A DNA stretch of 64,000 nt, from sequence record PZ402305.1; one strand, given 5' to 3'. The stretch's first letter is position 1; each line of letters begins with the position of its first letter. This document shows positions 1 through 64,000 of this stretch, one piece after another. The DNA comes from a phage. A program made the position numbers and the translations under genes. The notes under the pieces were generated by a model. That model ran no database searches. It was not told the DNA's origin and worked only from the letters and a program-made list of their open reading frames with translations.

Positions 1-162
1 GTTGCCGCTATTGCTATTATTGGATCTTATTATGATACCCGTTTCCCGTCGGCTATGCATGAGGTCGCCGCCGTTGCATCAGTTGGCGTACTGTTTTACG
101 TTGGTAAACGCTATTTATCACCAATGATTAACAAGCTGACACCGTGGAAAAATAAAGGTTGA
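1..162 (+). CDS. 3' end of an upstream gene (partial), hydrophobic C-terminus
   Basis: Frame open from window edge to TGA at 160-162 (...VAAIAIIGSYYDTRF...LTPWKNKG). Confidence 0.3.
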   Translation, partial: VAAIAIIGSYYDTRFPSAMHEVAAVASVGVLFYVGKRYLSPMINKLTPWKNKG

Positions 163-214
163 TCCTGTTTTATATTGTGTTATAGTTATCGTGTAGGGCG
201 GCAATGGTGCCGCG
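159..214 (+). promoter_or_regulatory. PeSL-like cassette 1: TTGATC-N16-TATAGT promoter plus GTAGGGCGGCAATGGTGCCGC stem-loop
   Basis: -35/-10 hexamers with 16 nt spacer; hairpin GCGGCA/TGCCGC about 6 nt after -10; precedes ATG at 234. Confidence 0.55.
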
Positions 215-233
215 CCCCTTTGAGGATGCAATC

Positions 234-518
234 ATGAGTAAAGCTAACACCGTGCTAATGTTTTCCCTGATTAATGATCCCGCTTACTTGTCCAACATGA
301 CGCAGGAGGGTAACACATTAACGGCAACATTCACCAATAAGCTTGACCGAGTGATCATCATCTCACTGAAAACAGTTAGTAAAGGCTTTTACTCGTTAGC
401 TTATCATTGGATCACTGATACCGATGAGACAAGCCAGGACTATAGCGCCCCTTTCCCTGAATCAATGGCACGGGAGATCATCGCCGCCGTTGTAAATGAT
501 GGTTTGTTTACTGCATAA
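234..518 (+). CDS. hypothetical protein (94 aa)
   Basis: Track ORF 204..518 trimmed to internal ATG with GAGGA RBS; the track N-terminus lies inside the stem-loop. Confidence 0.5.
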   Translation: MSKANTVLMFSLINDPAYLSNMTQEGNTLTATFTNKLDRVIIISLKTVSKGFYSLAYHWITDTDETSQDYSAPFPESMAREIIAAVVNDGLFTA

Positions 519-533
519 AAATTTAGAAAAGGC

Positions 534-590
534 TTGCAATAATTTTGAGATAGTGTATATTTAATTCATAGGGCGGCGGGAATAGTTCCC
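534..590 (+). promoter_or_regulatory. PeSL-like cassette 2: TTGCAA-N16-TATATT plus TAGGGCGGCGGGAAtagTTCCC hairpin
   Basis: Same layout as cassette 1; precedes small ORF at 614. Confidence 0.45.
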
Positions 591-613
591 AAAGCAAACG
601 AGAGGATTACACG

Positions 614-733
614 ATGAGCAAGTACACAGTAGAATACACGGTAGAGAATCCGGCAGTATCCGAAGGTAAAAAGATGACATTTGCCATCAGTATAATCGCT
701 TTCGTTGTCACTATCTTATCAATCATCTTATAA
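614..733 (+). CDS. small membrane protein (39 aa)
   Basis: GAGAGGA RBS then ATG; single hydrophobic helix (FAISIIAFVVTILSIIL). Below track cutoff; coordinates read by eye. Confidence 0.4.
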   Translation: MSKYTVEYTVENPAVSEGKKMTFAISIIAFVVTILSIIL

Positions 734-743
734 GGTGCACACC

Positions 744-905
744 ATGAAAATAACAGACATTATCAAAGAGATCGCCCTTGCCGCTGGCGTTGAAGTCGAG
801 GAAGTGATCGCGCTCAATCTTACAGAAAACGATCTGCGCAACTATGAAGCGGAAAGCGTGAAAGCAAGCGGCGCGGTCCTGGTATATGATCCGGCTAACA
901 AGTAA
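744..905 (+). CDS. hypothetical protein (53 aa)
   Basis: Internal ATG of track ORF 705..905 preceded by AAGGTG. Confidence 0.4.
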   Translation: MKITDIIKEIALAAGVEVEEVIALNLTENDLRNYEAESVKASGAVLVYDPANK

Positions 906-1026
906 GGGGATAACATGAATCCGAAAGATATGCAAGCATGGAAAGGGTACGACGATCTAAGCGCCTTGCGCAATAAGTCAAGCCGTAACCTTAGACGGTT
1001 GGAAGCAAAGAAAAAGAAAAAATAGT

Positions 1027-1082
1027 TTGACAAGTCCGCGTAGTCTGATAATATGTATCTTGTAGGGCGGCAATGGTGCCGC
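1027..1082 (+). promoter_or_regulatory. PeSL-like cassette 3: TTGACA-N16-TAATAT plus GTAGGGCGGCAATGGTGCCGC
   Basis: Consensus hexamers; stem-loop identical to cassette 1; precedes ATG at 1104. Confidence 0.6.
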
Positions 1083-1103
1083 TCACAAGAAGAGAGAAAA
1101 ATC

Positions 1104-1388
1104 ATGAAAATTACAAAAAGCCTAACTAATTATGCAGCACGTCGCGGATTATGTTTAACCGTTGAAAACTTAGGGAAAGAAGACTTTTTGTGTTTTTGGG
1201 AGCTTGAAAATGATTGCGAGTGGATGTTTTCTTATTCTATCTGCGAAGATCAAAACGGTTGTTTGTTAACCTGGCGCGGTAATATCTATTTACCGGAAGA
1301 AATCAAAGAGGAACTACCAGGCACGATCATGACTGAGAAACAGCTTAAGGAAGTGATCAATTTTGTAGGGCAAAACATTAAAAAATAA
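1104..1388 (+). CDS. hypothetical protein (94 aa, Cys-rich)
   Basis: Track ORF 1053..1388 trimmed to ATG after purine-rich RBS. Confidence 0.5.
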   Translation: MKITKSLTNYAARRGLCLTVENLGKEDFLCFWELENDCEWMFSYSICEDQNGCLLTWRGNIYLPEEIKEELPGTIMTEKQLKEVINFVGQNIKK

Positions 1389-1389
1389 T

Positions 1390-1452
1390 TTGACAGTAGG
1401 CAAACAACGTAGTAAAGTTTATTACATAGAGCGGCGGAATGGTCCACCGCTC
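1390..1452 (+). promoter_or_regulatory. PeSL-like cassette 4: TTGACA-N17-TAAAGT plus GAGCGGCGG/CCACCGCTC hairpin
   Basis: Same promoter then stem-loop layout; precedes ATG at 1474. Confidence 0.5.
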
Positions 1453-1473
1453 ACAACAGAAGAGAAACAAATC

Positions 1474-1644
1474 ATGATCCCGACTATGTTTTATGTATCG
1501 CGCAAAGGTCACAATATTTTTTGGTCTGAAGATTTAAATGAAGCTATGACGTTTGCCCGTAATCGTGTTGCTATCGGTGGCGTTAACATCACCGTAACCG
1601 ATGAAAATGGCATTGAATACTATAACGGCGACGATGAAGAATAA
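1474..1644 (+). CDS. hypothetical protein (56 aa)
   Basis: Internal ATG of track ORF 1390..1644; the track N-terminus overlaps the promoter cassette. Confidence 0.45.
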   Translation: MIPTMFYVSRKGHNIFWSEDLNEAMTFARNRVAIGGVNITVTDENGIEYYNGDDEE

Positions 1645-1837
1645 TTAATGAGGCGGGGGGAGTATTCCCCGCCGTCAATATGGCGGGGCAATAAGGCAAC
1701 GCCCATTAATGAGGGTAAAATCATGTTAGAGAAAATTTTCACGGTTGCAGTGGTTGGCCTGGCGTTATCGGTTGGAGTGGTTGCAACTATGGCTAACATG
1801 ATCCTATCTTCCCACGGTATCGGTTAAGGTGAAACAA

Positions 1838-2053
1838 ATGATCACGAACAAAACAGGCAAAACGGAATTTTTACGCGGCTTACAAGTTGGTAAGCCTGAG
1901 ATCTGGCATTGCACGAAGTCCGCGCATAATGAAATGAAAGATTTCACCGCTACTTTACAACGTGTTAAAATATCTATTACACAGAAAAAAGCCTTGTTAG
2001 TAGTAGAAAACGAGATCCCACAAACTATTATTATTGTCGAGCGTACAGCATGA
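1838..2053 (+). CDS. hypothetical protein (71 aa)
   Basis: ATG 6 nt after AAGGTG; track start is an upstream GTG. Confidence 0.45.
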   Translation: MITNKTGKTEFLRGLQVGKPEIWHCTKSAHNEMKDFTATLQRVKISITQKKALLVVENEIPQTIIIVERTA

Positions 2054-2436
2054 AAACAGAAATCATTATTGAAATCATCAACGGCTATAAAGAAGCTTTT
2101 ATTTTTGCTGAATCAGCAAGGGATCATGAAGGTAATTTTATTGATAACTTAGACGATTATGATTTTTCTCCTAGCGCGGACGAACGGATCGCCCAGGATG
2201 TAACAGCCTTTATTAATGCTAATCTTGCCGCTATCTCTGAGGCAATGAGCGACGGCGCAACAGCCAACCAGATCGGGAATGATTTACATTTTACCCGTAA
2301 CAGTCACGGCGTAGGCTTTTGGGATCGCCCTGAAATATACACCACTAACACGGCGAACCGCCTAACCAATGCAGCTAAGTTTATGCCGAACGTGTCGGCT
2401 TACATTGGTGAAGATAATTTGATTTATATTGAATAA
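2050..2436 (+). CDS. hypothetical protein (128 aa)
   Basis: ATGA start/stop overlap with upstream gene (translational coupling). Confidence 0.5.
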   Translation: MKTEIIIEIINGYKEAFIFAESARDHEGNFIDNLDDYDFSPSADERIAQDVTAFINANLAAISEAMSDGATANQIGNDLHFTRNSHGVGFWDRPEIYTTNTANRLTNAAKFMPNVSAYIGEDNLIYIE

Positions 2437-2442
2437 AAAGTA

Positions 2443-2498
2443 TTGACACAGATCGCCAGTGTGCTAATATTTACCACGTAGGGCGGCAATGGTGCCGC
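2443..2498 (+). promoter_or_regulatory. PeSL-like cassette 5: TTGACA-N16-TAATAT plus GTAGGGCGGCAATGGTGCCGC
   Basis: Identical architecture to cassette 3; precedes ATG at 2520. Confidence 0.6.
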
Positions 2499-2519
2499 TC
2501 CCCGAAAAAGGTAAACATT

Positions 2520-2711
2520 ATGGAAACCATCTCCTACCTGGAATCGAATAACATGTTTTTTGCGCCCGTTGATGAAATCATCGAAGCATTAAACAACGAG
2601 GAAGGGATCAAAGGTTTATCTTATAGCCAACTTTTAGGAATGGTTGCAGCAAATGAAGAGCTTGCTTACTATGTTGAAAATTTTGATGAAGCTGTAATCT
2701 TTACAAAATAA
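2520..2711 (+). CDS. hypothetical protein (63 aa)
   Basis: Track ORF directly downstream of cassette 5. Confidence 0.5.
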   Translation: METISYLESNNMFFAPVDEIIEALNNEEGIKGLSYSQLLGMVAANEELAYYVENFDEAVIFTK

Positions 2712-2714
2712 TCC

Positions 2715-2771
2715 TTGATCTAATCTCTTAGATAACTTATATTTAATGCGTAGGGCGGCAATGGTGCCGCC
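2715..2771 (+). promoter_or_regulatory. PeSL-like cassette 6: TTGATC-N17-TATATT plus GTAGGGCGGCAATGGTGCCGCC
   Basis: Precedes ATG at 2790. Confidence 0.55.
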
Positions 2772-2789
2772 GATAATGAGGAAAGTAAA

Positions 2790-3089
2790 ATGGAAACTAT
2801 CGCTATTGTTACCGTAGAAAAACTGGTTGTTGGTGATGTATTCGCGTTAATGGTGCCTAACAGCAGCAAACTGGGCGCTTATGAAGTAATGGATCATAAA
2901 AATGAATCATTTGGCGACGGTTGCACAATGGCGGTAAAATCTTTAAAGGATGGAATCATCCGCCAGGCTAACTGGCACAAAGGGAATCAAGTCGGTTTAA
3001 TATCAGCTAATTTCTTGCCAGAAGAGCAAACGTTAGACCAACTATCAGGCGGTAAGACGTTAGCCGAGCTACTGGAAACAGCGATCTAA
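2790..3089 (+). CDS. hypothetical protein (99 aa)
   Basis: Track ORF downstream of cassette 6. Confidence 0.5.
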   Translation: METIAIVTVEKLVVGDVFALMVPNSSKLGAYEVMDHKNESFGDGCTMAVKSLKDGIIRQANWHKGNQVGLISANFLPEEQTLDQLSGGKTLAELLETAI

Positions 3090-3097
3090 TCAACAAA

Positions 3098-3113
3098 GGG
3101 GCGGCAACGCCCC
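3098..3113 (+). other. intercistronic RNA stem-loop with GNRA tetraloop (GGGGCG-GCAA-CGCCCC)
   Basis: Perfect 6-bp GC stem, no U-tract; a second similar hairpin (GGGCG-GTAA-CGCCC) sits at about 3383-3396. Confidence 0.4.
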
Positions 3114-3133
3114 ACATCAGAAAGGAAAAGATT

Positions 3134-3370
3134 ATGAGTATTGCAACAGTATTAAACGCCGTTAAAACCGCTGAATCATCCGGCTTGCATGTTGAGCTTA
3201 TAGATCAACCAGGTGGCGATCTCCTTGTCCAGGTTTACCCGCCGAAAGTAGGGGATGATCATTATTGGTGCTATTCTGATACGTTCGAACAAGTAGACAC
3301 GAAAGCGATCACGGCTTTTATTTTAAAAGCTATTGAAGAAAATAACTTTCATTATAACATCAATCAATAA
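3134..3370 (+). CDS. hypothetical protein (78 aa)
   Basis: Track ORF. Confidence 0.45.
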   Translation: MSIATVLNAVKTAESSGLHVELIDQPGGDLLVQVYPPKVGDDHYWCYSDTFEQVDTKAITAFILKAIEENNFHYNINQ

Positions 3371-3427
3371 ACTTTAAGCAGGGGGCGGTAACGCCCTATT
3401 AAACGCAATAGGAAGAGGATAGAAAGC

Positions 3428-3718
3428 ATGAAAAAGATGATCGCAGTAGTTGCCCTGGTTGTTGGTATTAACGCGCCTGTAATGGCTAATGATTTGCCTG
3501 AATCCATCGCGTTAACCGATATCAACGCGGTAAACCGGATCGGCGTTAATTATCGCCTATGCCTTGCCGCTAAAACTTTCCAGGACGGCACGACAGAATA
3601 CCACGGATTCGAGGGTGTCCGGTGCGGTGAGCTTGCACGCGACCTTAAGGAAGATCCAGACCTTGAGGCCATACCGATGACCGTAAACGGTAAAGCTTAC
3701 GTAAACCGCCAACAATGA
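3428..3718 (+). CDS. hypothetical secreted protein (signal peptide)
   Basis: N-terminus MKKMIAVVALVVGINAPVMA resembles a Sec signal peptide. Confidence 0.5.
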   Translation: MKKMIAVVALVVGINAPVMANDLPESIALTDINAVNRIGVNYRLCLAAKTFQDGTTEYHGFEGVRCGELARDLKEDPDLEAIPMTVNGKAYVNRQQ

Positions 3719-3729
3719 GAAAGGTAATC

Positions 3730-3957
3730 ATGACAATGGGGATCATAGTAGCAACGCTGGCGCTGATCCCCTTCCTGGTTGAATATGTGCTGATTAGTGT
3801 TGTCCTGGTAGTCAGTGACTTATTGGAAACGGTTGGCACCTGGGAGCAGGGGAAGATAATCACCGGACGACCCCGCTATATATTGATAGCTAACATCTAT
3901 CAAACAACAAAACATCAAAGAGATAAACTATCAAATCTTTACAATCCTACCTATTGA
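3730..3957 (+). CDS. hypothetical membrane protein (75 aa)
   Basis: Internal ATG after GAAAGG RBS; two hydrophobic segments. Confidence 0.45.
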   Translation: MTMGIIVATLALIPFLVEYVLISVVLVVSDLLETVGTWEQGKIITGRPRYILIANIYQTTKHQRDKLSNLYNPTY

Positions 3958-4012
3958 CACCGGATCACGCTTACATTATCATTTATCACGTAGGGCGGGA
4001 ATGTTTCCCGCC
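3954..4012 (+). promoter_or_regulatory. PeSL-like cassette 7: TTGACA-N16-TTATCA plus GTAGGGCGGGAAtgtTTCCCGCC
   Basis: Precedes ATG at 4031. Confidence 0.5.
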
Positions 4013-4030
4013 TGATTTAGGAGTCATATC

Positions 4031-4264
4031 ATGATCGAACAAATTAAAAGCACTAAACCAAATGTTAACGGTAATGTTTCTCACTTTATCGGGGATAATG
4101 AAAGAGGTACACCGTACGCCGCCGTAACCGTTCAACCGAACGGGGATTATTGGTTTACCGTGTACGGATCTTACTCTTTTGGACGTTCGGCACATGATAA
4201 GATCTTGCAAGTGGTTAAGCCTACTGGGAAGAATATCACAGCAGAAAAATTTTATAAAAAATAA
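4031..4264 (+). CDS. hypothetical protein (77 aa)
   Basis: Track ORF. Confidence 0.5.
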   Translation: MIEQIKSTKPNVNGNVSHFIGDNERGTPYAAVTVQPNGDYWFTVYGSYSFGRSAHDKILQVVKPTGKNITAEKFYKK

Positions 4265-4265
4265 C

Positions 4266-4325
4266 TTGCTTTATAGCTCCTGTTAACTTATAGTTATTGC
4301 GTAGGGCGAGCAATACAGCAAGCCC
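4266..4325 (+). promoter_or_regulatory. PeSL-like cassette 8: TTGCTT-N17-TATAGT plus GTAGGGCG leader
   Basis: -35 region reads TTGCTTTA (MotA-box-like); conserved GTAGGGCG follows -10; precedes ATG at 4343. Confidence 0.45.
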
Positions 4326-4342
4326 ACAAAGAGGAAAAGAAG

Positions 4343-4711
4343 ATGAGCAAATCAGCAATTAAAGCACTTGAAAAAGCACAAGAAGTGATCGCAACGTCAA
4401 CCACTGGCGCAAAGGTTAATCTCGTTGGTTATCTGACAGATGAAACTATCCGTAAAAATTGGCGTAATGCTGATTTACTGGCTTGCTTATTGATTAATAG
4501 TGTCGCTAATGCTTTCCAGTGTGAAACAGCCGAGAGCCTGGAGGAAAACTTGTTTGATAATATGGATCAAGCCATTGAAACCTATATACAATCAAACATG
4601 GATAGCTGGAACAGTAAAACATGGCCCGACAATTTACGCGATACAACTGATCAACTGATCCGCCTTGCCTTGATGGTTGAACGCGATAACGTTCACAACC
4701 GCACAAAGTAA
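4343..4711 (+). CDS. hypothetical protein (122 aa)
   Basis: Track ORF with AAGAGGAAAAG RBS. Confidence 0.5.
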   Translation: MSKSAIKALEKAQEVIATSTTGAKVNLVGYLTDETIRKNWRNADLLACLLINSVANAFQCETAESLEENLFDNMDQAIETYIQSNMDSWNSKTWPDNLRDTTDQLIRLALMVERDNVHNRTK

Positions 4712-4721
4712 GATTATACAA

Positions 4722-4748
4722 GGGGCGCACCAAGCGCCCTTTCTTTTT
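4722..4748 (+). terminator. rho-independent terminator
   Basis: GGGCGC-accaa-GCGCCC stem-loop followed by TTTCTTTTT. Confidence 0.7.
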
Positions 4749-4749
4749 G

Positions 4750-6360
4750 CCCGAATAATGTTGATAGATTCCGCCTATGGAAAACCGACACAGAACAAAA
4801 CTGAATAAATAGCGGTATCGAGCTAATCAACCATTAAACGAATAACCATACCTCCCAGGGTAACAGGCTGTTAGAGAGCCATTTAGAGCGGTTAAAATCG
4901 ATCAACAACCAACAAAAAACCATCAAAAACACCCTTTTACCTCCTTTCTAGTGCAATGATAACCATTATCATCTATCCATGTTTATCTATGCAATATAAG
5001 TGCATAACTATAATGTTGATAATAGTTCGCAACAACTAACTAACCAACAACCTAAAACAATAAGCAAACTAATCATAATCAAAGGAATAATAGCAAGATG
5101 ATTGATAACGACAAACAATCAAACCATGATGAATACTAAGCAAGATAACGATAACACGACAAAACAACCAACTAACGAACAATAACAAACGAAACCATTA
5201 AAATAATAACTATTAGCAAAATAGTGCCTGAATGAAATCATTACAAAACGAATCATTCACAGGATCATCATTAGCACGCTATGCCGGACACATAGCGAGC
5301 TAATAATAAGCCAACTACACCCCAACAATCATAACCATCGGTGATGGTTATTTCTTGTTACTGCGTAGCTTGCAATAATTGCAAGCGTAATACGCTTACA
5401 CTTATTGCGCTGGCTTATTATTAGCATTATATGTAATTACCAAGATCATAACATTAGCGCAATAACAATAATCATTGTGGTAATTACAAGATGAAATAAT
5501 CGCTATCGCTCAAAGATCATTAGCAAGATGAATAATTGCACGTAGCAACATGAGCGAATAGCGACAGGTTGCATAGTGTGCACATAGATGTACACGTAGT
5601 GTATAAACATACAGGAAAATAAAGGCTAATCTTTTGGGGGCGAATACTATCGCGTAGCGATATGTTGAGCACTAAGAGAAGAGATAAACCTTAATCATGG
5701 GGGCGTAAATATCCGCAGGATTGCCAACGGCGATCCGGTAGGATGTTGAGCATCTTCTCTTAAACGTAAATAAAATCAGAAAATTCTTGATTTATTTTAG
5801 TTTTTATGTTAATAAACGTTTAAATAATAATCATTCTCATATGAATAATAGTCTGCTTGTCATGAGCGGGATCAGTTGACAATGTTCCGTCATATGATGA
5901 AGTTGCCAAACCATTGATAAATAAGTGTTTGTGTGATTTATAATCAAGTGGCCCACCTTGTCGCTATGTTGGCATGAGCCTTGCATAAGTCATTGAATAC
6001 GAATGATAATTATTCTCATTCGCATGATATTTGAGAATTGTCGCTGCGTGGACCTGACGGCCCGAAAATTCGCGTTAAGCACTTCTTACGTATGCGCCAT
6101 GATTTTTGCCATATGATATTGATTCTATTAGATATTCTTGCCATGATTGCCATGAAACAGGGTGTCCCGAAATAATCTCTCCCCGTAGATATTTTGGGTT
6201 ACTTTTTATACAAGAGTGGGGTGTCAAAAATAATCGGTATATATGGGATAATTGATAGGAATCCCCTATGATAATTCGATTGTAATTCCCTGAGATTGAT
6301 CGTATGATGTTGGTGATTGATGATTGCCATGAAAGATGGCTAACAATGAGAGGAGATTAT
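4750..6360. other. 1.6 kb ORF-free, repeat-bearing non-coding region
   Basis: No ORF of 60 aa or more on either strand; C+A-rich top strand at 4750-5550; short direct and inverted repeats at 5600-6340. Confidence 0.5.
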
Positions 6361-6361
6361 C

Positions 6362-6706
6362 ATGCAAGAGAGTAAAAATGTTCCGTTGAGTAGTTTACGT
6401 CTAATGAAGTTTTACAAAGCTTGGCTTGCTGGTGAGGTAGAAGGTCACACAACGAGTGGTTTGTGCATATGTTTGATTAAGTATGTAGAGGGAACATATC
6501 CTGATGAACTGTTACCTCGTCTACAACAGGAGATGAAATCACAGTTTATTGGTGCAGGACTGGATTACAATTTCCCGTTTAATGAAGGTGGTTATGAGGA
6601 ATACACCTTCGAACATAAAAAACATATTTGCCATAAAAACAAACATCGTATACAATGGGTGCTAGATAGAATTCAAGATTACGAAGGAGAGAAAAATGAC
6701 AAATAG
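6362..6706 (+). CDS. small Cys-containing protein, paralogous family member 1
   Basis: GAGGAG RBS; shares FYKAWL..GLCxCL..AGLDYNxPFN..RxQWVxDRI motifs with five other ORFs. Confidence 0.6.
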   Translation: MQESKNVPLSSLRLMKFYKAWLAGEVEGHTTSGLCICLIKYVEGTYPDELLPRLQQEMKSQFIGAGLDYNFPFNEGGYEEYTFEHKKHICHKNKHRIQWVLDRIQDYEGEKNDK

Positions 6707-7064
6707 TATTCCGTTGAGCAGTGCAACATTGCTTCGCTTCTATAAAGCATGGATTGCCAACTATCCTGCAATGAATCGCACAACGAGTGGCTTATGTGGT
6801 TGTCTGGTAGATTATGTAAATGATTTTGTTGGTGAGACAACCAGAGAAGAAGATAGAAGATGGCGGGATAGTTTGTTGGACCGTTTGAAATATGAAATGA
6901 GGAAACAATTTACATGTGCAGGGCTGGACTACAATCTTCCGTTCAATACAGATTGCATGGATTACCTTTCAGAGTGTATAAACTTGGCGTGTCATACCAA
7001 CACGTTACGTCTTCAATGGGTGAAAGACAGAATTGAAGATGCAAATAATGCTTGCATTGAATAA
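6696..7064 (+). CDS. small Cys-containing protein, paralogous family member 2
   Basis: Tandem to member 1; LLRFYKAWI, SGLCGCL, AGLDYNLPFN, LQWVKDRIED. Confidence 0.6.
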   Translation: MTNSIPLSSATLLRFYKAWIANYPAMNRTTSGLCGCLVDYVNDFVGETTREEDRRWRDSLLDRLKYEMRKQFTCAGLDYNLPFNTDCMDYLSECINLACHTNTLRLQWVKDRIEDANNACIE

Positions 7065-7795
7065 AGATGTTTGTATAATGGATGACATAACAGATAGCCA
7101 ATGAGGAGATTGAAATGTCAAATATGAAAACTGTATCCTTGTATTTAGCTAACACGGATCGTGTGCACACCCTTGCTAATGCAAGTCGTGTACTCGTGCA
7201 GTTCCGAAACTTTGCACCGTCCGTTGTGACAGGCAGTGAAACGTGTGTTATCGATTTCATTAACGAATACTTCCGAGGGAATCCGGTTGGTCGTTATTTC
7301 ATTAAGGGTCTGAAGGATGCATAATATGAAACGCATGAAAATTCGTATTGAGAATGATGGTGGTTATAAAGGATTGGCACATGCAAAATTTCCACTTGTG
7401 CTGGAAGCTACGGTGGAATACAGTGGGCTTGCTCATGTGCGATTCTCGAAGATGATGGAAGTGCAGGAATGGTTTTGGGACGAGATAGATGCACGAGAAG
7501 GGGAAGATTATGTTTTCTTTCCTCACGAATATGAAATTGTTTATTAAAGGTTGTGTGCAATGATCACACCACAACAGAATGAAGCAGCAATGGATCTTCT
7601 TGACAGTTTGTATTTCGATAATTGGTACTCTGAATGTGAATGGATGAATATGCAAACTCTGAAAGAGAAGACAAAAGCGTTGATTACAGTAGATCAATTT
7701 CTTACAGAGACGGAAAGAATGAATTATGATATGGCATCTCGCGCACGACGCGTTTCCATTTTCAATAAAATGTTAGCATTATGGGGAGGTAGAAA

Positions 7796-8257
7796 ATGAG
7801 ACAACCATCTATACTGGAAGCGCATGTGCAATGTGTTGTAGATTATGTCAAAGAACACTCAAGTTTGTTGAATGTAACCTGTGCAGTGCAAAACGATGTA
7901 GGTATTGTCTGTGTGCAACATATCTTATCTGAAACTCGTTATGAAGTATTTCGTGCCACGTTGTTTGGATGTGATCGAGTGCATGTAAACTTCCTGGACT
8001 CCAATTATCGTTATGCTTTAGAAAATATTGATGATTATCTTCCTTGCTCTCCGACAGGATATGTAATGGTAACAGCAAACGAAGTAACACCGAGCAACAG
8101 TGAACAGGAAGCTTTGTTACGGAAGAAAATACGCCAACTGCAAGTGTTGAATGAACTGAAAGAAGAGATTGAAAAAGAACTAAAAGAAGATTTTGGTATG
8201 CTTCCAAAAGACGCTTTGAAATGGTATGATGAGTTAGGAGGAGAGAACAATGTTTAA
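7796..8257 (+). CDS. hypothetical protein (153 aa)
   Basis: Track ORF, ATGA overlap with upstream gene. Confidence 0.45.
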   Translation: MRQPSILEAHVQCVVDYVKEHSSLLNVTCAVQNDVGIVCVQHILSETRYEVFRATLFGCDRVHVNFLDSNYRYALENIDDYLPCSPTGYVMVTANEVTPSNSEQEALLRKKIRQLQVLNELKEEIEKELKEDFGMLPKDALKWYDELGGENNV

Positions 8258-8708
8258 AGAAGGTCATGTCTACCGTTTCCAGGATGAGGATTATATGCGA
8301 TTATATTCTACCTTTGATAACAGTATTGCTGCTATCATTGGAGAGAATTTTTTCGAGGTGTTGAGCACTGATGCAAATGGTAATATCTTGTCAATGGTTG
8401 TGATAGGTATGAGAGATGGTATTATCACTGCTAGTGATGGGGATCGTTACATAATCAATTCTGCTCATATAGATTATTTTGTTGACGGTGGTATTCGTGG
8501 TGGTCGTGGAAAACCACAAGAAGAACCTGTTGATACAACAAAAGAAGAGTGGTATGTTGTAATGACTGATGACACCTGTATTTCTGGATTTGAAAGTTAT
8601 GAAGAAGCTTTGAAAGAGGCAGCAGAGCATAAAATGTCTAATCCTACAGAAGAGGTTGAAGTTTATAAACGTTTGGTTGTTGCTACCATCGGCGTATCTT
8701 TTGTTTAA
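8250..8708 (+). CDS. hypothetical protein (152 aa)
   Basis: GGAGGAG RBS. Confidence 0.5.
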   Translation: MFKEGHVYRFQDEDYMRLYSTFDNSIAAIIGENFFEVLSTDANGNILSMVVIGMRDGIITASDGDRYIINSAHIDYFVDGGIRGGRGKPQEEPVDTTKEEWYVVMTDDTCISGFESYEEALKEAAEHKMSNPTEEVEVYKRLVVATIGVSFV

Positions 8709-8721
8709 AAAGGGGAATGTT

Positions 8722-9159
8722 ATGTTTAAAGTTAATGCTGTTTATTGTTTCAAAAGTAAAGCTGCCTGTGAAGCTTTCTCTATGATCTCTGATGAAAATT
8801 TCAAAATGGCAGCTTTGATTGAAGGGTCTTGTTTCCGCGTCGAGGATGTTAGTGAATCAGGGTCTGTTTGCTCATTGACTTTATTGGACAGCGGGGATAT
8901 TATTGAAGCTGGACAGTATCCGTTCAGGAGTTGGGAGATATTGTTAGCTCGCGGAGAGCGTAACTTTTTTATGTGCGTGTCTGCGGGGGAAGTTGTGAAA
9001 GAAACTAAGGATGTTTCTGTTTACAATTCTGAATTTATAAGTTATAGTGAGTATCAACATCTGGAAGGCATTGTTGGTCACTTGTTATCTCTGATTGACA
9101 TTGAATGTGACCTGCCTGAATCATTGAAAGAAGAGTTGAAAGCATTAGATCTGCTGTAA
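8722..9159 (+). CDS. hypothetical protein (145 aa)
   Basis: Internal ATG after AAGGGGAA RBS. Confidence 0.45.
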   Translation: MFKVNAVYCFKSKAACEAFSMISDENFKMAALIEGSCFRVEDVSESGSVCSLTLLDSGDIIEAGQYPFRSWEILLARGERNFFMCVSAGEVVKETKDVSVYNSEFISYSEYQHLEGIVGHLLSLIDIECDLPESLKEELKALDLL

Positions 9160-9482
9160 TGTTTCGCACAACGAAAGGAGAATAAGATGAATCTGACCGA
9201 ACAGTTACGCCGTATTGCAAAAGAAGCTTCCTTCAACTTCCCTGTTGAAGAAGTGATCGAGACATGTTTTGCTGAAGCACGAGCGGGAAACTCTTCAAGA
9301 AATTTCACGCCATCTGATTTTGGTCTGAATAATTCTCCCACCCACCCAGAGCAGATCTACAATCAGGTGAAGTGGATGGATGAAGCAGTAGCAATTCTTC
9401 GTGAGCGTGGGCTTATTGTTTATAAAGAAATGGATCTGAACGGGGCATACGAGTGGATCACTATTGATTGGTCCGAGGTGAA

Positions 9483-9719
9483 ATGATGAAAGGTAACAAG
9501 ATGAAAGTTAATCAAGTGCCGAGCGCATACACTTTGTGGCTTGCGCGAGCGTTACACCAGACGATCAAAGACCCTAAGAAGCCAATGAAGAGTGGGAAGA
9601 AGTTTATGTCTAAGGGCAAAACAACCTTTGGCTTCACTCGTATGTCTATCAAGATGAAAAGGCTGGGGTACAAGCCAAACTACGCTCGTTACCCTTCTGA
9701 ATACAACTGGTTTGACTAA
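9483..9719 (+). CDS. small basic protein (78 aa)
   Basis: ATGA-coupled start; Lys/Arg-rich. Confidence 0.4.
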   Translation: MMKGNKMKVNQVPSAYTLWLARALHQTIKDPKKPMKSGKKFMSKGKTTFGFTRMSIKMKRLGYKPNYARYPSEYNWFD

Positions 9720-10211
9720 AGAGGAGAACAAAACATGAAAACATCTATTCGCGTAAAACATGATCCAAACAGCAGTTACCCATACGCGGATGTTGAACGT
9801 CACGAAGGAGACTATTACACCATAAAACGTAAAGTCCCAACTGATACAGGGTTTAACTTTGATGTTATTGCGCTGGATGATCAAGGTGTTGATAATCTGG
9901 TGAATGCATTACTCGCATTGAAGGAAGTACGATATGAAAATCAGACTAAAGGTAAAGTGGCTTTCGATTCTTGTGATCGTTTAGCCGAAGAGATTGCCGA
10001 ATGGCGCGACACTCACTAAAACAGGAGAAAGACTATGGCTACTTTTCAACAATTGAAAGATGTTTCACGTTTAGTAAGAAAAATCCGAGAAGCAGACGCT
10101 GCTGTGCGGAATGCACTAACGCCAGCAGAGCGTGAAGATCTTGAAGAGGAGGTGAAAACAGCCGAGAATGCTTTTGCTGTGTATCTTTCAACCCTGTACA
10201 CAGGAGGTTAA

Positions 10212-10526
10212 ATGTCAGAAGAACTTAAAGAATTTTATCAAGCATATCATAACTGGCTGTTAGCTGGTGCTCCAGATAATAATCCTTTCTGGCATGATAA
10301 AGGATTATGTAGTTGCCTCTACCTTTGGACTGGAGGTTATGATGATCTAAATTATGAAATGCAAATGCAATTCCGTGAGGCAGGATTGTCTGAAGAATAC
10401 CCGTTTGATGACGGAGACTGGTTTAAATATGATTTTGCACAAAGAAACGGGCTATTGCATTTGAATGCTGCCCGTATAAAATGGGTAAAAGACCATGCTA
10501 CACAGGAGGATGTGCAATGCCAATAG
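10212..10526 (+). CDS. small Cys-containing protein, paralogous family member 3
   Basis: FYQAYHNWLL, KGLCSCL, AGLSEEYPF, RIKWVKDH. Confidence 0.55.
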   Translation: MSEELKEFYQAYHNWLLAGAPDNNPFWHDKGLCSCLYLWTGGYDDLNYEMQMQFREAGLSEEYPFDDGDWFKYDFAQRNGLLHLNAARIKWVKDHATQEDVQCQ

Positions 10527-11447
10527 TGTTTAGTTTCTTAGTAATTGTTATGGTTGTTCTTTTCGCGGCATGGCTTTGGGATTTTGACCCAGGAGCAGCG
10601 CAGCAAAGAGCTACAGACTGGAAAGAACAATGTATTGTGCTCAAACATGAACGAAATGCGGAGAAATTTCTTGACCTGGAGTGTGATCGCCTTGTAAGAT
10701 ACAAGCAAGATAAATAACCTTGAGGTGCAAAATGGTAATTGAGATTAAACTTGAATATGCTGGGGCTGTTGCTCTGATCGCACAAACGCTTGGAGCAAAG
10801 ATTGAAGAAGTGTATATCAATGCCTGGAGCGTAGAGATTGATGTTCCTATGGACAACATTGCTAATCGCTTGCTGGTGGCAGAGTGTGAACGCACCAACA
10901 TAATCTACAAAGGAGCATAATATGAAAATTAGAGTTTGTGATGTATTGGGTTATGTTGGTTTTGAGAATGTTCAGATTCCTTTTGTTGTTGAAGCACATC
11001 TTGTTAGCGATGACATGACAACATTCTTTGTTACGATAGAAGAAATGTCCAAAGTTGAGGGATGGGAGTGGTTTGAAGAAGATGTTTGGGAAGGTTGTGA
11101 TTACGTATTTTTCTCTGATGAAGTGAATATTCTTGCGGAGTAGGTATGTCTTGTTTTACAAAAGCAGTGTCCATATGTAAGAAACAGTATGAAAGCGATT
11201 ACGGAATATTTAATATTCCAGCAGATCATACGGAGTATTGTTCATGTGGTGGCAGAATGAAGAAAACAGTGATTTATGCGGATAGTGGAGACGAACTTGT
11301 TCCGGTTATGGTTTGCAAAGCTTGTCATTCTGTTAAAACATTAAAAGCGTAAGGAGTCGGGACACCCGACGATTGGAGCTAAAAATTTTGCGTACAACCC
11401 TTTCCGCCCAACAGGGGCGCGTCGGGTAAATAAAGAGGAGAGTTTAT

Positions 11448-11846
11448 ATGAAAAAGATCATCGTAGGTTTATTGTTACTCATTGCATCACTTGGAACAGC
11501 AAATGCGTCTCAAGTTTATGAGTGTGTGTCAGATGTGGTTGTTAAAAATCTGAAAGGTGAAGTTATTTCTGGTCCTAAGAAAATGGCTTCTGTTGTCATT
11601 AATAAAGATAACTCCTTTATCCTTAAAAATTCAGGTGGTGCTTTGATGAGTGGCATTCTGCAACACACGGGAGAAAAAAGTAAAGATGGTAGTGCTATGT
11701 ACGGTTCACAACAGTTTATTGGCACTACTGAAGTTGTGATGATGCGCACAGAGTATCGAGACACTTTGGCTTGGTTTGCATTTCTAAAAAATGATAAAAC
11801 AATAACGAATGTTCTTACTCTAGAAGCTGATTGTACGCAACGGTAA
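11448..11846 (+). CDS. hypothetical secreted protein
   Basis: Signal-peptide-like MKKIIVGLLLLIASLGTANAS; AGAGGAG RBS. Confidence 0.5.
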   Translation: MKKIIVGLLLLIASLGTANASQVYECVSDVVVKNLKGEVISGPKKMASVVINKDNSFILKNSGGALMSGILQHTGEKSKDGSAMYGSQQFIGTTEVVMMRTEYRDTLAWFAFLKNDKTITNVLTLEADCTQR

Positions 11847-13762
11847 GGGGGATATTATGCTGAATGTTTTTACTGCTGATCGTGTAGGAACACCGATTAC
11901 CGAAGAAGAACGTGCAGAGATTACAAAAGAGTTGGAAGATCTTTACCGTGTTTTCTCTGATGAAGAAAGCATTAAAAAAGATGCTGAAAAGATGACAGAT
12001 CTGTTGGGTTTTACTTGGTCCCCAGAATGGACCGCTGTTGCTCTTAGTGCAGATATTTGGGGGTATGAAGAAACCCTACGCACTGGGGTAGTGGCAGCTT
12101 GGTAATATGATAGAGACTATCATTTTCATTGTTCTGGCTATTATTTTGGGTTTCTTAATATATGAATAGAGGTATTTATGACTAAAATGAGACATTACGC
12201 TGTAAACTGCAACGATGCTTGGCGTTTGTGTCCTGATGATCCGACAGAAGGCACATTTGTAAGATATGAGGATTATAAAGAGTTATCGGATGCTGTAATC
12301 GCATTGTTAACTGATATCCGTTCACGTTATCCAGGACAAGATTTCACTTGCCCTCACATCAAACTTCTTGCTTGCTTGGTAGAAGGTGAGAAAGAAGTGG
12401 AAGATGGCTTCAAGCGTGTAGAGTATCAAGGTGAAACTTTAGATGTTCCTGAATTTGTTAATTATATTGCAACAGATTCAAGTGGCGAGCGTTATGGTTA
12501 CACTCATAAACCGGAGATTCCAGATTTCGCTTATGCGTGGCGTATTCCTTATGAAGTTTTTAATGTTGCAGATTGCTGGTATTTAGGAGAAGGAAACAAC
12601 CTTAATTGGCGTGATTCCTTGGTTCAGGTTTAACAATATGAAAGAGACATTGCCAGCAGCATACCGTTTGAATGATGAACGTATTTGGGAGTGGACCGAC
12701 GTTTCTTGTTTTTACCCTGAAATAGTTCAATATTGGCGAGCAAAAGGGTGTGTTGTAGTTATCAACCCATGTGGACCAGTGGATGAAGATTGCTTGTATC
12801 TCGATGGAAAGTGGCACAGTTATTGTCGCTGGCCTTTTGAGTGGATGTGTAAAGAAGATCTCCCAGAGGGTTGGGAGTATCCAAAAGCAAATAGGAGATA
12901 ATATGTCTAAAGATTTTGTTGAAATGTTTGTCAAAGATGAAGAAACTGGTTTAGGCACAGGTTTCATTTGTGAAGAAACCTTTAAGCGTGAACAAGAAAA
13001 AGCTATTCTTATGCGAAACTATGATCACGCATTAGAACAATGGAAAAATGCAGAACAAAAATGCAAAAACCTTTATGCAGAAAATAGAAAACTACAAGAT
13101 CAAATGGAGTTGTTAGCTATCAGTTTACGATCTCTCATTTTGGCTGTAGAAGATGGTTTTAAAAATCCAGATGGTTTTCCTGTGAGCGATATTGAACATG
13201 ATTTGTATCTTGCTCGTGGTGCTTACTTCTATGTTAAACAGAAGTCTGTAGAAGGAGAGAAGTGATGGAAGAAAAACTGGAACGTATTATCGAGTTAGCT
13301 ATGTCTATTGGCTACGACGATTGTTTTCTCCAAACTATTGGAGAAACAGAGAACGATTACGACTCTTGGGTGAAAGAGTTGGAAGAACTTAAAACTTCCT
13401 TGATTGCTGACTTTGCTGAAGCAGAGGATAAAGCAGATCGTTACAACTATCTGTGTCGATAAGCCTTGACATTTATTTTATGTATGGTATACATACATTA
13501 TCAACGTGAGCAAGGTGGTGTAATATGAATAAAGATCGGTTTCTTTCTTTAGTCGCGGAAGCTCCTTTTGATGTTCTTGGAGTGAGATTATGGAAAGACA
13601 GAAACTATGGGTTAGATGTTCAAACATACTCTCTTTGGTTGGTTGGGGAGCACAGCTTAGATGAAAGCTTGTGCATGGGTAGGGATTCTCGTTCCCTCTG
13701 TTTAAAGTTCAGAAGCTTAGAACGCGCAAACAAAGAGCAAGAAAAACTAACGAGGTGGCTAA

Positions 13763-14089
13763 ATGAAAACAAGCGCAAGGTTGATGGAGTTTTATAAAAT
13801 TTATCTAGCATGGATTGATGTTGGTGCTCCTGATGGTAAACCTTTTCGGCGGGATTGCGGTTTGTGTGCCAACTTATTCGACTATGTGCACAGAGGCAAT
13901 TACAACCCCATTATAACAACCTTATCAGATGAAATGCACGCGCAGTTCCACTATAAAGGGTTGAGTCAAGAACTCCCTTTCAATGAGAACTATGATGCAT
14001 ATGTTTTAGAGTCAGATGCAGATGCCTGTCACCTGAACGTGGACAGGATTAATTGGGTGAAAGATCGTATTGCAGAGGAGAATGAATAG
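13763..14089 (+). CDS. small Cys-containing protein, paralogous family member 4
   Basis: LMEFYKIYLAWI, CGLCANL, KGLSQELPFN, RINWVKDRIAE. Confidence 0.55.
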   Translation: MKTSARLMEFYKIYLAWIDVGAPDGKPFRRDCGLCANLFDYVHRGNYNPIITTLSDEMHAQFHYKGLSQELPFNENYDAYVLESDADACHLNVDRINWVKDRIAEENE

Positions 14090-15979
14090 TGGCTGCTTAT
14101 AATTGGTATGAACTTGAAGCTGTTTGTCAGTTTTATGACTCAATAGTTCTGCGTGATCCAATCTGTCAAGAATTGAGTCGCCGTGCAAGTGCATTGGCAA
14201 TCCGTGTTAAAATAAACGGTTGGAACGCAGATTTGGAAAAAGAGTTGGAATTTCTCTTAGAAAACACGCGGGTCTTCCGCAAAGTGTTCCCTGAATGGTT
14301 TGAGATGGAAGAATGATCATGTGGATTGTGCGTCTTAAGTATGATGGCCCTAATCCTTGGGTGAGAACAGTTTGCGGATGTGATACTAAAGAGTCAGCAG
14401 ATAAAGCTGGAAGAATGATAAGTGCCTTTTATAATAGTAAACCTCTTTGTTTAGAAATGTCTGGTGTGGTTTGTATGAGCATGTTCGAATACTACTCTTA
14501 TGAGATCAAAGAACACCAAGGGGAATGGAAATAAATAGTTGACAGAAGGATCTGTCTTTGTCATAATCATCTCATCGAAACAAAGAGGAGAAAATCATGA
14601 AAAAGTTTATTTGCACCCGTTCCACTAACAGTGATATCCTTGTAGGTAAGGTTATCAAAGGAGAACTCTTCCATGCAAACGGTAAGAAATATATTTTGCT
14701 GAAAGATTCTTTCAACGGGGAATATCCGCGCTGCACTTTCTTCAATTACAACACTCCATTTGCTTTAGAAGGAGATGCTTGGGACTGGGCTGAACTCAAT
14801 CCTTGTTGTGAGGAAGAAGAATCTATGTTCTTGGGTTTAAACGTTTACCGTGTAGATTACACCATGTGCGGAGCGGAACATTCTGTTCGCGTAGAAGCCG
14901 AATCCAAACTACAAGCACCTTTCAAGGCGGGATTGACTTTGGGTCATTGTTTGGCAAACATTGAAGATGTTGTGATCCAAAGGGTTGTTTTAGAGAAAGA
15001 GGCTATTTGAGAGAAGACGGCACAATATTTAAATATAAAGATTAACCACAAAGGAGATAGATATGCAAGTTGAAGACCTGATCAAAATTTTGAATGAAGC
15101 CAAAGAGAAAGGTGCTATCAAAGACTGGAAACGTGAAACAAGTGAAGATCTATCTCACTGTTGCCGAGAATTTTACATCGAAGGTATTGCTGACGATCAT
15201 TATATTATCGAATGGTATATCAACTTAATGACTCTTAAGCACGGTTCGTTTGAGGTTTGGTTTGATGACATTGATGTAAATGGTTTTCATCCTGGCTATA
15301 AAATCGCTATGCAGTTATCTTATCGTAGAGAAGTTGTAGCACATTTAGGTTTACATAACTAAGGAGAAAAGAATGCAAGCAGTTGTTAACGAAGCTATTA
15401 TGAACTTATCCTTCTTGTTAGCTGGTTTAGGAGGTGTTCTCATAGGTTTGGCTCTTATCTGGTGTATTCGTCGATTAATCGGGTACCGACAAAAAGGTGT
15501 TTCATGTTTTGTATCTTACAATTTTACAACTGCTTACAGCAATGAAGTTGGATCTGGCAATGCTCAAGCATTTTTACCAACATATCCTCCTACGGTGGAA
15601 GATATTCGAAACTTGGAAGTAGAACTTATGGGACTAAGTGATAACTATACATCTCTAGTTATTCAAAATATTTTTCGACTAAAACAGGAGGCGTGAATGA
15701 AGGTACATTACCCTCATCCATTTGATCCTAAAAACAAAGCCGTAATTCTTCGTCAGTGGCAACGGGTTTGTCGTACTAAATGTCCAATCAATAGCCCACA
15801 CAATGTAGACAAGGACTATCTTGGGACATTTGTTGAATACACTTACATAGACAAAAACAAGCGTAAACAACATGTCGAGGAATACTGCTTAAGAGTAGAA
15901 TGGCTGTAAATAATAAATACCTTGACAAGTGTTTATTCGTTTTGTAAAGTGAGAATACAGCAATGGTTTAGGAGTGGTT

Positions 15980-16651
15980 ATGAAAAAGTTTGTTGTTTAC
16001 AGTCGTCTTTCTAAACAGAAAAAAGGTGAGGCACAATATGGTATGGAGAGCCAAGAGAATGATATCCGTTACTTCTTAGACTCTGTGCCTGATGCGGAAG
16101 TTATTGGTCAATTTTCTGAATACTATTCGGGTAAGGGCGATTGGAAGCAACGTAAGGAACTGGTTAAAGCGGTTGAAATGTGTAAAGCTACCGGAGCAAC
16201 TTTATTGGTAGCTAAAGTTGACCGCTTGGGTCGTAATAACGCCTCCGTAGCAACTCTTCTAGAAATGATTGATGTTAAGATAGCCATCATGCCAGACGCA
16301 GATAAAATGGTTATACAGCTTCTGTCTGTTCTGGCTGAACAAGAAGTTAGAGGTATTGCTGATCGTATTAAAAAGGGTCTTGCTGTAGCAAAAAGCAAAG
16401 GTGTTTTATTAGGCAGTGCCAATCCTAAAACTGCCGCTGCACGTAGAAAAGGAAAAATGGAATACAACTCTGTTAAAGCAGACGCTTTTGCAGAGACATT
16501 CCGTGAACGCTTGGAGATCCTTAGAGATTTAAATACACCTTACAAAACTATTGCTGAAAAATTCAATAGTAAGAAAATAGCAACAGCACGTGGTGGTAAA
16601 TGGGATGCTAAAACTGTTTCTCGTTTGTGTGCCAGACTGAACATTAAATAG
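15980..16651 (+). CDS. serine recombinase (resolvase/invertase family) with C-terminal HTH
   Basis: VVYSRLSKQ (catalytic Ser motif), LLVAKVDRLGRN, C-terminal TIAEKFN...ARGGKW; TTGACA-N17-TAAAGT promoter upstream. Confidence 0.6.
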   Translation: MKKFVVYSRLSKQKKGEAQYGMESQENDIRYFLDSVPDAEVIGQFSEYYSGKGDWKQRKELVKAVEMCKATGATLLVAKVDRLGRNNASVATLLEMIDVKIAIMPDADKMVIQLLSVLAEQEVRGIADRIKKGLAVAKSKGVLLGSANPKTAAARRKGKMEYNSVKADAFAETFRERLEILRDLNTPYKTIAEKFNSKKIATARGGKWDAKTVSRLCARLNIK

Positions 16652-17059
16652 GAGAGGATATGAAACAAGAAAATGAACCTGTAGATCACTTAATCATGCT
16701 GTCAGCCCTTTTTGCCGGATGGGACGTATTTTTTGAAAATTTGTTCAATTCTGCTACAGATGGTTCCGATTTTATGCGCCAGTTTAAACGACGAACTGTT
16801 GAGGACTATGCTTTCTATTCAGGTCGGATTGAAAAAGGTTACGAAGATACAAATACAACACTCACCATTAAAGTTTTAGATGTGATGTTTAGTGTTATAG
16901 ATGCTATCGACGAAAGTCTTCCGATCCTAGATAATTGTAATACGAAAGTCTATGTTTACAAAATAGCTCGTGCTTATGTGTCTGCAAACAGTTGTCTTCT
17001 TTCCACCCAGATTGCCGTGAACAATCTTGCCAACTTGTTTGATGAAGGAGAAACTTTTT

Positions 17060-17425
17060 ATGACAATCGATTTGAAGTGTAAGAGGATTCTTTTAGATTT
17101 CTATAATAATTGGTTAGAACACCTCCGGCTCTTTCCAAGAGAAAGTGGTTACGCTGATGTTGGCTTATGCCGAGGTCTACGTATGTATATAAGTGATGAA
17201 TTTCGGGCCGAGCATTCTTTAGCATATTCTGTTTATGGTATGCAATTAGCCAGTTTTGAAAACGCTGGCTTAGATACAACTTTCCCATTTAACACAGCAA
17301 AATCTTTTGAGCAAGAGTGTAAGGAAAAACGTTGCATGTTTAATGAAAAACGTGTACAGTGGGTTAAGGATCGAGTTAAACAACTGGAACAAGAGTTGGA
17401 TTTCTTCTATGATGAGGCAGAATAA
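17060..17425 (+). CDS. small Cys-containing protein, paralogous family member 5
   Basis: Internal ATG after GAAGGAG; LLDFYNNWL, VGLCRGL, AGLDTTFPFN, RVQWVKDRV. Confidence 0.5.
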   Translation: MTIDLKCKRILLDFYNNWLEHLRLFPRESGYADVGLCRGLRMYISDEFRAEHSLAYSVYGMQLASFENAGLDTTFPFNTAKSFEQECKEKRCMFNEKRVQWVKDRVKQLEQELDFFYDEAE

Positions 17426-17701
17426 TGGATAGACAAACCTTAAAAACAATGGCAGATGCCACTAATTCCCCGTACTTTGAAAAAGTAAGTAAATTGGTAG
17501 CTCAAGCCGCAGAGGAAGGATATTATAACATAAACATCCACAACCCAAGTCTTATACTAGAAATGCCAAGTGATAAGAAGATACAAGAGAGTATCTGTGA
17601 AGGTATTGTTAGTTACTGGCGCGAGCGTGGGTGTGGTGCAAACATGGCTTTAGACAGTGCAAACATTGTAAGATATATAAATATTTCTTGGGGGTGATTT
17701 T

Positions 17702-18313
17702 ATGATTCAATGCACTCATATCCAAATTACTTGGAGAGATGAACTTTACCATTTGGGACAATTTACTGTAGGGGAAACATACCCTGTCATTAAACATAAT
17801 CCTAACATCGCAAACTTTGATAGGATGGTTCTTGTTGAGGACGATCTGGGTCAAACTTATTCTTTAGATCTAAAATATCCGTTTTCTTACGGCTACGATT
17901 GGATCGTTACTTTTGAAGACGTGGAGGAAAATAAAACAATGAACGAAAAAAATTCTTGGTATTATCGTTGTGAACTGCCGCCAGTAGGTGAAAAGGTTAT
18001 CTTTGTTCCTGATTTGGAAAGATATTCTTGGGACAGTTCTTATTCTGTTCCTAAAGAAGGCACCGAAGTTGAAGTTATTGCACATCGCACGACTTCGCAT
18101 GGTAACGATGTAGCAGTTGTTTTCTGGGATGATGAAGGCGCTGCTTGTGCAGGTGGCTTTGTTGCAGGTAACTTTGAACCCCTGCCAGATCCTTTGAAGG
18201 AGGCAATTTTAGGCGTAGCTTCTTTTGGACTCTCTTACACGTCTGCACAGGAGATCGTAGAAGGTATTTTAAACGGTACTGTTCCAAACGAAATTTTCAA
18301 ACAGATTAAATAA
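17702..18313 (+). CDS. hypothetical protein (203 aa)
   Basis: Track ORF with RBS. Confidence 0.5.
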   Translation: MIQCTHIQITWRDELYHLGQFTVGETYPVIKHNPNIANFDRMVLVEDDLGQTYSLDLKYPFSYGYDWIVTFEDVEENKTMNEKNSWYYRCELPPVGEKVIFVPDLERYSWDSSYSVPKEGTEVEVIAHRTTSHGNDVAVVFWDDEGAACAGGFVAGNFEPLPDPLKEAILGVASFGLSYTSAQEIVEGILNGTVPNEIFKQIK

Positions 18314-18364
18314 CAGTTGCACCCCGTTCTGCGGGGTGTTATTGTATATGTAAAGGAGGCGCTA

Positions 18365-18703
18365 ATGTATTACACTGAAGACTACATATTGTATAACTTT
18401 TTTAAAGGTTGGTTGAAATGGGCGGAACAAGCTCCTGTCGGAGATTGTGTTTTTCCTTGGGATTCTCGTCAAGGCTTGTGTCGTTGTTTGGAAGATTGGC
18501 TTATAACCACAAACTACAATTCAGAAACTAAGAAATCTACATCAAACAGATTAAAAATGTTGTTTGAAGAAGATGGTTTAGATCCAATTTATCCTTTCGG
18601 TGAGGAAAGTTTCCACAATGGTCTTTTCCTTGGCACTCAACATTATGATAAAGATCGTGTAGATTGGGTAAAAGAAAAGGTAGCACAGTATGAATGGGGT
18701 TAA
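18365..18703 (+). CDS. small Cys-containing protein, paralogous family member 6
   Basis: Internal ATG after AAGGAGG; FFKGWLKW, QGLCRCL, DGLDPIYPFG, RVDWVKEKV. Confidence 0.5.
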   Translation: MYYTEDYILYNFFKGWLKWAEQAPVGDCVFPWDSRQGLCRCLEDWLITTNYNSETKKSTSNRLKMLFEEDGLDPIYPFGEESFHNGLFLGTQHYDKDRVDWVKEKVAQYEWG

Positions 18704-19037
18704 GAATTATCACCGCTGGTTAGAAAGCTATCTTAAGAAATGTGAACTTGGTGTTCCAGGTTATACTTACGACACGGATGAGATTCTTGACGAAATGGAA
18801 GTTTGGTTTAAAGAGCCTCGTGAACTATTGGAAAACATTCTAATGGCTTGGGATGGTACGGCACAAAGCATTGAAGGAGGTAGAAATGAGTAAGAAATTG
18901 TTTAATATTCGTGAGAACCGTGATGGATCGTTCTCTGTAGTCAATGAGTTTAACGTTTCGGTTGGGACTTTTATTACTAAACGTCAAGCAGAACAAGTAA
19001 GAGATACTTTAAACAAGTAAATTTTTAAGGGGGACTT

Positions 19038-19457
19038 ATGTTAGGTAAGATCAAAGCTTTTTTCAAACGTATTGTTGAAGGAAGTCCAACAGAAGGTGCA
19101 TTAGGAAGATCTCTAACAGGAGAACCACTTGCCATAATTTCTATCAGTCGGCATGGGGGATATTCCATTCGACAAACACCTTTAGGTATAAAAGGTAGTA
19201 TGCTTTCTTGGACAATATCTCAAGTTGGTGATAACAGACTTGCAGCTATAGCATTGCTTCGTGGGGAGTATGACTATTGTTTATCAGCATCTTGTAAAAA
19301 GCACCTTATAGAGCACATTAAAGACAGAGTAGAAAGAGAAGGCGGATACTTTTTCGAAACTAAGAGAAACGAACAAGGAACTCTTGACTTCACTAAGGTT
19401 TACTGGGACAATCATACTCGTCAAACTGTTGAACAACTTCTGGAGGAAAGATGTTAA
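19038..19457 (+). CDS. hypothetical protein (139 aa)
   Basis: Track ORF, AAGGGGGA RBS. Confidence 0.5.
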   Translation: MLGKIKAFFKRIVEGSPTEGALGRSLTGEPLAIISISRHGGYSIRQTPLGIKGSMLSWTISQVGDNRLAAIALLRGEYDYCLSASCKKHLIEHIKDRVEREGGYFFETKRNEQGTLDFTKVYWDNHTRQTVEQLLEERC

Positions 19458-19953
19458 AAGCTTTTGCTGTATACTCTACTGTAGGATTCTTTTATTGGAT
19501 TATAGTTGTTGTTGGATGTTGGTTGGGTTCTTCTGTTGTGATGGGAGAATGGTTAACATACAATGTATTTGAATGGGATGTAGTTTGTAGATCATTACTT
19601 GTTATATGGACTGCTATTGTTTGTTGGATAACTGTTAGTCTAACATTAGATCTATATTGATTAATAGATGGTAGATAGATGATCATAGTTTATCTACCTT
19701 CACTTACGTTTCATACCTCACTATCGTGAGTAACATGAAACATTATTATATAGAAATCTACTACTCGCTATCGCTCGTAAACATATGTTTAGGGTACCAT
19801 ATTTTTTTGAAAAAGTCAATGCTGACTCACCTATCAATTATCTGTTTAAGATAAGTCTTACCTATCAATCTAACTCTTAACTAGTATTGTACCTATAGTA
19901 AGACTATTCCTATAGTTATTAACCATCTTCTTCTGTAGAATGTAATTAGATCC

Positions 19954-19983
19954 TTGACAAACTCACAAAGCTTGTGTTACATT
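19954..19983 (+). promoter_or_regulatory. sigma70-type promoter with extended -10 (TTGACA-N18-TGt-TACATT)
   Basis: Hexamers read directly; precedes ATG at 20021. Confidence 0.45.
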
Positions 19984-20470
19984 GTGTCTCACAGGTGAAT
20001 AATACCGAACAGGAGGAAGAATGAGTTCCAATTTTCTATACAAAGCAAAAGATTCACGAGATGGAGAGAACCATTGGTGGTTGATCACAGTAGATGGTGT
20101 TATCATCCTACCGTGGGACGGAGAGACGAAAGTTCAAATACTAGAGAAAGTAAAAGGTGTTAGTTTTAATGTTAGTCATGACATAACAACTTTCAAAGCT
20201 TTTGCTATGAATCCTAGTCTTGTTGCTGAATGGTAATCCAGGAGAAAATATGACTAAAATGTATGCAGCCGTTGATAAGCTGGATGGGTCTGATTCTGTT
20301 TTTATTTTGAATAAAATGGGTGTCTTAGTTTATGCCCGAACTTCTCAAAACATAGAGCACCAAGTGGAAGCAGCGCAAATTTTAGAGCAAATAACCCCTC
20401 CATACCTATATTCAAATGTTGAGCGTTTTAACGATGCACTTGGTCTGACATTAATAGCGGAGTGGTAATA

Positions 20471-20668
20471 ATGGCGAAAATGTTAGCAATTGATGATGTT
20501 GTAACAATTACTACGTCCATACCTTGTCCTCCTATGCCTTGCCCCTATTGTGGTGGTGCAGGGTATGTTATGGCGGATGTAGGTCAAATCTACGAGTGTA
20601 ATCCGTGCAAAACCACGGGCTATATCCAAACAGAGTCAGAGGAGAAATACTATGAGCCAAAACGCTAA
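20471..20668 (+). CDS. small zinc-finger protein (CxxCxGxG-type)
   Basis: CPPMPCPYCGGAGY...CNPCKTTGY. Confidence 0.4.
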   Translation: MAKMLAIDDVVTITTSIPCPPMPCPYCGGAGYVMADVGQIYECNPCKTTGYIQTESEEKYYEPKR

Positions 20669-21101
20669 AGAAAGAGAAGTAATCACGGTAATCCGTCAGA
20701 TGGAAGGTGCAGAAAACAATGCATTTGTTACTAAGATTCTTCTTAATATTTTTGAAGATGTTGTTTTAAACAATCCTGGTCATAAAGATTATCAGTATGA
20801 TGTTATGATGGGTGCTTTGCTTGAGATTAACAAAAACACTTTTGCTGAATATGAGCAACACATGCTTTTACCAGAGGAAGATCAGGATTATTTGTTATCT
20901 GGTGCTTTAAGTGCACAAGAAAATTTCTACCACGTTCTTAATATGGCTTATGCAGATGAACTTGCTGTCTCCCTTGAAGAGCGGATTCAAATGGTTCGTG
21001 ACGTAATGAATGAACAAATCCAAGAAGTTGAAGATCTGGTAGCAGAGCCTTTAGCAGAAATTCGTGCAGCTATTGAAAAACAAAAAGGAACTCAATCATG
21101 A
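20652..21101 (+). CDS. hypothetical protein (149 aa)
   Basis: Track ORF, GAGGAG RBS. Confidence 0.5.
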   Translation: MSQNAKEREVITVIRQMEGAENNAFVTKILLNIFEDVVLNNPGHKDYQYDVMMGALLEINKNTFAEYEQHMLLPEEDQDYLLSGALSAQENFYHVLNMAYADELAVSLEERIQMVRDVMNEQIQEVEDLVAEPLAEIRAAIEKQKGTQS

Positions 21102-21533
21102 TGCAAGTAGGTGATGTGGTTTGTCTTAAAGGTGCAAACAAACAAATGACAGTAATAGAAAGTTATGGTGAATCTTGTAAAGTAACTTGGTTTGATGAAA
21201 ACGGGGAGTTGCAACACGCTATATTCGATCAAAAAGCTTTGAGGAAGGTTGAAGAAAAAGAATGAGCCATCCGTCAATATTTTTCTGTTTTGTAGATCTT
21301 GAAAACGAGTCTTTAATCGTTGATAGTGAGGGTTACTTCACTTATTGGGAATCCGAGCACGAAACTATAAGTGTAGTGAAAGAAATTATGCAAACCAATC
21401 CAAACCTACCAGCGCATAAGTACGGTATTGCAAAAGTGTTTGTTACTAAAACAGAGTACACAAAAGAGCGAAGCACTTTGTACCATAATATTGAAGTGAT
21501 TCACTATTTCAAAGATGTTATTTAGGAGGTTAT

Positions 21534-22142
21534 ATGGAAGAGAAGATTTGGGATGGTAAAGATCCTTTAGAAGTTGGACACGTAGCGCGTGTCAAAAAAT
21601 CTACTACAGGTCCTGGTTTTTCTGGTTTGTATCATATACCAGAAGAAGGTCAGCACGTTACAATTTTGGCTCGTGACAAACAAAACGGAGCAACGCCTGT
21701 GTGGATTGTTCGTTGGTATGACAAAGATCTTAACATTTGCTTGTCACCTATTATGGCTCATTTGCTGGAAGCCCCTTGCTCTGAAGAAGCTCTAATTTTT
21801 GTTTCGGCTTTTCAGAAAGCCACAGGTTTAACATTAGATGCAAAAGATGTGCAAAAAGCATTTGACATTATTCAGGAAGACAACGATACTACATCTAACG
21901 ACGAACTGGTTGAAGTTACAATCTTATCTTCAGCAGATATCCGAGAGATTGATAATTGTGATTTTCCAATCACATTTAAAATGTCGCAGAAAGACATGCA
22001 GTCATCTGGAAGTTGTTTTGGTATACCTCGTTGGTTTTTTGATTCTATCGAAAATTCTACTACAGAGGGATCAGACTATGATCAAGATGACATGCTTTGG
22101 TTCTTAAAAAACCGAGAGATTGTTCTCTCACCACTTAAATAA
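21534..22142 (+). CDS. hypothetical protein (202 aa)
   Basis: Track ORF, TAGGAGG RBS. Confidence 0.5.
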   Translation: MEEKIWDGKDPLEVGHVARVKKSTTGPGFSGLYHIPEEGQHVTILARDKQNGATPVWIVRWYDKDLNICLSPIMAHLLEAPCSEEALIFVSAFQKATGLTLDAKDVQKAFDIIQEDNDTTSNDELVEVTILSSADIREIDNCDFPITFKMSQKDMQSSGSCFGIPRWFFDSIENSTTEGSDYDQDDMLWFLKNREIVLSPLK

Positions 22143-22817
22143 GGAGAAATAATGGTTTCATTTATCGTAGGTGTAGTTGTAGGCTATCTTATTAACAAAT
22201 ATCAAGACGTTATCACGGCAAAAGTAAAAGACATTTTAGACTCATCTAAATAATCTATCAAAGCTGCATCTTCAATAGGTGCAGCCTTTTAAAAGGAGAT
22301 ATGGCATGACTAAACGCACTGATTTTAAATGTATGCATTGTGGGAAATCTTTTGGGGATCATCAAGCTCGCACATTCAACTGTCCACGTAAAGGTCGCGG
22401 AAATTTTAAAGGTTTTAATCCCGCACATGTTTATTCTCCAGATTACGATAAGCCAGAAGAAGAAAAATTTGTTATTTAATAAGGAGGTCATATGGAACTC
22501 GTTCAAGAATTGTATAATGCTTTAGGAGCAAAAGGAAAAGATTGGCCCGAACATGCGCTTATTGCTATAAGAGACTCCGATGGTGAGATTAAGTTTTCAA
22601 GTGTAAGTAAAGAGCACATCGTAGAAACAAAACTGGGTATTTACATGCGTGGAACTTATTGCTTATTCAACACCAGAATGGTAGAAGCTCCTGTTATTGA
22701 AGATGGAACAAAAGATTGCCCCACAATCGTAACAAAAGCTGAATATGAGAAGTTTTTCTACGCTAAGGCTTGACACAGAAACAATACTATAGGATAGTGA
22801 TCCTATCGTAGCAATAG

Positions 22818-22839
22818 AACCCGCTTCGGCGGGTTTTTT
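22818..22839 (+). terminator. rho-independent terminator
   Basis: CCCGC-TTCG-GCGGG followed by TTTTTT. Confidence 0.7.
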
Positions 22840-23136
22840 CATATCTGTAGCAATAGGAGGTCGTGTGTTAAATAAAATCGAAGAAGGTTGTATGGCATTT
22901 TTGGTAGATAACCCGTTTCCCTTTATGGTTAAGGTCCATGTAGGAGAGTATTTAGGTTATGACGAATGGGATTGTAGTATCAATAGTGAAATGCACCACT
23001 ACCAACCAACAATACTTAAGACGGATCAAATGGCACGTATTACAGTAGAGGATGAATTGATCATTGAGTTATACGAGAGAGCACTACACAAGTAAGCTAG
23101 AACCCACCTAAATCGAACAGAGACGCTCTAAAATAG

Positions 23137-23166
23137 AAAAGGCACCCACTTGGGTGCCTTTGTTTT
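23137..23166. terminator. bidirectional terminator between the convergent gene blocks
   Basis: GGCACCCA/TGGGTGCC hairpin flanked by AAAA and TTTGTTTT. Confidence 0.6.
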
Positions 23167-23480
23167 ATTCTTCGTTAGATTGCGTTTCAGACGCGTTAAA
23201 TTCGGTTTCAGTACAGCTTGCTAGGTAACTTATGTTTTGCATCACTACAACTACAGGTGTTTGAAGTTTATCTTCTAGCCCAGCAGCCACTTGAGCCAAG
23301 GCGTTATCAATATTTGATTTCCTAACACCTGTTCCATGCCCTGTTGCCAAGTAAAGATTACCTTCCCCTTTTTGCGTAGCATTGGCAAAGTAGTAAACGT
23401 AATGTGCAAGGTAGTAATCACGGATTTCTTCAGTCATTTTATTCTCCTAATAAGAAAGGGGCCGAAGCCCCTTGAGTGGT

Positions 23481-24281
23481 TTATTTGTTTAAGTGGTCTT
23501 CGACCATTTTAATGAAACCTTCATTGCTGAAGGCTGTTGCAGCTTTTTCTCGGTAAACAAAAACTCCACGATCTTCATAGAGAAGTGTTTCTTCGTAATT
23601 AACTCCAGGGTTAACTACAACCATTTTTGTTCCGATGTTAAGAGCAGGAAAAAGCTCCCAGTTAAAATTGATAACTTGATTAGAGCAACCCACTACAATC
23701 ACCATATCTTGAGCCGTCAAGCCGTCTAAGATGTGGTACATATCGTTATACAATGGGGCAGTCTCCCCAAAGAACACTACATTGGGCTTCACATACTTGT
23801 AATCATCTACATCGATAGCAGCATAGCCAACATCTTTGATGATTCTATTGTCTACGATCACTTCAGGCAGGAAGCCGTGAACATGTAGAACATCTTCATG
23901 AACAACACCCGCTTGTTCCAGAAGATCATCTACGTTTGTCGTGATGTTGATAACACGATCACAGCCGTACTCTTGGAACCACTCTGCGATCTTGCAATGC
24001 GCAGCGTTAGGAGACACACTATCCATCTCTACGCGACGTTTATTGTAGAAGTCATGAGTTTTACGGTAGAGGTTGTATCCCTCTGCATCTAATCCACCAA
24101 CAGTGCCAGGAACACACTGTTCTTGCTGGTAGCCAGCACGGAAATTGAAAATATCGCACACTTCAGAAAGGTCGTATTCATCCCACAAAGCTTTCCCACT
24201 ATCTGTATCAGTGCGGAAAGTACGTACACCGCTATCGGCGCTTAGACCCGCGCCGCTGATCACTATTAATCGTCTTGGCAT
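23481..24281 (-). CDS. Sir2-family protein (NAD-dependent deacylase / ADP-ribosyltransferase-like), no Zn ribbon
   Basis: GAGLSADSGVRTFR, TTNVDDLLEQAG, HVHG, PNVVFFGE, VVGCS; no CxxC pairs seen. Confidence 0.7.
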   Translation of the reverse strand: MPRRLIVISGAGLSADSGVRTFRTDTDSGKALWDEYDLSEVCDIFNFRAGYQQEQCVPGTVGGLDAEGYNLYRKTHDFYNKRRVEMDSVSPNAAHCKIAEWFQEYGCDRVINITTNVDDLLEQAGVVHEDVLHVHGFLPEVIVDNRIIKDVGYAAIDVDDYKYVKPNVVFFGETAPLYNDMYHILDGLTAQDMVIVVGCSNQVINFNWELFPALNIGTKMVVVNPGVNYEETLLYEDRGVFVYREKAATAFSNEGFIKMVEDHLNK

Positions 24282-24757
24282 TCTTCCTCCTCATAATCAT
24301 CATAATCTTCGTCATCCAAATCGTACACTTCGTCTTGAGAATAACTCACTTCAAAGTAAATATCAAACTCCGCAAACAAACGTAGAATGTTGGACATGCT
24401 GTAATAATTATCGTAGGCAGATTCAGCTTCATAGTAAACATAAAGCAAATGGTTAGCCTTATCATCTTCCAAATATTTCCCGTCTGCATACGCATAGTCT
24501 GCATATGCTTTACCTGCATCTTCCACAAGAGAACGATCAAGCAGAGTAGGAAATGGTTTCTCTTTTTCTTTTAGTTTGCTCACCAACCAGTGTGCAATAT
24601 CATGCCAATCTGCATCCTCTCCGCTGAAGCAGCTTGCGACTTCGCCAAACTTGGCATCTCCTAAGTCTCCGCTAATAGTGATCATGGTTGAACTATTGTA
24701 ACCACAAGTTTCGCAATTTGAACAACTGTTGTGCACATGAATTTCTACTTGAAACAT
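24266..24757 (-). CDS. hypothetical protein with acidic C-terminal tail
   Basis: Internal ATG after GGAGGA; C-terminus DLDDEDYDDYEEEECQDD. Confidence 0.45.
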   Translation of the reverse strand: MFQVEIHVHNSCSNCETCGYNSSTMITISGDLGDAKFGEVASCFSGEDADWHDIAHWLVSKLKEKEKPFPTLLDRSLVEDAGKAYADYAYADGKYLEDDKANHLLYVYYEAESAYDNYYSMSNILRLFAEFDIYFEVSYSQDEVYDLDDEDYDDYEEEECQDD

Positions 24758-24815
24758 ATTTCCTCCCATAAAAGAAAAGCCCCCTGAAGCAGGAGGCTTT
24801 GTTCAGATATCGGCA

Positions 24816-25469
24816 CTATACCAGACTTTGAAGGTATTTGTCAAGGGCTTCTTGATCACCTTGACAAACATAGCAACGGAAGTCTTGAGCCGAAGGTTGT
24901 TTATTTTCATCCCAGTCCCAATAAACATTACCCTTATAACGTGAACCAGGAAACTCAAAAGAGGCTGTATGTGTAATGTATCCTGGGCCACCAGTGAAAT
25001 CACAGAATGAGAATTGGGGGTATGCCGCCTTTACTGCCTCAATAAACCAAGCTTTACGATCTAAAGCTTCATTGATGCTATACGCATGTCTCTCCATTTC
25101 TTCCCACGTTTTCCAGACACTTCTCTCATCAGGAGAAAAGACAAGCCATTCTGGAAGGTACAGAGTGTCATAGTAATCATCATATTCGATCTCGGAGGCG
25201 CACGAAGCTGACTCCTCCAGTTTTGAGTAATCAAAAGCAGAATATACCCACCAACCATCTTCCAGTAAGGCTTTGATAGGGACGAAGCCTTTATCAGCAT
25301 ATTGATCGAATTGTTTGACACGGTGGCTTGTGCAGTCTTCAAACTCACATTCTAAACGATATGCACCTTTTCGACGAGCCTCAAGACCGTGTGTACTGAA
25401 AATAACAACACTTCCTTCACCATCATTACGATCTACTTGATAAGCAACTACTGGTTTTGAATTTGACAT
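24816..25469 (-). CDS. hypothetical protein (217 aa)
   Basis: Track ORF. Confidence 0.45.
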   Translation of the reverse strand: MSNSKPVVAYQVDRNDGEGSVVIFSTHGLEARRKGAYRLECEFEDCTSHRVKQFDQYADKGFVPIKALLEDGWWVYSAFDYSKLEESASCASEIEYDDYYDTLYLPEWLVFSPDERSVWKTWEEMERHAYSINEALDRKAWFIEAVKAAYPQFSFCDFTGGPGYITHTASFEFPGSRYKGNVYWDWDENKQPSAQDFRCYVCQGDQEALDKYLQSLV

Positions 25470-26152
25470 TATTTCTCCTTATCTAGAAGATTGTTAGACA
25501 AAAACACGGCACGAGCAAAACCACGTGCGGTTAGGGATCTAAGTTGTTTTGTTTTTGCACTAGCTCCACCTAAGCTTTTCCAACCCCAGAAGCAGCCTAT
25601 ATGATCTACTGGTTTCTTCACTGGTTGAACAAAACCATTGCCGTGCCAAATACAAGTTTTCTTTGTATACCCATCACGGGTAGGCATTTTAGGATGAAAG
25701 CTTCCTTCCTCTTCAAACAAATACCCACCATATTCATAAGGATCAAAGTAAAAATCGGGTTTACGCCATAGGGTTGAAAGTTTACCTACTGGGTTCTCAA
25801 TCATCCAAGGAACATTATATTTGTTACCCAAAGCTTCCACTACACGAATATTAGCTAAAGCTTCATCTAATTCCTCTGTGCTACGTTCGTGTTTGCTACC
25901 ACTACCTGCTAACATAGTGCAAGGTGGAAATCCAAAAATAATATCGGGTTTAGGTATCCCATGATCTTCAGGGTTAAATGTAGAATCTATCCAGGCATTC
26001 ACATAGGTTATGTTTGGGTGCTCCATCCTAACCTCGTATTTACCGTGATCCCCTTCATCAGCGTTTACACAAAAACACTTGTGACCTGCTTCGGCATAAC
26101 GTAACACCATGATCCCAGATCCGTCAAACATAGACAAAACTGTTTTACTCAT
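25469..26152 (-). CDS. DNA cytosine-5 methyltransferase-like protein (short form)
   Basis: LSMFDGSGI (FxGxG), GFPPC (Pro-Cys), MIENPVG (ENV-like); start moved to ATG after GGAGG. Confidence 0.45.
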   Translation of the reverse strand: MSKTVLSMFDGSGIMVLRYAEAGHKCFCVNADEGDHGKYEVRMEHPNITYVNAWIDSTFNPEDHGIPKPDIIFGFPPCTMLAGSGSKHERSTEELDEALANIRVVEALGNKYNVPWMIENPVGKLSTLWRKPDFYFDPYEYGGYLFEEEGSFHPKMPTRDGYTKKTCIWHGNGFVQPVKKPVDHIGCFWGWKSLGGASAKTKQLRSLTARGFARAVFLSNNLLDKEK

Positions 26153-26540
26153 TACCCCTCCATTCAAGACAAGCCATAACTTTACGCCAATCACTTTCTG
26201 TAAGAAAAATCTCGTTTGCTTTCTTCCACAAATCTAAATCGTAAAGGGTTGGAATACGATATGTTAGTTCACAGAATCTATGCTCTTCTTCTGTAATATA
26301 ACCAAAATGCAGAGCCACATCGTGAAACCAACACCAACCATGCATCTCTCGAACAACATGGTCATGTTGAGACATTATTTTATGCCGTAAACCTAACCAA
26401 CAAGGAACAGATACTTTAGTAGTCTTTAATCTGTGTTCAACAGTATTAGAGTATTCAATAATAGCTGTCAGTTTCAATCGTGCTTTTTCTAAATCCTCAT
26501 GCGTCACTTTGAAATAACTTTCTGAAAGATATCCACACAT
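26145..26540 (-). CDS. hypothetical protein (131 aa)
   Basis: ATG after GAAGGAGG. Confidence 0.45.
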   Translation of the reverse strand: MCGYLSESYFKVTHEDLEKARLKLTAIIEYSNTVEHRLKTTKVSVPCWLGLRHKIMSQHDHVVREMHGWCWFHDVALHFGYITEEEHRFCELTYRIPTLYDLDLWKKANEIFLTESDWRKVMACLEWRGNE

Positions 26541-26541
26541 A

Positions 26542-27483
26542 TTAATAACCTCCTTCAAAAGGCTTTACTACATGTTGATTAGCTTTAAAACGTTCAACAT
26601 AGTCGTTTTCGCCCATGTTTTCATATAGCTTAATAACAACATAAAAGTTTTCCCAAGCATATTCCCTAAACCAACCACTAGTGATGGATGTGCAGACTTT
26701 AGATAAAGCCATTATAAAACTTTGCTTAGGGGTTGGACCTCCGATCTCTTCACCGAAAGGAATTTGTGAACGTTCCAAAGCCAAAACACACGCTTCTTCA
26801 TAAACACCTAACAGCCGCACATGTTTTGGTTGAGCAAAAAACTTTTCTTTGCTGGTCATAACTTCACTTCCATCTTTCATATAAGATTTATATGCTGGAG
26901 CATCCATTAACGCGATTGCTTCATGGATAGAATCATGATCATAAACATACGGAACCTCGTCACCTTTAAAGAACTCTTTACTTTTTACGTTTAAGTTCGG
27001 ATGAGAGTAAGTGTATGTTTCTTTCTCACGCAACTCATAAATACTCTTAAGATTTTCTGGGATCTTTGCGCCCAGTGACCGCATGAAATGAATATCTTTC
27101 ATAGTTTTAAAGAAGTGAGGACTATCCTTTTTAAAACGATGACTCATTTTAAGAAGGTAGAGCACATCTAAAGGAGCAACAACATGTCCAGCGTAAGTTC
27201 GACGAACATCATCAGAATCTTCACAATAACTAATCAAAGCTTCTGTGCTATCTCCTTGAGAAGCAATATCGTATTCCAAATGTGCACCAGCTATCATTTT
27301 GACATGGCCTTTGTTCCCTTTACGTTCTACAAGTTCAACAAACTCGTCTTGAGAGAACATTTTTGATAATTCTTCCCACTCTTGTTCTGTACACAGGTAA
27401 TCTAAATCTACACAAGGGCGATACAAGTCTTTTCCCATGTCCATAGCATGAATTTGTAATGCACGGCTACCAATTAACACCAT
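26542..27483 (-). CDS. hypothetical protein (313 aa), possible nucleotidyltransferase-like N-terminus
   Basis: LIGSRAL...VDLDYL loosely resembles a GS...DxD motif; own promoter TTGACA-N17-TAAACT at about 27514-27542. Confidence 0.4.
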   Translation of the reverse strand: MVLIGSRALQIHAMDMGKDLYRPCVDLDYLCTEQEWEELSKMFSQDEFVELVERKGNKGHVKMIAGAHLEYDIASQGDSTEALISYCEDSDDVRRTYAGHVVAPLDVLYLLKMSHRFKKDSPHFFKTMKDIHFMRSLGAKIPENLKSIYELREKETYTYSHPNLNVKSKEFFKGDEVPYVYDHDSIHEAIALMDAPAYKSYMKDGSEVMTSKEKFFAQPKHVRLLGVYEEACVLALERSQIPFGEEIGGPTPKQSFIMALSKVCTSITSGWFREYAWENFYVVIKLYENMGENDYVERFKANQHVVKPFEGGY

Positions 27484-27542
27484 AATATTTCTCCTCTATT
27501 GGTTGATAGGTTAAGTTTATCAAGCTTCCAGATTCCTGTCAA

Positions 27543-27566
27543 TAAAAAACCCGCCGAAGCGGGTTA
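27543..27566 (-). terminator. rho-independent terminator (minus strand)
   Basis: CCCGC-UUCG-GCGGG plus T-run on the minus strand; promoter follows immediately. Confidence 0.65.
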
Positions 27567-27573
27567 TTATTTA

Positions 27574-27846
27574 CTAACACATTGAGGAAGAAGAGATCCA
27601 AACACCTCTTGTGGTTAAACCATTTTCATCCAACTCTACACCATAATCTTCACAAATGAAATCAATATAGTGATCTGCGGCTGGCGTTCCTGTAGGGTAA
27701 TAAGTTTCTCCGTTACCGTAGTCACCTATCCAAGCTTGTTCCTGAAACTGTTCACAAAGTTCTTCAATTTCCTTACGAAACTTTCTTTGTGCTTGTTCCA
27801 TCTCTTTAACTTTCTTTTTTATCAGCAGTTCGCCTTCAGACTCCAC
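27574..27846 (-). CDS. small acidic protein, C-terminal VWISSSSMC
   Basis: One of three tandem paralogs sharing helical N-terminus and W-x-S-S-S-x-C end. Confidence 0.5.
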   Translation of the reverse strand: MESEGELLIKKKVKEMEQAQRKFRKEIEELCEQFQEQAWIGDYGNGETYYPTGTPAADHYIDFICEDYGVELDENGLTTRGVWISSSSMC

Positions 27847-27855
27847 AATCTCTCC

Positions 27856-28074
27856 TTAACAGCTACTACTGTGCCAAACGCCTTGAGAATTAACAACGAA
27901 ACCATCATCACCTTCACCATAACAAGAAGAGGATTGCCAATCTTCAAAACAGATTGCGTCATCTTCTAAACTAAGACCAAAACCAGCATCTTCAGCTTCT
28001 TTTGTAAGTTCGTCCACCAAAGCCATAATAGCTTGGGCTTTTTCAGTTAATTCTTCAACATTACGATAACTCAT
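27856..28074 (-). CDS. small acidic protein, C-terminal VWHSSSC
   Basis: Start at internal ATG after AGAGGAG. Confidence 0.5.
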   Translation of the reverse strand: MSYRNVEELTEKAQAIMALVDELTKEAEDAGFGLSLEDDAICFEDWQSSSCYGEGDDGFVVNSQGVWHSSSC

Positions 28075-28354
28075 TAGTATTTCTCCTCTGGTTGGAAAAC
28101 GGAACGACAGGCCCACATAGAAGCTTCTTTCAACTTAGTCTTTGCTATTGAAATTTGGTCAAGGCGGGTGGATATATTGGTAGACTCTTCCAAATCTTCA
28201 CAATCATCCAGTTCAGCCCACAATTCAGACATTAGAGCATCAAAGATTAATCCTAATCGAACTTCAGCATCTTTAATAGCATTCACTTTACCAATTTTGT
28301 CATCGGTATGCGGTTTATAACCTTTGATATCTTCGATTCCCACTTTACCTCCTA

Positions 28355-28552
28355 TTAACAACTTAAAGAAGATGGATGCCAATTTGTTCCAGTATTCTCA
28401 TTTTCATCTTCTGGATCATAATAACCACCCATCCCATATTCAGGGGAGAAACTGAAACCTTCACCAGTCTCGTCTGCTAACTGCTCTGCTTCCGCTAAAG
28501 CCTCATAAGCTGCTTTTACGGCTTCTTCTACTGTTTTAAACTTGGTCGTCAT
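28355..28552 (-). CDS. small acidic protein, C-terminal NWHPSSLSC
   Basis: Third member of the trio. Confidence 0.5.
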   Translation of the reverse strand: MTTKFKTVEEAVKAAYEALAEAEQLADETGEGFSFSPEYGMGGYYDPEDENENTGTNWHPSSLSC

Positions 28553-28804
28553 AAAATTTCTCCTCTCCTAAAGACATGTTGACATGAAATGCGCGGTATG
28601 TAAATTCGTTGTCCGTTGTGTTAGAATAAAACTCAAATTGAACAACACCGTCTTGAGAAGACAAATACATGCCAATTTGAACTGTTCCTTCTGGTACCAG
28701 GTAAGCATACTCTGGGCGTAGTGTTACATTGTAAAAATAAAGTTCCCCAACACCCATTTCATCCCAAGCTTCCCAAGCGGTAACGAAGTTACTTTCAAAA
28801 CTTG

Positions 28805-29317
28805 TTACTGATCCGAACTCTGCCATAAAACCTCCTCAATCTTGTAGTTTGACTCCATCTCCAACACATTTCCACGAACGTCTCTCCGAAGAAAGGCATA
28901 AGCTTTATTAGGTATTGTAGACTCATATTTAACCATATCTGGCACAGCAAAAGATACTACTACTCCTGCTGGGCTTCTGTCAAGAGCCTTATTAATATTT
29001 CTAAGGATATCGTTAGCCAAGATTTCTGCCAATTCTCCAAGAACAGTTTCGGTTATATCTTTATATCCCATTAAATATTTGTTGATATCTTTCATCTCTG
29101 TATTGTTCAGAGTATAGTCCAAAGGATAGAAATTCAAAGCGGAGTCACTTTTATGTGTCCACATGAAATGCACCCGATCCGAGCAGAATCGTAACCCTCT
29201 ACGAAGAATATCTTCTACAACAGGCAGAATTTCTTTTGTCACATCATTAACCATGTTGTAATCTAAGATTTCTGCCAAGTTTGTTCTTTGTTCACCACGT
29301 TTACGTCTAGGAATCAC
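28805..29317 (-). CDS. hypothetical protein (170 aa)
   Basis: Track ORF. Confidence 0.45.
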   Translation of the reverse strand: MIPRRKRGEQRTNLAEILDYNMVNDVTKEILPVVEDILRRGLRFCSDRVHFMWTHKSDSALNFYPLDYTLNNTEMKDINKYLMGYKDITETVLGELAEILANDILRNINKALDRSPAGVVVSFAVPDMVKYESTIPNKAYAFLRRDVRGNVLEMESNYKIEEVLWQSSDQ

Positions 29318-29888
29318 TTGTTATCGCCCTCATTACCAAAGGTCGTAGAAAATCGTAAATCTCTTGTTTTGTTTTCCCACGAATGTTTAAACAAGGAACA
29401 TTATTGGCTTTAGCTATCTTCCAAGCCGTAGCTGTTCCACCTTTTGCATCTCCATGTTTATCAGTATTAGCACAAGCCAACAAGAAACATGATGGAGCAG
29501 GATTCTCCAAATCTCTGCCTAACACTTGATGCACATTACGTTGGTGCAATTTTCTAGCACCCTGCTTAAGCTTTTCATAAGCTGGGTGAACATCTTTGAT
29601 CCATTGCACAGAGATAGCATAGTTCATTGTATCTGGTTTTGCAAGAACAATAACATCACCTGGAATCTGATTACCTTTGAAATTTTCCCAAGGAACATAA
29701 ATCTCCTTGTTAGTAGGATTTTCAGACTCTTGGACACCTGTTTCAAAAGCAGAATCACTACCCTCTGCCTTCCCAGACCGTAATTTAAACCCAAGGTTTG
29801 AAAGCCATTTCCCTATGCCTACCATCAAAGCCCACTCTTCTTCAGATATGTCCCTACTTCCAACTCCCGTATAGAACAGTTCTGCCAT
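29307..29888 (-). CDS. DprA/Smf-like Rossmann-fold (SLOG-type) protein
   Basis: FYTGVGSRDIS ... LRSGKAEGSDSAFETG resembles the DprA GSR / SG.A.G.D core. Confidence 0.45.
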   Translation of the reverse strand: MAELFYTGVGSRDISEEEWALMVGIGKWLSNLGFKLRSGKAEGSDSAFETGVQESENPTNKEIYVPWENFKGNQIPGDVIVLAKPDTMNYAISVQWIKDVHPAYEKLKQGARKLHQRNVHQVLGRDLENPAPSCFLLACANTDKHGDAKGGTATAWKIAKANNVPCLNIRGKTKQEIYDFLRPLVMRAITSDS

Positions 29889-30203
29889 AATCACCTCAAC
29901 AAGTAATTTCAAAAGGTGTATAGGGTTCCGTATTTCTCATGATCCAAGGACTGCTAGGATTGCTGGGATCATAAGGACCAAAAGGTTTTATGGTAGGTTG
30001 TGTTTCTTTCTTCTGAATCTCTTCAAAAATACGACGAAGTTCAGAATATTCTTGATCCACCATAAGATTCGGTGCATCTGATTCTACAGCTTGCAGATTA
30101 TCTTCCTTAAAAAGAATCTCACGAACAAGATTAACATCTTCTGTTTCTAAGATAACTTCTTTACGGATATTGCCTACACTTTGAATAATTGTAATCTTAT
30201 ACA

Positions 30204-30947
30204 TTAATCCTCCTCAAGAGTTGAATAAAATTGAAGACCACCGTCCATATCGAAATAAGCAAATGTTAAGTTATTATTGAACACAGATCCAGTATCCATA
30301 TAAACACGATTCGCATTGATAATAGGTGTTTTTACATAAGAGTGTCCATGAAACACATAATCCACACCCATCACAACAGGAAGTTTCATTCCCTCTTTAG
30401 CACAGTCTACCATATCTCTGTCCCACATAAGTGCTTCAGCAAAACGGTTTTCCTGTGTTTTTGTCATCTTCGAAATGTATTCTGGAATATCTGTTACAGG
30501 GAGATATTCCAAAGAAGATGGATACCCACCATGAATAAACGCAAGTTTCATGCCTCTGTAGTTAACAATGAGAACAACAGGTAAATCTTCTGTCATCATT
30601 GCTAAGGCTGTAGCTCCTTCTTCACCACATTCTTCAAAGACCGTATATCCTCCATTTTGATACCAACACTCGTAGTAGCTACGATCTCCTTCCAGCATAC
30701 CTTTAATCATCATGTCTTCATGATTGCCACGAATAGCGTAGCGATTGTGTTTACGAGTAAATTCTAAAACACAACGAAAGTTTTGCTTTCCACGGTCAGT
30801 AAGATCTCCTAGAGATACAACCACATCTGTATCTCGGATACCTAACTTTGCCTTTCCTTTTTCATACAAATTATAACAACCGTGTAGATCTCCAATTATA
30901 AAAAGATCTTGATCGCTTTTAACAGTAATTTCTCTGTGTATGATCAC
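30204..30947 (-). CDS. Ser/Thr protein phosphatase (calcineurin-like metallophosphatase)
   Basis: GDLHGC, GDLTDRG, GNHE, HGH; GTG start after GAGGAGG. Confidence 0.75.
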   Translation of the reverse strand: MIIHREITVKSDQDLFIIGDLHGCYNLYEKGKAKLGIRDTDVVVSLGDLTDRGKQNFRCVLEFTRKHNRYAIRGNHEDMMIKGMLEGDRSYYECWYQNGGYTVFEECGEEGATALAMMTEDLPVVLIVNYRGMKLAFIHGGYPSSLEYLPVTDIPEYISKMTKTQENRFAEALMWDRDMVDCAKEGMKLPVVMGVDYVFHGHSYVKTPIINANRVYMDTGSVFNNNLTFAYFDMDGGLQFYSTLEED

Positions 30948-31283
30948 TTATCCTCCTCAAAATCTAAGAAAATAAAAATATTCACCTTTCCTTCAATCTC
31001 TTGTTCTAAAACAAGATCGGCAAATTCTGCATAAGCTTTCTCTTCAACTTTTTCAATATGTTCTGCGGCATCTTTAAAAGGCGTATCCCCATCCACCTTT
31101 ACTAATAAGAAAAGAGATCGCATTTCGACGTTTTTACTGTTACGAGGAAGGAAATCTACAGCTTCAACAATTCTCCAACCCAAATAGCCAGGGGTTTTAT
31201 GAATCTCCCCTAAATACTTTTCTAAGATTTTACGACCCTCGTCGATAAGGGCTTGTTCTGTAGTAATTTCCATTCCTTCCTCC

Positions 31284-31856
31284 TCAAATTATTAACGAAA
31301 CCGCATGACTAAATCTTGGTTCAGATATAACCTCTGCTACAGTCACATATGTATCGTGCAGCCAAAAAGATTCTACTCTACAAACACAAATACCGTTGAT
31401 AATGAAATCTACACAGGCTTTATTATTTTCGCACACTTGTTGACTATAAACAACCCCTAAAGAGTCATAAAGTGATCTCACTGTTGCTACCATTTCATCT
31501 GTTTCGTCTTCCTGTGAAACAAAGAAAACGAATACAGACAAGTTATTAGCGAAAGTATTGCTATTCTCTACTTCAACCGACTTACAAGGTAAAAAGGAGT
31601 AATATTTACCGTTAGGTATCAATTTCGCCTCAACCTGGTTAAGTATGCTTTGAGATGGTTTTGTTACATAAAAAAGATTTTCTGTTGGGTTTTCAACATT
31701 GCTCCTTACTATGCAACGAGTGGGGTTCGAAGGATCAAAAACATGATCGAAATCGACACACACAGGTAAGTTAACAACTTTAAACTTTTTGCTAAGAATG
31801 CTTACTGCTGTAAAAATCAAACCAGCATTTATTTTGCCAGTGAAAGTTGAACGCAT
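31284..31856 (-). CDS. hypothetical protein (190 aa)
   Basis: ATG after GAGGAG. Confidence 0.45.
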   Translation of the reverse strand: MRSTFTGKINAGLIFTAVSILSKKFKVVNLPVCVDFDHVFDPSNPTRCIVRSNVENPTENLFYVTKPSQSILNQVEAKLIPNGKYYSFLPCKSVEVENSNTFANNLSVFVFFVSQEDETDEMVATVRSLYDSLGVVYSQQVCENNKACVDFIINGICVCRVESFWLHDTYVTVAEVISEPRFSHAVSLII

Positions 31857-32562
31857 AACTACTCCTCGGATCATTCTACCAAAGAGAATTCCGCCTCTTC
31901 CAGGTAGATTACAGACCTTGTTGCATGATATTTAACGCTCCAGAAATTACCTTCGCGCCGTAAAAGTATCTCATTCACATCAAGATTGCTTAGAAAAACC
32001 ATATAACTTAAAGCTTGTTGACGCGTTGAGAATTGTTTCTCTAAAAGTTCTTCTCCGCTCTGCATAATCCCTCCTTAAAATACTCCCTCCGAAAAGGGAG
32101 TATAAGTATATCACGTAGTTGTTATGTTGTCTTCTTGGATTCTAGAATCCACTTCTGCAAACATATCTTCTGCACTGTAATTATTTCCAGTCCAGCGTGA
32201 TAAAAGGATAGCACCAATCTCTTTTGCATGAGATTCGGACTCCGCATAAACGTTAGTCCCAGTGTCACCTTTTTTCTTTTCATGTGCATAAATGCAGTAA
32301 TAATTGTAAGCCATTAATCTTCCCAGTCATTGCCCTCGGTAGAGTGAACTAAAGCTCGCACGATACCACCGTAATCTACTGCCTGATTTGCAGCATGTTC
32401 GGCATAAACTTCAATGGCTTTTTTGAAGAAAAGAGCAGTAGCTGCTTCAATATTATCCATTTCGCCATCTACGTCAGTAGAAAGTGAAAGGTTGAGGCTT
32501 TCATCTACTTCATCAAAATCAATAGCCACTGTCATAATTAGTTTACCCATAGTTCACACTCC

Positions 32563-33072
32563 TTAAACAAAATAAAATGGTTGAGAGAGGCCCAAACGAT
32601 TCTTTGGGTCGTATACATACCAAGCGTATGCTGTCTTATCTGTTCCACCTGCAACAAACGAAGGCCGTTCTGAAAGGACTATAAGGTTTGTTGGTGGATT
32701 CTTTTGATGGAACTCTCGTCGTTTCTTTGACTCCAAGAAGCCCAACCGAAGAAGATAAATACAAACATCCGCCTCTTTTAAGCTCTTTTCCAAGAACTCC
32801 ATTGCTAACTTAAATGGAGGATTTGTGATTATAATGTCGGGACGATTTTCCCATTCATGACTAAAATAATCTTTACCTTCTTCAAGTTCGCAATATTCTG
32901 AACCTTCAGGAAAATGGCGATAAATCGCTTCAGCTTCACCTCTGCAAGGTTCTGCAAAAACCCAACCTTCTTCCTTTAGATTTTTGAAATCTATAACACT
33001 AAACAAACTATTGATTGCTTTTTGCGGTGTTGGATAATAATCGCTCGTTGGGCGATCATAATCTAATGCCAT
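32563..33072 (-). CDS. phage-type DNA N6-adenine methyltransferase (small Dam-like)
   Basis: DYYPTP and IITNPPF (NPPF catalytic motif); about 170 aa. Confidence 0.55.
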   Translation of the reverse strand: MALDYDRPTSDYYPTPQKAINSLFSVIDFKNLKEEGWVFAEPCRGEAEAIYRHFPEGSEYCELEEGKDYFSHEWENRPDIIITNPPFKLAMEFLEKSLKEADVCIYLLRLGFLESKKRREFHQKNPPTNLIVLSERPSFVAGGTDKTAYAWYVYDPKNRLGLSQPFYFV

Positions 33073-33490
33073 CTAAAATCTCCTCTTTTGTAATATTATC
33101 CAACTCTTTAAAGGATGAAATCTCGTTTAATAATCCTATTTGATCAGCTTCTAGAGGATAAGTGTTTTTATCTGTTTTTCTAGACAGAATATCTTCAACA
33201 AACTTATCAATAGCCAAAGAAGAATCATAAAATTTTAAAAGTTGGTAATCCATAGGAGATATTTTGTCATCTCTTAGAAATATTTCTAACATGTTTTCAG
33301 GAGTATCGTGGTTTAGTTTATGTTCACCAAAAATATTAACTTCGTAAACATCTTTGCCAAACCAACGTTTCTTCTTTTCAACAGTATAGGTTTTTGCCAC
33401 CAGACCATCTAAACAGTTTCTTGCCCTCTTACATGTTTGACGGTAAGAGTGGATAGCGCCTTCAACAAACTTAGCAGGAACTTGTAACAT
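33056..33490 (-). CDS. hypothetical protein (144 aa)
   Basis: Track ORF; AGGAG RBS. Confidence 0.45.
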   Translation of the reverse strand: MLQVPAKFVEGAIHSYRQTCKRARNCLDGLVAKTYTVEKKKRWFGKDVYEVNIFGEHKLNHDTPENMLEIFLRDDKISPMDYQLLKFYDSSLAIDKFVEDILSRKTDKNTYPLEADQIGLLNEISSFKELDNITKEEILDGIRL

Positions 33491-33535
33491 TATTAATCTC
33501 CTATGTTTAAGAAATGCCCCCGAAGGGGCAGTTTG

Positions 33536-34228
33536 TTAAATAGCGGTTCCTTCGAAATCCGCCACATTTACGAGATTAATATTTTCAGATTTAGAAGTCA
33601 AGTTGTTTTCTGCAACAGATTTTTCTTCAGTATCCGCCTCGTTACCTGCCACGTTACGAGGTTCTTCTTCACCGTAGGGATTACCGAATTTCAAAAGATT
33701 GATCAATTCTTCTTTGGAGAAGTTTTCTAAATCATCGTCTGTTAATTCAATAATCTCGTCTTGTTCTTCAATAAATGTTTCACCACCAGAAAAAGCATCT
33801 CGCTTTTTAGCTACTTCCATAGCCTGTTCTGGTGTTGCCCCTGCATCAAGAGCAGCTAAAGCAAAGTCTGACCCACTCCCTACTGCATAATATTCTTCAT
33901 CAATCGGATATGCACGTGTTGGGTTGTTACCCTCGTGCAGGAAAATACGTCCGTCTGGATGAACAACAAGTGCAATAAACTCTTCATCTTCTTTGTCTGG
34001 ATCAGAGTGAATCATCAAACCAGGGACAGCATCACGTGCTGCTTCGCACTGTAGATTTTGTTCAAACCATTGAAAGAAAGAAAGCACGGAGGTCAGACGA
34101 CCAGCACCACCTACAAGGTAATCTCCAATTTTTCGGACCTTTTTGAAATTAATAGAATCTACACGTCCACCAAAAGTTACCTTACCGTCACTCAAAATCT
34201 TATTTTTGGTTGCAATAATTGTCGTCAC
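33536..34228 (-). CDS. hslV: HslV-like (proteasome beta-type Ntn) peptidase with acidic C-terminal extension
   Basis: N-terminal MTTIIATKN...GG..D (Thr2 nucleophile), YAVGSGSDFALAAL; about 75-residue acidic tail. Confidence 0.55.
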   Translation of the reverse strand: MTTIIATKNKILSDGKVTFGGRVDSINFKKVRKIGDYLVGGAGRLTSVLSFFQWFEQNLQCEAARDAVPGLMIHSDPDKEDEEFIALVVHPDGRIFLHEGNNPTRAYPIDEEYYAVGSGSDFALAALDAGATPEQAMEVAKKRDAFSGGETFIEEQDEIIELTDDDLENFSKEELINLLKFGNPYGEEEPRNVAGNEADTEEKSVAENNLTSKSENINLVNVADFEGTAI

Positions 34229-34731
34229 TATTCTTCCTCCTCTGTTAATGTTTTAAGAACCGCTTTCCCGCCATTCACATATTTGCAGATGTATTCTATC
34301 GCACGTAGTGTCTCTTTGTCAACAAAAATTTGATCAGACGTTGCGAGCGGGTTATTAAGAAGATCACTGCAATCACGAACAAGCAGTGCTTTCTTATTAA
34401 ACAAATTACTTAAGAACAGTAACTTCGCCTCTTCTTCTGTTATGTGCAGAAGGCTAGGATCGGAGCCAGCTATTCCTATTATACAATCAAACAAGCTTTC
34501 TTTACTATCAGAAAGTTCTTGAAAATGGTTTAAAAGCCAATCTTCTCCTAGACACCAACATTTAAACATTTCCAGCTTATCTCGGAGGGTCATATTCTCT
34601 AAAGTAAGAGCAATCTCTTTTTCAATATGGTTTACACAAATTTGACGAAATTCGTTAGGTTTTACGAGTCCCGTTTGATAGCACTCATCTATACCGCTTC
34701 TTCCGATAGCTATTGTTGCTACACCCATCAA
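34228..34731 (-). CDS. hypothetical protein (167 aa)
   Basis: Track ORF. Confidence 0.45.
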   Translation of the reverse strand: MMGVATIAIGRSGIDECYQTGLVKPNEFRQICVNHIEKEIALTLENMTLRDKLEMFKCWCLGEDWLLNHFQELSDSKESLFDCIIGIAGSDPSLLHITEEEAKLLFLSNLFNKKALLVRDCSDLLNNPLATSDQIFVDKETLRAIEYICKYVNGGKAVLKTLTEEEE

Positions 34732-34763
34732 TCCTCCTTATAAATGGCTTCCCTGCCATGTTA

Positions 34764-35522
34764 TTAAATAAACACTTCAGTAATCAGTTTAGACAAACGT
34801 CCACGTTTATTATCGTCCGTTGTCAGTTCAACGTATCCAATAAAATCTACAATTGGCTCACGAACACCTTCTTCATTTTCTGGATATAAAAGTTCCAAAA
34901 TTTGATGCAGACCATTGCTACGTTTTTTAATTGCATATGTCTGGCGAACATCGCCTAATACAATAACATGCGTATTAATACCTGCACGTTCAATAAGAAG
35001 TTTAAGTGTTTCTGTTGACATAAGTTGTGCTTCGTCAATAATGACGATTGTATTATCCAGGGTGGCCCCCAACAAATAGTTAGGAATATTCAATTCGATC
35101 TTACCTGATCCAATATCGTTTTCCAATTTGTTGGCTGTCATGAATTGCTGGAAAATACGTTTTGTAGATTCATAGTGTGCTGCTAGTTTATCTGTTTTAT
35201 CTCCAGACAAGAAACCAATCTGGTCATCTCCGACTTCAGTAGGGTTCTTGATAAAAAGTAGTTTACGGAAGTCTCCTGAACGAAGCATCTGCAAAGCTTT
35301 CCATAAAGCAACAGAGGTTTTACCAGTCCCTGCCGGAGCATTTACAACAGTCAGATCATTCCAAATCATGCTTTGAACAATCTTATTTTGGTCCCCTTCA
35401 GGCATAAATTCATCTAAACGGTAATCGTCATTACCTACCGCTTTTGCTGCATAACGGCTTTCAATCTTTGCTGAATTAGCCAGTTTCTGCCGTTGTGTTT
35501 TAGCTGCGGTTTTATTTCCCAT
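34764..35522 (-). CDS. phoH: PhoH-like ATPase
   Basis: Walker A NAPAGTGKTS, Walker B VIIDEAQ; start moved to ATG after AAGGAG. Confidence 0.8.
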   Translation of the reverse strand: MGNKTAAKTQRQKLANSAKIESRYAAKAVGNDDYRLDEFMPEGDQNKIVQSMIWNDLTVVNAPAGTGKTSVALWKALQMLRSGDFRKLLFIKNPTEVGDDQIGFLSGDKTDKLAAHYESTKRIFQQFMTANKLENDIGSGKIELNIPNYLLGATLDNTIVIIDEAQLMSTETLKLLIERAGINTHVIVLGDVRQTYAIKKRSNGLHQILELLYPENEEGVREPIVDFIGYVELTTDDNKRGRLSKLITEVFI

Positions 35523-35559
35523 AGTAGCACTCCTTTTAGAAGGGGCCGAAGCCCCTTTA

Positions 35560-36060
35560 TTAGTTGTAAGCATCTAAAGTTCCAGAAGTCAGAACTTTAA
35601 TTACTCGTTCAGCACGGTTTGGCGTCTGGCTATACCATCGGCTTTTACGCATGTTTTTACCTGCTTGAGTATAATATGCATTGCTGATTAAAGTCAAGCT
35701 ATTTTGAAACCCTTCAGCACCTTTTAATCCCAACTGGAAAACCATGTTGATTATTCCCAATTTACGAGTATCACTAACCTTATCATAGATTGGTGATAAG
35801 ATAGCACTGTTTTTTATGTCTCTCTTCACTTTTGCAACATCGTCAGCAAAGATTTGACGGGCTTCTTTTTCTGTGATAACTCCATTAGTCTTACGACCAA
35901 GAAGATTATCTAAGATTTGAATAGCCTTTGCTTTATCTTTTATTTTAGTCAGAAGGTGTCCTATGCCGACTGTCCAATAACCAAGATGGTCTTGATAAAC
36001 AGTAAGCTTCAGTCCTTCATCGACTCGTAGCATATCGAACTCATCTACTACTTTAGCCAT
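35560..36060 (-). CDS. endolysin, T4 lysozyme-like (GH24 muramidase)
   Basis: MLRVDEGLKLTVYQDHLGYWTVGIGH and RWYSQTPNRAERV align with the T4 lysozyme catalytic region. Confidence 0.85.
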   Translation of the reverse strand: MAKVVDEFDMLRVDEGLKLTVYQDHLGYWTVGIGHLLTKIKDKAKAIQILDNLLGRKTNGVITEKEARQIFADDVAKVKRDIKNSAILSPIYDKVSDTRKLGIINMVFQLGLKGAEGFQNSLTLISNAYYTQAGKNMRKSRWYSQTPNRAERVIKVLTSGTLDAYN

Positions 36061-36222
36061 TTACTTCCTATTCGTCGTCTCCTACTCCGTGATCCAACTC
36101 GTTAAACAACAGATGTTCTGGAGAAGTTTCACGTTTTGGTTTCGTTTTCTTTATGTTGGACTTCAGCTCATTTGCCAAAGCACGAGAAAAGATCTTACGT
36201 TTCTGTTTACTTTTCATAATTG

Positions 36223-36483
36223 TTACTCCGCAATTTGAGCCATGAGATCACGCAGTTCGGTAAAACCGCCTACGTATGTTACCTCCCCGTTCACTTCGGA
36301 CAGAATTTGTGGAAATGTGCGTGGAGGAACTCCGGTAAGATCAACAACTGTTTTAGTCATTGATTCTAAATCATAGTCTTGATCAAGACTTAAATATTCA
36401 AACTGTTTATTGCGCATGGTTAATAGTTGTTTTGACATTTCACAAAATTGACAGTTAGGTTTACCAAAAATTACAAATTCCAT
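36223..36483 (-). CDS. glutaredoxin/thioredoxin-like protein
   Basis: 86 aa with CQFC redox motif; directly precedes rml and nrd genes. Confidence 0.6.
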   Translation of the reverse strand: MEFVIFGKPNCQFCEMSKQLLTMRNKQFEYLSLDQDYDLESMTKTVVDLTGVPPRTFPQILSEVNGEVTYVGGFTELRDLMAQIAE

Positions 36484-37325
36484 TACCTCTCCTTATTAAG
36501 TAATACTGCTAAAGACTGTTCAATACCTTTATTTAAATCTGATTTTGTAAGATAGTGACTGGTTACTAGTTGTGACTTCACCGGACGTGCTGCTGGAGCA
36601 TTATAGGTTGAAGCTGATACCGCCGATATCTTAACAGGTTCTGGCATCTGTGTCAAGATCTTTTCCGCAAACTCCGCCCAAGAAATAAGATGGCTTCCTG
36701 CAAAATGGTAAGTCTTAACAGACCTTGACCAACCTGTTTTTAATACTTCAAAAATAGCTTCTGCTAAATCTGGAGCATATGTTGGACAAGAGAACTGATC
36801 AGCAACAATAATAAAATCACGTTGTCCATCATTATAGCGAGACAACATGGTTTTTAGAAAGTTATTTCCAAATTCGCTATATACCGAGGCTGTTCGAATA
36901 ATATATGCATTTGGGTTAACTCCTCGCACCATTTTTTCACCAAGTTCTTTCGTATACCCATAATTGTTTATTGGGTTAGGTGTAGTATCTTCAAAAATAG
37001 GATGAGAATAATTAAAAATATAGTCTGTAGAAATATGCACAAAATCAATTTTAAGTTTGCTGCACACTGCCGCAATATTTGCAGGTCCATACGCATTAAC
37101 AGCCAAAGCAGTAGCAAAATCATGTTCTGCTTTATCTACAGCCGTATAAGCGGCGCAATTAATAACACCATCTACATAATCTTCAATAATAGCGTTTCGC
37201 ACAGCTTCAAAATTTGTAATATCTACACGTTCTTTAGGATAAATTAAAGATACATTTGAAGGAGCCACTTTACGTAAAGCTTGTCCCAGTTGTCCATTAC
37301 CGCCCAATACCAGATATGTTAGCAT
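36483..37325 (-). CDS. rmlD: dTDP-4-dehydrorhamnose reductase
   Basis: N-terminal VLGGNGQLG Rossmann motif; last gene of the rml set. Confidence 0.75.
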   Translation of the reverse strand: MLTYLVLGGNGQLGQALRKVAPSNVSLIYPKERVDITNFEAVRNAIIEDYVDGVINCAAYTAVDKAEHDFATALAVNAYGPANIAAVCSKLKIDFVHISTDYIFNYSHPIFEDTTPNPINNYGYTKELGEKMVRGVNPNAYIIRTASVYSEFGNNFLKTMLSRYNDGQRDFIIVADQFSCPTYAPDLAEAIFEVLKTGWSRSVKTYHFAGSHLISWAEFAEKILTQMPEPVKISAVSASTYNAPAARPVKSQLVTSHYLTKSDLNKGIEQSLAVLLNKER

Positions 37326-37885
37326 ACACCCTCGCTACGTAACTGTTGAAAAGATTTAGCCATTGCATCTTTTGTTGATAGAATAGGTTTAAAACCTTCG
37401 TCAAAAATCATATCGAAGCCCCAATCGATCCCTATATCAGGATCATCCCAACGTAAACTTTGTTCACTAGAAGGGTCGTATGGAGTTGTGCATTTGTATT
37501 CAAAGATAGCATCCATACTCAAAACTATAAAACCATGAGCCAAACCAGGCGGAAGCCAAAACTGCGTATGGTGTCGTGCACGAAGAACAACACCGTCCCA
37601 AGCACCGTAAGTTGGACTATCTTTACGTAAATCTACAGCGAAATCCAATACTTCCCCACTTACACAACGAACTAGCTTACCTTGCGGGTTATTTGTTTGA
37701 AAGTGCATTCCTCGCAAAACACCGAAGTTTGATTTAGACATGTTATCTTGAACGAAAGTTTGTCTACCAATAATATCTTCGTATTTTTGTTCATTATATG
37801 TTTCTAGAAAGAAACCACGATCATCTTTATAAACGTCTGGTTTGATAATTACCGCACCTTCAATTTTTGTTTTTTCTACTTTCAT
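37319..37885 (-). CDS. rmlC: dTDP-4-dehydrorhamnose 3,5-epimerase
   Basis: [14 protein letters not shown], cupin-like; ATGA overlap with rmlA stop. Confidence 0.8.
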
Positions 37886-38760
37886 TTTCTCTCCGCTAAT
37901 TTGAGTAGGTATTGCCCGTACTCTGTTTTCTTCAGTGAGTTTCCATGATACACCAAAGTCTCTAAAGAAATCCACCCTTTTTTGAAAGCAATTTCTTCCA
38001 GGCACGCAATCTTCAATCCTTGACAGTTCTCAATAGTCTGCACGAATTGACCAGCTTCCATCAGACTGGCGTGTGTTCCTGTGTCAAGCCAAGTAAATCC
38101 TCGTCCGAGAACTTCCACTTGTAACTTCCTGTCTTCTAGGTAGCTGCGATTGATATCAGTGATCTCCAGTTCTCCACGCGCGGAAGGGGTTACTTCTAAT
38201 GCACGTTGAATAACAGAGTTATCATAGAAATACAAACCTGTGACAGCATAATCTGATTTAGGATTTTCAGGTTTCTCTTCAATAGAAATAGCTTGACGAT
38301 TACTCCCAAATTCAACCACACCGAATCGTTCAGGATCTTTCACCAAATACCCGAAAATACAAGCTCCGCCCCAAACATCTACCATCTCACTGGCGTTAAT
38401 CAGTAGTTTACCAAAGCTTTGTCCGAAGAATAGGTTGTCACCTAAAATAAGAGCAACAGAGTCTTCTCCGATAAAATCTTTACCTATGATGAAAGCTTCC
38501 GCAAGACCTCGTGGCTCGGATTGGATTGCGTAAGTGAGTTTTATCCCAAACATAGATCCATCTCCGAGAAGATACTCAAAGTCTTCCTGATCGCCTGGTG
38601 TGGTGATTATTAAAATATCCTTAATGTCAGCCAACATCAATACCGATAAAGGGTAGTAGATCATGGGTTTGTCATACACAGGGAGTAATTGCTTGCTCAC
38701 ACTGCGTGTTACTGGATGAAGGCGGGTTCCACTTCCTCCCGCCAAAATAATACCTTTCAT
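37882..38760 (-). CDS. rmlA: glucose-1-phosphate thymidylyltransferase
   Basis: [18 protein letters not shown]...[16 protein letters not shown]. Confidence 0.9.
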
Positions 38761-38768
38761 AACCCTCC

Positions 38769-39761
38769 TTAAATTTTCTCACTCCACCATTGAGGGTTGT
38801 TTAAGTACCATTCAATCGTTGAGTAGAGATCTTGTTCAAATGTAGAGTTTGCACTCCAACCCAGTTCAGACTCTATTTTAGAAGGATTGATTTCATAACG
38901 CAAGTCATGTCCTTTACGATCTTCAACAAAAGTTATCAAGTTGGAAGAAGGGTAGGTTCCTGCCTCTGGATGTACAGCATCCATGTAGTCACAAACCATA
39001 TAGATGATCTCCATATTGGTTTTGGGATTACGTGTTCCAACATTATACGTTTGACCTGGTTCTCCACCTGTTGCCACTTGAAGAATAGCTCGCGCATGAT
39101 CCTCAACAAAAAGCCAGTCTCGCACCTGATCGCCTTTACCATACACCGGAATCTCTTTATTCGTCAAGATACTTGTGATGATTTTTGGGATCAGCTTTTC
39201 TGGATGTTGATAAGGCCCAAAGTTATTGGAGCAGTTGGTTATCACAACAGGCAAATCGTAGGTACGGTGCCAAGCTTTCACAAGATGGTCAGATGCTGCC
39301 TTAGACGCGCTGTACGGGCTTGAAGGGGCATAAGCTGTCTCTTCAGTAAAGGGAACGCCAGAGTCTGCCATATCGCCGTACACTTCGTCTGTGGAGACGT
39401 GTACGAACATCTTCAGTTTATTTTTTGGGAGGAGCCTTGCAGCTTCCAATAAATTGTATGTACCAATAATATTGGAGTCGATGAAAACTCGTGGATTCTT
39501 GATAGAATTATCCACATGACTTTCTGCCGCTAAGTGAATGATGAAGTCAGGATTGCACTCTACTACTAAACTTTTGACCTGGGTTTCGTTTGCCAAATCT
39601 GTTATGCTTAGTTTAACGTGAGTGATATCGCCTACATTCTCAATGTCTGCTGCATAGCCCATCTTATCAACGACAAAAACTTCGTTATTGGGATCTTGAC
39701 AAAGAGAGCGCACCACGGCACTCCCAATAAAACCAAGACCACCTGTTACCAGATAGCGCAT
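38769..39761 (-). CDS. rmlB: dTDP-glucose 4,6-dehydratase
   Basis: [15 protein letters not shown] and SDR YxxxK-type core; 330 aa. Confidence 0.9.
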
Positions 39762-39770
39762 CAGTTCTCC

Positions 39771-40097
39771 TTACCAAACATGTTGAGAAATAATAGTTTC
39801 CGTTTTAATGTTATATTTTTCAAGTAGCTTTGCATAGGCTTCTTTTGCATTCTCATTCAATTGCTCAAGATCTACAGCTATGCTTCCTTCTCCGCCTTCT
39901 AAATCAAGGCCATATATGCAATAAGACTCATCCGCATCGTAGAAAGGAGAGATGCGGCTTAAGTCAAGACCTTCTTGTAAGAACCAGTTAAAATCTCCGT
40001 CAAATTCTTCTTCAATTCTAGGATCTTCTCCTACAGCCTCTTCCCACTTATTAAAAGGTGCACCCTGTAACATACGCCATTCGATATCAATACCCAT
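39771..40097 (-). CDS. hypothetical acidic protein (108 aa)
   Basis: Track ORF. Confidence 0.45.
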   Translation of the reverse strand: MGIDIEWRMLQGAPFNKWEEAVGEDPRIEEEFDGDFNWFLQEGLDLSRISPFYDADESYCIYGLDLEGGEGSIAVDLEQLNENAKEAYAKLLEKYNIKTETIISQHVW

Positions 40098-40601
40098 TTT
40101 TCATCTCCTCCTCTTCTTGAGCAGCTTTAATAATTGCTTCATAAATATCGTAAGCAATGCCTCCACAACATCTAGCTTCGAAAGCTATTGCTTCTGCAAT
40201 GTGATCTGTTAATTCTCGTGGAATGCGAACATACTCTTTTTCACTCTCCATCTTCTACCTCCAACCCTTCTTTTTCAAAGATTACTACTCGTCCTTCACC
40301 ATGACAATTCAGGCAAGGAAATGTTACCATAATTTCCACTTCCATCTGTCCAGTCCCACCGCACACAGGACAAAAAATAAGTTTTTCAGCCATTATTCCT
40401 CCTTAATTATTTCAAACTTGGCAACACCATTTACAATAATATGACCACAAGACATAACTCCTAGCCAAGGATCGCCGTTTTTCTTCGGGCGTTTACCGAA
40501 TACATCACAAAAACCATTCTTCATTTCGGAGGCTTCATAAGAAGCCTCTTTGTCAAAAACGTCTTTGAATGTGTCGATTATACCAACACATCTCAAAATC
40601 A

Positions 40602-41687
40602 TTAGAAGTCAAGCTCCTCATCATCAGAGAGATCTTTGTTAGCTGAATTCAATTTGTAATTAGTTAACTGAATCTCTTGGGCTGCTGACTGAATCAAATC
40701 AGGATTCAACCATTTTTCCATCCAAGCTAAAGGACTATGTTTAGGTGCTTTAAACTTGGCTTTCATTTTCAATCGACGATAAATAGGAGCAGCATTGAAA
40801 TAAACCCACTGTTTAGACAATTCGGCGTTAAGACCTACAATAAAACGACCTTCACTAAACAGGTAGTCACACCACTGTTCCTCTTGTTCAACAACAGTGT
40901 CGAGGATCAAAGTCAACTCTTCAATATTATCTTCGTAAATTTTACGCCAAATTGGGTCATGCATCAATGCATCAATTACAGCATAGTCCATCTTAACATG
41001 CAAGATTTCATCTAGCATAATTTTCTGGATCAGTTTACAAGCCCCAACAAACAGTTGTTGTTCTGCCATAGCAAAAGTAGCAGAGAAGGAAGATATAAAC
41101 TGAATACCTTCTAATCCAATCAGGGCTACCATCCCTTTAAGAATCAGCAAGCGAAGTTCATCGTTAGCTTCAATCAATCCTAGAGCATACTTATGACCAG
41201 CTTCTTCCAACTGACCCATGATATCAGCAATGATACCCATACGATTGAAAATTTTATCATTAATCATAATCTGATTGATGACTTCAATTGGATCTGGAGT
41301 ACATTGGCGGATTATTTCAGAATACGTTAACGCATGGAGAACTTCCATTTCACTCTGCTTCATCATCATAGCACAGGCTTCATTGTTACTCAAGAATGGA
41401 GAGAACAAAGTGATGATTGATTTTGCAAGAGAATCATTTTCCCATTGGAACGATAAGTTTTTAATCATAACATCATAGTTGTTTTTAGAACAAGCTACGA
41501 AATCTTTACGTGTCTGATCCAGATTAACTTCGTTTTCATCCCAATCTTGTGCTTTTTGAAGTTTGTAGAGTTTGTGCATTTCTGGATAAGTTACGTTAAC
41601 AGAATCAAAGATCCCTAATTGCTCCCCCAAAAATACTGGATATTTTCCTGTTTTGTAAACTTCATTGTGTAAATTAATTGCTGCCAT
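40602..41687 (-). CDS. nrdB: ribonucleotide reductase small subunit (class Ia beta)
   Basis: 361 aa; di-iron ligand-type E..H motifs; C-terminal ...DDEELDF tail. Confidence 0.85.
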   Translation of the reverse strand: MAAINLHNEVYKTGKYPVFLGEQLGIFDSVNVTYPEMHKLYKLQKAQDWDENEVNLDQTRKDFVACSKNNYDVMIKNLSFQWENDSLAKSIITLFSPFLSNNEACAMMMKQSEMEVLHALTYSEIIRQCTPDPIEVINQIMINDKIFNRMGIIADIMGQLEEAGHKYALGLIEANDELRLLILKGMVALIGLEGIQFISSFSATFAMAEQQLFVGACKLIQKIMLDEILHVKMDYAVIDALMHDPIWRKIYEDNIEELTLILDTVVEQEEQWCDYLFSEGRFIVGLNAELSKQWVYFNAAPIYRRLKMKAKFKAPKHSPLAWMEKWLNPDLIQSAAQEIQLTNYKLNSANKDLSDDEELDF

Positions 41688-41702
41688 TTAAAATTCTCCT
41701 CA

Positions 41703-41725
41703 ATAAAAAGGGGCCGAAGCCCCTA
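41703..41725 (-). terminator. terminator-like UUCG hairpin between nrdA and nrdB
   Basis: GGGGC-UUCG-GCCCC followed by TTTTTATT that overlaps the nrdB RBS region. Confidence 0.5.
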
Positions 41726-41731
41726 GTTTCA

Positions 41732-43972
41732 TCACATCTTGCAAGCTTCACAACCACCATCAGAATCTTCTTGTGCTAAAGAATCTGCTGATTTTGTTCT
41801 ACTGTTAAGGTAATACAATGACTTACCACCCAGTCTAGCAAAGTTCAAAATAAATTTCATCTCTTCTTTAACTGATAAACGTCCCCCTACCAATTTAGAA
41901 TAATCTAACCAAGAATCACAAGAAATTCCTTGGTCCGTAAACTTGGTAAAGATACCATACATTTCTGCAAGATCTTTAGCCGGAGTATCCCATGCAGACT
42001 GGTAAAACATTTTCAGTTTTTCGTAGTCTGGAACAATAAATAATACACTACCTTTCTGACTTTGTTTATACATAATAGTATCACGAACAGGATACAGAGA
42101 GTTAGTAGTATTGCTTACCAAACTGCTGGACTCATTAGGTGCAATAGCAGCCAAGACACTGTTACGGATACCACCTTGTTCAATGATTTCAGCACGTAAG
42201 CCTTCCCAATCCATTTTAAGATCAAAATTACCGATACTATCTACTGTTTTAGCATAAGTGTCAATTGGTAGCCAACCTTGAGGCCATTTGGTCTTATCGA
42301 TCCATTCCGCATTACCTTTTTCCTTAGCCAGACGCAGAGAGGCTTTTGCCAACCAAAAGTAATGACGTTCTGCAAGTTCATGCATTAATTTTTTAGCATA
42401 AGCATCTGAATAATTTACAAAATTACTTGCCAAATAATGCGCTAAGTTTGTAATGCCTACACCAATAGATCTACGTGCTTTAGCAGTTATTTCGTTATGT
42501 TTAAATGGATAATCCATTGTTTCAATAACGTTGTCAATTGTCAATACAGTGTAGTATGCAACATCCTCATATTCTTCAGGTAAGACACGACCAGCAACAA
42601 TAGAAGATAAGAAGCATAAAGCCAATTCTTGATCTTCTGTGTTCTCACCAGTAAAGAGATCCGGCATACTGTGGAAAGCTTTAGTTGGTAAGAAGATCTC
42701 TTGACACAGGTTTGATTGATACACCGTATCCAGGAAAGGTGTATGGTTGTTAACGTTGTCAGCAAAGAACATGTAAATACGTCCTGTTTCTGCACGTTGA
42801 ACAATAATCTCTGTCAGAAGATCACGAGCCTTAACAAATTTTTTCTTAATGCGACGACGGCTTACTTTGTCATAAACTGCATCAAACTCTTCTTCACTTT
42901 TATACAAAGCTTCATAAAGTTCTGGAGCATCATCACAACTAACTAACATCCAATCTTCGTTTTTTGCTGCTCGACGCAAGAACGAACGGTTAACAACAAT
43001 AGAATAATCCAGTTTGTCTACTCGTTTATCTATAGGTGTTGTTGGATTCTTCAGTCGAATCAGATCGTCGAAGTCTGGTTCAAGTATGGTAAAGGTAACT
43101 GTAGCACTACCTCCACGGCTTGCTTGCTTCGAAGCTCCAACACTATCTTCCATCCATTTCAGATATGGAAGAAGACCACCATGAATAATACGATTATTCT
43201 TAACACCTTGACCTGTGGCGCGAGTTTGAAGATTAACACCAATACCTGCGTTATTCAACGTATACTCATGAGCTAAGTAATTAGCAATGGCTAAAGACTC
43301 TGCCGTATCGTCTGCACGGAACAAACAACAAGACGCACTTCCTTTGATTGGAGTTCGTAGAGTTGTCAGATACGGCGATGGCAGATTAATCTTAAGATCG
43401 CTAACATAAGTATAAAGTTTTTTAATATCTTCTATACGGCGTTCTTTTGGTTGGATCTCCATAACCTTCATTGCGATACCAATAAAAAGAAACTGTGGAG
43501 ACTCATGCACCACATCGTTTACTGCATCTCGAATAAGATATTTATCTACCATCTGACGTAAAACAGAATAACCATAAGTTAGATTTTTATTATGCTTTAC
43601 AATCTTACCGATTTCTTTGATCTCTTCATCAGTATAATCCATTTTAGCCCAATGTCCACGTTCTACCATATCATGATAAAAGGTATTCAGTGAAGGGATA
43701 CTGTGGTATCCCCCATGAGCCTGTTTGTAAATCATACCCAGAAGAAGTCTTCCTGCCATATCACTGTAAGCTTGTGTTTTCTTGTCAATACACGCTGCAA
43801 TCATTGCTTTATGCAGATCACGTGTAGACACACCGTCATAACACCGCTTCACAGCTTCTAATTCAATTTCAGACCAGTTTAGTTTACCTGCTGCAAATTC
43901 AGACCACTTGCGAAGTTTTTCTGGATTAAACTCCTCTGTCTTACCGTTAGATTTAGTTACAAAACGAATCAA
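41732..43972 (-). CDS. nrdA: ribonucleotide reductase large subunit (class Ia alpha)
   Basis: 746 aa; N-terminal ATP-cone, SNLCQEI active-site motif, C-terminal Cys pair. Confidence 0.9.
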   Translation of the reverse strand: MIRFVTKSNGKTEEFNPEKLRKWSEFAAGKLNWSEIELEAVKRCYDGVSTRDLHKAMIAACIDKKTQAYSDMAGRLLLGMIYKQAHGGYHSIPSLNTFYHDMVERGHWAKMDYTDEEIKEIGKIVKHNKNLTYGYSVLRQMVDKYLIRDAVNDVVHESPQFLFIGIAMKVMEIQPKERRIEDIKKLYTYVSDLKINLPSPYLTTLRTPIKGSASCCLFRADDTAESLAIANYLAHEYTLNNAGIGVNLQTRATGQGVKNNRIIHGGLLPYLKWMEDSVGASKQASRGGSATVTFTILEPDFDDLIRLKNPTTPIDKRVDKLDYSIVVNRSFLRRAAKNEDWMLVSCDDAPELYEALYKSEEEFDAVYDKVSRRRIKKKFVKARDLLTEIIVQRAETGRIYMFFADNVNNHTPFLDTVYQSNLCQEIFLPTKAFHSMPDLFTGENTEDQELALCFLSSIVAGRVLPEEYEDVAYYTVLTIDNVIETMDYPFKHNEITAKARRSIGVGITNLAHYLASNFVNYSDAYAKKLMHELAERHYFWLAKASLRLAKEKGNAEWIDKTKWPQGWLPIDTYAKTVDSIGNFDLKMDWEGLRAEIIEQGGIRNSVLAAIAPNESSSLVSNTTNSLYPVRDTIMYKQSQKGSVLFIVPDYEKLKMFYQSAWDTPAKDLAEMYGIFTKFTDQGISCDSWLDYSKLVGGRLSVKEEMKFILNFARLGGKSLYYLNSRTKSADSLAQEDSDGGCEACKM

Positions 43973-44239
43973 CTTCTCCTCCCTATTATTAATGCATATT
44001 CAAAACATCTACATCATAACCGAACTTCATTTCATTAAAAAGTCCATTAGCATATAGAAAACCTTCAAAATGAGTTATGTCATCAAACCCTTTTGCTTTT
44101 GCTCGGCGGTCTGCTTCTTGTCTTTTAGGAGATAAACGTTTTGAAGTGTCTAGAATTACAGTTACATTACAACCAACAGTTTCATCAAAATAGACTTCGA
44201 TTTCACAGCCTTCATATTTATTATCAGTCATTGTCCCTC

Positions 44240-44683
44240 TCATTGATTAGTATCATCTGCTTTCGCAGGATCATAAGAGTTACCGAAATCATCCATCTTA
44301 ATATGTGACGCACCCCAACCTGTAAATTCTTCATCACCAAAATGAAAAATATCATTTTCTTGATAGATTCGTTTAAAACCACAATTAGGTGAAACAGGGA
44401 AAGTGAAAAGCGTTGTATTTGCAAACACTACTCGCTTATCGTTATTGCTTCTGATATTCACATTACGCTCAACAGAATAGTGTGAATCTTCAGCCATACC
44501 CAGCATTACAAGCGACGCTCTAATAACAGCATTTTGTTTCTCGTGTGGGATATTGCCATTGTGTTTATTTGATTCTAGTTTCCAGATAGGGGTAGACATT
44601 ACAGTAGACATGCTTACGGTAGCCCAAGTTGTAGTATTTACTAATGACATATTTTCTCCTTCGTTTTGAATGGGAGGACTCAC
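44240..44683 (-). CDS. hypothetical protein (147 aa)
   Basis: Track ORF between nrdA and ThyX-like gene. Confidence 0.4.
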   Translation of the reverse strand: MSPPIQNEGENMSLVNTTTWATVSMSTVMSTPIWKLESNKHNGNIPHEKQNAVIRASLVMLGMAEDSHYSVERNVNIRSNNDKRVVFANTTLFTFPVSPNCGFKRIYQENDIFHFGDEEFTGWGASHIKMDDFGNSYDPAKADDTNQ

Positions 44684-44748
44684 CTCCTCCCAGTATTGTG
44701 CTATATTATACTAAAACTAATACTAAAGTCAATAACTATTTAAACAGA

Positions 44749-45747
44749 TCACCATTTAGTATGATTTGTTAAAAGTTGACGATGTTGAATCCAGCCTTTG
44801 AAATTACCAGACCAAAACTTACCATTACGATCTACATGGGTAATACCTGGTTCCCAAGAGTTAAAATCCCAAGGAGCATTGATAAACAAATCTTCAAAAC
44901 AGTTCTCTCCGTATTGTTCGCATGTTTCTTGAATTGGAGTGGCTTGATGTTCAAACGGAGAAGCATGAACCTTGCGCCCAGTCAGCAAGCGACCATAGAT
45001 ATCTAAAGCTTTATCTTTAGTTGCATTTAAACGACGATAGCTAACCTGTGCACAACACGAAGCTGAAATAGCTTTGGCTTCTTCCAAAGTAAGCACAACA
45101 ACTTCTCCAGATTCATCTTGAACGTAGTATCCACCAAAAACAAAATGATCGTCACCTTCTGTGCCAATAGTATCATAGAAATGGTCTACATAAGGTGTGT
45201 GCCATTGCCCTGGTTTCAGCACTTCTGGTGTAGATCCTTCATACTCTTTGTGCATCTCTTTAGCCAAAGCTTCGATAGTAGGATCGGCTTCTTTGTCATC
45301 ACGTAGCCACCAGAAATTTTCATATTCTGTTGCTGTCAGAACTGTTTTAATTCGTTGGAAAGGTTCCAGAAGACGGTTTGCAACTTGTTTGTGGTACCCT
45401 GCCAAAGAGAATTCTTCTGCAAAACGTGCTGCACTAAGCGCGGCAAGATCCCACCACTCTTGAGCAGTATAACCTGCATCAATAAGAGCGTCATGATCAA
45501 CACCTTTATCCTGCATACCAGGTTGGTTAGCCCCAAAACGATAAGGACGAGCAGGTTGATTTCGCACCATTTCAATCAGTGTTTTAACAGGTATAGCACG
45601 GCTAGAAGCAGCATTACGACTAAACAGGCGGTGAGTCATCAATTCTGAATGAATAATACGTGGATATTCTAGTTCAAAAGTTACAATCTCTTTTCCGTCT
45701 TCAGTGATGGAATGCGCAATAATACTAGCCGAAATCTGTTTTGTCAT
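44749..45747 (-). CDS. ThyX-like protein (flavin-dependent thymidylate synthase family, variant motif)
   Basis: THRLFSRNAASSR fits RHR-x7-S-x-R with R to T; HASPFEH motif near C-terminus; 332 aa is longer than typical ThyX. Confidence 0.5.
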   Translation of the reverse strand: MTKQISASIIAHSITEDGKEIVTFELEYPRIIHSELMTHRLFSRNAASSRAIPVKTLIEMVRNQPARPYRFGANQPGMQDKGVDHDALIDAGYTAQEWWDLAALSAARFAEEFSLAGYHKQVANRLLEPFQRIKTVLTATEYENFWWLRDDKEADPTIEALAKEMHKEYEGSTPEVLKPGQWHTPYVDHFYDTIGTEGDDHFVFGGYYVQDESGEVVVLTLEEAKAISASCCAQVSYRRLNATKDKALDIYGRLLTGRKVHASPFEHQATPIQETCEQYGENCFEDLFINAPWDFNSWEPGITHVDRNGKFWSGNFKGWIQHRQLLTNHTKW

Positions 45748-45756
45748 TTTTTCTCC

Positions 45757-46365
45757 TTAGTTTTTAAAATTGTTCAAAGTGTTAAAAACATCCAAACATG
45801 TTAGCCACTGATCTTCTAAACCTGTGATCACAACATTTGGTTTTTTCTTTAGTTCTTCTAGATGGTTATCTTTATAAGGCGTATTAAAATATATTTTAAC
45901 CACTTCATCTGGAAAATATAGTAGGTTATCAGCCCTGTCATCTATTGCTATATCACAAGGCAATAAGTATTTTTCTTTCGTAGCAAAAAAGCCGTTACCA
46001 GATCCTTTGCTAAAATCAATCGTATCTAACGTTCTTAAAACATGCTTATGTTTAGAACTTAAGTGACCACCTTTTGTCACACTTGCGATCAAAAGATTGC
46101 TACCTTTCCTTGAAACATACTTTAAGAAATCTGGCATACCTGGAACAAAACCCATTGTATCATAGAGATGAGGATTATCCAGAAATCCGTAAGGATCTAT
46201 ATTAAACTCCTCCCTGAAACCAGGAAAGTAGTTGGTAAGATCATAGTCTGCATTTTTTGTGAATGTGTCTATCTTAACACCAAGTCCACTAATCTTATTC
46301 AACCATTCTAACCAAGCAACATCTAATGGAGCCACAACTAAATCCCAATCACATACTATCTGCAT
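45757..46365 (-). CDS. HAD-superfamily phosphatase, possible 5'-deoxynucleotidase
   Basis: CDWDLVV (DxD), IASVTKG, DDRADN resemble HAD motifs I, II and IV. Confidence 0.4.
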   Translation of the reverse strand: MQIVCDWDLVVAPLDVAWLEWLNKISGLGVKIDTFTKNADYDLTNYFPGFREEFNIDPYGFLDNPHLYDTMGFVPGMPDFLKYVSRKGSNLLIASVTKGGHLSSKHKHVLRTLDTIDFSKGSGNGFFATKEKYLLPCDIAIDDRADNLLYFPDEVVKIYFNTPYKDNHLEELKKKPNVVITGLEDQWLTCLDVFNTLNNFKN

Positions 46366-46401
46366 AAAACCTCCTCTCTCTTTTAGTATAGTTATCTTAT
46401 A

Positions 46402-46977
46402 CTAACTTTCAATTTCCTGCAATAGGATTTTGACTATTTGTTTACGGCGTTTTGCTACTGTGCTTTCAGGTTCTATTTTACGCTTCTTCAGCCACGCTTT
46501 ATCTTTCTTAGCTCTACACAAAGCTATCGCTTCTTTTTCAGCTTTTGCTTCTTCAAAAGATATGCCTTGCTTGTCTGCATAAGCAAGAATAGAGTTGCAC
46601 AATTTACAAACCATTCGCAAATCTTCTTCTTTCACATAGATCAAACGGAAAACAAAAAGGGGAATATCCTCAAAACATTGAAGTTGTTTTGCTGCGTGAA
46701 TATGATCCACTTGGAAGTCTTTCATTCCTCCTCTGTGTCCACATATTTCGCACTCACAATTCCAAACTTGTTTTGGTTTTCCAGTTTTCTTGTCTATCAT
46801 CACATTGCCGTCTTTATCTACACGATCAACTTTAAAACGCCTTGCATTGATAACCTTAATTTTATTAGGGTGTCTCATCCATGCTTTTCTAAAACATCCC
46901 CTAAGATAAGTATAAAATTCAGCTTGTGTTTTCCAGGGTGTTCCTTCACCCCACATTATTTTTGGTTCACCTGCCAA
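46402..46977 (-). CDS. HNH endonuclease (free-standing)
   Basis: CECEICGH...DHIH. Confidence 0.7.
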   Translation of the reverse strand: MAGEPKIMWGEGTPWKTQAEFYTYLRGCFRKAWMRHPNKIKVINARRFKVDRVDKDGNVMIDKKTGKPKQVWNCECEICGHRGGMKDFQVDHIHAAKQLQCFEDIPLFVFRLIYVKEEDLRMVCKLCNSILAYADKQGISFEEAKAEKEAIALCRAKKDKAWLKKRKIEPESTVAKRRKQIVKILLQEIES

Positions 46978-47538
46978 TATTGCTCACCTTTTTAGCTGTA
47001 TATTCCCCTGGTGGGATATTGTGTTTAAAAAACAAAAGGCGGTCTAACCCCGCCTTGCACATTGTTTCTGGAATAGTCAAAGTTAGTAAAAGTTTATCAC
47101 CTTTTCGGTTGAATATTTTATAAACTTCTCCTGCTCCATATTGTTTAGTATTGCTCGCCACTAATACGTTCCTTAAGTTGTTTAATAGCTTCGATTGCAT
47201 CTACATAAGAAGAGTTATACATGTGTTTCAGTGCTACTCGTACTAAAGGATCTTTTGTGAAGAAATCAATAAGAAGCATAGCTTGATCATGTTTAGCTGC
47301 ATTTGTCATAGATGGATAATTTTCACGAACCATATACGTGTTATTTTGCATAAGGGTTCTTTCTAGTTCAATACAATGAATAGCTTTATCTAGGTTAATC
47401 TGACGTTCACCTTTAATACGTGTTGCGTATTTTGCCAATTTGCAAAAACAAGGTGTGCCACCAACCAAATAAGCTAGTTCAATAGGTTGCATTGCCATTT
47501 TTGTGTAGTGATCACCGTCAACCTGATTATCAAAAGCA

Positions 47539-47766
47539 TTAGACATAATTTTCCTCCTGAATTCCTACTGCGCCTTCTTCTGGGTAGTCTGTATAATAAG
47601 CTACCCTACCTTGATAGATAACATCACCATCATTATTGTAGATTGCTGTATCTTCTTGAATTGTTATTTCAACATCAAGTAAATCTGGGTCTTTCTCGAT
47701 GGTATAGTTCAAACCTAACATTTCAAACAGTTCGAAAATTTCGTTACCTGTTAATGTAATGCTCAT
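47539..47766 (-). CDS. hypothetical protein (75 aa)
   Basis: ATG after AAGGAGG; own promoter TTGACA-N17-TATACT at about 47794-47822 and upstream terminator at about 47823-47847. Confidence 0.5.
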   Translation of the reverse strand: MSITLTGNEIFELFEMLGLNYTIEKDPDLLDVEITIQEDTAIYNNDGDVIYQGRVAYYTDYPEEGAVGIQEENYV

Positions 47767-47852
47767 ATTTCCTCCTTTTATTGTGGTTAGCAGAGTATAC
47801 ACTAATATAAAATTTTTGTCAATAAAAAAGGGAGCAATAAGCTCCCTGATTA

Positions 47853-48812
47853 TTAGATTCCAATGATAGTTGCTGCTCGTTTATCCTTGGATCTAGTGTT
47901 TGCTCTACTACGTGACAAACCGCCGCAAGATTCACAACGAATGATATCGAAAGAACTTACCGCAGTGTGGTATTGTTTACCAGTAACAACGTGAACGTGA
48001 TCACTACCACAACGAGAACAACGGACCTTCTCATCTGGGTAATAAGCGGATAAGTTAGGATGCTGTGGAATCCACGGAAGGATTTTCATATACAAATCAC
48101 GGAGTGAAACAACATCACCATCATTGTAAATCTGCATACGTTCAAAAGCATCACGATCACCTTCACAACATGCTTTCCATAAAGGGAACCCCTCGTTATC
48201 CAGTTTTTCACTTTCTGTTTCGAAATATGCTCCCATTTCTTTAAGGGAGTTGGAAGGAAGTGCAAATTGTTTCTTAGCTGCCTTCAATGTATCAACAACT
48301 ACATAATTAGAAGGAGGAGCCATATCGTGATATGCAAATCGTTGGTTAATGTATGCACGGTCAAACTTATATCCGTTGTGTGCCACAACTACATCTGCCT
48401 CGTTCAGAAGGTTCCAAAGATCTTGGCAAAGCTCCCAATCATCTGTATGATCAATATCAAAAAGAGGATAAGAAGACAAGTTCTTACCTTCCACTTCACC
48501 AGTATACAGGTCAGCAGAAGAGTAGGATAACAAATAACCTCTGCGAATTACCTGGTCTGGAGAAATGAAGGCTTTGAATCGACGGAAAGTATATGCAATC
48601 TCTGGTGCAGTTTCAACATCAATAATTTTAATAACTGGTTGTTTCTTTTTAACTGGCTCTTGTTTACTTGCACCGAAACGTGCAAGGAAATCATTTACTG
48701 TGCTTTTTCTTGTTGGACTACCTAAAACAATTGCTGCAATATTACGAGAAGACATACCCTCTGCACTCATACTAAGGATATCTGCTTTCTGCTCTTCTGT
48801 TAATCTGCTCAC
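47853..48812 (-). CDS. DEDD-family 3'-5' exonuclease with N-terminal HTH-like and C-terminal Cys cluster
   Basis: IIDVETAP (Exo I), VVAHNGYKFD (Exo II), YNDGDV (Exo III); CSRCG...CESCG. Confidence 0.7.
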   Translation of the reverse strand: MSRLTEEQKADILSMSAEGMSSRNIAAIVLGSPTRKSTVNDFLARFGASKQEPVKKKQPVIKIIDVETAPEIAYTFRRFKAFISPDQVIRRGYLLSYSSADLYTGEVEGKNLSSYPLFDIDHTDDWELCQDLWNLLNEADVVVAHNGYKFDRAYINQRFAYHDMAPPSNYVVVDTLKAAKKQFALPSNSLKEMGAYFETESEKLDNEGFPLWKACCEGDRDAFERMQIYNDGDVVSLRDLYMKILPWIPQHPNLSAYYPDEKVRCSRCGSDHVHVVTGKQYHTAVSSFDIIRCESCGGLSRSRANTRSKDKRAATIIGI

Positions 48813-49927
48813 TCTGCCTCCTGTTGTGAGATGTATGACTGAAGCATACTCTCAAATGTTGTATCGTCATTATCCCAGCGTTTCATGTATACCAACTGGA
48901 AAATTGTTTCTATCCATTCATCTGTTGTCATATGGACTTCTTCTCCATCCCAAGAAGTAAAATTAACACCATCTGGGAACCATGAGTAGTAAGTATCTTT
49001 AACTGTTTGGAAAAGTTCTGCTTGAGTTTTACAAGCTGAAAGAAGATTAAAACAAGTAATATCTCCGAACTTAATATCAAAATCTTGATAAGGTCGGATA
49101 CTATCTGTTTTATCTCCCATTAGCATCTGATATGCTAACCAGTAACTGCCCCAACCTTTAACTTCTTTCTTTTTACCTTTATCTACGATCCATATATCGC
49201 CAATAGACTCGTCAATAAGAATTATATCTGGATTTTTAAATACTCCATCCTCTTTGTAGAAATTAAAAAGGATACTAGGAGTATGTAAACTATCTTTATC
49301 TATAGATACTACGATATAAGAAAATTTACCCGTCCTTTTATAATCTTTATAACCTTGGAAACCATACTTCTCTAACTCATCATCAGCTTCTATTACAGTA
49401 ACAACATCACCATTGTGGAACTCCACAAGATAATCTTTGGTTTCTGAAAGCTGAAGTGGTTTGATATCTAATCGTTCAGATTTATATTCTACAGGCATTT
49501 TGAAGGCGTGTCTGAAAGTTTTTCCTACGCCAATAACTCCGCAATATTTTTCTAAACGTAGATGTTTTAGAATACCTAAGACTTTTGTTTTAGCTGCTTG
49601 GAAGGTGTGTCCGATATCTTCTGGCGGGTATTGCTTATCAATGATTTCGAACTCTTCCTTTGTGAAGGGACGTTTGTTTTTGGAGGCTCTTTCTGCATTT
49701 GTATCTCCTAGCCAACCTCCAATTTTAGTCTTGCTTTTACCCCAAAACTCTGTCTTATTTTTAAATTCCTTTTGAGCACCTGAAGGGATGTGCTTCGCAA
49801 TGATTGTTCTTTTCTCTAATGCAGACGCTGCTTGGAAAGCGATCTGATCATAATCAATTGCAGCTATTGTTTCTTCATTGACATATAAATGAAGATCTTC
49901 AGGTTTAATTAAAATATAACCGCTAAT
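48809..49927 (-). CDS. rnh: 5'-3' exonuclease / flap endonuclease (T4 RNase H-like); start codon non-canonical and uncertain
   Basis: EADDELEKYG, SIDKDSLH, GDKTDSIRPY; frame open 147 codons upstream of the first ATG (49498) with a T4 RNase H-like N-terminus (TIAAIDYDQIA). Confidence 0.7.
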   Translation of the reverse strand: MSGYILIKPEDLHLYVNEETIAAIDYDQIAFQAASALEKRTIIAKHIPSGAQKEFKNKTEFWGKSKTKIGGWLGDTNAERASKNKRPFTKEEFEIIDKQYPPEDIGHTFQAAKTKVLGILKHLRLEKYCGVIGVGKTFRHAFKMPVEYKSERLDIKPLQLSETKDYLVEFHNGDVVTVIEADDELEKYGFQGYKDYKRTGKFSYIVVSIDKDSLHTPSILFNFYKEDGVFKNPDIILIDESIGDIWIVDKGKKKEVKGWGSYWLAYQMLMGDKTDSIRPYQDFDIKFGDITCFNLLSACKTQAELFQTVKDTYYSWFPDGVNFTSWDGEEVHMTTDEWIETIFQLVYMKRWDNDDTTFESMLQSYISQQEAE

Positions 49928-49939
49928 ATTTCCCCCTAG

Positions 49940-50149
49940 TTATTCATCGTCATCCTCTGTTGAGAATGTTTTAGTATACGGACATTGACGACTTTTCGGG
50001 ATTGCTATAACTTCATCTTGGTTAGCGTTAGAATAGTAGCAATATTTTGTATTGCCATTAACTTCAGAATCAGACAAGATTAAAGTAATTTGACCTGCTG
50101 CTACTGTGAAACTAAAAGCTAAAAGAACGACTGTCAGAATCTTTTTCAT
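49940..50149 (-). CDS. small secreted protein (signal peptide)
   Basis: MKKILTVVLLAFSFTVAAGQ; TAGGAGG RBS; upstream terminator hairpin at about 50161-50188. Confidence 0.55.
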   Translation of the reverse strand: MKKILTVVLLAFSFTVAAGQITLILSDSEVNGNTKYCYYSNANQDEVIAIPKSRQCPYTKTFSTEDDDE

Positions 50150-50221
50150 AACGCCTCCTAAAAAGCCTACCTCATTAAGTAGGTAGGCATAATATCATAA
50201 CTAATCCCGCAAGTCAAGAAC

Positions 50222-51177
50222 TTATTTAAGGATTGTTGCTTTGGTTAAATCTTCCATCAGACCTCGAATCTCATTGAAGCACAGAAGGACTGAAGCTTCA
50301 ATACTGCCTTCTTCGTCTGCAAAATATTTCGGAAAACGTAGTTTAGAAAGTTTAAACTCTTTATCCACTACGAAATCTACAACACCGTCATATTCAAGAC
50401 CGATTGCAACAACATCTTTACCATCTTCTTTTAGTTCGACAGCTTTAGACTCGTATAGGGATTCTTTACTCCAAACAACAACGCCCTCGCTATCCTCCAT
50501 TTTGATATAATTTCCGAGAGTAATACGATCTGCTTCGTGATTCTCCAGCAATTCACCAAAACCTTTCACAATAGCTTCTTCATGCACACTAAAACCTACC
50601 GAAGGGAAAGTCCCCAGAACGGAACGGAGGAAAGAAGTAATCTCTTCTGCAACCTTTTTACTTCCATTAAGAACATAAAGAAGATTCGTAGTTTTATCCA
50701 AGACAACATAGTTAAAGAAATCTTCAGGTTCTGTTTCAGGCAATAGTGCAAATTCAATATCTTCCTTCATTGCTTTGACTACTTCTTTATCGACATAAAA
50801 CTCTTTACCTTCGCTCTCCATGTCCTGACGCATTTCTTTTCCTTCATTGCTTTGACTACTTCTTTATCGACATAAAACTCTTTACCTTCGCTCTCCATGT
50901 CCTGACGCATTTCTTCTAGCCGTTCATTCAGAATACGTTTAACTTTCTTTTTATCTACCTTCTTCACAGATTGACCTACATTAAGCAGTTCAAGATCTGA
51001 AAACTCTTTTACAAATTTAGAGTCATCTTCGAAACGAACAAGACCGATAGTGTGTGACTGGGAGCCTTCTGCTGTTACAAATTCCAGAGGAATATCTGTA
51101 ATGCTGTTAAGGGATGCTACAGAAGCATTGTCGCCAACAACCATAGGCAGAGCGGATTTAAAAGATTTTACAAACAT
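50222..51177 (-). pseudogene. gene split by a perfect 77-bp tandem duplication (track ORFs 50222..50833 and 50779..51177)
   Basis: Both ORFs encode MRQDMESEGKEFYVDKEVVKAMKE from copies 77 bp apart; removing one copy restores one frame of about 292 aa. Confidence 0.55.
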
Positions 51178-51233
51178 GTTTCCTCCTATTTAATACATCT
51201 CACATTACCGCCCATAAAGGGCGGCTTACAACA

Positions 51234-51959
51234 TTACTTGTTAATAATACCTGCAATATTAGGTTTGACAAAGGTCGATGGTTTCATGATCTTACCTTTA
51301 TCATCAAAGAACACATACACTTTCTGTTTTTCATTATAAACAGCATGAACACCAGTGTATGCCCCTTCTGGACGATTGGCATTTCGTTCTTCAATTGCAG
51401 CGCATTCTTGTGCAATGGCTGAATCGATATCCGAAGTTTTCCAAGTTTTCAGCAACTGTTGTTTAGTTGGATACTTGGAATCATTACTTTTCAATACCTC
51501 TTTAATAACTTTCTTTTCTGGATATTTTGAACGGATTAGAGTGTCACGAGACATACGCATAATACCAGCAGCCATTAGTGCCATTTGAACTGGCTCTGTA
51601 AATGTTTGTTCCAAAGCATCAAAATCAGTATACACAGTTGGAGTAAAAACATCGCCTACAGCATAGTCCAAGAAATTCATCGTATGTTCTTCACCAAAGA
51701 ACATGTAAGTAAGATAACTGGATACTACAAAAATATCCGCTGCTGCATCCAAGAGTTCTACATGATCGTTTACTTTCGCGGCTGTTTCATACTCTTTAAG
51801 CTCTTCACGAACGAACCCGATTTGGGACATAAATAGCTCTTGAGTGAATTCAGGTTGTTCACCACCTCGTGCTTTGGCATTCCAATCAATTACGTGCTTT
51901 GCTGCATTTTTGAAAAATTCAGTATCGAATTTAATATCTTTAAAAAAATTCTCGATCAT
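51234..51959 (-). CDS. MazG-like nucleoside triphosphate pyrophosphohydrolase (putative)
   Basis: REELKEYE...(12 aa)...ELLD fits the ExxE-x12-ExxD signature. Confidence 0.45.
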   Translation of the reverse strand: MIENFFKDIKFDTEFFKNAAKHVIDWNAKARGGEQPEFTQELFMSQIGFVREELKEYETAAKVNDHVELLDAAADIFVVSSYLTYMFFGEEHTMNFLDYAVGDVFTPTVYTDFDALEQTFTEPVQMALMAAGIMRMSRDTLIRSKYPEKKVIKEVLKSNDSKYPTKQQLLKTWKTSDIDSAIAQECAAIEERNANRPEGAYTGVHAVYNEKQKVYVFFDDKGKIMKPSTFVKPNIAGIINK

Positions 51960-52204
51960 TATAACTCCTTATTTAAAATAGCTTTCTAGAAAGTTGCTAA
52001 TATTTACTACAGTCTCACCCATGTAAATTCCTGCGAAACCGAAAACAAACATACGTGGAATATTGAAATACCATTTATCCGCCGGAAAAGATGCCAGAAT
52101 TACAATAGCAATTGCTATCAACATCATAAGAATTGTTGCTAAAATTATCATAAAAATGCCTCCAGGTATTTTGCACAATGATAAGCTAAGAACATTTTTC
52201 CTCC

Positions 52205-53332
52205 TTATTCTGCTGGTTCCCAAGTGCCTGGGATCATTTCTCGAATACGAACACCAACAGGTTTTGTTGGAATACCTTCATCTGAAAATTCTTCATACTC
52301 TATTTCAACGAACTGATTAATCAAGGTAGAAGCATTCTCTGCTTTACGATAATTGATAGTCTCATGAGCATCTTTACGCATTAAGAATTCGACTACTTTA
52401 CCATTTTCCATCTCACCTGTCAACACTCCATCGCCATTTTTATCACTTTTTGAATTTATTACTTTAACTTCAAGCGTATGACGAGGCTTACGTTTAATAA
52501 CATCATAAGAACGTTTATCAAATTCGTAAACTCCGTGAGCATTACGATATACTACACCTTCAGCTTTCTCAAGTAAAGCTTTTTCATAGAAAGCATCAAA
52601 CTGTTCTTGGTTTTGAATATACTCTGTATGAACTACACAAATAAGCTCATCAAGACCATAATCCTCCACTACTGCCTTAAGAGCAGTAAGAACATCAACA
52701 CGTTTTTCAAACGGTAGGTCTGGAACTGGAATATCGTATACGTAATAGTTCAGCAAAGGTGTATTTGCATTATGCTTCTTCCAGGCACTGTTAATTTGTT
52801 GTAGACTAAGGACACCTAACCCAGCAAACACTTCACCATCAAGAGGATGACCAACAACTTCACTAATAAAGTTTGGAATACCTTTCCAATGAGGTGGCAG
52901 GTTATACACTTCCCCAGCTTTTGATAAACACTCCCCTTTCATGTTAATCATAGAACGTAACCCGTTCAGTTTGTATTGTGCATAGCCAGGGAACACAACC
53001 CTTTCAGGATAATCTTTATAATCCTGGCATTTCATTGGTGTAGAAGGAACATGGTTTTCAGCTTCTTCTTTTGTTTTATAATAGCCATTCTTTAACTGTT
53101 TTGTCCATTTGGCAAAAGCTTCAAGTTCAGCTTGTTCTTCTGGTGTTGTTTCATTGGAACGACCGATGTTTTTTGCTTCTGCTGTATAAGATTTTTCTGT
53201 GATTTTTCCACCTACCCTTCCATGAGCTACAGTAACAACTGCACCATCTGTATACACTGTCCACTGTTTAAGTTTTCCTTTTGAATCTTTACCATACAGC
53301 GTTTGATTTGTTTGTTGCATTAGTCCTCCCAT
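52205..53332 (-). CDS. ATP-dependent DNA ligase
   Basis: FPGYAQYKLNGLRS (motif I, compare T4 gp30 FPAFAQLKADGAR), LDGEVF, EGVVYRN, VIKRK. Confidence 0.7.
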   Translation of the reverse strand: MGGLMQQTNQTLYGKDSKGKLKQWTVYTDGAVVTVAHGRVGGKITEKSYTAEAKNIGRSNETTPEEQAELEAFAKWTKQLKNGYYKTKEEAENHVPSTPMKCQDYKDYPERVVFPGYAQYKLNGLRSMINMKGECLSKAGEVYNLPPHWKGIPNFISEVVGHPLDGEVFAGLGVLSLQQINSAWKKHNANTPLLNYYVYDIPVPDLPFEKRVDVLTALKAVVEDYGLDELICVVHTEYIQNQEQFDAFYEKALLEKAEGVVYRNAHGVYEFDKRSYDVIKRKPRHTLEVKVINSKSDKNGDGVLTGEMENGKVVEFLMRKDAHETINYRKAENASTLINQFVEIEYEEFSDEGIPTKPVGVRIREMIPGTWEPAE

Positions 53333-54058
53333 TTAAAAACTGAAATTTTCAATCTGTTACACACTTCATCCAAATCGGCGTCGAGTAACGTTGTAGATGT
53401 TGCCAACATATAATCAATGCTTGTGAAACCTTGCCCTTTGGCATAGTCAAACATATCTTCATACATATCTTCAAGATCACCGTCATCAAAAGTAGCTAGA
53501 AAATCCTCGTCCCCACTACGAACATAAAATGCAGTACTCATTCATCTTCATCCCAAGATTCAAAAACGCAGCAATCATCGGTTTCTATAATACCAACACG
53601 TCCGCAGGTATTGCAAGTGATTTTATCACCGTAGAATAAATAATTTTTATCACCCTCTGTGTTTACAGTTATGTCATTACTACCACAAGGGCAAGTCAGC
53701 CAACCAACAACAACGATATCTTTTTTCATAATCCATCCTTAATGAGTTCGTAAATCTCTTCCTGAAGAGCATCGATCTCTTCCTCCAAACGAGAGATCTC
53801 TTCTTTTAGATATACCATTTCGGATTCTTTCTCTTCTAACTCATTTTCAAATTTTACTTTATTCGCCTCATTTTCATAATGGAGTTCAGCGTAATCATCG
53901 CGCATTTGTTCAATAAGATGAATCAGAGACAAGATGTAATTATCTCCCGTTTCATCACGCCACTCTTCACCGTGGCGGAGAACGGTAATTCGTCCAGTAT
54001 CTTCATCTAAAATTGTCTCATATTTACGATCATCTGTATAAATCTGCATTATTTCTCC

Positions 54059-54463
54059 TTATTGAAGTTTAAGTGAACCACGAAGACGCTTCTCTTGCTG
54101 ATCACGAATATATTGTGGAACCTCGTGAATTGAATCATTACCGTGCCTATTTTCAACAACTAAAGAGATAACTTGATAACCAAACTCTTCAGCAAGAGTT
54201 AAATAAGGTTTAAGTTCTTTCTCTGTGGTTGAAGTGTTAGAAACAATAATCTTGTTAAGATTAGATGCCATAGCATCACGAACAATACTCTGACACCATG
54301 CGTGTGCTTTACCTACATTTTCTGGCTTCCAATCGTAAACACCACTTTCTGTGTAATGATATTGATCTGCCTCACAGATAGGCCAATAACCTTCAGAAAT
54401 AATTTCTGCTACCGTAGATTTACCAGCACCTGAAACGCCACGTAAAATGATAAGTTGTTTCAT
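54059..54463 (-). CDS. P-loop kinase (polynucleotide kinase-like)
   Basis: LIILRGVSGAGKSTVAEII Walker A; 134 aa, kinase domain only. Confidence 0.6.
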   Translation of the reverse strand: MKQLIILRGVSGAGKSTVAEIISEGYWPICEADQYHYTESGVYDWKPENVGKAHAWCQSIVRDAMASNLNKIIVSNTSTTEKELKPYLTLAEEFGYQVISLVVENRHGNDSIHEVPQYIRDQQEKRLRGSLKLQ

Positions 54464-55396
54464 TTATCCTCCAAAGAAGTTTTCGATTTTTTCACGTCGC
54501 TCTTGCTGATTTAAAGCAGCCCATTGAGTCTTCGTAAAGTTATTTCGAATCCATTCTAACAAAGCGTAATATTCTTCGTCAACAATTTGTTTGGCATTTT
54601 GTGGATTATCCCAAATCAGATCCCACTTTTTATCTCCACCGCGCATAAGAAACTTCTTAGTAAGATAGTGTGGTGATTTAATTTTTAAAAGTAAGTTGAA
54701 CGGATAGTTTGTTTCACGAACTACAAACCCTTCGTGTTTACAATGTTTAGACATTTCAACAACATCTGAAAACTTAACCATTGGATGAACTTCAGGACGC
54801 TTAAATTTGGTGACAGAAGCAATTCCATCAAGAGCACCTTCAGGTAACATAAAACTTGTCCCGTCAGGATTTTGAATTCTGGCACCAATTAAGTATGCAC
54901 CTGGTTCTTCTTCGACAATATGCGGATCAGAAGGATCACAGATTTCAAAAAGGAAAGTTGCTTTTGCACTCTCTGTCCATTTGATGAAATGTTCTATGTC
55001 ATCGCACTCTGAAACAATACGATTCTTTGCAATACTTGCAAAATCTGATTCAAGGCTTCCTGTTGTCGATACGATAAGTTGACCTTTATATACACCTACA
55101 GAGGCCATAAAACCATTTACTTTACGAACAACATCTACAAATTCATCCGCTGGTAGATCTGTGCCATTCTCAAAACGATTAAAAATCTTAGTGAAAGGCC
55201 AAATAACAACATTGTCATCAGCGTCAACAACGATTCCGCGACATTCTAGAAGACGAGAATCAATGTTCCATAGGTTATCCCAGAAAACTTTGTTCTTATA
55301 CTTAAGAACAGATAGACCAGAATACTCTCCTTCTTTATATGTTTTCTTATGAACTAAACCTTTTTCAACTAAATCGTCGCAATTAAATTTAGCCAC
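54464..55396 (-). CDS. rnlA: RNA ligase, Rnl1 (T4 RnlA) family
   Basis: RLLECRGIVVD and VRKVNGFMASV match T4 Rnl1 LPDALECRGIMFE and ILTKEDGSLVSTY. Confidence 0.75.
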   Translation of the reverse strand: MAKFNCDDLVEKGLVHKKTYKEGEYSGLSVLKYKNKVFWDNLWNIDSRLLECRGIVVDADDNVVIWPFTKIFNRFENGTDLPADEFVDVVRKVNGFMASVGVYKGQLIVSTTGSLESDFASIAKNRIVSECDDIEHFIKWTESAKATFLFEICDPSDPHIVEEEPGAYLIGARIQNPDGTSFMLPEGALDGIASVTKFKRPEVHPMVKFSDVVEMSKHCKHEGFVVRETNYPFNLLLKIKSPHYLTKKFLMRGGDKKWDLIWDNPQNAKQIVDEEYYALLEWIRNNFTKTQWAALNQQERREKIENFFGG

Positions 55397-55397
55397 A

Positions 55398-55949
55398 TTA
55401 CTCTCCTTTGATTATTTTGTGATGGTCTACAGTTACGATATCTCGTTTACTCATCATAGAAATTATCTCATCAAAATGTAAGATTTTTCCGTGTGCATCC
55501 CAACCCACATCTAACATTTTACCATAAGCTTCATCAGGGAAAGATCCGTGGGAATGCCCGTGTAGCATGATTGATCCACGACCTTGTTTATTCCAGGAGG
55601 CCATAGGGTAATGGCTTAAGACGAAGAACAGCTTCTGATATTTCACTTCGTCATAATACACCACTTCTCCATACTCTGCAAGCACTTCTCGGTGTTTGCT
55701 GTAATCATGGTTCCCAACACAATAAGTGATATCCCCTTGGAGGCGGGAAGCAATCTTACGGGTATCTTCTTCAGTCCCGAAACAGAAGTCACCCAAATGC
55801 CACATCTTGACACCTGGACTCGTAGCGCATTTATTCCATGCTTCGATCAGTGCTTCCGTCATGTGGTCCATATCTTCCCACGGTCGATATTCAGGAGCAA
55901 ACTCTCGTATACGTTTGTGCATAAAATGCAAATCACTTGTAATAAACAT
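55398..55949 (-). CDS. calcineurin-like metallophosphoesterase
   Basis: SDLHFMH, HLGDFCFG, VGNHD, LHGHSHG. Confidence 0.7.
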   Translation of the reverse strand: MFITSDLHFMHKRIREFAPEYRPWEDMDHMTEALIEAWNKCATSPGVKMWHLGDFCFGTEEDTRKIASRLQGDITYCVGNHDYSKHREVLAEYGEVVYYDEVKYQKLFFVLSHYPMASWNKQGRGSIMLHGHSHGSFPDEAYGKMLDVGWDAHGKILHFDEIISMMSKRDIVTVDHHKIIKGE

Positions 55950-57958
55950 TAGTATAATCCCTCGCTAAATAGGTCACGATCATGACCATTACGTTCGTAG
56001 TCAATCTGGTCTGCGTGTTTTGCAATAATGTATGCATCTTCACGACTCCACCAATTGTAGTATTGATCAATAAAACCTTGATTGTTTGGAAGACAATGCA
56101 CTTTATCAAGCACACCTGCTTCTTTCAATGCATTCAATTGTGCAGATAATACAGGATTTGCATGTCGAACACAAGGAATAATTAACTCTTCACCACTATT
56201 CAAAATATACTTATTTGCAGCACAGACGATAATACGTTGCGCATAATGACCCTCACCCATCCAGGTAAGAGGTTGGTAACAAATGTTGTTTTCAATACCA
56301 CTCATTGTTTCCTAATCCTCCTCTCTTAAGTTATCCTCGAAAAAACTAGTATCTGGAAGTAAAAGATCATTACTTGTGTCGAGCCAATCCTCTTCTTCTC
56401 GGTAGATAAAGTAACCTTCGTCCTCTTCTTGTTCCGACCAAACCGAATGATGCATGTTCTCTCCTTAATAGTGCACACGAATCATTTTAATACCATAACG
56501 CAGCATGGATTCTTTTGCAAGCATGAATTTATCCCCAGCGGCGGGATTAGAAGTATGCACGAAAATGGTAGGTGAACCAAAGCAAGGTTTACCAAACGCC
56601 AGAAGTTCTTCCAAGCACAGGAAAACATCATACCCATCTTGGTCAGAATCTTCGCCCAAATCGTTGTCAAAATGCCACTCATCTACAAAACGATAACCCT
56701 TCTGCACCTCATTCATGTAGCGAGAGGCAAGAAGTTCCTGTGATGTTTTAAACCAGATTGCATCTGGACAACCATAATCTTTTGGATCACGTAAATCGTC
56801 AAGCCAAATAATAGTACCCATATAACCTCCTCTAAGCTGGCATGATTAAAAAAGAACTCTCCACTTCAAAATGCCAATCATCTACAAGCCCTGATTCCCA
56901 ATCCTTCTCTTCATGGAAAGAGCAAATCCAACGGTACATACCTGGCGGTGTATTCTCAACATCTTCTGGCAACCCGTAATCCAAAGCTGTCAAACCGTTC
57001 TCTGTAAAACTAGGATGGAGATTAGGAGCTTTCAATACAGAAACCCTGCCTCCAACATCTACAGCCACAATCCACTCTGTCATGTATGGGCTGTCATATT
57101 GAGGTTCATCAGAACCTACCTCAACAGCCTCTGTGCGTAAGATGATAATAGCCTGCTCTGTGATTGGGGCTTTGACAATATACCCGTGATCCTCAAAAAG
57201 ATCGATAACCTCGAACTCATCGCCGTTTTCGACACCATAACTCTTATTCAAAGAGATAAACTTCGGGTTATCATCGTAAGCTTTAGTTACTTTAATTCTC
57301 ATTTTTCCTCCTTCACTTTAACCTCAAATTCTACAGGCTTACCCTCAATGTAAAAACAATGATACTCTGCCTTATCATCCTCATCACGAGGCCAAGTTAC
57401 CAAGGAGTTATAGCAATCTTCTGGTGCTTTGAAGATGGTTTTAGTCTCCACAGTAACATTCCCATTAAGTGTTGCCAATACCACCCACCCAGCTACAGGG
57501 ATCATAGTGCCTCCACTTTCCACGTTTTACCCTTATCAACCAAGGTCTTTGCTACAGCATACTCCTTCCCATTAACAAGGAAATAATAAACGATAAAAGA
57601 TTTCCCGATTGTTACTGTCTTAGTAACCTCTACACGTTTAACACCTTGCATGTATTTTGCCTTACCGGAATAGAGTAAAATCATTTTGCATTCCTCTTGT
57701 TGTTGATAACATCCATAGCAGTATATGGTTTATTAGTGCCATGATACTCCAGAATCATTGGAGAGCCTTCTTGCACTACTTCAAAGATACCATAAACAGA
57801 ACTTTCAGCAAATACCATTTGCTTCGTGCCTTGATCGTTTACAACGAGAGAAAACTTCTTGCCTGTCCCGTTGAGGATCTCGTATTTCTTGCCAGCAGTG
57901 AATAATCCAGAGTACCACTCATTATCTGTTGCTTTTACACACTTCAGGAAAGTCTTGA

Positions 57959-58312
57959 TCATTTCTTTTTGCTCCTCTTTTTAGATTTCTCATACAAACC
58001 TAACACAGCCGCTTCTTTTGCACAAGTAGGAACTGAAGTCATCCTTCTTCTTTTTGCTTCTGGTAGTTGCAAAGTCCATATTCCCCACCAATAAATTTGG
58101 TCTGCCGTGAGTGGTTCAGCCATTGGATCTGCCTCCTGCTCCTCAAGACGTTGCAACGCTTCTTCAATCTTCTCGATTGGTGTGTCAAAGACGAATGCCT
58201 CCGTATCAAATTTATCTTTCTTAGGAACTGATTTGGCTACTTTGAGAACCTCGTTTTTCGGTTTCTTAGTAACGTTCTTTGGCTTTGATAACTTCTTCGG
58301 TGTTTTCGCCAC
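57959..58312 (-). CDS. small basic protein (Lys-rich termini)
   Basis: MAKTPKKLSKPKNVTKKPK... and ...KSKKRSKKK. Confidence 0.45.
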   Translation of the reverse strand: MAKTPKKLSKPKNVTKKPKNEVLKVAKSVPKKDKFDTEAFVFDTPIEKIEEALQRLEEQEADPMAEPLTADQIYWWGIWTLQLPEAKRRRMTSVPTCAKEAAVLGLYEKSKKRSKKK

Positions 58313-58792
58313 TTACTACCTCCATACGATCTAAAAAGTCATTCACAAATCTCCAGTAACGTTGACCTGTTCTAAGATCTTCATAGATAACCACAGGATC
58401 AAACACTTTAGATATTCCGGCAGGTTTTGGAAATTCCACTACTGTATATAAACCACCTTTTGCTACACAAGAATAGGTTACGCCTGTAATTGGATAGTTG
58501 CTCATTTCTTTACGTACTCCATGATTGGGGTATGGTCGCCAGTAAGCGTAACACGGCTGTAGGACACATCTTGTGTCTTCAATGTATCAATCCACTCTAA
58601 GAAGTGTTCTTTCGCTTCTGTGTAGTTCTGTGTGCCTTTAACAACGTGTATACCATCTAATGTTACACGGAATACCATTTGAATAACGTCTTTCATTTCT
58701 TACCTCCTTTGTTGTCAAAGTAGCTTACCAGAACATCGTGAACCACACACATGGCTAAAATCAGAACAATTGTTGCCAGGATTGGGTTCTCA

Positions 58793-59116
58793 CTAATTAG
58801 TGCTATCATCTTTAACCACCTCCAATTGCCTTTCGAGTTTGACTTTGTTTGAGAACTGATAATGACACAACTTACATTGCATGTCAACAATCTGATCGTG
58901 ATTTAACCCTACAATTTTAACTTCCTTTGCACCATCCCACTCCAAATACTCAAAGTCATCCAAATGATTACTCTTGTCCAACAAGAATGCTATCTGCTGC
59001 CATTCGATCTGAATGTCATTTAAATGATATGCTGCACAGAAGATATCTTCATAGTAAAAGACGATCATTGTCATTGCTTCGTCCAGTACAACTACCTCTT
59101 GTCTTGTAAATCTCAT
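58793..59116 (-). CDS. hypothetical protein, first gene of the minus-strand train
   Basis: AGGAGG RBS; upstream is the divergent control region. Confidence 0.5.
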   Translation of the reverse strand: MRFTRQEVVVLDEAMTMIVFYYEDIFCAAYHLNDIQIEWQQIAFLLDKSNHLDDFEYLEWDGAKEVKIVGLNHDQIVDMQCKLCHYQFSNKVKLERQLEVVKDDSTN

Positions 59117-59597
59117 TCTAGCCTCCTAAACGCGTCTCTGACGCACTTTTTATATATAAGATGATAAATCACCTTACCTAGTAAGTAAACTTGCTCTACG
59201 AGCCTCTTATGAAGCTTATGTTATAAGCTATACTATTGCTACCTGTTTAAGCAAGGTTTTGCACACAGAAAATAATTTTTAATAAAACTCTTGACTTTTG
59301 TGTTCGAAGTATGCTACCCTAGAAATCTATTAACGAGCGCAGCGAGTTAAGGTTTTAGGTTGTTGATGTAGTACTCTGTACTCAAGTACTGTACTCCGTA
59401 CTAGATTAATAATTATTAAATATTAATAATAAATAATTACTAGATCTAACAAACAGGTACAGTGTATCAGAACTGGTACGTACAGATCAACTTCTATCGA
59501 TTAAAAAATAAAATAATAAATTATTATAAATAATACTTGATCTATAGATCAGTATGAAGTACAGTACGTAACATCTTAACAAGAATGGAGGTGTGCA
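59117..59597. promoter_or_regulatory. divergent intergenic control region with GTACT repeats and AT-rich palindromes
   Basis: Five GTACT copies at about 59371-59402, palindrome TTAATAATTATTAA, GTACAG repeats; lies between divergent gene trains. Confidence 0.45.
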
Positions 59598-59820
59598 ATG
59601 ATTAGTGAGAATCCGTGCAAATGGCATCATGTGCCTATTAAAGATTGTATGTCTTGTAATCCACGTTCTATTTATAACATTACATCTTATGATGATGACA
59701 ATGTGTTAGACGATGATGAAGGCTGGGAGGATTTGGATTGGACTGGTTATGAAACCAAAAAGGATAAAATTATTCCTAGTTGACTTAAGATATCCTTCGT
59801 GCTAAACTAGAAGTGAGGAG

Positions 59821-60072
59821 ATGCCGATCACTCCCCATTTGGGGTTCGAAGGATATATGCAAAATAGCTTTTATTTTAGGTGCCGTGCTTGTAATAGGCA
59901 TTTGACAAACCACTCCAGACGTGATAAAAATGGAGTCATCAAGGAATCAGACCTCTGTTCTATTTGCACAGGTTTGGCTTTTGATGATAGTCCCGAAAGG
60001 GTTTATCAGCATCAATGTATAACAGACGTTCTCGTGTCAAACTTGGTAGAGGACGAACAACTAACAGATTAG
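59821..60072 (+). CDS. small zinc-ribbon protein
   Basis: CRACNRH...CSICTG. Confidence 0.45.
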   Translation: MPITPHLGFEGYMQNSFYFRCRACNRHLTNHSRRDKNGVIKESDLCSICTGLAFDDSPERVYQHQCITDVLVSNLVEDEQLTD

Positions 60073-60336
60073 GAGGAACAATGTCTCTATTAGAAAAACA
60101 CGTGTTTGAAGATGGTAACGGCAATGCAGTTTTTCTTTTCCATCCAGAAAAATACACATCTGAAAACAATGGTACAACTTCTATTGTAATCACTAAAGAT
60201 GTTAAAGTTATTGATTTCTTGGCTCTGATGCGAGAGATGGATCTTGAAATTAATACTTTTAACGCAGAAGCTTTGGTTGTTGCTCTTCTGGAAAAGAAAG
60301 ATAGTGAAGAAGTAGCAGAATATGCTTAAATAACTA

Positions 60337-60366
60337 TTGACAAACGTATCCTTCATATGTTAGGAT
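60337..60366 (+). promoter_or_regulatory. sigma70-type promoter with extended -10 (TTGACA-N18-TGt-TAGGAT) for the RNA/tRNA cluster
   Basis: Same TTGACA...TGn...TAnnnT class recurs at about 60924, 62657 and 63092; a TTGACA-N18-TATAGT promoter plus GTAGGGCG box sits at about 61891-61934. Confidence 0.45.
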
Positions 60367-60377
60367 ACGTTCATCAA

Positions 60378-60570
60378 GTGTGGTAACAGGGTCGTTGACT
60401 CTTGTTAAGAGGGGCTTGCACTGCGGTAGTGTTAGAGACTACTTCTTCAGAGGTTAGCTACCAAAGAGGAAAAGGAATAGTCTCGGCTCAAGAACTTTTA
60501 CGCTGAAAGTTGGGCTTGGTCTTAGAGAATGTAGCGGTTCTCTACAATCGTCAGCGTCTCTGTTACCACA
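60378..60570 (+). ncRNA. candidate structured RNA (about 190 nt) closed by a 10-12 bp long-range stem
   Basis: GTGGTAACAG at about 60380 pairs with CTGTTACCAC at about 60559; no ORF; directly precedes the first tRNA. Confidence 0.35.
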
Positions 60571-60574
60571 TTTA

Positions 60575-60646
60575 TGGCCCTGTAGCTCAATGGGAGAGCT
60601 GTCGGCTCATAACCGATAGGTAGCTGGATCGAAACCAGCCAGGGCC
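60575..60646 (+). tRNA. tRNA with CAT anticodon, tRNA-Ile2 (lysidine)-like
   Basis: Acceptor GGCCCTG/CAGGGCC, loop CTCATAA, encoded CCA; resembles bacterial tRNA-Ile2. Confidence 0.7.
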
Positions 60647-60651
60647 ACCAA

Positions 60652-60723
60652 CGTCTTTATGGTGTAATGGATAGCACAGGAGTCTTCTAAACTCTTAGTC
60701 AAGGTTCGATTCCTTGTAAAGAC
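60652..60723 (+). tRNA. tRNA-Arg (TCT)
   Basis: Acceptor GTCTTTA/TAAAGAC, loop CTTCTAA, T-loop TTCGATT, CCA. Confidence 0.7.
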
Positions 60724-60775
60724 ACCAGAACATTTTAACATGAATTAGCTCAAGTGATTTGAACCCACTACTGAT

Positions 60776-60896
60776 CATGGTGGCAGAGAATGAGGCAAGT
60801 ATGTCAGACATTATAAACAAAGGCCACGGTTATATTAGAAGACATAAATGCTCGAAGAGCACCGTTCGTGGAGAACGGGGGTTGGTGGAGTCACCA
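60776..60896 (+). ncRNA. second candidate structured RNA (about 120 nt)
   Basis: ATGGTGGC at about 60776 pairs with GTCACCAT at about 60889; track ORF 60759..60950 here is probably spurious. Confidence 0.3.
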
Positions 60897-60961
60897 TTCA
60901 TGGTAAAATGTTTTAAAAAACTATTGACAACAAACCTTATTTTATGTTAGATTATAAGTAT

Positions 60962-61049
60962 GGAAGGGCAAATCGACGTGGCGACGAAAACGGTCTTGAA
61001 AACCGCCGAGCTTGAAAGAGCCTTGGGAGTTCGACTCTCCCTCCTTCCG
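60962..61049 (+). tRNA. tRNA-Ser (TGA), type II
   Basis: Acceptor GGAAGGG/TCCTTCC, loop CTTGAAA, long variable arm, T-arm GGGAG-TTCGACT-CTCCC, G73, CCA. Confidence 0.7.
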
Positions 61050-61056
61050 CCAGATT

Positions 61057-61139
61057 GGTAGATTGGTGAAATGGTAGCCACGACAGTTTGCTAAACTGTA
61101 GTCGGAAACGGCGTGTAGGTTCGAGTCCTACATCTACCG
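61057..61139 (+). tRNA. tRNA-Ser (GCT), type II
   Basis: Acceptor GGTAGAT/ATCTACC, loop TTGCTAA, long variable arm, G73, CCA. Confidence 0.75.
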
Positions 61140-61273
61140 CCAAGTTCTTTTTAATATAGCTTACTTTAATAGAGTAAACTTTCGGCAGATGGCCCCCCAC
61201 CATCTTACCGATAACTCATAGTTAGTGGTGTGAACACTGGCTATCTTAAAAAGAATTTAAATATTAGTATTTA

Positions 61274-61358
61274 GGTGAGTTAATTCCGTAGGGGTAGCGG
61301 GGCAGACTGTAAATCTGTTATCATTGCGATTCGGGTGGTTCGACTCCATCACTCACCA
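61274..61358 (+). tRNA. tRNA-Tyr (GTA), type II
   Basis: GGTGAGT...GCAGACTGTAAATCTGT...ACTCACCACCA; close to the bacterial tRNA-Tyr pattern. Confidence 0.8.
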
Positions 61359-61367
61359 CCAAATTAA

Positions 61368-61450
61368 GATGAGTTGGCTGAATGGTTTAAGCGGCGGACT
61401 GTTAATCCGTGTTCGAAAGAACGATATAGGTTCAAATCCTATACTCATCG
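61368..61450 (+). tRNA. type II (Ser-like, G73) tRNA whose canonical fold gives anticodon GTT (Asn)
   Basis: Acceptor GATGAGT/ACTCATC, 3-bp D-stem, loop CTGTTAA between GCGGA/TCCGT, GNRA-capped variable arm. Confidence 0.45.
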
Positions 61451-61532
61451 CCAGAATTATGGACTTGTAGAGTTAAGGTAAACCCCCAGTCGCCAAGAGG
61501 CTTCTGGAATTGCAGGTATCGAATCCTGCCGA

Positions 61533-61604
61533 GTCCCAGCTTTGCTCCTATAGTATAATGGCTATTACAACGGTTTTGTAATCCGTGGATCTCTGTTCGA
61601 TTCA
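61533..61604 (+). tRNA. tRNA-Thr (TGT)
   Basis: Acceptor GCTCCTA/TGGGAGC, loop TTTGTAA, T-arm CTCTG-TTCGATT-CAGAG, CCA. Confidence 0.7.
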
Positions 61605-61931
61605 GAGTGGGAGCACCAACACAACATTAAGGGCACTGTGATTGATCGTCGTATCCTGTGCACAAGGTCTGTTCGAAAGACAGTGTTCTTAGTATTGTGT
61701 TGATCACAAAAAGAGTCACCTGAAACTTGACCGGAGTAGGGTTGGATGGGGTAAAAGAAGAAGCGGCTCTCCCATCGACAGCAACGAAGAATAATATTTG
61801 ACTTTGGTTTTGTATTATTTTAAGTTAGCTTACCGAACGTAGGGCTAGTCACCCAAAGGGATACTCGTCACTGTCCCACTCAATAAAACTATTGACAACC
61901 AATAGTAAAGTGTAGTATAGTAAAGATGTAG

Positions 61932-62002
61932 GGCGTTCTTGGTGTAGCGGTAGCATTCCGTCCTTCCAAGTCGGCGGCACGAGTTCGATCCTCGTAGAAC
62001 GC
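61932..62002 (+). tRNA. tRNA-Gly (TCC)
   Basis: Acceptor GCGTTCT/AGAACGC, loop CTTCCAA, T-arm ACGAG-TTCGATC-CTCGT; D-arm weak. Confidence 0.55.
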
Positions 62003-62103
62003 TCCAAATTATTTAATAAAGGGTTGCCAGAAAACTTTCTCTTTTACTCATGGTTTTCTCCTTCTCTCACACCTCTTCTGGTTGCCCTTCATTAAATGAT
62101 TTA

Positions 62104-62176
62104 TTGGTTTGTAGTGTAGTTAGGTAGCACACGACACTTTGACTGTCGTAGGTTTGGTTCAAATCCAGACAGACCA
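62104..62176 (+). tRNA. tRNA-Gln (TTG)
   Basis: U1:A72 and G73 (Gln identity), stem CGACA/TGTCG with loop CTTTGAC, CCA. Confidence 0.7.
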
Positions 62177-62184
62177 GCCATATA

Positions 62185-62258
62185 ACGGAATTTAGCTCAG
62201 TTTGGTAGAGTGTACGCTTTGGGAGCGTATTGTCGCAGGTTCGAATCCTGCAATTCCG
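62185..62258 (+). tRNA. tRNA-Pro (TGG)
   Basis: Acceptor CGGAATT/AATTCCG, loop TTTGGGA, T-arm GCAGG-TTCGAAT-CCTGC, A73, CCA. Confidence 0.75.
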
Positions 62259-62267
62259 ACCAATTAA

Positions 62268-62338
62268 ATGTTTCGTAGTTCAATGGTAGAACCCACGACT
62301 GATAATCGTGAGACACAAGTTCGATTCTTGTCGAAACA
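62268..62338 (+). tRNA. tRNA-Ile (GAT)
   Basis: Stem CACGA/TCGTG with loop CTGATAA; T-arm ACAAG-TTCGATT-CTTGT; CCA. Confidence 0.65.
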
Positions 62339-62419
62339 ACCAGTTTCCCGTTAGACTTACAGGATAAGAGTTCCACAGCTTATTGTGATGCTGGTTCGAA
62401 TCCAGCACGGGATACCTAA

Positions 62420-62495
62420 TAGCGGGATAGAGGAGTCTGGTCGTCCTCGCCAGTTTCATATGCTGGAGATCATTGGTTCAAATCCAATTCCCGCC
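62420..62495 (+). tRNA. tRNA-Met (CAT), initiator or elongator undetermined
   Basis: D-stem GAGG/CCTC, stem CCAGT/GCTGG with loop TTCATAT, T-arm ATTGG-TTCAAAT-CCAAT, 1:72 mismatch, CCA. Confidence 0.5.
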
Positions 62496-62613
62496 TCCAA
62501 ATATCGCTTGCCAGCGGTATCTTTGAAGACCTTGCCTGGTTCCTTCTAAGATGGAGGGGTGCGACTCCTTAACGCACAATTATAATAAAGCATTTCAAAT
62601 TAACAGTATTTAT

Positions 62614-62637
62614 TAGCCTCCTTATTGGAGGCTTTTT
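62614..62637 (+). terminator. rho-independent terminator closing the tRNA cluster
   Basis: AGCCTCC-ttatt-GGAGGCT followed by TTTTT. Confidence 0.7.
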
Positions 62638-62706
62638 GCTATCTATTGAATAAAACTTGACTTATTATTTTTTATATGTTAAGATAAAGTTTAGGAGGAT
62701 TTTATT

Positions 62707-63003
62707 ATGCCTAAACTAAAACGTGGTCGTGGAAGACCAACAGCCGAAATGCAACAGATTTACGCAATGGATGCGGCGCAAGCAAGTGTAAAAGAATTAT
62801 TTGCAGAGCATTATTTAGAAGCTATGCGGTATATTGTTGAACTTGTTAATGATAAGGATGCAGCAAAACCTCTCCGCTTCCAAGCAGCTAAAGCTATTAA
62901 AGAGCAAGTAGAAGAATGGTTAGAAGAACATTATGAAGCTATGGAAGAAGAAACCCCTGCCGTGCAGAATACAGATGACGTTCCTAAAAAGATCGTAATC
63001 TAA
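62707..63003 (+). CDS. hypothetical protein with AT-hook-like KRGRGRP
   Basis: AGGAGG RBS; extended -10 promoter at about 62657-62685; terminator hairpins at about 63019-63086. Confidence 0.5.
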   Translation: MPKLKRGRGRPTAEMQQIYAMDAAQASVKELFAEHYLEAMRYIVELVNDKDAAKPLRFQAAKAIKEQVEEWLEEHYEAMEEETPAVQNTDDVPKKIVI

Positions 63004-63363
63004 TCCCTCTCCTCTCTTGGGGCTTTGCCCCTCCTCCTTGTTATTTTTAACACCCCTCTCCGAAAGGTTAGGGGCTTTTTATTTTTAATGCTTGCAATTG
63101 TATATCATTTTATGATAAGATCAGATATGAGGAGGATAAAATATGCGCAATTTTGTAGTTAAAAATGATTTTAACCGTTCTTCTTATCATAAAGATAAAA
63201 AGAATGATTACACACGGGCTTGGAACTTGGAGGAAGAACTTTATGATGACAGAGAAGACTTGGGAAGAGATCCTAGCGGAGGCTCAACCAATGGAAGTGA
63301 AGAAGATAGTTAACAACGCCCCTTCTCTTCCTAAAATAAAATTTTATGAGGAAGTAGAAGATA

Positions 63364-63756
63364 ATGAATCTAAAGACTAAAACTGTATTAAGTTTTGTTT
63401 TAATTGTTGTTCTTATTCTTGCCGGAATGTTTGCTTATAACAAGATACGTGAGTCTGGCTACAAAGATGGTGTTGCCTATCAAACGCAAGTATATCAAGC
63501 AGCCCAAGCAAAAGCAAAACAAGATTTCGATGTTCTTCAAAAAAGAGCGGATGAAGAAAGAGCATTATTAAATACTCAAATAAACAATTTATCTAAAAAC
63601 AATGCACAATTAAAAGCAGATTTAGAGAAGAAGAAACAAACGATCAATGAGGATACAACGAATTATGCAAAAACTAATTCTGGCAGTATGTCTTGCTTTG
63701 CCCCTAATGATGACGGGTTGTTCATCATCAACAAAAGTTTCCCCAGTTCTTATTGA
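63364..63756 (+). CDS. i-spanin (Rz-like): N-terminal TM helix plus coiled-coil
   Basis: VLSFVLIVVLILAGMFAY then heptad-rich periplasmic region; the o-spanin gene is embedded at its 3' end. Confidence 0.5.
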   Translation: MNLKTKTVLSFVLIVVLILAGMFAYNKIRESGYKDGVAYQTQVYQAAQAKAKQDFDVLQKRADEERALLNTQINNLSKNNAQLKADLEKKKQTINEDTTNYAKTNSGSMSCFAPNDDGLFIINKSFPSSY

Positions 63757-63991
63757 TGAGTGTAAGGCTGTAGCCATAGAAAAGGTTAAAGGTCCAGATT
63801 CGGACTTGATGGATAAAGTATCGACACCTGTGCCATACACTAAAAATCAAATTGCAAAAGGGGTTAGTAGATCTGAAGTTGTTAACAACCAAACTCAAAA
63901 CAATGCTCTTTGGGAGCAAGATAGACGAAAGGTTCTAGGTTTACAAACATATATTAAAACACTGCAAGAAAAAGGTATTATTGCTGAATAA
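63665..63991 (+). CDS. o-spanin (Rz1-like outer-membrane lipoprotein), overlapped architecture
   Basis: MQKLILAVCLALPLMMTGC lipobox; begins inside the i-spanin gene in another frame; track start 63647. Confidence 0.45.
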   Translation: MQKLILAVCLALPLMMTGCSSSTKVSPVLIDECKAVAIEKVKGPDSDLMDKVSTPVPYTKNQIAKGVSRSEVVNNQTQNNALWEQDRRKVLGLQTYIKTLQEKGIIAE

Positions 63992-64000
63992 GGAGGGAAT

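Follow-up and report, generated by a model that had tools for sequence, protein, structure and literature searches.

The 481 bp gap (59117–59597) between two diverging gene trains of a phAPEC8-like E. coli phage (Phapecoctavirus, ~150 kb) is, on balance, probably the main divergent transcription-control region, built of compound sigma-70 promoters with a leader and UP-like A/T tracts and carrying a GTACT array as an accessory. All positions refer to the window, the whole 64,000-nucleotide stretch that was analysed (record PZ402305.1). A sigma-70-type promoter, P_L (59189–59161), would start the 37 kb leftward train of nucleotide-metabolism and recombination genes, and tandem promoters for the host RNA polymerase, P_R1 and P2b, would feed a small gene, a tRNA cluster and the genes beyond on the right, where the train consists of small genes, tRNAs, terminase and structural genes. 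The first-pass annotation had proposed a divergent control region, and this description stands: the gap lies at the divergence of two long trains, promoter-like sites occur on both strands, and the rightward promoters keep the same position and form across several genera of the Stephanstirmvirinae. The sole ORF overlapping the gap (47 aa, 59487–59630, minus strand) was rejected as coding because indels break it in relatives. A Pfam search of the flanking small proteins gave no matches, and a neighbouring 107 aa protein matched no loci in IMG/VR. By eye, host-factor sites in the region amounted to LexA half-sites only, 160 bp apart, and a best DnaA box matching 5 of 9 positions, with no convincing match for Fis, the ARG box or the oriC 13-mer. 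In the literature on this phage group we found no transcript (transcription start or RNA-seq), footprint, origin or terminus data. The features of the region are listed in the Table.

Table. Features of the divergent gap and its borders (window coordinates; promoters are candidates read from the sequence).
Feature	Position	Strand	Details
Minus-strand gene, ATG at gap edge	58793–59116	-	Left border of gap
Short G+C hairpin GCGTC-TCT-GACGC	59132–59144	.	Between P_L and ribosome-binding site of first leftward gene
Candidate leftward promoter P_L	59161–59189	-	-35 TTTACT 59189–59184, 17 nt spacer, -10 TATCAT 59166–59161
19 nt A/T-only run	59269–59287	+	Fourth longest in genome
Candidate upstream rightward promoter P_R1	59291–59320	+	-35 TTGACT 59291–59296, 18 nt spacer ending TGc, -10 TACCCT 59315–59320
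Hairpin, invariant apex CGAGCGCAGCGAG (59334–59346)	59330–59350	+	Lower stem TTAA/TTAA
TTAAGGT(T) tandem repeat	59347–59360	+	1 to 3 copies among close relatives (alignment A1, columns 249–274)
GTACT array, 5 direct copies	59370–59403	+	Starts 59371, 59378, 59386, 59391, 59398
A/T tract 1, 35 nt	59405–59439	.	Second longest run in window; contains palindrome TTAATAATTATTAA
TAGATCTAACAAACAG, GATC-containing motif	59441–59456	+	Unique in genome; cross-genus form GATCTAACARACA
GTACAGT (59457) and GTACGTACAGA (59476)	59457–59486	+	Resemble -10 elements TACAG(T/A)
A/T tract 2, 36 nt	59500–59535	.	Longest run in window
Candidate proximal rightward promoter P2b	59537–59565	+	-35 TTGATC 59537–59542, 17 nt spacer, -10 TACAGT 59560–59565
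Inverted partial array copy	59551–59569	-	Imperfect inverted repeat with 59384–59402, ~16/19 bases, aligned by hand
Ribosome-binding site GGAGGTG	59587–59593	+	Precedes first rightward gene
First rightward gene	59598–59783	+	61 aa, CxxHH...CxxC and acidic tail
Further candidate promoter TTGACT-17-TAAACT	59780–59808	+	After first rightward gene
tRNA cluster	60576–62496		Downstream of first rightward gene

P_L matches the consensus at 9 of 12 positions in our scan; its site is invariant among 11 Phapecoctavirus genomes, and its spacer core AGGTAAGGTGATT is also kept in phiWec and phi92. The short hairpin downstream of it is followed by a T run on the plus strand, which makes it terminator-like, and is retained in phiWec190 with a one-sided change (GCGTCTCTAACGC). 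P_R1 reaches 8/12 and falls under the scan threshold, so its support comes from conservation and not from its score: TTGAC(T/A)-N17/18-TGCTACCCTA is common to phiWec, phi92, a Klebsiella phage and metagenomic relatives. P2b, also 8/12 and absent from the scan list, contains the palindrome GATCTATAGATC in its spacer, and seven lineages have a counterpart of the form TTGAC(T/C)-N17-TAnAnT ~35 nt ahead of the first rightward gene. Promoter-like sites are not in excess across the surrounding 2 kb (8 found, 7.2 expected from shuffles). Two features of P_R1 are unexplained by a plain sigma-70 promoter, namely the exactly conserved CCC of its -10 element and a self-complementary linker that spans the expected start site. 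Across genera the layout comprises an upstream promoter (TTGACT-N18-TGcTACCCT), the hairpin, a variable stretch and an A/T tract adjoining the second promoter.

The two longest A/T-only runs of the 148 kb genome both lie in the gap (the third is 31 nt and the rest are ≤20 nt), and runs of 35–36 nt are expected ~0.001 times in 64 kb. The AT-rich palindromes singled out by the first-pass annotation are present (TTAATAATTATTAA at 59406, TAGATCTA at 59441 and GATCTATAGATC at 59539), but they are more aptly described as A/T-only tracts that immediately precede -35 hexamers. A/T tract 2 ends 1 nt before the -35 of P2b and covers the UP-element position (~-37 to -72); the 19 nt run, 3 nt upstream of the -35 of P_R1, is likewise in the UP-element position, and both promoters thus have an A/T-rich tract at ~-40 to -60. 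Because these two tracts end 1–3 nt before a -35 hexamer, we take them as putative UP-type upstream elements. An equivalent A/T tract adjoins the equivalent promoter in phi92 and in the Klebsiella phage. Counting against this assignment, tracts of 35 nt exceed the length that a UP element needs. A/T tract 1 with the bases that follow it is a degenerate duplicate of A/T tract 2 with P2b (repeat D1, 59408–59446 versus 59512–59550, 72% identity), and the stretch 59405–59439 is probably the remnant of a local duplication of the unit 'A/T tract plus P2'. Natural deletions bear on these elements. Phage nieznany, a viable isolate, is without ~59462–59529, including one A/T tract and the middle GTAC group, and this segment is therefore dispensable. 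In EP57, a possibly unreliable assembly 20 kb shorter than those of related phages, the -10 of P2b and its leader are missing. That both phages were recovered as isolates argues for redundancy of the tandem elements.

Downstream of P_R1 lies the invariant hairpin CGAGCGNAGCGAG, whose lower stem covaries and which may form at the start of the P_R1 transcript or of the melted DNA. Its apex, made of a C-G pair, tandem G.A pairs, G-C and C-G pairs and a GNA loop, is identical in 18 distinct module sequences. The lower-stem cells are paired in 89.8% of cases compared with 78.9% in shuffles (0 of 500 shuffles reach 89.8%), and one lower-stem pair varies between C-G (11 sequences) and A-U (5 sequences). 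EF1-1 carries three copies of the promoter-plus-hairpin module in its genome; the third, on the minus strand of the window (19819 to ~19670), is followed by conserved stem-loops and is small-RNA-like. A search with Rfam 15 at gathering and permissive thresholds brought only tRNAs to gathering scores in the window, with chance-level matches otherwise and nothing credible in 59100–59620 or 19500–20000. Matches to TACCCTA...GAGCGNAGCGAG in many unrelated viral and metagenome contigs were rejected as homologous modules, their count being of the order expected by chance; most outside matches to GAGCGNAGCGAG belong to an abundant repeat, GTCATyCC-GAGCGNAGCGAG-GrATC, with no module homologues. A terminase-proximal divergent pair in another phage group was also judged unrelated to the module.

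The module recalls the PeSL cassettes of T4-like phages, in which an early-type promoter is combined with a stem-loop (PMC4122927, PMC2839356). As there, a composite of promoter and stem-loop is repeated in a large lytic myovirus genome and conserved across related phages. PeSL stem-loops are terminators, however, and the motifs are numerous and sit in hyperplastic regions; by the description of PeSLs as many promoter and terminator copies flanking variable ORFs (PMC4122927), the module falls short at three copies. It further differs in having its hairpin downstream of the -10 and an invariant 13–14 nt apex. A structural parallel is offered by the d(GCGNAGC) mini-hairpins and by phage N4, whose virion RNA polymerase uses hairpin promoters: the box apex GC-GNA-GC likewise has a sheared G.A pair closing a three-base loop. 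We regard this resemblance as structural and not as homology because the same core occurs in the abundant, unrelated repeat of many metagenome contigs. Unlike the N4 hairpin promoters, the hairpin lies downstream of a sigma-70-type promoter, and we know of no N4-type RNA polymerase in this phage group.

The hairpin also enters an explanation at the RNA level, which we judge improbable. Here the ~270 nt P_R1 leader would fold, its GUAC repeats pairing with one another and with GUACAGUAC 165 nt downstream, and would influence, in cis, how the tRNA-cluster transcript is antiterminated, processed or stabilised, with CGAGCGNAGCGAG perhaps binding a protein or the polymerase; the phage lambda nut and HK022 put elements are the analogues. 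Consistent with this, the 279 nt leader has a better predicted fold than shuffled sequences (z = -2.8, equalled by 2 of 200), a long-range stem is predicted between 59386–59403 and 59550–59567, the stem of the hairpin box covaries, the third module copy resembles a small RNA with conserved stem-loops, and the annotation of ASO2A places a terminator between the small genes and the tRNAs. The array alone, however, folds not significantly better than shuffles (z = -1.6) and is unconserved outside one clade, no Rfam family matches, and no boxA-like element is conserved across genera. Moreover, since the self-complementary linker is located around the expected start site, it may not be part of the RNA at all.

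Five GTACT copies, the GTACAG repeats (59457, 59480 and 59559) and the palindromes noted by the first-pass annotation were all found. Each GTACT of the array holds the palindrome GTAC, and inverted CTGTAC occurs at 59376 and 59389. The array had been described as phased protein-binding sites, a wording that finds no support: the start-to-start spacing is an irregular 7, 8, 5 and 7 bp, with gaps of only 0–3 bp between pentamers, so that the repeats, not being set at a multiple of 10.5 bp, are not helically phased; furthermore, the array is absent from phiWec and from phi92-like and Klebsiella relatives. What distinguishes the region is its density of GTAC. This is the most under-represented tetranucleotide of the window, with 67 occurrences against 175 expected (Markov-2) and 152 ± 13 in dinucleotide-preserving shuffles. 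Even so, 10 of the 67 lie within 197 bp of the region (Poisson P ~7e-15), and all five closely spaced GTACT pairs found in the 64 kb are located here (0.3 expected). In a 99%-identical relative with a complete genome sequence the region forms the strongest GTAC cluster, with 10 sites in 250 bp as against 5 for the runner-up. The array is present in the phAPEC8-type genomes that were aligned and missing from phiWec, a member of the same genus, as well as from phi92, Klebsiella and metagenomic relatives, and is thus best read from the alignments as a recent addition specific to the phAPEC8 clade.

A pattern in one relative, BI-EHEC, bears on the state of this motif. There 72% of GTAC sites are changed compared with 7% for an average 4-mer, and GTACT is changed at 13 of 13 sites. 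These are C-to-T changes, on one strand or the other; half are non-synonymous, and one of them lies within a tRNA gene. This genome was sequenced by ONT only (PMC8686590). Given the genome-wide pattern and the ONT-only sequencing, we attribute the changes to base-calling artefacts, and evolutionary loss as an account of the 9 of 10 GTAC changes within the region was rejected. Miscalling of 72% of GTAC sites in an ONT-only relative in turn implies that the motif is modified, and to judge from these miscalls GTAC is probably chemically modified in the present phage as well. A phage of the Vequintavirinae has been analysed for methylation at GATC and GTAC (PMC12548924). MTase-family genes, homologues of EF1-1 gp68, gp85 and gp185, are present in the phage: none of the EF1-1 genes annotated as MTases matched in Pfam, gp145 proving to be a prohead-protease-like protein, and PHROGs backs two of the annotated MTases as MTase-family proteins.

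The array has a partial inverted counterpart over P2b: AGTACAGTAC (59558–59567) is the exact reverse complement of GTACTGTACT (59386–59395), giving a perfect 10 bp inverted repeat, and the -10 of P2b is overlapped by two GTAC sites. Elsewhere in the genome GTAC overlaps the -10 at only 1 of 83 promoter-like sites, which rules out a general overlap of GTAC with -10 elements; a methylation-switch role is therefore no genome-wide rule. Within the promoter region that we favour, the array would sit inside the P_R1 leader, upstream of P2, and together with the inverted copy would bring ten sites of the putatively modified motif into the control region; it may tune promoter use, by binding a protein or by a difference in modification between parental and newly replicated DNA. 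A stronger form of the latter idea strikes us as unlikely: array, inverted copy and A/T tracts together would be a modification-gated element, at which fully modified parental and unmodified new DNA are read differently. Such an element might be an epigenetic timer for switching the master divergent promoters; or else it might be a replication origin open to sequestration, much as GATC clusters function at oriC and P1 oriR. Unlike these, it would employ a phage-specified modification of GTAC in a genome that otherwise purges GTAC.

The inverted repeat could in principle also act as an invertible promoter switch, with a serine recombinase recombining GTACTGTACT and AGTACAGTAC so as to flip the -35 and spacer of P2b; the flipped form would be an identical promoter facing the leftward genes, with junction GTACTGTACTTCATACTGATC. 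The perfect 10 bp and imperfect ~19 bp repeats do bracket the -35, the spacer and the A/T tracts, a -10 TACAGT can be read in both arms, so that inversion would rebuild the promoter in the opposite direction, and the phage encodes a protein with a Resolvase domain (PF00239, E = 5e-18). But none of 71 related genomes is inverted, a synthetic inverted query matching only at 80–90% identity; much of the inverted repeat is automatic, the repeated motif GTAC being itself a palindrome; and the recombinase gene lies ~40 kb away, with no typical 26 bp crossover sites recognised. In view of the 71 genomes without an inverted variant we rejected this model, which we hold to be scarcely credible.

Repeats, A/T tracts and a conserved promoter are also the ingredients of a transcription-activated replication origin, a reading that we regard as possible though doubtful. 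P_R1 would provide the activating or priming transcript, the A/T tracts would unwind, and the modified GTACT repeats with their inverted copy would bind an initiator or gate firing. Such an origin would be compatible with promoters in the same region. The two longest A/T-only runs of the genome would supply an easily melted element; the conserved promoter lies ~80 bp upstream of A/T tract 1, which the pentamer array adjoins, and beyond which the inverted partial copy lies; the window's cumulative GC skew has its minimum at 58–60 kb; a T7-type primase/helicase and a Pol I-type polymerase are encoded, according to the annotation of a close relative; and no origin has been reported for this phage group. 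However, gene orientation switches at the skew minimum, which is therefore not independent evidence, the same confounding of skew by transcription direction having been reported for rV5 (PMC3606486). Conserved initiator repeats are lacking, in that the array is missing from a sister clade of the same genus and from other genera, and nieznany dispenses with one A/T tract and the middle GTAC group. The A/T tracts are locked to -35 hexamers in a UP-like manner, no initiator gene was identified adjoining the region, and a 1.65 kb ORF-free, A-rich region at 4712–6361 is an equally good origin candidate.

At the pac site of phage P1 the terminase cuts between clusters of a short methylatable repeat, and a methylation-controlled pac site of this type is a further, very unlikely, interpretation. 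Two groups of the probably modified motif do flank ~150 bp, rV5-like genomes are reported to be permuted, which implies headful packaging, and, as annotated in a close relative, the gene for the large terminase begins ~4.4 kb further downstream, beyond tRNAs and spanin-like genes. Yet the region neither lies within a terminase gene nor adjoins one, close relatives with presumably the same mode of packaging have no such array, a literature search for terminus data on this phage group found none, and none of the deposited genomes is opened in the region with a biological reason given. In the nieznany record the first base falls within the first rightward gene, ~27 bp beyond the right edge of the gap; as the two ends of this record seem to overlap, its start has the look of an arbitrary break in the assembly.

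Phages like phAPEC8 and phi92 are widely isolated for therapy. The present analysis contributes a coordinate map of the putative main divergent control region, with three candidate promoters and their upstream elements, and a promoter-plus-hairpin module that is found three times per genome and subfamily-wide and has no Rfam entry; it also points to GTAC as a probably modified motif concentrated at one locus. An array shown to work as a modification-sensitive switch or origin would be the phage equivalent of Dam-controlled elements, with another motif; failing that, this is an ordinary, though ornate, promoter region.

Both possibilities have familiar parallels. The primary origin of T7 and oriF and oriG of T4 combine a promoter with an unwinding element, and the GATC heptamers of P1 oriR and the GATC 13-mers of oriC are methylated-repeat origins whose firing is tied to their modification state. 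The region resembles these origins in having a promoter upstream of an A/T-rich tract at a transcription divergence and, as in P1 oriR and oriC, five repeats of ~7 bp with a methylatable palindromic tetranucleotide adjoining the tract; it departs from the latter two in that its motif is GTAC where theirs is GATC, and in that its repeats are unconserved in sister clades. The closest match to the promoter reading that we prefer is with the P1 and P2 promoters of the E. coli rrn operons and with strong early coliphage promoters, which are tandem sigma-70 promoters with UP elements. In contrast to these, the phage region has pure A/T tracts of 35–36 nt, longer than a UP element, one of which is a duplicate without a good promoter attached, a non-consensus P_R1 -10 (TACCCT) that is nevertheless exactly conserved, and an array of a probably modified motif between the two promoters. 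Like rrn P1/P2, it has two tandem candidate promoters ahead of a cluster of stable RNA (tRNA) genes, with A/T tracts 1–3 nt before the -35, and the extended -10 (TGn) of P_R1 is a further likeness to the rrn and early coliphage promoters.

The gap between the minus-strand gene train and the first plus-strand gene (59117–59597) is most likely a compound control region for the host RNA polymerase, which would comprise one leftward promoter and, upstream of the tRNA cluster, two tandem rightward promoters, with A/T-only tracts acting as UP-type upstream elements. A sequence search with the gap and its flanks showed that the region is already present, unannotated, in ~70 published Phapecoctavirus genomes (phAPEC8-like E. 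coli myoviruses of ~150 kb, subfamily Stephanstirmvirinae), which match at 95–99% identity. Among the records of relatives, the only annotation within it is an unexplained 'repeat_region' in some Danish isolates, and no experimental work on it was found in the literature. The complete genome of EF1-1 (PQ571289.1), a 99% identical relative, was used for a whole-genome map, which shows that two long gene trains do diverge at the gap, in agreement with the first-pass annotation. The annotation of this record is not to be relied on and several product names are unsupported; gp145, named 'DNA methyltransferase', matches a prohead-protease family, and small ORFs are called 'Gag polyprotein' and 'tail protein'.

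The homologous gaps of phiWec phages (same genus; ~82% identity over the left part of the gap), phi92 and one Klebsiella relative were compared, with additional relatives obtained from viral and metagenome contigs by scanning for sequence patterns. The comparison suggests a common layout of five parts. The upstream and proximal rightward promoters (P_R1 and P2b) score 8/12 each and are unlisted by the consensus scan; the case for these candidates as promoters is their conserved form and position, not their score. The −35 of P2b in the window is TTGATC, and the motif GATCTAACARACA in the variable stretch is unique in the genome. The window contains two long A/T tracts because a duplication (repeat D1, 72% identity) has copied the tract together with the start of the second promoter. 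We read such tracts as UP-type because two of them end 1–3 nt before a −35 hexamer, an arrangement that is the same in distant relatives. The region is plastic, as natural variants show: nieznany is without 59462–59529, and so without the GTAC group in the middle and the greater part of tract 2; EP57 is without the P2b −10 and leader; and a TTAAGGT unit downstream of the hairpin is present once, twice or three times. Phages phiWec190 and phiWec179 of the sister clade (loci L003/L004, 2573–2785) have an extra 70-aa minus-strand gene at the position of window 59190–59260, which marks the left part of the gap as a place where genes are gained or lost.

Features of the gap, copies of the promoter-plus-hairpin module and the EF1-1 gene map (window coordinates unless marked EF1-1)
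Feature	Position	Strand	Form or basis
Leftward promoter-like site (P_L)	59189–59161	−	TTTACT-17-TATCAT; scan 9/12; invariant in genus
Layout 1, upstream promoter (P_R1)	59291–59320	+	TTGAC(T/A)-N17/18-TGCTACCCTA; cross-relative comparison
Layout 2, hairpin 10–20 nt downstream of promoter	59334–59346		invariant apex CGAGCG-N(1-2)-AGCGAG; comparison
Layout 3, clade-variable stretch of 45–140 bp	motif 59441–59456		GATCTAACARACA usually kept; comparison
Layout 4, A/T tract	directly before second promoter		comparison
Layout 5, second promoter (P2b), ~35 nt upstream of first rightward gene	59537–59565	+	TTGAC(T/C)-N17-TAnAnT; comparison
Module copy 1 in EF1-1	in the gap		
Module copy 2 in EF1-1	137.3 kb (EF1-1)		upstream of a gene, other leftward train
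Module copy 3 in EF1-1	19819 to ~19670	−	inside early plus-strand block
Small early genes	0–22 kb (EF1-1)	+	
Ribonucleotide reductase, thymidylate synthase, exonucleases, ligase train	22–59.2 kb (EF1-1)	−	
Gap under study	between minus train and plus train (EF1-1)		
61-aa gene, ~12 tRNAs, spanin-like genes, large terminase, structural genes	terminase at 64 kb (EF1-1)	+	

All motifs that the first-pass annotation listed in the gap are present where it placed them, and their pattern far exceeds chance expectation. No tetranucleotide of the window is more depleted than GTAC (67 sites, where a Markov-2 model predicts 175 and dinucleotide-preserving shuffles give 152 ± 13); GGCC, CCGG and CTAG are likewise depleted. 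Ten of the 67 sites are packed into 197 bp of the gap (P ~7e-15), which contains the densest GTAC cluster of the 148-kb genome and all closely spaced GTACT pairs of the 64 kb. The longest two A/T-only runs in the genome also lie here (tract 1, 59405–59439; tract 2, 59500–59535), and the run at 59269–59287 ranks fourth by length. Calling the five GTACT copies (the array) phased was unjustified, as their starts are spaced by 7, 8, 5 and 7 bp. Conservation in relatives, on which the reading of the repeats as protein-binding sites had in part been made to depend, is confined to phAPEC8-type genomes: the array is absent from the compared gaps of the phiWec clade, phi92-like phages, Klebsiella phages and metagenomic relatives, which have in its place a small number of motifs containing GATC or (A/T/G)TACT words scattered about. 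Its near-invariance within the phAPEC8 type says little, since those genomes are 96–99% identical.

We read the array as an insertion specific to this clade that arrived late and separates the two rightward promoters, and infer that it probably modulates them via a binding protein or its modification state; no genome-wide rule supports such modulation, GTAC lying over the −10 at only 1 of 83 promoter-like sites. A 10-nt piece of the array, GTACTGTACT (59386–59395), has an exact inverted copy over the P2b −10 (59558–59567), and this inverted repeat extends imperfectly to ~19 nt. An invertible promoter is attractive on paper, because inversion between the 10-bp repeats would reconstitute P2b facing left and the phage encodes a serine recombinase, but the inverted form occurs in none of 71 genomes. 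The recombinase of this lytic phage (223 aa; Pfam Resolvase N-terminal domain, E = 5e-18) is encoded at 14948–15619 of EF1-1 locus L059, corresponding to window ~15980–16650.

One relative, BI-EHEC, seems at first sight to be missing 9 of the gap's 10 GTAC sites. Over 50 kb, 72% of GTAC sites differ between BI-EHEC and the window compared with 7% for the average tetranucleotide, and at GTACT all 13 differ. Almost all changes are to ATAC or GTAT (i.e. C-to-T on either strand), half would be protein-altering and one falls within a tRNA gene. This genome derives from Oxford Nanopore reads alone, processed by a base-caller of 2020 (PMC8686590). The differences are explained most simply by a modified base, probably the C in GTAC, that was systematically miscalled; we therefore rejected BI-EHEC as an instance of array loss and regard it as uninformative on array conservation. 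The miscalls also indicate errors in the GenBank sequence of its record (locus L068). Judged from these sequence differences, virion DNA of this phage type probably carries a GTAC modification. Consistent with this, methylation calls have been quantified at GATC and GTAC motifs in the rV5-like phage Bas51 (PMC12548924), and the phage has at least two methyltransferase-family genes (PHROGs), one from a family that is widespread in phages and often annotated as cytosine methylase. Pfam does not recognise the phage's methyltransferase-family proteins.

P_R1 and its hairpin form a module with three copies in EF1-1. The hairpin apex (the box) shows no variation across 18 distinct module sequences, while the stem pairs below it covary; at one pair, 11 of the sequences have C-G and 5 have A-U. 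Paired cells make up 89.8% overall in these 18 sequences versus 78.9% after shuffling, and none of 500 shuffles attains the observed value. The linker from TACCCTA to the box is self-complementary above chance (0/1000 shuffles) and, because the expected start site falls within it, may work at the level of DNA instead of RNA. A role as an RNA leader has modest support, in that the 279-nt leader folds with z = −2.8, but the array by itself reaches only −1.6; an Rfam search returned no family matching the module or the gap. The tip of the module hairpin has the form GC-GNA-GC, as do d(GCGNAGC) mini-hairpins. With other complementary flanks, the same apex forms the core of a repeat that is very abundant across many unrelated metagenome contigs, so the hairpin is a generic, very stable fold, and apex matches outside the subfamily were rejected as module homologues. 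That repeat (core CGAGCGNAGCGAG with complementary flanks, GTCATyCC-GAGCGNAGCGAG-GrATC, often in inverted pairs; loci L069–L188, e.g. L089, L090 and L147) has no relation to the phage module beyond the fold. A family of viral contigs (IMG/VR loci L009–L058, e.g. L009, 2020–2165) contains a striking divergent pair, two back-to-back TATACCCTA-CCCCCCC-AACGAGCGAAGCGAG elements ~100 bp apart directly upstream of large terminase and portal genes, which we judged unrelated to the phage.

The minus-strand module copy, antisense within the plus-strand early gene block, reads TTGACT-17-TGgTACCCT followed by the box CGAGCGATAGCGAG at 19776–19764, then the stem-loops GTTTCAT..CTCAC-GATA-GTGAG..ATGAAAC and GGTAGATA..TCTATCTACC. 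In metagenomic relatives these stems are kept and the sequences differ. Window 19670–19819 is a candidate phage small RNA, absent from Rfam.

The main rival reading of the gap is a transcription-activated replication origin. Four features would suit an origin: an extreme A/T tract preceded by a promoter, an array of short repeats that carry a methylatable word, an inverted copy of the array beyond the A/T tract, and a GC-skew minimum. They resemble the origins of T7 and T4 as well as the repeats that are methylated in P1 oriR and oriC. However, the replication genes are conserved in relatives where the array is not, some of the region is dispensable, and the window has an equally good candidate elsewhere, a 1.65-kb region free of ORFs. 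The skew, moreover, tracks gene orientation, as the rV5 authors likewise found (PMC3606486). The ORF-free region (4712–6361; ~1.65 kb without an ORF ≥50 aa) is A-rich on the plus strand and holds the 100-bp segment with the highest A+T content in the window, scattered 20–26-nt imperfect direct repeats and two inverted repeats of 18–24 nt; a comparable 'non-coding' box appears in the rV5 paper (PMC3606486). As an alternative to the gap, this region may hold an origin, a pac site or non-coding RNAs. A P1-like pac site was also considered for the gap. As a compound promoter region, the gap is of a familiar kind, a divergent promoter with UP-like tracts, made unusual by the concentration in it of a probably modified tetranucleotide that the genome avoids more than any other, by its extreme A/T tracts and by a conserved promoter-plus-hairpin module.

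Follow-up and report, generated by a model that had tools for sequence, protein, structure and literature searches.

Two conserved structured RNAs fitted into the tRNA operon junctions of phAPEC8-like coliphages

The window, i.e. the whole 64,000-nucleotide stretch of phage DNA that was analysed (record PZ402305.1), is by its sequence the genome of a Phapecoctavirus, a phAPEC8-like coliphage of the Stephanstirmvirinae, and the 661 bases around the locus were 99.2-99.7% identical to the best-matching phAPEC8-like genomes. A tRNA cluster occupies positions 60576-62499 of the + strand, and two structured elements, designated E1 and E2, are found at its start together with the genes for tRNA-Met(CAU) and tRNA-Arg(UCU) (Table 1). 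The number of tRNA genes in the cluster was 10 by ARAGORN, 11 by Rfam and higher by relaxed ARAGORN. Default ARAGORN missed tRNA-Ser(UGA) and tRNA-Tyr(GUA), the former having its best Rfam score, below threshold, with the tRNA-Sec model. Two more weak tRNA-like elements with aberrant anticodon arms and without an encoded CCA were also seen in the cluster, these two and the two missed tRNAs together occupying 60963-61052, 61278-61361, 61461-61537 and 62338-62416. Besides, the heptamer AGTCACC was present in five copies in the 64-kb window, three of them (60889, 61714 and 61847, + strand) in the 2.3-kb tRNA cluster; one copy is inside the invariant P7 hairpin of E2, which is a post-hoc observation.

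Sigma-70-type promoters were identified by consensus scan. Promoter P1 carries 10 of the 12 consensus matches plus the TG extension, and its -35 hexamer and TGTTAxGAT -10 element are kept in phiWec188 and PsgM04F; it is predicted to drive E1, tRNA-Met, tRNA-Arg and E2, with transcription probably starting at about 60373-60376. Promoter P2, which is also kept in the divergent phiWec188 clade and in PsgM04F, is predicted to open the next tRNA transcription unit and to set the 3' limit of the E2 module. No terminator was predicted on the + strand between 60376 and 60953. The original prediction had placed two RNA segments between promoters and tRNAs, and this arrangement was borne out, with promoter P1 preceding E1 and E2 lying between tRNA-Arg and promoter P2. 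Upstream of the early + strand genes, the AT-rich divergent intergenic region 59120-59597 was seen to hold clustered GTAC-containing repeats (GTACTCTGTACTCAAGTACTGTACTCCGTACTAG) and GATC-containing repeats, and it may serve in regulation or as an origin.

Table 1. Features of the start of the tRNA cluster and of the related modules further along it (positions in the window)
Feature	Position	Strand	Description or basis
Promoter P1	60337..60366	+	TTGACA at 60337, 18-nt spacer, TG-extended TAGGAT at 60361-66
E1, structured RNA, 198 nt	60376..60573	+	fold, z-score, covariation
E1 closing helix (P1), 22 bp	60376-98 with 60551-73	+	
E1 hairpin P2	60399-413	+	
E1 hairpin P3	60418-432	+	
E1 hairpin P4	60435-484	+	
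E1 hairpin P5	60485-516	+	
E1 hairpin P6	60524-543	+	
tRNA-Met(CAU)	60576..60650	+	ARAGORN, Rfam, sequence
tRNA-Arg(UCU)	60653..60727	+	ARAGORN, Rfam
E2, structured RNA, 188 nt	60727..60914	+	fold, inverted repeat, covariation
E2 closing helix (P1), 18 pairs, one mismatch	60727-45 with 60896-914	+	
E2 P2	60750-54/60758-62	+	
E2 P3	60765-69/60779-83	+	9-nt loop ACUGAUCAU at 60770-78
E2 central domain, variable	~60795-60858	+	
E2 P6	60862-67/60873-78	+	
E2 P7	60884-87/60892-95	+	
Promoter P2	60924..60953	+	TTGACA, 18-nt spacer, TG-extended TAGATT; consensus scan
E3, stem-enclosed module	61143-61258		between tRNA-Ser(GCU) and tRNA-Tyr
E4a, hairpin, ~22 paired stem positions	61617-61702		starts inside tRNA-Thr CCA
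Third sigma-70-type promoter	61892-921		TG-extended -10; consensus scan
E5, ~25 bp stem around ~45-nt CU-rich loop	62006-62102		z = -5.46

E1 was predicted to fold into five internal hairpins enclosed by a closing helix with one 1x1 mismatch. A 204-nt stretch holding the element reached a minimum free energy (MFE) of -77.3 kcal/mol with z = -5.35, and none of 200 shuffled sequences folded as well; the MFE of the - strand was only -54.9 kcal/mol, and a weaker fold on that strand is expected because E1 is rich in G-U pairs. The element fits closely between its neighbours, as its 5' end lies 0-3 nt from the inferred transcription start and its 3' end 2 nt before tRNA-Met, the 5' end of that tRNA (the RNase P site, with U at -1) being 2 nt past the last E1 pair. 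The first segment had originally been proposed to be a structured RNA, and the conserved fold, the z-score and the covariation given below agree with this; the 10-12 bp closing helix ascribed to it (GTGGTAACAG/CTGTTACCAC) is real but forms only the core of the 22-bp helix of a larger element.

E1 was present in one copy per genome in 71 phage records, all of the Phapecoctavirus type, a few of which carry host labels that look doubtful by their sequences. These are Pseudomonas phage PsgM04F (OR584014.1), Campylobacter phage B15 (MG065650.1) and Acinetobacter phage ABPW7 (OP562383.1), all close Phapecoctavirus matches, and PsgM04F resembles the phiWec clade. Six E1 copies (phiWec179/181/188/190 and PsgM04F) were only ~81% identical. 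Between the window and phiWec188, 43 columns of E1 differ and 18 of these differences form nine compensatory pairs, and RNAalifold likewise gave 69 pairs with nine compensatory ones. Across nine sequences, which sample two clades of one genus, 98.1% of the pair cells were standard as against 41-49% when the partners were slid, and 10 pairs showed double changes as against 0-2; with three sequences, 98-99% of the cells were paired as against 40-49%. No part of E1 is more conserved than its closing helix, in which 18 of the 22 pairs never vary; the near-invariance of this helix therefore points to constraint at the level of sequence and leaves covariation uninformative there. In sequence as such, E1 and E2 are no more conserved than the neighbouring DNA, their identity between the window and phiWec188 being ~81-82% compared with ~78% for the 1.3-kb region. 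A search for remote homologs of E1 with a covariance model found none in the Seunavirus, Justusliebigvirus, Certrevirus, rV5-like, T5-like, T4 and 05F01 loci, and a pattern scan for E1 gave no match.

E2 begins within the preceding gene, its first paired base being the final A of the encoded CCA of tRNA-Arg. The longest inverted repeat here measured 17 nt (60729-45/60896-912) and the fold extends this pairing to 60727 and 60914; the z-score was -3.99 and 0 of 200 shuffles were equally stable. A second segment of about 120 nt closed by 8 bp had been put forward, and it does contain a structured RNA, but one that had been wrongly delimited, as E2 measures 188 nt, the last 18 of which lie beyond the predicted region. 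The 8-bp helix itself, in our reconstruction most likely a pairing of ATGGTGGC (60778-85) and GTCACCAT (60891-98), is not conserved, the Seunavirus counterparts being AUCUGUGC and GUCACCAU, and its bases belong to two local hairpins of E2, P3 and P7. Covariance and closing-helix conservation in related phages, proposed at the outset as the check, thus supported E1 and the true E2 helix but not the 8-bp helix.

The homologs of E2 reach further, and were found in single copies in Phapecoctavirus, in Seunavirus (the PVP-SE1 group of the Vequintavirinae) and in Klebsiella phage 05F01. The Seunavirus homologs, in PVP-SE1, SSE-121, KE23, 4MG, GAP31, the divergent 'Salmonella phage 19' and three metagenome contigs, were ~71% identical. 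The 05F01 homolog, in a record that earlier searches had not listed, was recovered with the E2 covariance model at 122.7 bits and E = 4e-35, the E-values of these models being rough on account of a short calibration. IMG/VR scans gave two loci only, and a metagenome scan added only close relatives of Seunavirus and Phapecoctavirus.

In a MAFFT alignment of ten E2 sequences, 93.3% of the cells paired as against 36-45% with slid partners, and 17 pairs, some of them in the closing helix, showed double changes as against 4-9. On addition of 05F01, 24 of 57 pairs in the resulting 11 sequences were compensatory, 19 of them outside the closing helix, in an alignment that was fitted to the model structure and so leans towards it. 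This lean is common to model-fitted alignments, and the counts from the ten-sequence MAFFT alignment of E2 and from the three E1 sequences agree with theirs. Compensation can be followed in single helices, as P3 reads CCACU/GGUGG in the window and CACAG/CUGUG in Seunavirus, and P6 reads CCGUUC/GAACGG in the window and CCACAC/GUGUGG in 05F01, while the P7 hairpin is invariant across the homologs. Unpaired motifs (UAGCUCA, the P3 loop ACUGAUCAU, GAAUGAG and GGUGGAGUCACC) are near-invariant at an overall identity of ~70%. The compensatory substitutions show that the predicted + strand folds of both E1 and E2 are maintained.

Both the sequence of E2 and its fold are retained across three phage lineages between which the neighbouring genes differ, and in all three it fits between two tRNA or tRNA-like genes. 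In 4MG and GAP31 the CCA of a tRNA-like element directly precedes E2, and tRNA-Leu(UAA) follows 3-4 nt behind its 3' end; in 05F01 the match (6830-7026) fills the gap between tRNA-Met, which ends at 6832, and tRNA-Leu(UAA), which starts at 7023. The tRNA-like element directly upstream of E2 in GAP31 (locus 1885-1993) is unannotated; besides the acceptor GCAGGGT/ACCCTGC and the T arm GGTGGTTAGATTCCACC it shows a long extra region, and it terminates in CCA. We also observed that in SSE-121 (locus 516-1010) an HNH homing-endonuclease gene is inserted exactly between E2 and tRNA-Leu, that a 485-nt gap without annotation occupies this position in PVP-SE1 (locus 2686-3171), and that 4MG, GAP31 and 05F01 are without the HNH insertion. 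E1 and E2 are thus conserved, strand-specific and single-copy structured RNAs fitted precisely into the junctions of a tRNA operon.

The other long spacers of the cluster follow the same design, as E1, E2, E3, E4a and E5 all consist of a helix of ~17-25 bp closing a structured interior. The closing helices start 0-2 nt from the CCA of the upstream tRNA or at the transcription start, and end a few nucleotides short of either the next tRNA or an AU-rich stretch and a promoter, while most tRNAs in the same clusters are only 2-8 nt apart. E3 was 85-89% identical among T5-like Salmonella phages (S124, SPC35), rV5-like phages, Justusliebigvirus and Phapecoctavirus, with BLAST match borders that coincide with its closing helix; in a T5-like phage it follows a promoter and adjoins tRNA-Tyr, in phi92 it stands between tRNA-Ser and tRNA-Lys, and its fold covaries (40 pairs, six compensatory). 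That E2 and E3 are common to distantly related phages in different tRNA contexts argues for selected genes and not filler. Apart from these, E4a is followed by ~190 nt of non-coding sequence (E4b, to 61890) which is 85% identical in phiWec188. The loop of E5 has CUCCUUC and CACCUC, which are of the same sense as the anti-Shine-Dalgarno tail of 16S rRNA, and E5 could be a sponge or a pyrimidine-tract binding site.

We compared E1 and E2 with known RNA families and elements. Searches of the Rfam 15 families, at the gathering score and also at E <= 10, returned tRNA hits only, leaving riboswitches, ribozymes, 6S, Y RNA, ROOL and GOLLD unmatched, and at any strength there was no hit inside E1 and no + strand hit inside E2. 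Relaxed ARAGORN (70-80% thresholds) found no tRNA cloverleaf or T loop on the + strand of either element, and at these thresholds gave extra weak tRNA-like elements elsewhere in the cluster. BLAST of both elements against 5,426 complete E. coli genomes found no match, and a scan of 185,579 bacterial and archaeal genomes with the E2 core pattern gave 0 hits. In GenBank the E1 and E2 regions are blank or called hypothetical proteins in more than 70 genomes.

Three candidate features of the elements were rejected. A perfect 9-nt complement between E2 (UUAGAAGAC, 60835-43) and tRNA-Arg(UCU) (60682-60690, i.e. the anticodon loop and two stem bases) had suggested a specifier-like role, but it is not conserved in phiWec188, is of a length expected by chance and is probably a chance match. 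The 3' arm of E1 is complementary to E2 (60778-89) over 12 nt, but this match is disrupted in phiWec188 and irrelevant in Seunavirus, which is without E1. A hammerhead-like reading of CUGAUCA…GAGAAUGAG was discarded since the first motif is a hairpin loop and not a junction.

The explanation towards which we lean, with somewhat better than even confidence, is that E1 and E2 are two unrelated structured non-coding RNA genes in an early tRNA operon which are matured via tRNA processing and act in trans; the reading that suits them best is that of autonomous small-RNA genes whose maturation relies on tRNA processing. Host RNA polymerase would transcribe them together with the tRNAs from the sigma-70-type promoters. 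RNase P, in cutting the following tRNA at its 5' end, would create the 3' end of E1, and likewise that of E2 in Seunavirus and 05F01, while the 5' ends would come from the 3' maturation of the preceding tRNA by endo- and exonucleolytic trimming or from transcription initiation. These steps are inferred from the general maturation of tRNAs in E. coli. By pairing both ends, the closing helix would probably protect the excised RNA, shielding it from exonucleases and from 5'-end-dependent decay, and in E1 it would keep RppH and RNase E from reaching the 5' triphosphate; with its 18-22 bp the helix may in addition serve RNase III as a cleavage site. Once released, the RNAs would build up early in infection and affect a host or phage factor in trans by way of their conserved unpaired motifs. 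The notion of a processing leader, raised for both segments in the original prediction, holds in part, as E1 is literally the 5' leader of tRNA-Met.

Of the possible functions of E1 and E2, one in trans during infection appears to be the likeliest. As the elements travel with phage tRNA genes, their target would most plausibly lie in the takeover of translation, tRNA or RNA decay, or in counter-defence. Phage tRNA clusters are now viewed as a counter to host tRNA depletion and anticodon nucleases. Precedents, by analogy only, are offered by counter-defence tRNAs (PMC11464382) and by the anti-defence non-coding RNA pseudo-ToxI carried by an rV5-like phage (PMC3475682).

The alternative that survives best, to which we allow a modest chance, is that E1 and E2 are cis-acting processing or insulator spacers in which only the closing helix matters and the interior is a tolerated loop. 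The helix would then bring the 3' end of one tRNA near the 5' end of the next and be cut by RNase III, as in rRNA operons. The helices of ~17-25 bp with which E2, E3, E4a and E5 begin 0-2 nt away from a CCA end, the greater conservation of the closing helix than of the rest of E1 (18 of 22 pairs unvarying) and helix lengths that suit RNase III all speak for such spacers. However, the internal helices are kept by compensation (10 pairs in E1 and 19 pairs outside the closing helix in E2) and the long unpaired motifs of E2 are near-invariant in three lineages; moreover, the modules move between different tRNA neighbours, and the 2-8 nt that separate most tRNAs of the same clusters make a spacer of 190 nt unnecessary. 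The trans-acting role is favoured over a processing spacer because internal helices and unpaired motifs are under selection, because the modules are portable between tRNA contexts and phage lineages, and because spacers of 2-8 nt suffice elsewhere in the same clusters.

A bolder extension of the trans-acting role, to which we assign only a small chance, is that E1, E2 and E3 are portable RNA accessory genes exchanged together with tRNA genes, each neutralising or hijacking a specific host factor, e.g. by serving as decoy to a ribonuclease of defence or decay, with E2 perhaps being a small counterpart of ROOL or GOLLD, a particle that self-associates through its near-invariant palindromic kissing loop ACUGAUCAU. 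If true, the three would stand for a new class of RNA-based elements of host takeover or counter-defence, whose maturation borrows the processing of tRNAs.

It is improbable that E1 is a cis-regulatory leader (riboswitch, thermosensor or attenuator) controlling the downstream tRNAs. Its place directly after a promoter, its length of ~200 nt and its multi-branch fold would suit such a leader, but no alternative terminator/anti-terminator structure was found and no terminator was predicted (60376-60953, + strand), E1 adjoins a tRNA and not an ORF and is without an Rfam match, and E2 and E3 show the same architecture in non-leader positions. Decaying remnants, be they scars left by homing-endonuclease cassettes, degenerate tRNA genes or MITE-like elements bounded by terminal inverted repeats, appear highly improbable. 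Terminal inverted repeats are indeed present, the clusters do contain tRNA-like pseudogenes and genes for HNH endonucleases, and the modules occur in unrelated phages; yet the compensatory evolution amounts to purifying selection on the fold and relaxed ARAGORN gave no tRNA-like signal. Under the criteria for MITEs, each element was found in one place per record, with no paralogs and no flanking direct repeat (target-site duplication), and no similarity was detected among the spacer modules of the cluster or among their terminal repeats. Finally, that E1 and E2 encode small proteins is scarcely credible, for while ORFs of 25-63 aa overlap them (up to 37 aa on E1 and one 63-aa TTG ORF on E2) and several GenBank records carry 'hypothetical protein' features here, the substitutions in E1 show no preference for a codon position (6/9/6 and 7/6/8), and stops or frameshifts disrupt the E2 ORF, which would extend across promoter P2, in phiWec188, KE23, 4MG and GAP31, so that the initial description of both segments as ORF-free was essentially right.

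E1 and E2 add two compact and well-delimited RNA families with covariation support. The phages of E. coli, Salmonella and Klebsiella that carry them are easily cultured and many are therapy candidates, which makes them tractable systems for asking what the RNAs of tRNA clusters do. No prior description of RNAs of the E1 or E2 type was found in the papers searched on T5, rV5, PVP-SE1 and phAPEC8.

Known systems resemble E1 and E2 in different respects. The RNAC and RNAD of T4 are made from its tRNA cluster and their functions are still unknown (PMC9697503). Like E1 and E2, these species 1 and 2 RNAs (rnaC/rnaD) are small non-tRNA RNAs encoded in a phage tRNA cluster on the strand of the tRNAs, with ends that abut tRNA genes; they measure 119-139 nt, whereas E1 and E2 are longer and have much longer closing helices. 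The covariance models of E1 and E2 gave no significant hit in T4 68000-75000, where the best score was 8.7 bits (E = 0.6). Furthermore, rnaC has a tRNA-like T arm (GGTTCGAATCC) beside its terminal stem; as to a T arm or acceptor-like end by which tRNA enzymes could mature the RNA, rnaC shows CCGGGTTCGAATCCCGG, whereas neither relaxed ARAGORN nor the Rfam tRNA model found a counterpart in E1 or E2. The likeness to the small stable RNAs of T4, of which the two segments had been thought possible equivalents, is thus one of location in a tRNA cluster and not of homology or of a tRNA-like T arm.

ROOL and GOLLD, two kinds of structured RNA whose function is unknown, are carried by phages and prophages, often close to tRNA islands (PMC12286853). 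They are ~3-4 times larger than E1 and E2, and their Rfam models were unmatched here. The 9-nt P3 loop of E2 contains the 6-nt palindrome UGAUCA and, by analogy with ROOL or GOLLD, could mediate self-association through a kissing loop.

Among host RNAs, functional spacers of E. coli tRNA operons are comparable, e.g. the 3' external transcribed spacer of glyW-cysT-leuZ, which is a sponge of sRNAs; such spacers are released in the processing of the tRNA operon and act in trans. They are short and act by simple base pairing, whereas E1 and E2 are multi-helix folds of ~190 nt. RNase III processing stems flank rRNAs and the early RNAs of phage T7, and like E1 and E2 they form a long helix from flanking sequences at a gene boundary in a polycistronic transcript. 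Compared with the roughly two turns of double-stranded RNA of an RNase III stem, the predicted folds have 22 pairs with one 1x1 mismatch in E1 and 18 pairs with one mismatch in E2. As this setting is common to a known kind of RNA, while no homology to T4 rnaC/rnaD, no tRNA-like feature and no match to the Rfam models of ROOL and GOLLD was found, E1 and E2 are therefore rated as two new families among the non-tRNA RNAs of phage tRNA islands.

Follow-up and report, generated by a model that had tools for sequence, protein, structure and literature searches.

A predicted overlapped two-component spanin of a phAPEC8-like coliphage, encoded next to the large terminase gene

The two genes at 63364–63991 of the window, that is, the whole 64,000-nucleotide stretch of phage DNA analyzed here, very probably encode the two-component overlapped spanin of a phAPEC8-like coliphage. 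This assignment rests on the architecture of the gene pair, the targeting signals of its products and their profile similarity. The first gene would encode the inner-membrane subunit (i-spanin) and the second the lipoprotein of the outer membrane (o-spanin). Coordinates of the genes and their surroundings are collected in Table 1.

The DNA at 62600–64000 is 99.2–99.6% identical to its 20 best-matching phages, including phAPEC8, SF1-1, ESCO37 and nieznany. These are E. coli phages of the genus Phapecoctavirus, subfamily Stephanstirmvirinae. Some host labels among the records look doubtful, such as 'Acinetobacter phage vB_AbaM_ABPW7' with 99.2% identical DNA and several entries named 'Campylobacter phage' (e.g. 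A145) with a coliphage-type spanin locus.

The feature is already known and ordinary, since the pair was catalogued in the spanin database in 2018. In that survey (Kongari et al. 2018; PMC6139136), gp121 of phAPEC8 is an i-spanin with exactly the same 130-aa sequence as ours. Its partner is a 114-aa o-spanin, the class is 'ovl' with a 110-bp overlap, and the pair is placed in a two-member family of phi92 and phAPEC8. The o-spanin of the window is 100% identical to the phAPEC8 protein and 66–67% identical to those of phi92-like phages, and both subunits fall in this phAPEC8/phi92 family by their matches to PHROG 4297 and PHROG 1267. The names i-spanin and o-spanin are used in curated records, e.g. 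those of EmilieFrey, SF1-1 and ESCO5, and 'hypothetical protein' in many others.

Table 1. Features of the spanin locus and of its surroundings in the window
Feature	Position	Strand	Remarks
Soluble GH24 lysozyme, T4 E-like (predicted)	35560–36060	−	PF00959 Phage_lysozyme, E 6.6e-11
tRNA array, ten genes (Met, Arg, Ser, Asn, Thr, Gly, Gln, Pro, Ile, second Met-CAT)	60576–62499	+	directly upstream of the late operon
ORF for a 98-aa acidic protein	62707–63003	+	basic N-terminus MPKLKRGRGRP...; PHROG 3330 (unknown function)
Rho-independent terminator (predicted)	63053–63085	+	hairpin CCCCU..AGGGG, then U run; −23.7 kcal/mol, z −2.5
Conserved small hydrophilic ORF, 56 aa	63143–63313	+	between terminator and i-spanin gene; annotated CDS in relatives
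i-spanin gene (predicted)	63364–63756	+	130 aa; PHROG match, TM segment, AF2 helix, conservation in four relatives
Shine-Dalgarno-like GAGGA	63649–63653	+	11 nt 5′ of ATG 63665, within i-spanin coding sequence; read from sequence
o-spanin gene (predicted)	63665–63991	+	+1 frame relative to i-spanin; 108-aa precursor, 90-aa mature lipoprotein; PHROG match, conservation
Signal peptidase II signal sequence (predicted)	63665–63721	+	lipobox L-M-M-T-G↓C at nt 63704–63721, pattern match
Doubly coded overlap	63665–63756	+	92 nt (110 nt from ATG 63647)
Ribosome-binding site GGAGGG of the large terminase subunit gene	63992–63997	+	directly after o-spanin stop; gene starts just past window end

We applied the two-component spanin criteria of Summer 2007 and Kongari 2018. 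The first gene has an unambiguous start, since no other start codon lies between 63364 and the preceding in-frame stop. Residues 7–25 of the product (the VLSFVLIVVLILAGMFAYN region; nt 63382–63438) are strongly hydrophobic with a 19-residue Kyte-Doolittle mean of 2.57. The AlphaFold2 (AF2) model from the single sequence is one continuous helix of residues 3–104, with a mean pLDDT of 82 and values above 85 for residues 11–100. For the phAPEC8 i-spanin, one coiled-coil segment at residues 42–106 is given in Table S1 of PMC6139136. The protein has the layout of an i-spanin, i.e., an N-terminal transmembrane (TM) domain followed by a largely helical or coiled-coil domain predicted to be periplasmic. 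Moreover, its full length is matched by PHROG 4297 'Rz-like spanin' (E 3.4e-35, residues 1–128), and four further spanin PHROGs match it weakly.

The tail of the i-spanin, residues 105–130, is conserved but poorly ordered in the AF2 model. It contains the single conserved cysteine of the protein, Cys111, and the conserved motif YAKT-SG-MSCF-PNDDGL-IINKSFP encoded by the overlap. Being both conserved and overlap-encoded, the tail is a reasonable candidate for the o-spanin contact site, although such a role is speculation.

The second gene lies in a +1-frame ORF that is open from 63626, stops at 63989–63991 and has ATG codons at 63647, 63665, 63707 and 63710. From ATG 63665 its product reads MQKLILAVCLALPLMMTG↓CSSSTK. 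The n-region is short and basic, a hydrophobic core follows, and the lipobox matches the PROSITE PS51257-type pattern. The predicted acylated residue is Cys19 (63719–63721), and the +2 and +3 residues are both Ser, so no Asp signal for inner-membrane retention is present. This combination of a lipobox Cys and no Asp at +2, characteristic of o-spanins, is found at the pattern level and is conserved in four relatives.

The o-spanin matches PHROG 1267 'Rz-like spanin' with an E of 8.7e-21 over residues 7–113. Its AF2 model, predicted alone, is of low confidence with a mean pLDDT of 61. A C-terminal helix of residues 69–102 stands out with block-mean pLDDT of about 68–88, the remainder being of low confidence. 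The one invariant periplasmic Cys of the o-spanin is Cys33 in the precursor numbering. Across the six frames of the 64-kb window, only three lipoboxes of the PS51257 type stand near a start codon, the o-spanin included. The other two do not look lipoprotein-like; one belongs to a protein with two TM segments, and in the other the would-be signal contains acidic residues.

The lipoprotein matched 136 phage records by tblastn, and every matched record checked for taxonomy belongs to the Stephanstirmvirinae. Four diverged loci were compared with the window: those of phiWec190 (L003), Klebsiella phage phi1_175008 (L004), EmilieFrey (L005), which is a phi92-like Justusliebigvirus and a BASEL phage, and Klebsiella phage KP13-16 (L006). 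Their identity to the window ranges from 54 down to 33% for the i-spanin and from 73 down to 38% for the o-spanin. The N-terminal hydrophobic segment of the first protein is present in all four, and an overlap of 80–95 nt with the +1 offset is kept in all five loci. The lipoboxes of the relatives are LMMTG↓C, LMITG↓C or LMVSG↓C, followed at +2 by S, T, A or N and never by D. Thus, the same two-gene architecture is found in Phapecoctavirus, Justusliebigvirus and the Klebsiella relatives.

Nucleotide comparison with the three closer relatives bears on the two reading frames. The doubly coded stretch is 82–88% identical to the window, the highest of the locus, against 56–69% for the two single-frame stretches that lie outside the TM segment. 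Substitutions are in excess at the wobble positions of the i frame upstream of the overlap and of the o frame downstream. Because the overlap identity is the highest and the wobble bias switches frame, both frames are under protein-coding selection. When the local 3 kb was put through 2000 simple shuffles, 80 of them had a stop-free run of at least 122 codons. Such runs are not very rare, so it is conservation and signals, and not the length of the ORF, that make the case for the second frame. As judged from these, the two-frame arrangement is more than chance.

Two-component spanin genes are classed as embedded, with Rz1 of lambda wholly within Rz, as overlapped, with lysB/lysC of P2, or as separated, with those of T4 (PMC6139136). 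The overlapped class is the commonest and accounts for 228 of the 528 two-component systems in that survey. In the window, the o-spanin gene begins within the i-spanin gene, in a different frame, and continues beyond the latter's stop for 235 nt (63756 to 63991), so the pair is overlapped and not embedded in the lambda manner. The 92-nt overlap likewise sets it apart from the separated genes of the T4 PseT.3/PseT.2 type. Frame 0 of the overlap encodes the C-terminal tail of the i-spanin, and frame +1 the signal peptide and first 12 mature residues of the o-spanin.

The genes are adjacent, with the i-spanin before the o-spanin, in a phage of a Gram-negative host, as expected of a two-component spanin. 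A unimolecular spanin was rejected because the two proteins are separate and the lipoprotein has no C-terminal TM domain. As a side observation, the distance from the i-spanin stop to the o-spanin stop is exactly 235 nt at each of the five loci despite differing lengths of the overlap and the proteins. This constant spacing is probably a coincidence of compensating indels.

A preliminary description of this DNA had proposed an overlapping spanin pair at 63364–63991, and both ORFs are there with matches to PHROG spanin families. Its reading of the first protein as a TM plus coiled-coil protein agrees with the hydrophobic segment, the AF2 helix and the reported coiled coil. The lipobox, for which it suggested a check of the signal peptidase II site, holds up as a PS51257-type pattern with Cys19 and Ser at +2, kept in the four relatives. 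It also had the lipoprotein gene embedded out of frame in the 3′ end of the first gene; the different frame and the lipobox stand, but the gene is not embedded and extends past the stop. The lambda Rz/Rz1 architecture that it named gives way to the overlapped one of P2 lysB/lysC.

By sequence families, the pair stands apart from the classical spanins. A Pfam scan of both proteins with E up to 0.1 gave no Rz or Rz1 family and only weak coiled-coil noise. The P2 LysB family TIGR03495 (NCBIfam) scored 16.6 bits (E 0.007) against a cut-off of 92.75, and PDB sequence searches with the spanin proteins gave nothing meaningful (E > 0.4), so no solved relative was found by sequence. In the GenBank record SKA64, a feature in the spanin region is named 'LysB family'. 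The pair is, by its predicted features, a system that works like those of lambda and P2, yet it is not a sequence member of the Rz/Rz1 or LysB families. Our search of the literature found no experimental test of lysis function for members of the phAPEC8/phi92 spanin family.

As inferred from the gene layout, the spanin pair apparently leads the late morphogenesis operon. In the relatives, the gene for the large terminase subunit (terL) starts 9–10 nt after the o-spanin stop, and genes for the portal, scaffold and capsid come next. Between the spanins and terL, the plus strand showed no terminator-like site. Phapecoctavirus, Justusliebigvirus and one Klebsiella relative share the position before terL; in KP13-16 the pair is followed by tRNA genes and not by terL.

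Upstream of the pair, the predicted terminator is annotated at the same place in phage ASO2A. The 56-aa ORF behind it has no Pfam match. It is missing from the window ORFs that showed a hydrophobic segment and is therefore not a holin. A scan for sigma-70 promoters over 62500–64000 gave 5 sites versus 4.9 in shuffled controls, a count not above the controls, and thus we claim no promoter there. The ORF for the 98-aa acidic protein lies between the tRNA array and the spanin–terminase operon, flanked by terminator-like hairpins at 62615–62633 and 63053–63085. A feature called 'RNA polymerase sigma factor' in the SKA64 record falls within the 1.4-kb region 62600–64000 and is possibly this ORF.

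The lysozyme gene lies on the strand opposite to the spanins, at a distance of 27.3 kb (36060 to 63364). Its product, which reads DEG...YQD...WTVGIGH, carries a DEG...D...T motif like that of T4 lysozyme, and its N-terminus lacks a membrane or signal segment. Its neighbors are a PhoH-like gene and a glutaredoxin gene. Near the lysozyme and the glutaredoxin, three minus-strand ORFs at 36483–38760 look by eye like enzymes of a dTDP-sugar pathway, with an RmlA-like N-terminus, an RmlC-type epimerase and an RmlD-type reductase.

For holins, all window ORFs of 45–260 aa were scanned by Kyte-Doolittle hydrophobicity, and most of the plausible small membrane or secreted proteins were compared with PHROG and Pfam. 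None was recognized in the window as a holin; the PHROG matches were all of 'unknown function' and there was no Pfam match. Neither the first 50 kb of the curated EmilieFrey record nor 49 kb of SF1-1 outside the window has a holin annotation. Predicted small membrane proteins, each having either one hydrophobic segment or two, are encoded at 51969–52223 (−), 19451–19660 (+), 3715–3957 (+), 10481–10717 (+), 15373–15696 (+), 58693–58890 (−) and 1648–1827 (+). The first three of these look like having two TM segments, with a core of 60 aa for 51969–52223, and are the natural holin or antiholin candidates.

The endolysin that the preliminary description placed at 35560–36060 on the opposite strand is thus confirmed by its PF00959 match, as are the spacing of 27 kb and the failure to recognize a holin in the window. 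The oddity that it implied in this layout is a known trait of the supergroup. For rV5, no holin homologue was found and a putative holin was described as separated from the lysin 'as in phage T4' (PMC3606486), and BME3 has the same dispersed lysis layout plus two endolysins (PMC12210895). Because of these reports, a distant endolysin and an unseen holin are not unusual for the group. The use of T4 as the comparator was off target as well, the window being more than 99% identical to phAPEC8-like phages. For a Phapecoctavirus, departure from the separated genes of T4 is no surprise.

Where the o-spanin starts is annotated in conflicting ways. The spanin database uses the equivalent of ATG 63647, which gives 114 aa (63647–63991), and most GenBank records use the equivalent of ATG 63707. 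A working signal peptide would be possible from 63647 or 63665 but not from 63707. ATG 63665 is the only start common to all five diverged loci, and conservation favors it as the o-spanin start with the 92-nt overlap. The practical gain of the comparison is correct annotation, as in most GenBank records of the genus the two genes are both labeled 'hypothetical' or else the o-spanin begins at MMTGC and loses its signal peptide. Beyond that, a textbook overlapped two-component spanin matters little.

The start at 63707 leads to one alternative, in which only the i-spanin is real in the overlap, the second gene encodes a soluble protein without a signal peptide, and the 'lipobox' is a by-product of the other frame. 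The start is indeed called there (MMTGC...) in SF1-1, iGC_PHA_EC001, ASO2A and EmilieFrey. However, the 14 codons upstream are open and conserved in all five loci, each from an ATG, as a typical signal peptide with K/R at positions 2–3 and a hydrophobic core. A purine-rich Shine-Dalgarno-like motif precedes ATG 63665 in the window, and GAGG or GAGA stands roughly 9–11 nt 5′ of the start in three relatives (L003–L005); only a weak GATGAGA does so in L006, the most divergent. Moreover, gene callers systematically truncate or miss the starts of overlapped o-spanins, with 64 wrong and 196 missed in the survey (PMC6139136). This alternative has the slimmest chance of all that we considered.

Marginally less improbable, though still very unlikely, is that the pair modifies the envelope and does not serve lysis, as a lipoprotein for superinfection exclusion or receptor masking of the T5 Llp or Cor type with an overlapping membrane partner. 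It would suit genes that are unlinked to a holin or endolysin, have no Pfam spanin match and encode a 90-aa mature lipoprotein with a helical C-terminal part unlike lambda Rz1. But both proteins match profile families made of spanins, and the strict pairing, the gene order and the +1 overlap, kept across genera, are spanin hallmarks. The head of a late structural operon fits late lysis rather than early exclusion, and the 2018 survey accepted the pair by its spanin criteria (PMC6139136). The overlapped spanin thus stays by far the most probable reading.

If the pair is a spanin, it would act as follows. The i-spanin would be inserted in the inner membrane via its N-terminal helix, N-in and C-out, with the long helix reaching into the periplasm. 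The o-spanin would be translated from its own ribosome-binding site inside the i-spanin gene in the +1 frame, exported, lipid-modified on Cys19 and cleaved by signal peptidase II. It would then be sorted to the outer membrane, because its +2 residue is Ser and not Asp. The two spanins would bind through their periplasmic ends to form a bridge across the periplasm, and homodimers may be disulfide-linked via i-Cys111 and o-Cys33 as in lambda. When the endolysin has destroyed the restraining peptidoglycan mesh, the complexes would fuse the inner and outer membranes to complete lysis.

The spanins would be made late, given that their genes head the late operon, with a terminator on the upstream side and the large terminase gene immediately downstream. 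We infer this timing, the topology, the complex formation, the disulfide dimers and the membrane fusion from lambda and general spanin knowledge. Dimensionally, the periplasmic helix of the i-spanin has about 78 residues and would be about 115 Å long if fully helical at 1.5 Å per residue. Together with the 26-residue tail and the 90-residue o-spanin, it would be ample to bridge the periplasm.

Another hydrolase is found in a relative. Shigella phage SF1-1, which is 99.6% identical to the window over 62600–64000, encodes outside the window-covered region a 173-aa SleB-like peptidoglycan hydrolase (PF07486, E 1.9e-17) at L009 30945–31466 (PQ571307.1 109944–110465). Its N-terminus is a signal-like hydrophobic sequence, MLIKNFVTVALLSLTAFTFTPVVAKA, and the protein may be an exported endolysin. 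No obvious membrane segment is seen in the three small ORFs that follow. Because SF1-1 carries this second hydrolase, the lysozyme of the window is perhaps not the only, or even the main, endolysin. An exported endolysin would change the view of holin dependence in the group.

A broader scheme, which we regard as rather unlikely, is that the Stephanstirmvirinae lyse without a canonical holin–endolysin cassette. The spanins would be made as the leader of the terminase/head late operon and freed by the exported SleB-like hydrolase, not by the cytoplasmic T4-type lysozyme, and the timing of lysis would be triggered by something that is not a known holin. The periplasmic bridge, with a single long helix in the i-spanin and a large helical o-spanin, could also differ in geometry from the hairpin model of lambda Rz.

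Compared with lambda Rz/Rz1, the pair likewise combines a type II inner-membrane helical protein and an outer-membrane lipoprotein from two frames of the same DNA, as predicted here, and each subunit has a periplasmic Cys available for disulfide-linked dimers. Rz of lambda has two helical domains joined by a linker, whereas the AF2 model of the i-spanin here is one continuous helix. Mature Rz1 is a short proline-rich peptide of about 40 residues, whereas the o-spanin here has 90 residues in its mature form and is predicted to be partly helical. Moreover, Rz1 is wholly embedded in Rz, and the o-spanin of the window overruns the i-spanin stop.

As to T4, it is likewise a large virulent myovirus whose spanin genes, PseT.3/PseT.2, are unlinked to those for the endolysin and holin, and the endolysin of the window is of the T4 E type. 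However, the T4 genes are non-overlapping ('separated'; PMC6139136) and the window phage is not a T4 relative. The P2 LysB/LysC pair is closer in gene layout, with an o-spanin gene that begins, in a different frame, within the 3′ part of the i-spanin gene and extends past it (PMC6139136). The subunits correspond as well, the i-spanin having an N-terminal TM domain and a helical periplasmic domain and the o-spanin being a lipoprotein. P2 and the window pair differ in that they have no significant sequence relationship, and the P2 genes lie in a lysis cassette with the holin and endolysin (PMC6139136), whereas those of the window are 27 kb from the lysozyme and adjoin terL.

The phAPEC8/phi92 family is the nearest of all, with the same overlapped class, +1 frame and position upstream of terL. 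Its database entry starts the o-spanin at the upstream ATG, for 114 aa and a 110-bp overlap, whereas we place the start at 63665 for 108 aa and a 92-nt overlap. Otherwise, the two differ in nothing of substance.
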